A DNA stretch of 10,166 nt from an uncultured archaeon (GCA_964583985.1 CAZOYD010000060.1:11592-21757); one strand, 5' to 3'; shown: positions 1 to 10,166, numbered from the stretch's first letter. Made by a program: numbers and translations. The notes: generated by a model from the letters alone, not told the origin.

Positions 1-288
1 ATCCAAGCTCTTGGGGCTATGATTATATTTGATATTTTAAATAGAAAATCATTTAAGAATTTAGAATTTTGGATATCAAAATTGAAGGAACTAAGTGGTG
101 ATGTTCCATTTATAATTGTAGGAAATAAACTTGATAAATCAGAGGAAAGGGAGGTCTCTGAAGAGGAAGGAAGAAAATTCGCCAAGAAATATGGGGTTGA
201 TTATATCGAAACTTCCGCTAAAAACGATATGAATGTGAATAAAGCATTTGAATTGTTGGCAATAAAAATCTTGGAAGGTATAAAATAA
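1..288 (+). CDS. Rab/Ras-family small GTPase, C-terminal part (5' end lies outside the window)
   Basis: Frame is open from base 1 (IQALGAMIIFDILNRKSFKNLEFW...). It has the G4 motif GNKLD, the G5 motif ETSAK and a Rab-like REVSEEEGRKFAKKYG segment. It ends ILEGIK-TAA with no CAAX or di-Cys tail. The ATG at 19 is internal because G1-G3 are missing. Confidence 0.92.
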   Translation: MQALGAMIIFDILNRKSFKNLEFWISKLKELSGDVPFIIVGNKLDKSEEREVSEEEGRKFAKKYGVDYIETSAKNDMNVNKAFELLAIKILEGIK

Positions 289-379
289 AAATATTCTTGG
301 AATTAAATCAAACTATTTATCTTATGATTTTTTATTATTCACATTGCTAAATCGCTTTCAAATATAAATTTAACTCATC

Positions 380-1120
380 ATGACCACCTTATTAATTCCA
401 GTTGCATCACTTTCTAAAACTAAATCCCGATTAGGAGATATATTCACTCGAGATCAATTAAAGAATCTTACCATTGCAATGGTGAAGGATTTATTCTCTA
501 AAATTACACGGACAAGATTACAAATAGATTCACTCGTATATTGTAATAGTTCTGAAATATTAGATTTAGCAGAAGATTATGGATTTATTCCAATAAAGGA
601 GAAAATAGAAACCCCTCAGAAATGCTTTGATGACATTCTTCAAGATATTAACAAAATCGCAATTCAAGAATTTAATGCCAAAAAGACGATGATTACGTTT
701 TCAGATCTAATTTTAATTACTCCTAAAAATCTTATTGAGATAGTTAATCTCGTTGAAAAAAATCAAGTAGTCGTATGTCCTGCCATAATTTCAGCGGGAA
801 TATCAGTATTGGGCAGAAACCCCCCAGGGATCATTCCAACATATTTTTGTCACCCCACAATACCTTCTTTAGTTGCACTATTAAATGAAGCGAATTCTCG
901 TGGATTGAAAATTGCTATTTATGATTCTTTTAGAGCGGGATTTGATATTGATATAAAACATGATGTTGTGTTAGCTCATGAGTATTTAAAAGCTTTTAAT
1001 CTGGTTGAGAGTGAAACTTATCGGTTCCTCGAACAGAATATTAAATTAGCCATTACAAAAAAGAGTTCTCTAAATAACAGATTGTTAGAAATAAAGAGAG
1101 TTGGGAAACCAAATTGTTAA
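380..1120 (+). CDS. cofC: CofC-like 2-phospho-L-lactate/PEP guanylyltransferase (F420 biosynthesis), divergent
   Basis: N-terminal LIPVASLSKTKSRL...LTIAMVKD matches the CofC signature IPVKxxxxAKSRL...AMxxD. It also has FSDLILI (xDLP position) and a C-terminal FDIDIKHDV (DIDTxxDL). Several central motifs are diverged. Confidence 0.75.
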   Translation: MTTLLIPVASLSKTKSRLGDIFTRDQLKNLTIAMVKDLFSKITRTRLQIDSLVYCNSSEILDLAEDYGFIPIKEKIETPQKCFDDILQDINKIAIQEFNAKKTMITFSDLILITPKNLIEIVNLVEKNQVVVCPAIISAGISVLGRNPPGIIPTYFCHPTIPSLVALLNEANSRGLKIAIYDSFRAGFDIDIKHDVVLAHEYLKAFNLVESETYRFLEQNIKLAITKKSSLNNRLLEIKRVGKPNC

Positions 1121-2349
1121 AAAGAGAATGATATATTAATTTTAACCTCTTCACCAAGAACAGTACTTGCTAATTGCTGAAATTCTTCTCGCTCATCTTT
1201 CAGAGAGCTTAGATTTCTTATATAATCTTTATTTTTTCTCTCTATATCATTTTGCAAGTGTTCCAGCTTTACCGTATTCATTGAAATTTGGTTTTTTAAA
1301 TCTTCCAGTTTTGAAGCGATGCCCGCTTCTTTAATTTGTTCTTCGTAACTTTTTATGATTTGATTCAACTTATTAAATTCTTCCATTTCGTTATAAATTT
1401 CTTTTTCATCAAAGATTTGGTTAATTTGCTCAATGGTTTTCTCTTTAGTTTCAGTTTTAAGATTTAATTTATTTTCTTCTAAAACATGGCGTAATTGAAC
1501 CAACAAACCAGAAAATCGGGTGAGATCCTTAGTTTCTTTACTTAACGTAGAAATAGAATCCTTAAGAAATTCTCGAATATAATTTAAATCAACATTTGTA
1601 ACATGTATTGTCCCTTTTTCCAGCTCAAATTTCATCTTTTTTAGCGATTTCTTAAAACTCAGTTTTTCATTGATTTTCAATCGTAATTTATATAATTCAT
1701 CATTTTTTTCTTCGAGTTCTTTCAAGAGTTCATTTTTTTCTAAAATGATAAGTTGTTGGGTTAGATCTTCTTGATTTTTATTTCGTTCCTCCAATTCTTT
1801 CTCAAAAGAATCAAGATCTTCCTTTGCATGCTCAATATTTTCCCTTAATGAGAACATTTTGGGTATTTTTTTAAGTAAGGCTTCAGCTTCTTTTAAATCA
1901 CCATATTTTTTCCTCATAAATTCATCTAAAATTCCTTTCTTTTTTCCCAATTTTCGCGTGATATAGTTTAATTCTTTGATTTCTGCTTGGACTTCTTTTT
2001 GGAATTTTGGCAATGATTTTCGTGCAATTTCGTTAATGCTCGAAAATAGTTTTGTAAGGGAATTTAATAAAACCGATATTTTTTCGTGATTCATTTCTTC
2101 TTCTGGAATCTCGATCTCATCAATTTCCCGTCTTATTTTATCAGAGAAGAAATGTAGTGACCGTTGAGCCTTCTCATCTATTCTGTTCTCTCCTGCATCG
2201 ATGAAATGATCCATGCATACCTTTATTTCAATTAAATTTGCTTTTATATCATCTAATAATTTGATCACTGTTCTTTTGACTTTAATGAAGAGAGTATCAA
2301 GCTTTTCTTTATAAAGTGCCTCAAATTCTTCTAGGGTTACTTCAATCAT
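1117..2349 (-). CDS. Hypothetical long coiled-coil protein (410 aa)
   Basis: Long ORF rich in E/K/L with extended heptad-like runs. No Walker A motif and no transmembrane segment. Starts 6 nt after the serS stop, and its stop overlaps the cofC stop (shared TTAA, 1117-1120). Confidence 0.85.
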   Translation of the reverse strand: MIEVTLEEFEALYKEKLDTLFIKVKRTVIKLLDDIKANLIEIKVCMDHFIDAGENRIDEKAQRSLHFFSDKIRREIDEIEIPEEEMNHEKISVLLNSLTKLFSSINEIARKSLPKFQKEVQAEIKELNYITRKLGKKKGILDEFMRKKYGDLKEAEALLKKIPKMFSLRENIEHAKEDLDSFEKELEERNKNQEDLTQQLIILEKNELLKELEEKNDELYKLRLKINEKLSFKKSLKKMKFELEKGTIHVTNVDLNYIREFLKDSISTLSKETKDLTRFSGLLVQLRHVLEENKLNLKTETKEKTIEQINQIFDEKEIYNEMEEFNKLNQIIKSYEEQIKEAGIASKLEDLKNQISMNTVKLEHLQNDIERKNKDYIRNLSSLKDEREEFQQLASTVLGEEVKINISFSF

Positions 2350-2355
2350 ATTAAT

Positions 2356-3645
2356 CTACTTTGATGCTATAATTTTTTTTTTCCCATTCATATATTTTTG
2401 AAGAACGTCTGGAATCGTGATTGAATGATCTGCATTCTGATAATTCTCTAAAATACAACAAATTGTGCGCTCTGTAGCAATCGTTGTGCAGTTTAACGTG
2501 TGCGCAACTTGCTTTTCAAGTTGAGTACCAACTTTTCCCATTCTAATTTTTAGTTTTCTTGCTTGATAGTCAGTACAATTACTACAAGACACTAATTCAC
2601 GATAATTTCCTGATGCTGGAAAAATACATTCTAAATCATATTTCTTTGCTGCATTATCATTTAATTCTCCTGATGCTATGTTTACAATTCGATAAGGGAT
2701 CTTTAAATCACTATAAATTTCTTCGGCATTACTAATCAATTCTTCAAATATCTCCCAAGATTCTTCGGGTTTACATAAAACAAATTGTTCTACTTTTTCA
2801 AATTGATGCACCCTAAAAATACCTAAGGTGTCTTTTCCATGCGATCCTGCCTCTCGCCTAAAACATGTTGATGTTCCTGCATATTTAATTGGTAACCTTT
2901 CAGGCTCAATAATTTCATCATAATGATAACCTGCTAGCGATTGTTCTGATGTAGCAATCATGTACAAATCTTCTCCTTCAATTTTATACAATTGCTCTTC
3001 AAAATCTGATAACTCAGCAGCTGCTTTTATTACTTCATAGTTTACAAAAAAAGGTGTCCACATTGGTGTGAAACCTTTATTAATTAACTTATCTAACGCA
3101 AATCTCATCAAGGCTAAGTTCAATAAAACAAGATCTCCCTTTAAATAAAAAAATCTGGATCCGACAATTTCTGCTGCTTTTTTGGTATCTGCTCCATCAA
3201 TTAATTCGATTAAATCCACGTGGGATTTGGGTTTGAATTTGAAATTGGGTACTTCACCCTTGATAGAAATAATTTCGTTGTTCTCTTCACCTTTACCCCC
3301 CGGTACTGAATCATGCAAGATATTACCTACTTTATATCGAAAATTCTCCCTTAATTCATGAAATTCATCTTTTAACTTTTGCAATCCGTCGATCTTTTCC
3401 TTAATCTCTTTTGATTGGAGTTTACTTTTCTCCGCTTTTTCTTTCTCTCCAGATCGGTTGAATTCCCCTATTTGTTTTGATAATTTATTCCTTTTTTTTT
3501 TTAGTTCTTCAAGATTTTGCAATACTTCTCTCCATTTGATGTCGTAATCGAGTACCATTTCGGCATTTAAAGGATCTTTAAATCTCTTTTTCTCCGATTC
3601 AATGATTTCATTCAAATGATTTCGAAATAAATCTATATCAAGCAA
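2356..3645 (-). CDS. serS: Seryl-tRNA synthetase (standard bacterial/eukaryotic type, class II)
   Basis: MLDIDLFR start (TTG), N-terminal coiled-coil arm, GNILHDSVP, ATSEQ, motif 2 FRREAGSHGKDTLGIFRVHQFEKVEQF, ELVSCSNCTDYQAR, and motif 3 HTLNCTTIATERTICCILENYQ. Confidence 0.97.
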   Translation of the reverse strand: MLDIDLFRNHLNEIIESEKKRFKDPLNAEMVLDYDIKWREVLQNLEELKKKRNKLSKQIGEFNRSGEKEKAEKSKLQSKEIKEKIDGLQKLKDEFHELRENFRYKVGNILHDSVPGGKGEENNEIISIKGEVPNFKFKPKSHVDLIELIDGADTKKAAEIVGSRFFYLKGDLVLLNLALMRFALDKLINKGFTPMWTPFFVNYEVIKAAAELSDFEEQLYKIEGEDLYMIATSEQSLAGYHYDEIIEPERLPIKYAGTSTCFRREAGSHGKDTLGIFRVHQFEKVEQFVLCKPEESWEIFEELISNAEEIYSDLKIPYRIVNIASGELNDNAAKKYDLECIFPASGNYRELVSCSNCTDYQARKLKIRMGKVGTQLEKQVAHTLNCTTIATERTICCILENYQNADHSITIPDVLQKYMNGKKKIIASK

Positions 3646-3652
3646 GGTTATG

Positions 3653-3659
3653 TCCTCTC
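3653..3659 (-). promoter_or_regulatory. Shine-Dalgarno-like site of serS (GAGAGGA)
   Basis: GAGAGGA on the minus strand, 7 nt upstream of the TTG start at 3645. Confidence 0.5.
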
Positions 3660-3737
3660 AATTTAATGAAAGTATTAATTAATAATGTCTTAAAATCATT
3701 ATGAATTATTTTTGGAAATCTGGGAATAATCAAACGT

Positions 3738-3920
3738 TTACTCGTGTTTTATTCTTTCCTCAATAGTTGACCGTTGAAGTGCTACTTTTATCTTTCTCTT
3801 GTCAAAACCTACTGAATCTATAATTTGAATGATTTTAATTCGTTTTGCTTTCCCTTTTAGGCCTTCTTCTTCCATGAATTTTTTAGCATAATCTTCAGTG
3901 CTATTTTTATCGGCTGTCAA
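3738..3920 (-). CDS. Small basic helical hypothetical protein (60 aa)
   Basis: TTG start and protein-like amphipathic composition (YAKKFMEEEGLKGKAKRIKIIQIIDSVGFDKRKIKVALQRS). Same orientation as serS and fills an otherwise intergenic gap. Confidence 0.65.
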   Translation of the reverse strand: MTADKNSTEDYAKKFMEEEGLKGKAKRIKIIQIIDSVGFDKRKIKVALQRSTIEERIKHE

Positions 3921-4043
3921 AATATAATTTGAGTAATAATCTGTGAAATAAAAAACTTAGTGGGATTCTATTTACATATTTTGGAATGAGTATATTCTTT
4001 AAACAGAAAAAATATATTATTTCTCCTACTTCACAACATAAGA

Positions 4044-4050
4044 TATAAAA
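4044..4050 (+). promoter_or_regulatory. Candidate archaeal TATA box for the hdrA-mvhD-frhB cluster
   Basis: TATAAAA about 40 nt upstream of the hdrA ATG. The AT-rich background limits specificity. Confidence 0.3.
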
Positions 4051-4082
4051 ATGTGATTGAATAGTAAGGTGATACATTAAAA

Positions 4083-4088
4083 AGGTGA
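4083..4088 (+). promoter_or_regulatory. Shine-Dalgarno site of hdrA (AGGTGA)
   Basis: Archaeal-type AGGTGA just upstream of ATG ATG at 4091/4094. This supports a start upstream of the first TGA. The same hexamer precedes rps4. Confidence 0.65.
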
Positions 4089-4090
4089 AA

Positions 4091-6091
4091 ATGATGTCTG
4101 ATAAACAGACCAATGAACCTAGGATTGGAATTTACGTATGCGAGTGAGGCGTAAATATTGGAATGCATATTGATTGCTCAGTTCTACGAGATTTTGCTGC
4201 AACATTACCTAATGTCGTAATTGCAAGGATAAACAAGTTTACTTGCAGTGATCCTGGACAACAATCCATTAAAAATGATATCATCGAATTAGATTTAAAT
4301 AGAGTGGTGGTGGCAGCATGCACCCCAAAAATTCATGAAGCTACTTATAGATCAGTTTTAATTGAAGCGGGGTTAAGTCCATATTATTTCGAAATGGTAA
4401 ACATACGAGAACAGTGTTCATTTGTACATCAAGGAGATAAAGTCGTTGCGACTGAAAAAGCTAAAAGATTGTTACTAGCAGGTATAAATAGAGCAAGAAA
4501 ATTAGAAATAATCCCTTTTAAAGAAATTCCGATAACGAAAACTGCTCTTGTAATAGGAGCTGGTATAGCAGGAATGAATGCCGCACTAGATTTAGCGAAT
4601 CAAGGAATTGAAGTTTACTTGGTAGAAAAGTCGCCTACAATTGGGGGTAAAATGGCTCAACTTGATAGAATATTTCCAACTGATGATTGTGGTATTTGAG
4701 TATTGGCTCCCATAATGGTAAATGCATCCAAGCACCCAAATATTACTTTGATGACATATTCAGATATAGTACAATTTACTGGTGTAACAGGAGAATTTTA
4801 TGTAACCGTTAGGAAGAATCCTCGATACGTTGATGAACGAAAATGCACCGGATGTGGATTGTGTACGACTAAATGCCCAATCAGAGTTCCTGATTCATTT
4901 AATCGAGGAATTGGAGAAAGAAGTGCTATATATATCCCTTTTCCACAAGCAGTTCCGAAACTTGCTGTTATGGATAAATCTGTGTGCATTGAATGTAAGA
5001 ATTGCGAAAGAATTTGTCCCGCAGAAGCAATAGCATTTGATCAAGAACAAGAACTAATTGAATTGAAAATTGGGGCAATAGTTATAGCGACGGGGTGGGA
5101 TGAATATCCAATACTTCAAACGAATGAATACAAATACGGGATATATCCAGATGTAATCACCCAGATTGAATTGGAACGATTATTAAGCCCCATAGGACCA
5201 ACAGGAGGTCACGTGCATCGGATATCAGACGGAAACACTCCTAAAAATATAGCTATGATACAATGTGTTGGTTCGAGATCTTTAAGAGGAAATCCTTATT
5301 GTAGCGCAGTATGTTGCAATGTTGCTCTGAAAAACGCTCAATTATTAAAGCAGGAATATCCGCAGACTAACATTACCATATTTTATATTGATATCAGAAC
5401 TTGGGATAAAGGAAACGAGGAATATTACAGAAATATACGCGGTCAGAATATTAACTTTATCAAGGGGAAACCCGGAGATATTAAATTAAATGATGATGGC
5501 ACGATGCGATTATATTTTGACACCTCTTTAGAGAGTGATGTGGTGTACATAGATTTTGATTTAGTCATTTTATCGACTGGAATAGTCCCATCACGAGGCA
5601 CTATTGAACTTTCTGAGATTATGGGTCTTAGTAAAGGTCCGAATGGCTTTTTAACAGAAATTCATGGGTGTTTGAAACCAGTTGAAACAAAAGATAATGG
5701 TATATATATATGTGGGTGTGCTGCCGGTCCTAAAAATATACCATATTCAGTTACGTCAGCTTTGGGTGCTGCTAGCAAAGTAGCAACCCTGCTTTCAAAT
5801 GATATCTTACGTCAAGAACTTATTATCGCGGAAGTGGATGATAATCTATGCGTGGGATGTCATAGATGCGAGAAAGTATGTGATTTTGATGCAATTACTG
5901 TTAATGATGATCAGATCGCGGTGGTCGATGAATTAAAATGCAAGGGGTGTGGAGCATGTGTAACTTCGTGCCCAGCTAGAGCGATCGATCTCAAGTATTA
6001 CAGAGATTCTCAGTTGGAAGAAGAAATAAAAGGAATTGCTGATCCATTTTACTCAATTTCGAATGTTTCTCACGAAAAAATTCAGAATTAG
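4091..6091 (+). CDS. hdrA: Heterodisulfide reductase subunit A-like flavoprotein, selenoprotein with two Sec (U19, U203), 666 aa
   Basis: Single frame: MMSDKQTNEPRIGIYVCE-TGA-GVNIG (HdrA RIGVYVCHCGxNI), FTCSDPG, VAACTP, NIREQCSFVH, FAD motif GAGIAG, FPTDDCGI-TGA-VLAP, inserted ferredoxin (CTGCGLCTTKCP, CIECKNCERICP), ELER, QCVGSR, YCSAVCCNVALK, and C-terminal ferredoxin (CVGCHRCEKVC, CKGCGACVTSCP). It joins track ORFs 4163-4699 and 4703-6091, which are in the same frame. The start could be 4094. Confidence 0.95.
4145..4147 (+). other. In-frame UGA, putative selenocysteine (HdrA U19)
   Basis: TGC GAG TGA GGC = C-E-U-G, aligning to the second Cys of the HdrA N-terminal C-x-C-G motif. Conserved HdrA sequence and an SD/ATG lie upstream. 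Confidence 0.85.
4697..4699 (+). other. In-frame UGA, putative selenocysteine (HdrA U203)
   Basis: FPTDDCGI-U-VLAP. This is the CxxC/CxxU position known to be Sec in HdrA of Methanococcales. Confidence 0.92.
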
Positions 6092-6110
6092 ATTAATAAC
6101 TGTGATCATA

Positions 6111-6536
6111 ATGGATAATAAAAATGAAAGAAAAATTATAGCATTTGGTTGTGAGAAGTGAGGATATTCAGTTGCTGATTTAACTGGAACTACTCGAAGA
6201 AATTATTCAACCGATTTTCATTTAATTCGTGTAAAATGTACTGGAAGGATAGGAATTCACTTGATAATGGATAGTTTTTTAAAAGGTGCAGATGGAGTAG
6301 CAATCATATCTTGTCATGAAGGTGAATGTGATTATGGCGGAGCTAATATGAATACAAATAAACATGTATTATTTCTAAAAAGACTTTTTAATCATCTAGG
6401 TATAAATGAAGACAGGATCCAACAGTATTTCTGTGCTGCTGCAGAGGTAGAAAACTTCGTCTCTTCAGTAAAGGATATGACTAATAAAATCCGTTCACTG
6501 CCTCCCTTGCCAAAAAATCAATTAAATCCGAAGTAG
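6111..6536 (+). CDS. mvhD: MvhD/VhuD-family [2Fe-2S] subunit, selenoprotein (U17), 141 aa
   Basis: MDNKNERKIIAFGCEK-TGA-GYSVADLTGTTRRNYSTDFHLIRVKCTGRIG...FLKGADGVAIISCHEGECDY...LGINEDRI...CAAAEVENF. In frame with track ORF 6261-6536, with a GTGAT SD-like site at 6102-6106. Confidence 0.93.
6159..6161 (+). other. In-frame UGA, putative selenocysteine (MvhD U17)
   Basis: TGT GAG AAG TGA GGA TAT = C-E-K-U-G-Y, the CxxU-GY position that is Sec in methanogen VhuD. Confidence 0.9.
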
Positions 6537-6599
6537 AATGAACTTTTCAAAAAAATAATAGTTGAGAGGTAACTTGCCCGATGTGTGGGTTTTCGGATT
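6525..6599 (+). promoter_or_regulatory. Structured RNA element after mvhD, candidate SECIS (non-canonical)
   Basis: AUGA at 6538-6541, then a 9-bp helix ACUUUUCAA(6542-6550)/UUGAGAGGU(6562-6570) with an A-rich loop. An outer helix AAUCCGAAG(6525-6533)/UUUCGGAUU(6591-6599) and a small hairpin GCCC/GGGU(6576-6590) complete it. The 3' GA of the canonical core is replaced by AA. Pairings were found by eye. Confidence 0.45.
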
Positions 6600-6626
6600 A
6601 GTAGTAATATAAAAAATCGAATTATT

Positions 6627-8102
6627 ATGAATTCTGAAAAATTGTTATCATGGGAATTTTTGAAAAATGTGGCTGAAACCCTAGACTCATTTAGGGTTCG
6701 AGCGTTGATAGATGGAAAGAATGATATTTTAAAAGCAGGTATATACACGGAAGACCAATTTCAAGTCTTATTTTTCAATATGTTTGATTTTGAACAATTA
6801 AAATACGAATTACTAACTTTCTTAAAAAACAAACCCGAAAATACTCTTAAAGACTTAATAGAGTTCACAAAATTAAAAAAAATTGATTTAAGAACGGTAT
6901 TAACTCTTTTAACATTATTGAAAAATGAGAAGTTATTAAATGTAGAAGAACTAAAAGAACAAAAGAATACCGATAATCAAGATTTATCAATTTATAAATT
7001 AAAAGATTTTATTATAACTTTAAATGAGATTATTACGGGAAAAACTATTTATGAACCCGTACAAATAATATTTGATGCAAAAATATGCTCTGGATGCGGA
7101 TTGTGCACTGGGATATGCCCAGTTAATTGCATTACGATGGTCAATGGAATCGGAAATGTAGATGATAAAGCATGTATAAAATGCGGATTATGCTATTTGT
7201 TATGCCCTAGAACATTTTTGCCAACAATTAGCATGCACATGGCGCAAATGAATAGCAATCATCTTGAAACTCATGATCTAATGGGACCTTACTTGGATAT
7301 TTTTTCTGCTCGAACAAAAATAACAGAGATCAAACACGTTTGTCAAGATGGAGGGGTCACGAGCAGCTGTCTCTATTATTTATTCAAGAGTCACCAAATT
7401 AACTTGGCATTAGGGGCAACGATGAGTGAAGATCCTTGGAGACCAAAAGCTTTTTTATTAAGTTCAAAGGAAGATGTTATATCTTCAGCTGGAACAAAAT
7501 ACGTGAATAACCCAAATTTAAGTTTACTAAATGATAAAAGACTTTCACAAACCAATTTTGCAATTGTAGGAGTTCCATGTCAGATGCAAGCACTTTTAAA
7601 ATCCAAGCTATACAACTTACATTTCAAGTATAAGTATCGAATAGGGATATTCTGCATGGAATCTTTTTCTTATGATAGCTTCTTGAAAATATGTAGTTTA
7701 GTTGATGTAAACGCAGCGAATGTGAGTAAAACTAACATCAATAAGGGTAAATTCTTTATTTATACTAATGATGGGAGTGAATTCTCAGTTCCCATAAAAG
7801 AAATAACACATTTAGCTAGACCCGATTGCGAAGTTTGTTATGATCTTACTTCTGAATTCGCTGATATCTCCATAGGATCAATAGGTTCTCCTTCGGGGTG
7901 GAATACCGTAATTATTCGAACTTTAGAAGGGAAAAAACTTTACGAAGAGCTAATCGCTCACGACGTTATTGAATCGGTACACTTTAAAGATGTTAAACCA
8001 GGATTATCAATGCTTCAAAAAATTGCTCGATCAAAAAAGGTAAAATGCCAAAAATCCTTGGATGAAAAAAGAAAAGAAAATCTTCGATTTCCAAGCTATT
8101 AA
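6627..8102 (+). CDS. FrhB/FdhB-family F420-binding flavoprotein with 2x[4Fe-4S] ferredoxin domain and extra N-terminal helical domain
   Basis: CSGCGLCTGICP and CIKCGLCYLLCP, plus FrhB motifs QDGGVTS, AGTKY, VGVPCQ, IGIFCMESF and CEVCYDLTSEFADISIGSIGSPSGWNTVIIRT. ATG 6627 is preferred over GTG 6585, which lies within the predicted RNA structure. Confidence 0.9.
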   Translation: MNSEKLLSWEFLKNVAETLDSFRVRALIDGKNDILKAGIYTEDQFQVLFFNMFDFEQLKYELLTFLKNKPENTLKDLIEFTKLKKIDLRTVLTLLTLLKNEKLLNVEELKEQKNTDNQDLSIYKLKDFIITLNEIITGKTIYEPVQIIFDAKICSGCGLCTGICPVNCITMVNGIGNVDDKACIKCGLCYLLCPRTFLPTISMHMAQMNSNHLETHDLMGPYLDIFSARTKITEIKHVCQDGGVTSSCLYYLFKSHQINLALGATMSEDPWRPKAFLLSSKEDVISSAGTKYVNNPNLSLLNDKRLSQTNFAIVGVPCQMQALLKSKLYNLHFKYKYRIGIFCMESFSYDSFLKICSLVDVNAANVSKTNINKGKFFIYTNDGSEFSVPIKEITHLARPDCEVCYDLTSEFADISIGSIGSPSGWNTVIIRTLEGKKLYEELIAHDVIESVHFKDVKPGLSMLQKIARSKKVKCQKSLDEKRKENLRFPSY

Positions 8103-8266
8103 TCCCTATTATTCTACTGTTGTTGACTTTTATGGTTTAATTTGGCATTTATTGGATTCTTTATTTAAACAGTCGCTATTTACAATGAGTCAGTGCTAAA
8201 AAACACAAAATTAATATTAAATTTCACATTAAAAAGATCAATATCGAATTTAAGATTGAACTAATA

Positions 8267-8752
8267 ATGAGTATTGTACCCGCGTTTAGACCGAAACATT
8301 TCCGAGAAAAGATCTTCTTTAGAAATCTACGCTCTCAAATAGATGGAAATGCTCTAGTAGAATTTGGATTAACTCAGATTCGTGGTGTTGGTAGAAGATT
8401 TTCTCAAGCCATAGTACACGTAGCTGAAATCGACCCCCAAATGAGAATTGGTGCCTTATCTGAGAAAGATCTAAATAAGCTTGAAGAAATCATGATGGAT
8501 CCAATACAACACGGAATTCCCTCTTGGATGGTCAATCGGAAAAAGGACATGAGGACTGGTGAAGATAAACATATTTTAGGCAATTCTCTTGATTTACAAA
8601 CTAAACAAGACATCGATCGCATGAAACGGATAAAAAGCTATAAAGGAGTTCGTCATCACAATAAATTAAAAGTGAGAGGACAAAGGACTAAAAGCACTGG
8701 TCGACATGGCTTGGTAATTGGAGTCGTACGGAAAAAGAGAGGACAACCTTAG
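8267..8752 (+). CDS. rps13: 30S ribosomal protein S13 (uS13, archaeal/eukaryotic S18-like)
   Basis: IDGN...GLTQIRGVGRRFS, IPSWMVNRKKDMRTGEDKH, DIDRMKRIKSYKGVRH and LKVRGQRTKSTGR. Confidence 0.97.
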   Translation: MSIVPAFRPKHFREKIFFRNLRSQIDGNALVEFGLTQIRGVGRRFSQAIVHVAEIDPQMRIGALSEKDLNKLEEIMMDPIQHGIPSWMVNRKKDMRTGEDKHILGNSLDLQTKQDIDRMKRIKSYKGVRHHNKLKVRGQRTKSTGRHGLVIGVVRKKRGQP

Positions 8753-8756
8753 GTGA
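8751..8756 (+). promoter_or_regulatory. Shine-Dalgarno site of rps4 (AGGTGA) overlapping the rps13 stop
   Basis: AGGTGA 6 nt upstream of ATG 8763. Confidence 0.6.
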
Positions 8757-8762
8757 AATATC

Positions 8763-9272
8763 ATGGGAGATCCACGGCGGTTAAGGAAGAAGTTTAAAAA
8801 ACCAAAACATCCCTTTCAAAAGGAGCGAATCCTGGAAGAATTGGAATTTATCGGAAAATATGGTCTGCGAAATAAACGTGAATTCTGGAAAATGAGGACT
8901 ATCTTGGGTAATTGGAGAAAAATTGCCCGTGAGTCTAGATCCTTACCACACGATAAAGCTAAAAAAGTTCAACAAGAATTAATAAATAAGCTAAACCGAC
9001 TTGGTGTTATTGGGGCGCAAGCTCAATTTGAAGATGTTCTCCTTCTCACTGTAGATGATATCTTAAAAAGAAGATTACAAACTCTCGTATTTGAAAAGGG
9101 CTTGACAAAAACAGTATACGAAGCTCGACAAAGGATAATTCACAAACATGTTGCAATCGGAGATAAATTAATTAATTCCCCATCTTATATAGTAAAATTA
9201 GATGAAGAAAATCTAATAAGATATGCTCCAAGCAGTCCTTTCACCCAAATAAAAGAAAATCCAAAGAAGTAG
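8763..9272 (+). CDS. rps4: 30S ribosomal protein S4 (uS4, archaeal type)
   Basis: MGDPRRLRKKFKKPKHPF, YGLRNKREFW, RRLQTLVFEKGL, ARQRIIHKHVAI and NSPSYIV. Confidence 0.97.
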   Translation: MGDPRRLRKKFKKPKHPFQKERILEELEFIGKYGLRNKREFWKMRTILGNWRKIARESRSLPHDKAKKVQQELINKLNRLGVIGAQAQFEDVLLLTVDDILKRRLQTLVFEKGLTKTVYEARQRIIHKHVAIGDKLINSPSYIVKLDEENLIRYAPSSPFTQIKENPKK

Positions 9273-9322
9273 TTTTCCTTTAGGAATTTCTAATCAGCTT
9301 TTCTAATTTTTTGATTTGTATT

Positions 9323-9595
9323 TTATTCCTCTTTAATATTACAGAATATTAAGGAAAATAATAAAATTAAACCTACTATTGTAAAAAAGGCCCCTAAAAC
9401 AATCAATTCATAAAACCATTCAAGCATCGAAGGTTTTGCACTTATTATATAAGGGAGATACTCTACGGGTGTTGAATTTATTTTGTTCATCAGAAAGGTT
9501 GCTGATGATACTATTAAAAAAGTTCCCAATACGATTAATACTAAAGTAAAATAAATTGAGTTGTTTAATTTGATATAATTTCTTATGGAGTTCAT
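9323..9595 (-). CDS. Small membrane protein, two predicted transmembrane helices (90 aa)
   Basis: Hydrophobic segments IYFTLVLIVLGTFLIVSSATFLM and LIVLGAFFTIVGLILLFSLIFC. An AGGA SD-like site lies upstream of the ATG. Confidence 0.65.
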   Translation of the reverse strand: MNSIRNYIKLNNSIYFTLVLIVLGTFLIVSSATFLMNKINSTPVEYLPYIISAKPSMLEWFYELIVLGAFFTIVGLILLFSLIFCNIKEE

Positions 9596-9665
9596 TATCT
9601 TCCTAGATTCAACAAGTTGTTTTAAATTTTTTCTTGATGGGTATCATATCCTTTCTGGCATATCT

Positions 9666-9720
9666 TTCCTCGTATAATCACTTTTTATTCCTCGTATATT
9701 ATTTCGACTAAATTTCGACT
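9666..9720. repeat. Two pairs of short direct repeats in an intergenic region
   Basis: TTCCTCGTATA at 9666-9676 and 9688-9698 (22-bp period). ATTTCGACT at 9701-9709 and 9712-9720 (11-bp period). Confidence 0.7.
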
Positions 9721-9813
9721 TAATTCTGCAGTTTGCGGTGAAAATAAATGGTGAAAATTCTCTAATTTAAAACACTCCTGCGATTTATTAGGTCGACCTT
9801 CTCTTTTTTTATC

Positions 9814-10038
9814 ATGGAAAAACCTTGTTCATATTATGATTGGGAAAAAAGTTTCAAAAACACTTCCGAAAAAAAGAAAAATAAGCCCAGGGAATTAAGG
9901 CGTATTAACTCGATAGGGATATCTGCCGATTCCTTCAAGAGCTATTTGAAGTCATGGAAGTCTAAAAATATGAATAAGAGCTTTAAGAAAGAGAACAACT
10001 TGAGAATTAACAATATTAAAACATTATTAAAATCCTAA
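9814..10038 (+). CDS. Doubtful Lys/Asn/Ser-rich hypothetical protein (74 aa)
   Basis: Open frame with ATG and TAA only. No recognisable motif, and the composition could reflect A-rich DNA. Confidence 0.35.
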   Translation: MEKPCSYYDWEKSFKNTSEKKKNKPRELRRINSIGISADSFKSYLKSWKSKNMNKSFKKENNLRINNIKTLLKS

Positions 10039-10166
10039 AATATTATATTAATTTATTTCTAAATGTGTTCACTCCTTAAAAAGGCATGTTGAGTTTAACT
10101 TAAATTCGAGGGTATTAAACCTTTAAAATGCTTATCAAAAGTAGCTAAAAAATTACAGTTTAATCG

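Follow-up and report, generated by a model that had tools for sequence, protein, structure and literature searches.

The stretch of DNA analysed here (the window; 10,166 nucleotides, with positions counted from its first letter) derives from a Loki-type Asgard archaeon whose relatives are titled Promethearchaeota, in agreement with the Asgard host assumed in a preliminary description of the sequence. Once TGA is read as selenocysteine (Sec), three plus-strand genes appear, namely hdrA (4091–6091), mvhD (6111–6536) and a gene of the FrhB family (6627–8102). The family identity of all three is backed by Pfam and NCBIfam profile searches. mvhD starts 19 nt past the end of hdrA, and the 90-nt interval between mvhD and frhB is occupied by a SECIS element. 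The preliminary description had proposed three co-directional genes split by TGA codons at Cys sites, which is confirmed by the TGA-as-Sec reading and by homologue alignments. The flanks named there were likewise found: a small conserved minus-strand ORF and serS precede the trio, and rps13-rps4 follow it. A cofC-like gene (F420 biosynthesis guanylyltransferase family; 380–1120, plus strand) matches PF01983 with 67 bits and TIGR03552 with 79 bits, which is under the cut-off of 105. It lies outside the candidate operon as a conserved neighbour and occupies an equivalent position in most related loci.

hdrA encodes a flavoprotein of the heterodisulfide-reductase subunit A type (666 aa, two Sec residues), as identified by profiles and solved homologues. 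The ATG is preceded at a distance of 3 nt by a Shine-Dalgarno-like motif (GGTGA), and the gene ends with TAG (6089–6091). The protein comprises an N-terminal Fe–S domain, a FAD domain, an inserted ferredoxin domain and a C-terminal ferredoxin domain; its residues 10–652 match solved chains with 709 bits (9sfi_A) and 700 bits (5odc_A), and its cluster Cys motifs are invariant among 64–71 orthologues. The ELER and CCxxALK motifs that had been noted earlier are found here; their aligned counterparts in solved HdrA read EVER and CCMFALK. The best NCBIfam model is HdrA2 (NF040770; 823 bits over model positions 1–640, cut-off 1100). Since the scores lie under the NCBIfam equivalog cut-offs, the protein is considered paralogous rather than orthologous to the HdrA of methanogens. 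The first Sec codon (4145–4147, plus strand) belongs to an N-terminal CxU motif and is TGA in 66/66 orthologues; in the alignment the corresponding U21 takes the place of the second Cys in the CxC motif of 9sfi_A. The second (4697–4699, plus strand) represents the canonical HdrA site (DCxxU), is TGA in 69/69 orthologues and yields U205, which aligns with a residue given as 'X' in 9sfi_A that was taken as Sec.

The product of mvhD (vhuD) is a [2Fe–2S] connector subunit of 141 aa with a single Sec (PF02662, 127 bits; TAG stop). Its FlpD domain with the conserved cluster Cys residues matches 9sw2_D and 5odc_D (E about 1e-28), and the protein also matches the C-terminal part of the HdrA2 model (NF040770, positions 637–773). 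The Sec codon (6159–6161, plus strand) lies in a CxxU motif and is TGA in all 73 of 73 orthologues, and U42 aligns with Cys in both solved chains. Position 68, the second usual Sec site of MvhD, is Cys in this genome and TGA in 64/74.

Directly 3′ of mvhD we identified an eukaryote-like lokiSECIS on the plus strand (6525–6599, core 6538–6572). Its core consists of AUGA (6538–6541), a 9-bp stem (6542–6550 paired with 6562–6570), an apical loop of 11 nt (AAAAAUAAUAG, 6551–6561) and a 3′ AA (6571–6572), while the outer parts comprise a second hairpin (6576–6590) and a lower stem (6525–6533 with 6591–6599). The fold has an energy of −21 kcal/mol (z = −2.6). Among 19 sequences, changes on both sides were seen in 7 of the 9 upper-stem pairs with 92% of cells paired, and the covariation score was reached by none of 500 shuffles. 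No Rfam family matched this stretch, although Rfam may hold no model of the element. Within the genome the element occurs only behind Sec-type mvhD copies. The genome also carries a tRNA-Sec gene (C27:19492–19584), an adjoining SepSecS gene (467 bits, over cut-off) and a SelB-like factor (C27:14433; 233 bits, slightly below the cut-off of 242). The occurrence of TGA at Cys- or Sec-equivalent sites in 66–73 related species rules out chance. Thus, the three UGA codons are read as Sec, aided by the single lokiSECIS behind mvhD, and selenium is present in both HdrA and MvhD, as had been claimed before. The block consists of genuine selenoprotein genes and not of fragments.

This type of gene pair is not new. 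Multi-Sec HdrA-VhuD pairs (MvhD, also termed 'FrhD') that share one lokiSECIS were published for Lokiarchaeota (Mariotti et al. 2016, PMC4989117) and in the Asgard selenoproteome of 2024 (PMC11227280), so that calling the operon hidden and novel is an overstatement. As in the published pair, hdrA immediately precedes mvhD, separated from it by very few nucleotides, and does not end with UGA; Sec is found in MvhD as well as at two HdrA sites, the canonical one and an additional one near the N-terminus. Also shared is a single SECIS behind mvhD that combines AUGA with a stem of 9 bp and a loop of 11 nt opening with AAAAA (PMC4989117), and the element corresponds to the AUGA_AA variant reported for Lokiarchaeia. 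Two features differ from the published pair: here the SECIS separates mvhD from a third conserved gene, and MvhD carries one Sec instead of the usual two. FrhB is not named in PMC4989117 or PMC11227280, and the downstream frhB is not mentioned there.

The third gene encodes a protein of 491 aa (PF04422 and PF04432). A conserved ATG at 6627 was taken as its start, while the listed ORF opens at a GTG at 6585. Residues 1–145 form a conserved N-terminal extension with helical and winged-helix parts, followed by a 2×[4Fe–4S] ferredoxin domain (about residues 146–215) and a FrhB/FdhB-type F420-reductase domain with a [4Fe–4S] cluster and FAD. The [4Fe–4S] Cys residues are conserved, the fold is of the FrhB type, and the sequence matches 6qgr_B with E 3e-55. 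An AF2 model (pLDDT 87) has its top structural matches in 8riu_B (E 6e-31, TMt 0.84, 30% identity) and in FrhB chains, and it matches 8rvu_E and 7bkb_E with E 1e-16 to 1e-17. The N-terminal part of the model is predicted to adopt a winged helix fold (Z about 7). Judged by family and modelled fold, this FrhB paralogue would bind F420.

The order of the three genes is strongly conserved. Among 80 orthologous species loci, mvhD sits 93–158 nt upstream of frhB in 75, and this spacing holds in 8/8 distant loci from other genera, families and classes; the synteny expected in relatives is therefore present. Considering the loci with room upstream, hdrA-mvhD directly precedes frhB in 83/86, across several families and classes, and the stand-alone trio between serS and rps13 is kept in most relatives. 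Exceptions are three related genomes in which other genes lie between mvhD and frhB or take the place of mvhD. Two of them (G005, G009) carry three genes, one on the opposite strand, between the mvhD SECIS and frhB, and the third (bin108) has unrelated genes upstream of frhB; in all three frhB still adjoins rps13. The genome itself holds at least four hdrA-mvhD-frhB arrangements, i.e. the present one (C60), one on C11 and two on C13. As gene-order evidence, the link of frhB to hdrA-mvhD is solid. An HdrD-like gene (Fer4 and CCG domains) lies directly 3′ of the paralogous trio on C11 and of the trio in the distant genome G166. The preliminary description had overlooked such paralogous trios, one of them with the adjacent HdrD-like gene, as well as the SECIS between mvhD and frhB and the winged-helix extension of FrhB.

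Matches over the family cut-offs were obtained for CofH, CofD and Mtd in the genome, which is estimated to be 100% complete. McrA was not found in it, which supports the earlier view of a probably non-methanogenic host and makes CoM-S-S-CoB unlikely as an acceptor. Only two genes for NiFe large subunits are present (C43, C16), and both lie away from any FrhB gene. No FrhB gene of the genome adjoins a NiFe hydrogenase or FdhA-like gene, so that the pairing of FrhB with FrhAG or FdhA elsewhere, considered beforehand as an alternative, was not observed; molybdopterin or ElpA-like genes were also not found close to any FrhB gene of the genome. Other HdrA-MvhD copies adjoin other donors, namely a NiFe hydrogenase at C16 and an FdhA-like gene at C21, which fits FrhB as an exchangeable donor module. 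Genes for HdrB, HdrC or HdrD (CCG proteins) are found neither in the window, in line with the earlier statement that HdrBC is not adjacent, nor in the conserved neighbourhood; more than 20 CCG proteins are encoded elsewhere in the genome.

Several known systems resemble the locus. Elp-Hdr of Methanothermobacter marburgensis is an F420H2-dependent electron-bifurcating heterodisulfide reductase (PDB 8RVU/8RVV/8RVY; PMC12350162). Like this enzyme and Fdh-Hdr-Fmd of Methanospirillum hungatei (7BKB), the locus combines a FrhB/FdhB-family subunit, an MvhD-type connector and HdrA, here by gene order alone. Unlike both, it has no ElpA/FdhA scaffold subunit and no adjacent HdrBC, its donor subunit brings a ferredoxin domain of its own and is extended at the N-terminus by a winged-helix part, and both HdrA and MvhD contain Sec. 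Clusters of hdrA-mvhD-frhB are known from Korarchaeia (PMC10667645), ANME-1 and Methanoperedens (PMC9012536) and Culexarchaeia (PMC9723716), where a role as ferredoxin:F420 or confurcating modules was suggested. They share, by description, the co-location of the three gene families without FrhAG and the proposed F420-HdrA link, whereas they belong to other phyla, are proposals from genes, and are not described with Sec coding, a SECIS or an N-terminal extension. With regard to an F420-linked HdrA/MvhD module, too, the preliminary description went too far, as such modules have been solved (PMC12350162) or proposed (PMC10667645, PMC9012536) elsewhere. The F420-reducing subunits of CO dehydrogenase and formylmethanofuran dehydrogenase of Ca. 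Ethanoperedens thermophilum (8RIU chain B, 8RJA chain E; PMC11493965) also have an N-terminal 2×[4Fe–4S] ferredoxin domain, which anchors them to their partner, ahead of the F420-reductase domain. In contrast to the FrhB described here they partner CODH or Fwd and not HdrA-MvhD, and lack the 145-aa extension. The locus frhB also differs from that of Frh (FrhABG) in not being clustered with frhA (NiFe large subunit) and frhG. HdrA2B2C2 of Methanosarcina acetivorans depends on F420H2 and ferredoxin; in the locus, by comparison, HdrA and MvhD are encoded by separate genes, HdrB2C2 is not adjacent, and FrhB is supplied as a dedicated subunit. Altogether the locus is real and strongly conserved, while its Sec coding and the enzyme type are already known.

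The three-gene enzyme probably links cofactor F420 to ferredoxin. As a tentative model, which we favour but give somewhat less than an even chance, the locus encodes a three-subunit selenoprotein module, HdrA (two Sec), MvhD (one Sec) and FrhB, that connects the F420 pool to ferredoxin with splitting or merging of electrons at the HdrA flavin. That the subunits form a complex, act on F420 and bifurcate electrons is inferred here, as are the flow direction and the nature of the third partner. The FAD of FrhB would exchange hydride with F420/F420H2, and single electrons would pass through the three [4Fe–4S] clusters of FrhB to the N-terminal cluster of HdrA and the [2Fe–2S] cluster of MvhD and from there to the HdrA flavin. 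A route from FrhB/FdhB to the MvhD-type subunit and HdrA is seen in the solved Elp-Hdr (PMC12350162) and Fdh-Hdr complexes, and F420H2-driven bifurcation was shown to proceed via an FdhB-type subunit and an MvhD-type connector (PMC12350162). On reaching the HdrA flavin, the two electrons may be split, or merged in reverse, between ferredoxin and an acceptor of higher potential. The ferredoxin branch would run over the HdrA ferredoxin domains, and the acceptor branch over the conserved CVGSR...CxxxCC cluster to a putative HdrBC- or HdrD-like partner with a CCG domain, whose gene would lie at another place in the genome. Such a module would couple the F420 pool, which is required by Mtd of the H4MPT Wood-Ljungdahl pathway, to ferredoxin in a non-methanogenic Lokiarchaeon.

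A somewhat unlikely but serious competitor of this bifurcating model is a self-sufficient ferredoxin:F420 oxidoreductase without bifurcation and without a high-potential partner, in which electrons would flow from reduced ferredoxin via HdrA and MvhD to FrhB and deliver F420H2 for Mtd and the Wood-Ljungdahl pathway. Transfer from reduced ferredoxin to F420 is thermodynamically downhill and does not require bifurcation. The trio stands alone amid housekeeping genes in about 75 related species and in the distant genomes G156 and G157; this stand-alone order, together with the lack of HdrB, HdrC or HdrD genes in the window, suggests that a third subunit may be unnecessary. The host needs F420H2 for Mtd, and as neither NiFe hydrogenase gene lies beside an FrhB gene, no Frh-type hydrogenase is evident. 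An equivalent model was put forward for hdrA-mvhD-frhB of Korarchaeia (PMC10667645). Nevertheless, HdrA retains all cluster motifs, including the one leading to HdrC in solved complexes, the HdrD-like genes beside the paralogous and distant trios point to a further partner, and a full HdrA would be a costly device for a simple downhill transfer.

In both models FrhB reacts with F420. It is unlikely that it docks on HdrA-MvhD and uses another substrate, such as a flavin or deazaflavin, nicotinamide, or a protein bound via the winged-helix extension. The FrhB/FdhB fold does occur in enzymes not using F420, e.g. HCAR (5dqr), the protein is only 30–35% identical to characterised FrhB, and it carries the 145-aa extension; its nearest solved relatives, however, all depend on F420, namely Frh, Fsr and the F420-reducing CODH/Fwd subunits, and F420 synthesis genes are present in the genome in addition to the cofC-like neighbour. 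Less probable again is that frhB is a mere conserved neighbour, e.g. the first gene of an rps13 unit or an independently expressed gene, with a partner other than HdrA-MvhD. The three exceptional genomes, with frhB staying by rps13, would agree with this, but the order kept in nearly all other loci and the independent paralogous trios within the same genome speak against it, and the distance of about 28–36 nt from the SECIS to the frhB start in this genome leaves scant room for a separate promoter. Finally, although standard ORF calling breaks up both hdrA and mvhD, the view that the TGAs are true stops in fragmented pseudogenes is refuted for practical purposes by their strict conservation, the covarying SECIS, the Sec machinery genes and the published precedent (PMC4989117).

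Reading TGA as selenocysteine (Sec) gives an hdrA gene on the plus strand (4091-6091) with GGTGA just 5′ of the ATG and a TAG stop codon; its in-frame TGA codons are located at 4145-4147 and 4697-4699. The mvhD gene (6111-6536, TGA at 6159-6161) starts 19 nt past hdrA, and a gene for an FrhB-family protein of 491 amino acids (6627-8102) lies 90 nt past mvhD, both on the same strand. Standard ORF callers split both hdrA and mvhD exactly at the TGAs, as the preliminary description had stated for these three co-directional genes. The best NCBIfam model for HdrA was HdrA2 (823 bits, under every equivalog cut-off), MvhD matched FlpD/VhuD in Pfam and NCBIfam, and in the third protein a 2x[4Fe-4S] ferredoxin domain is followed by the FrhB_FdhB_N and FrhB_FdhB_C domains (Pfam/NCBIfam). 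HdrA aligns over its whole length to the solved proteins 9sfi_A and 5odc_A (about 700 bits), with U205 opposite an ‘X’ residue of 9sfi_A, which we read as Sec, and U21 opposite Cys; MvhD U42 lies opposite Cys in 9sw2_D and 5odc_D. The ELER and CCxxALK motifs noted earlier for HdrA were both found and aligned with solved HdrA; in the 5ODC paper they reportedly flank the bifurcating FAD. Every cluster motif of the trio is conserved.

All three TGAs, described before as Sec codons at conserved Cys positions, thus align to Cys or X of solved homologues, and they are invariant across related species (HdrA position 19 in 66/66 and position 203 in 69/69, MvhD position 17 in 73/73). A third HdrA site has TGA in 5 of 69 species. 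At a second MvhD site (residue 68, window 6312-6314) TGA is found in 64 of 74 orthologues and Cys in 10; the Cys present here (IISCHEG) is a recent Sec-to-Cys replacement inside a Sec-using operon. Directly after the mvhD stop codon the core of the Lokiarchaeota Sec insertion element (lokiSECIS) was located by hand and by covariation. It consists, on the plus strand, of AUGA (6538-6541), a 9-bp stem (6542-6550 with 6562-6570) and an 11-nt loop, AAAAAUAAUAG, then AA, and agrees with the published element in every point. A lower stem (6525-6533 with 6591-6599) surrounds the core together with a small second hairpin. Lower stem (CCGAA...UUCGG) and second hairpin extend beyond the published core and are conserved with some compensatory changes, the whole structure spanning 6525-6599 and the 5′ arm of the lower stem lying within the final mvhD codons. 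Across 19 homologous regions 7/9 pairs of the upper stem changed on both sides and 92% of the cells pair, in an alignment counted without the paralogue on contig C13, which was misaligned in the first MAFFT alignment. The covariation score was reached by none of 500 shuffles and was far lower in slid controls. With Rfam, even a permissive threshold brought up no SECIS or other credible RNA family in the window; the snoRNA and NRON rows that it gave are at chance level.

The element follows all four Sec-type mvhD copies of the genome (C60, the contig of the window, C11, C23 and one on C13) and is absent after the Cys-only copies of the same genome, which thereby supplies its own control. Furthermore, the genome encodes tRNA-Sec, SepSecS next to it and a SelB-like factor; they cluster on contig C27 (14433-20957), with tRNA-Sec (19492-19584) directly 5′ of SepSecS (19656-20957) and the SelB-like factor about 4 kb off. 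The UGAs of the window are Sec codons. The same Sec coding with a shared SECIS was reported for HdrA-MvhD by Mariotti et al. 2016 (PMC4989117) and recurs in the 2024 Asgard selenoproteome (PMC11227280). Sec coding of this kind, in an operon previously called hidden, was already known in Asgard archaea, and this locus leaves that picture unchanged.

The flanks named in the preliminary description, a small ORF and serS upstream and rps13 downstream, were confirmed. The full upstream flank comprises a cofC-like gene, a conserved 410-aa protein without Pfam family, serS and a small conserved minus-strand ORF, and downstream follow rps13-rps4. Within the genus this order (cofC, unknown, serS, hdrA-mvhD-frhB, rps13-rps4) is kept wherever contigs show it. 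The proposed synteny in Asgard relatives was borne out by 80 species-level loci from public genomes: in 75 of them mvhD lies 93-158 nt 5′ of frhB, two have no room upstream, and three differ. In genome G005 (locus L063, G005:C200, 1-3262) the mvhD SECIS is split from frhB by a TrmB-like winged-helix regulator gene on the other strand, a gene for a SAM methyltransferase and a polyferredoxin-like Fer4_5 gene; G009 (L062, L078) has a similar layout, assembled differently. The SECIS remains attached to mvhD in both. In the complete genome bin108 the genes upstream of frhB are unrelated. In all three exceptions frhB still lies beside rps13. An FrhB with a 145-aa N-terminal winged-helix extension (long FrhB) turned up in 135 of the 399 genomes sampled across the phylum and in 122 of the 133 genomes of the window’s family; the 14 genomes sampled from the neighbouring family, which may include the cultured Loki strains, yielded none, and its occurrence in a few other families and classes is sporadic. 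All eight distant long-FrhB loci (other genera, families and classes) carry Sec-type hdrA-mvhD directly upstream. According to the 75 of 80 species loci and these eight, the frhB linkage is old and strong, though not absolute. Some contigs with the block bear unexpected titles, namely ‘Candidatus Nanopelagicaceae bacterium’ for the archaeal hdrA-mvhD-frhB-rps13 block of L138 (DATKTW010000173.1) and Hermod-, Hod-, Thor- or Odinarchaeota for several others; these are probably mislabelled or contaminated bins.

In the window’s genome the frhB start follows the SECIS structure after only about 28-36 nt. This short gap argues for a single hdrA-mvhD-SECIS-frhB transcript, in which the SECIS would lie between cistrons. 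A separate frhB promoter, which was also considered, may exist; the AT-rich gap holds a TATA-like run, which lies too near the frhB ATG for canonical spacing.

The genome (3.8 Mb, 32% GC, estimated 100% complete) encodes CofH, CofD and Mtd, each above its family cut-off. McrA was not found in it, which supports the earlier view of a probably non-methanogenic host; a true Mer was not found either, the top match being a luciferase-like protein (142 bits against a cut-off of 349). HdrA-like genes number at least 14 and CCG-domain proteins (HdrB/HdrD-type domain) more than 20, and the FrhB C-terminal domain has 10 matches, at least seven of which are full FrhB-like genes; just two NiFe hydrogenase large subunits are encoded. 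HdrA-MvhD pairs adjoin a NiFe hydrogenase on C16, an FdhA-like gene on C21 and FrhB on C60, C11 and twice on C13. No FrhB gene in the genome adjoins a hydrogenase or FdhA gene, so FrhAG or FdhA, which had been raised as alternative partners of FrhB, lie beside none of them. The Hdr genes are greatly expanded (C11:2669-15592, C13, C1, C16, C21), with 920-1030-aa double-HdrA forms, Sec and Cys versions of HdrA-MvhD, and donor genes (FrhB, NiFe hydrogenase, FdhA-like) swapped among the clusters. Behind its Sec trio, C11 carries a short FrhB, then an HdrD-like gene and two giant HdrA genes. Contig C57 (20042-20497) and relatives have an FrhB-containing protein of 608-614 amino acids, which is conserved across the genus and resembles Fsr-type fusions in length.

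A confident AlphaFold model of FrhB was built from 36 sequences (pLDDT 87, pTM 0.89). For its ferredoxin and F420-reductase parts the best superposition is with 8riu_B, the F420-reducing zeta subunit of the Ca. Ethanoperedens CO dehydrogenase (TMt 0.84), followed by FrhB of Frh and then Fsr; ElpB (8rvu_E) and FdhB (7bkb_E) of Hdr complexes are more distant. In 8RIU the N-terminal ferredoxin domain anchors the subunit to its partner enzyme (PMC11493965). The N-terminal 145 amino acids of FrhB are predicted to form a helical hairpin and a winged helix. With this extension alone Foldseek returned no match at E <= 0.001, VIA-align gave many tied, generic winged-helix matches (Z 6-7.4), including MarR-like regulators, ESCRT-II and cullin winged helices and a SelB winged-helix domain, and a protein-atlas look-up yielded sub-threshold winged-helix-like leads only (scores <=0.82). 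As the fold matches are generic, a specific function was set aside; a docking or scaffold role is conjectural.

In the solved Elp-Hdr complex F420H2 is oxidised at the FAD of the FdhB-type subunit, whose clusters lead via the HdrA N-terminal clusters and the MvhD-type [2Fe-2S] cluster to the bifurcating FAD (PMC12350162). The trio has three equivalent part types. Since these parts match and all cluster motifs are conserved, an F420-linked HdrA module is the most economical reading. A bifurcating or confurcating enzyme would require a CCG partner encoded elsewhere in the genome; we consider this version quite plausible, though somewhat short of probable. Candidates for the partner are the HdrD-like protein of the C11 cluster and orphan HdrB-like genes on C7 and C43. 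In favour of this version, HdrA retains the cluster motif that in solved complexes leads on to HdrC, and an HdrD-like gene lies directly 3′ of the paralogous trio on C11 and of a distant trio in genome G166. Alternatively, the trio may be a self-sufficient Fd:F420 oxidoreductase, as already proposed for Korarchaeia (PMC10667645). The stand-alone gene arrangement is conserved and the reaction is downhill, and we regard this version as possible but doubtful, HdrA keeping its HdrC-directed motif. Action of FrhB on a different substrate is unlikely beside a best structural match to an F420-reducing subunit. That frhB, constant beside rps13, is a mere neighbour of hdrA-mvhD is improbable in view of the old linkage. 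Decay of the TGA-interrupted hdrA and mvhD into pseudogenes has a negligible chance, the codons being invariant. Returning to the F420-linked module, we tentatively suggest, with the balance rather against it, that the family-wide, stand-alone HdrA(Sec)-MvhD(Sec)-FrhB, marked by the FrhB-specific winged-helix extension, might serve non-methanogenic Lokiarchaeia as their chief means of recycling F420. It would function as a three-subunit Fd:F420 oxidoreductase, or else as a bifurcating enzyme with a high-potential acceptor other than the methanogen heterodisulfide, and would be made from a polycistronic mRNA on which one intercistronic SECIS recodes UGAs in the two upstream genes.

F420-linked HdrA/MvhD modules are known biochemically from Elp-Hdr and Fdh-Hdr. 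HdrA2B2C2 is a further module of this kind. A bare hdrA-mvhD-frhB arrangement was put forward earlier for Korarchaeia, ANME-1/Methanoperedens and Culexarchaeia. The F420-linked HdrA-MvhD-FrhB module is therefore new only in part: the enzyme type has solved precedents and the bare trio was proposed elsewhere, while the locus has some variant features within the known type. In the part of the Asgard metabolism literature covered, no paper was found on the near-universal pairing of Sec-type hdrA-mvhD with long FrhB in this Lokiarchaeal family, full-text searches for FrhB with Asgard or Lokiarchaeota found none on frhB linkage, and in the literature covered no description was found of the FrhB winged-helix extension, the fixed place of the block beside rps13 or a lokiSECIS between mvhD and a third gene. 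Eukaryotes have no closer known relatives than the Loki-type Asgard archaea, whose energy metabolism has so far been deduced mostly from genomes. The locus suggests how, in one large Lokiarchaeal family, ferredoxin is linked without an F420-reducing hydrogenase to the F420 pool on which Mtd of the Wood-Ljungdahl pathway depends; the proposed link would use a selenium-dependent HdrA module. For heterologous expression the three genes make a compact and highly conserved target. Sec versus Cys paralogues, and trios that have an HdrD-like partner versus those that lack one, form a natural comparison set. The locus also provides a case of a eukaryote-like SECIS that has another conserved gene within about 30-60 nt downstream.

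The cofC-like F420-biosynthesis gene (380-1120, plus strand; above the Pfam cut-off, under the NCBIfam equivalog cut-off) and the 410-aa protein (1117-2349, minus strand) neighbour the trio in most related genomes, and linkage of the former to an F420-type module may be meaningful. Among the closest relatives the serS-hdrA spacer is conserved nearly as well as coding sequence. A listed minus-strand ORF (3907-4113) looks like chance, and a match to the C/D-box snoRNA snoZ267 (3907-3973, plus strand; 22.7 bits, E 1.3, well under the gathering score) is probably chance in AT-rich DNA. The minus-strand ORF at 3738-3920 between serS and hdrA (about 45-60 aa, beginning MEEEGLKGK) probably represents a genuine small gene, located upstream of serS.
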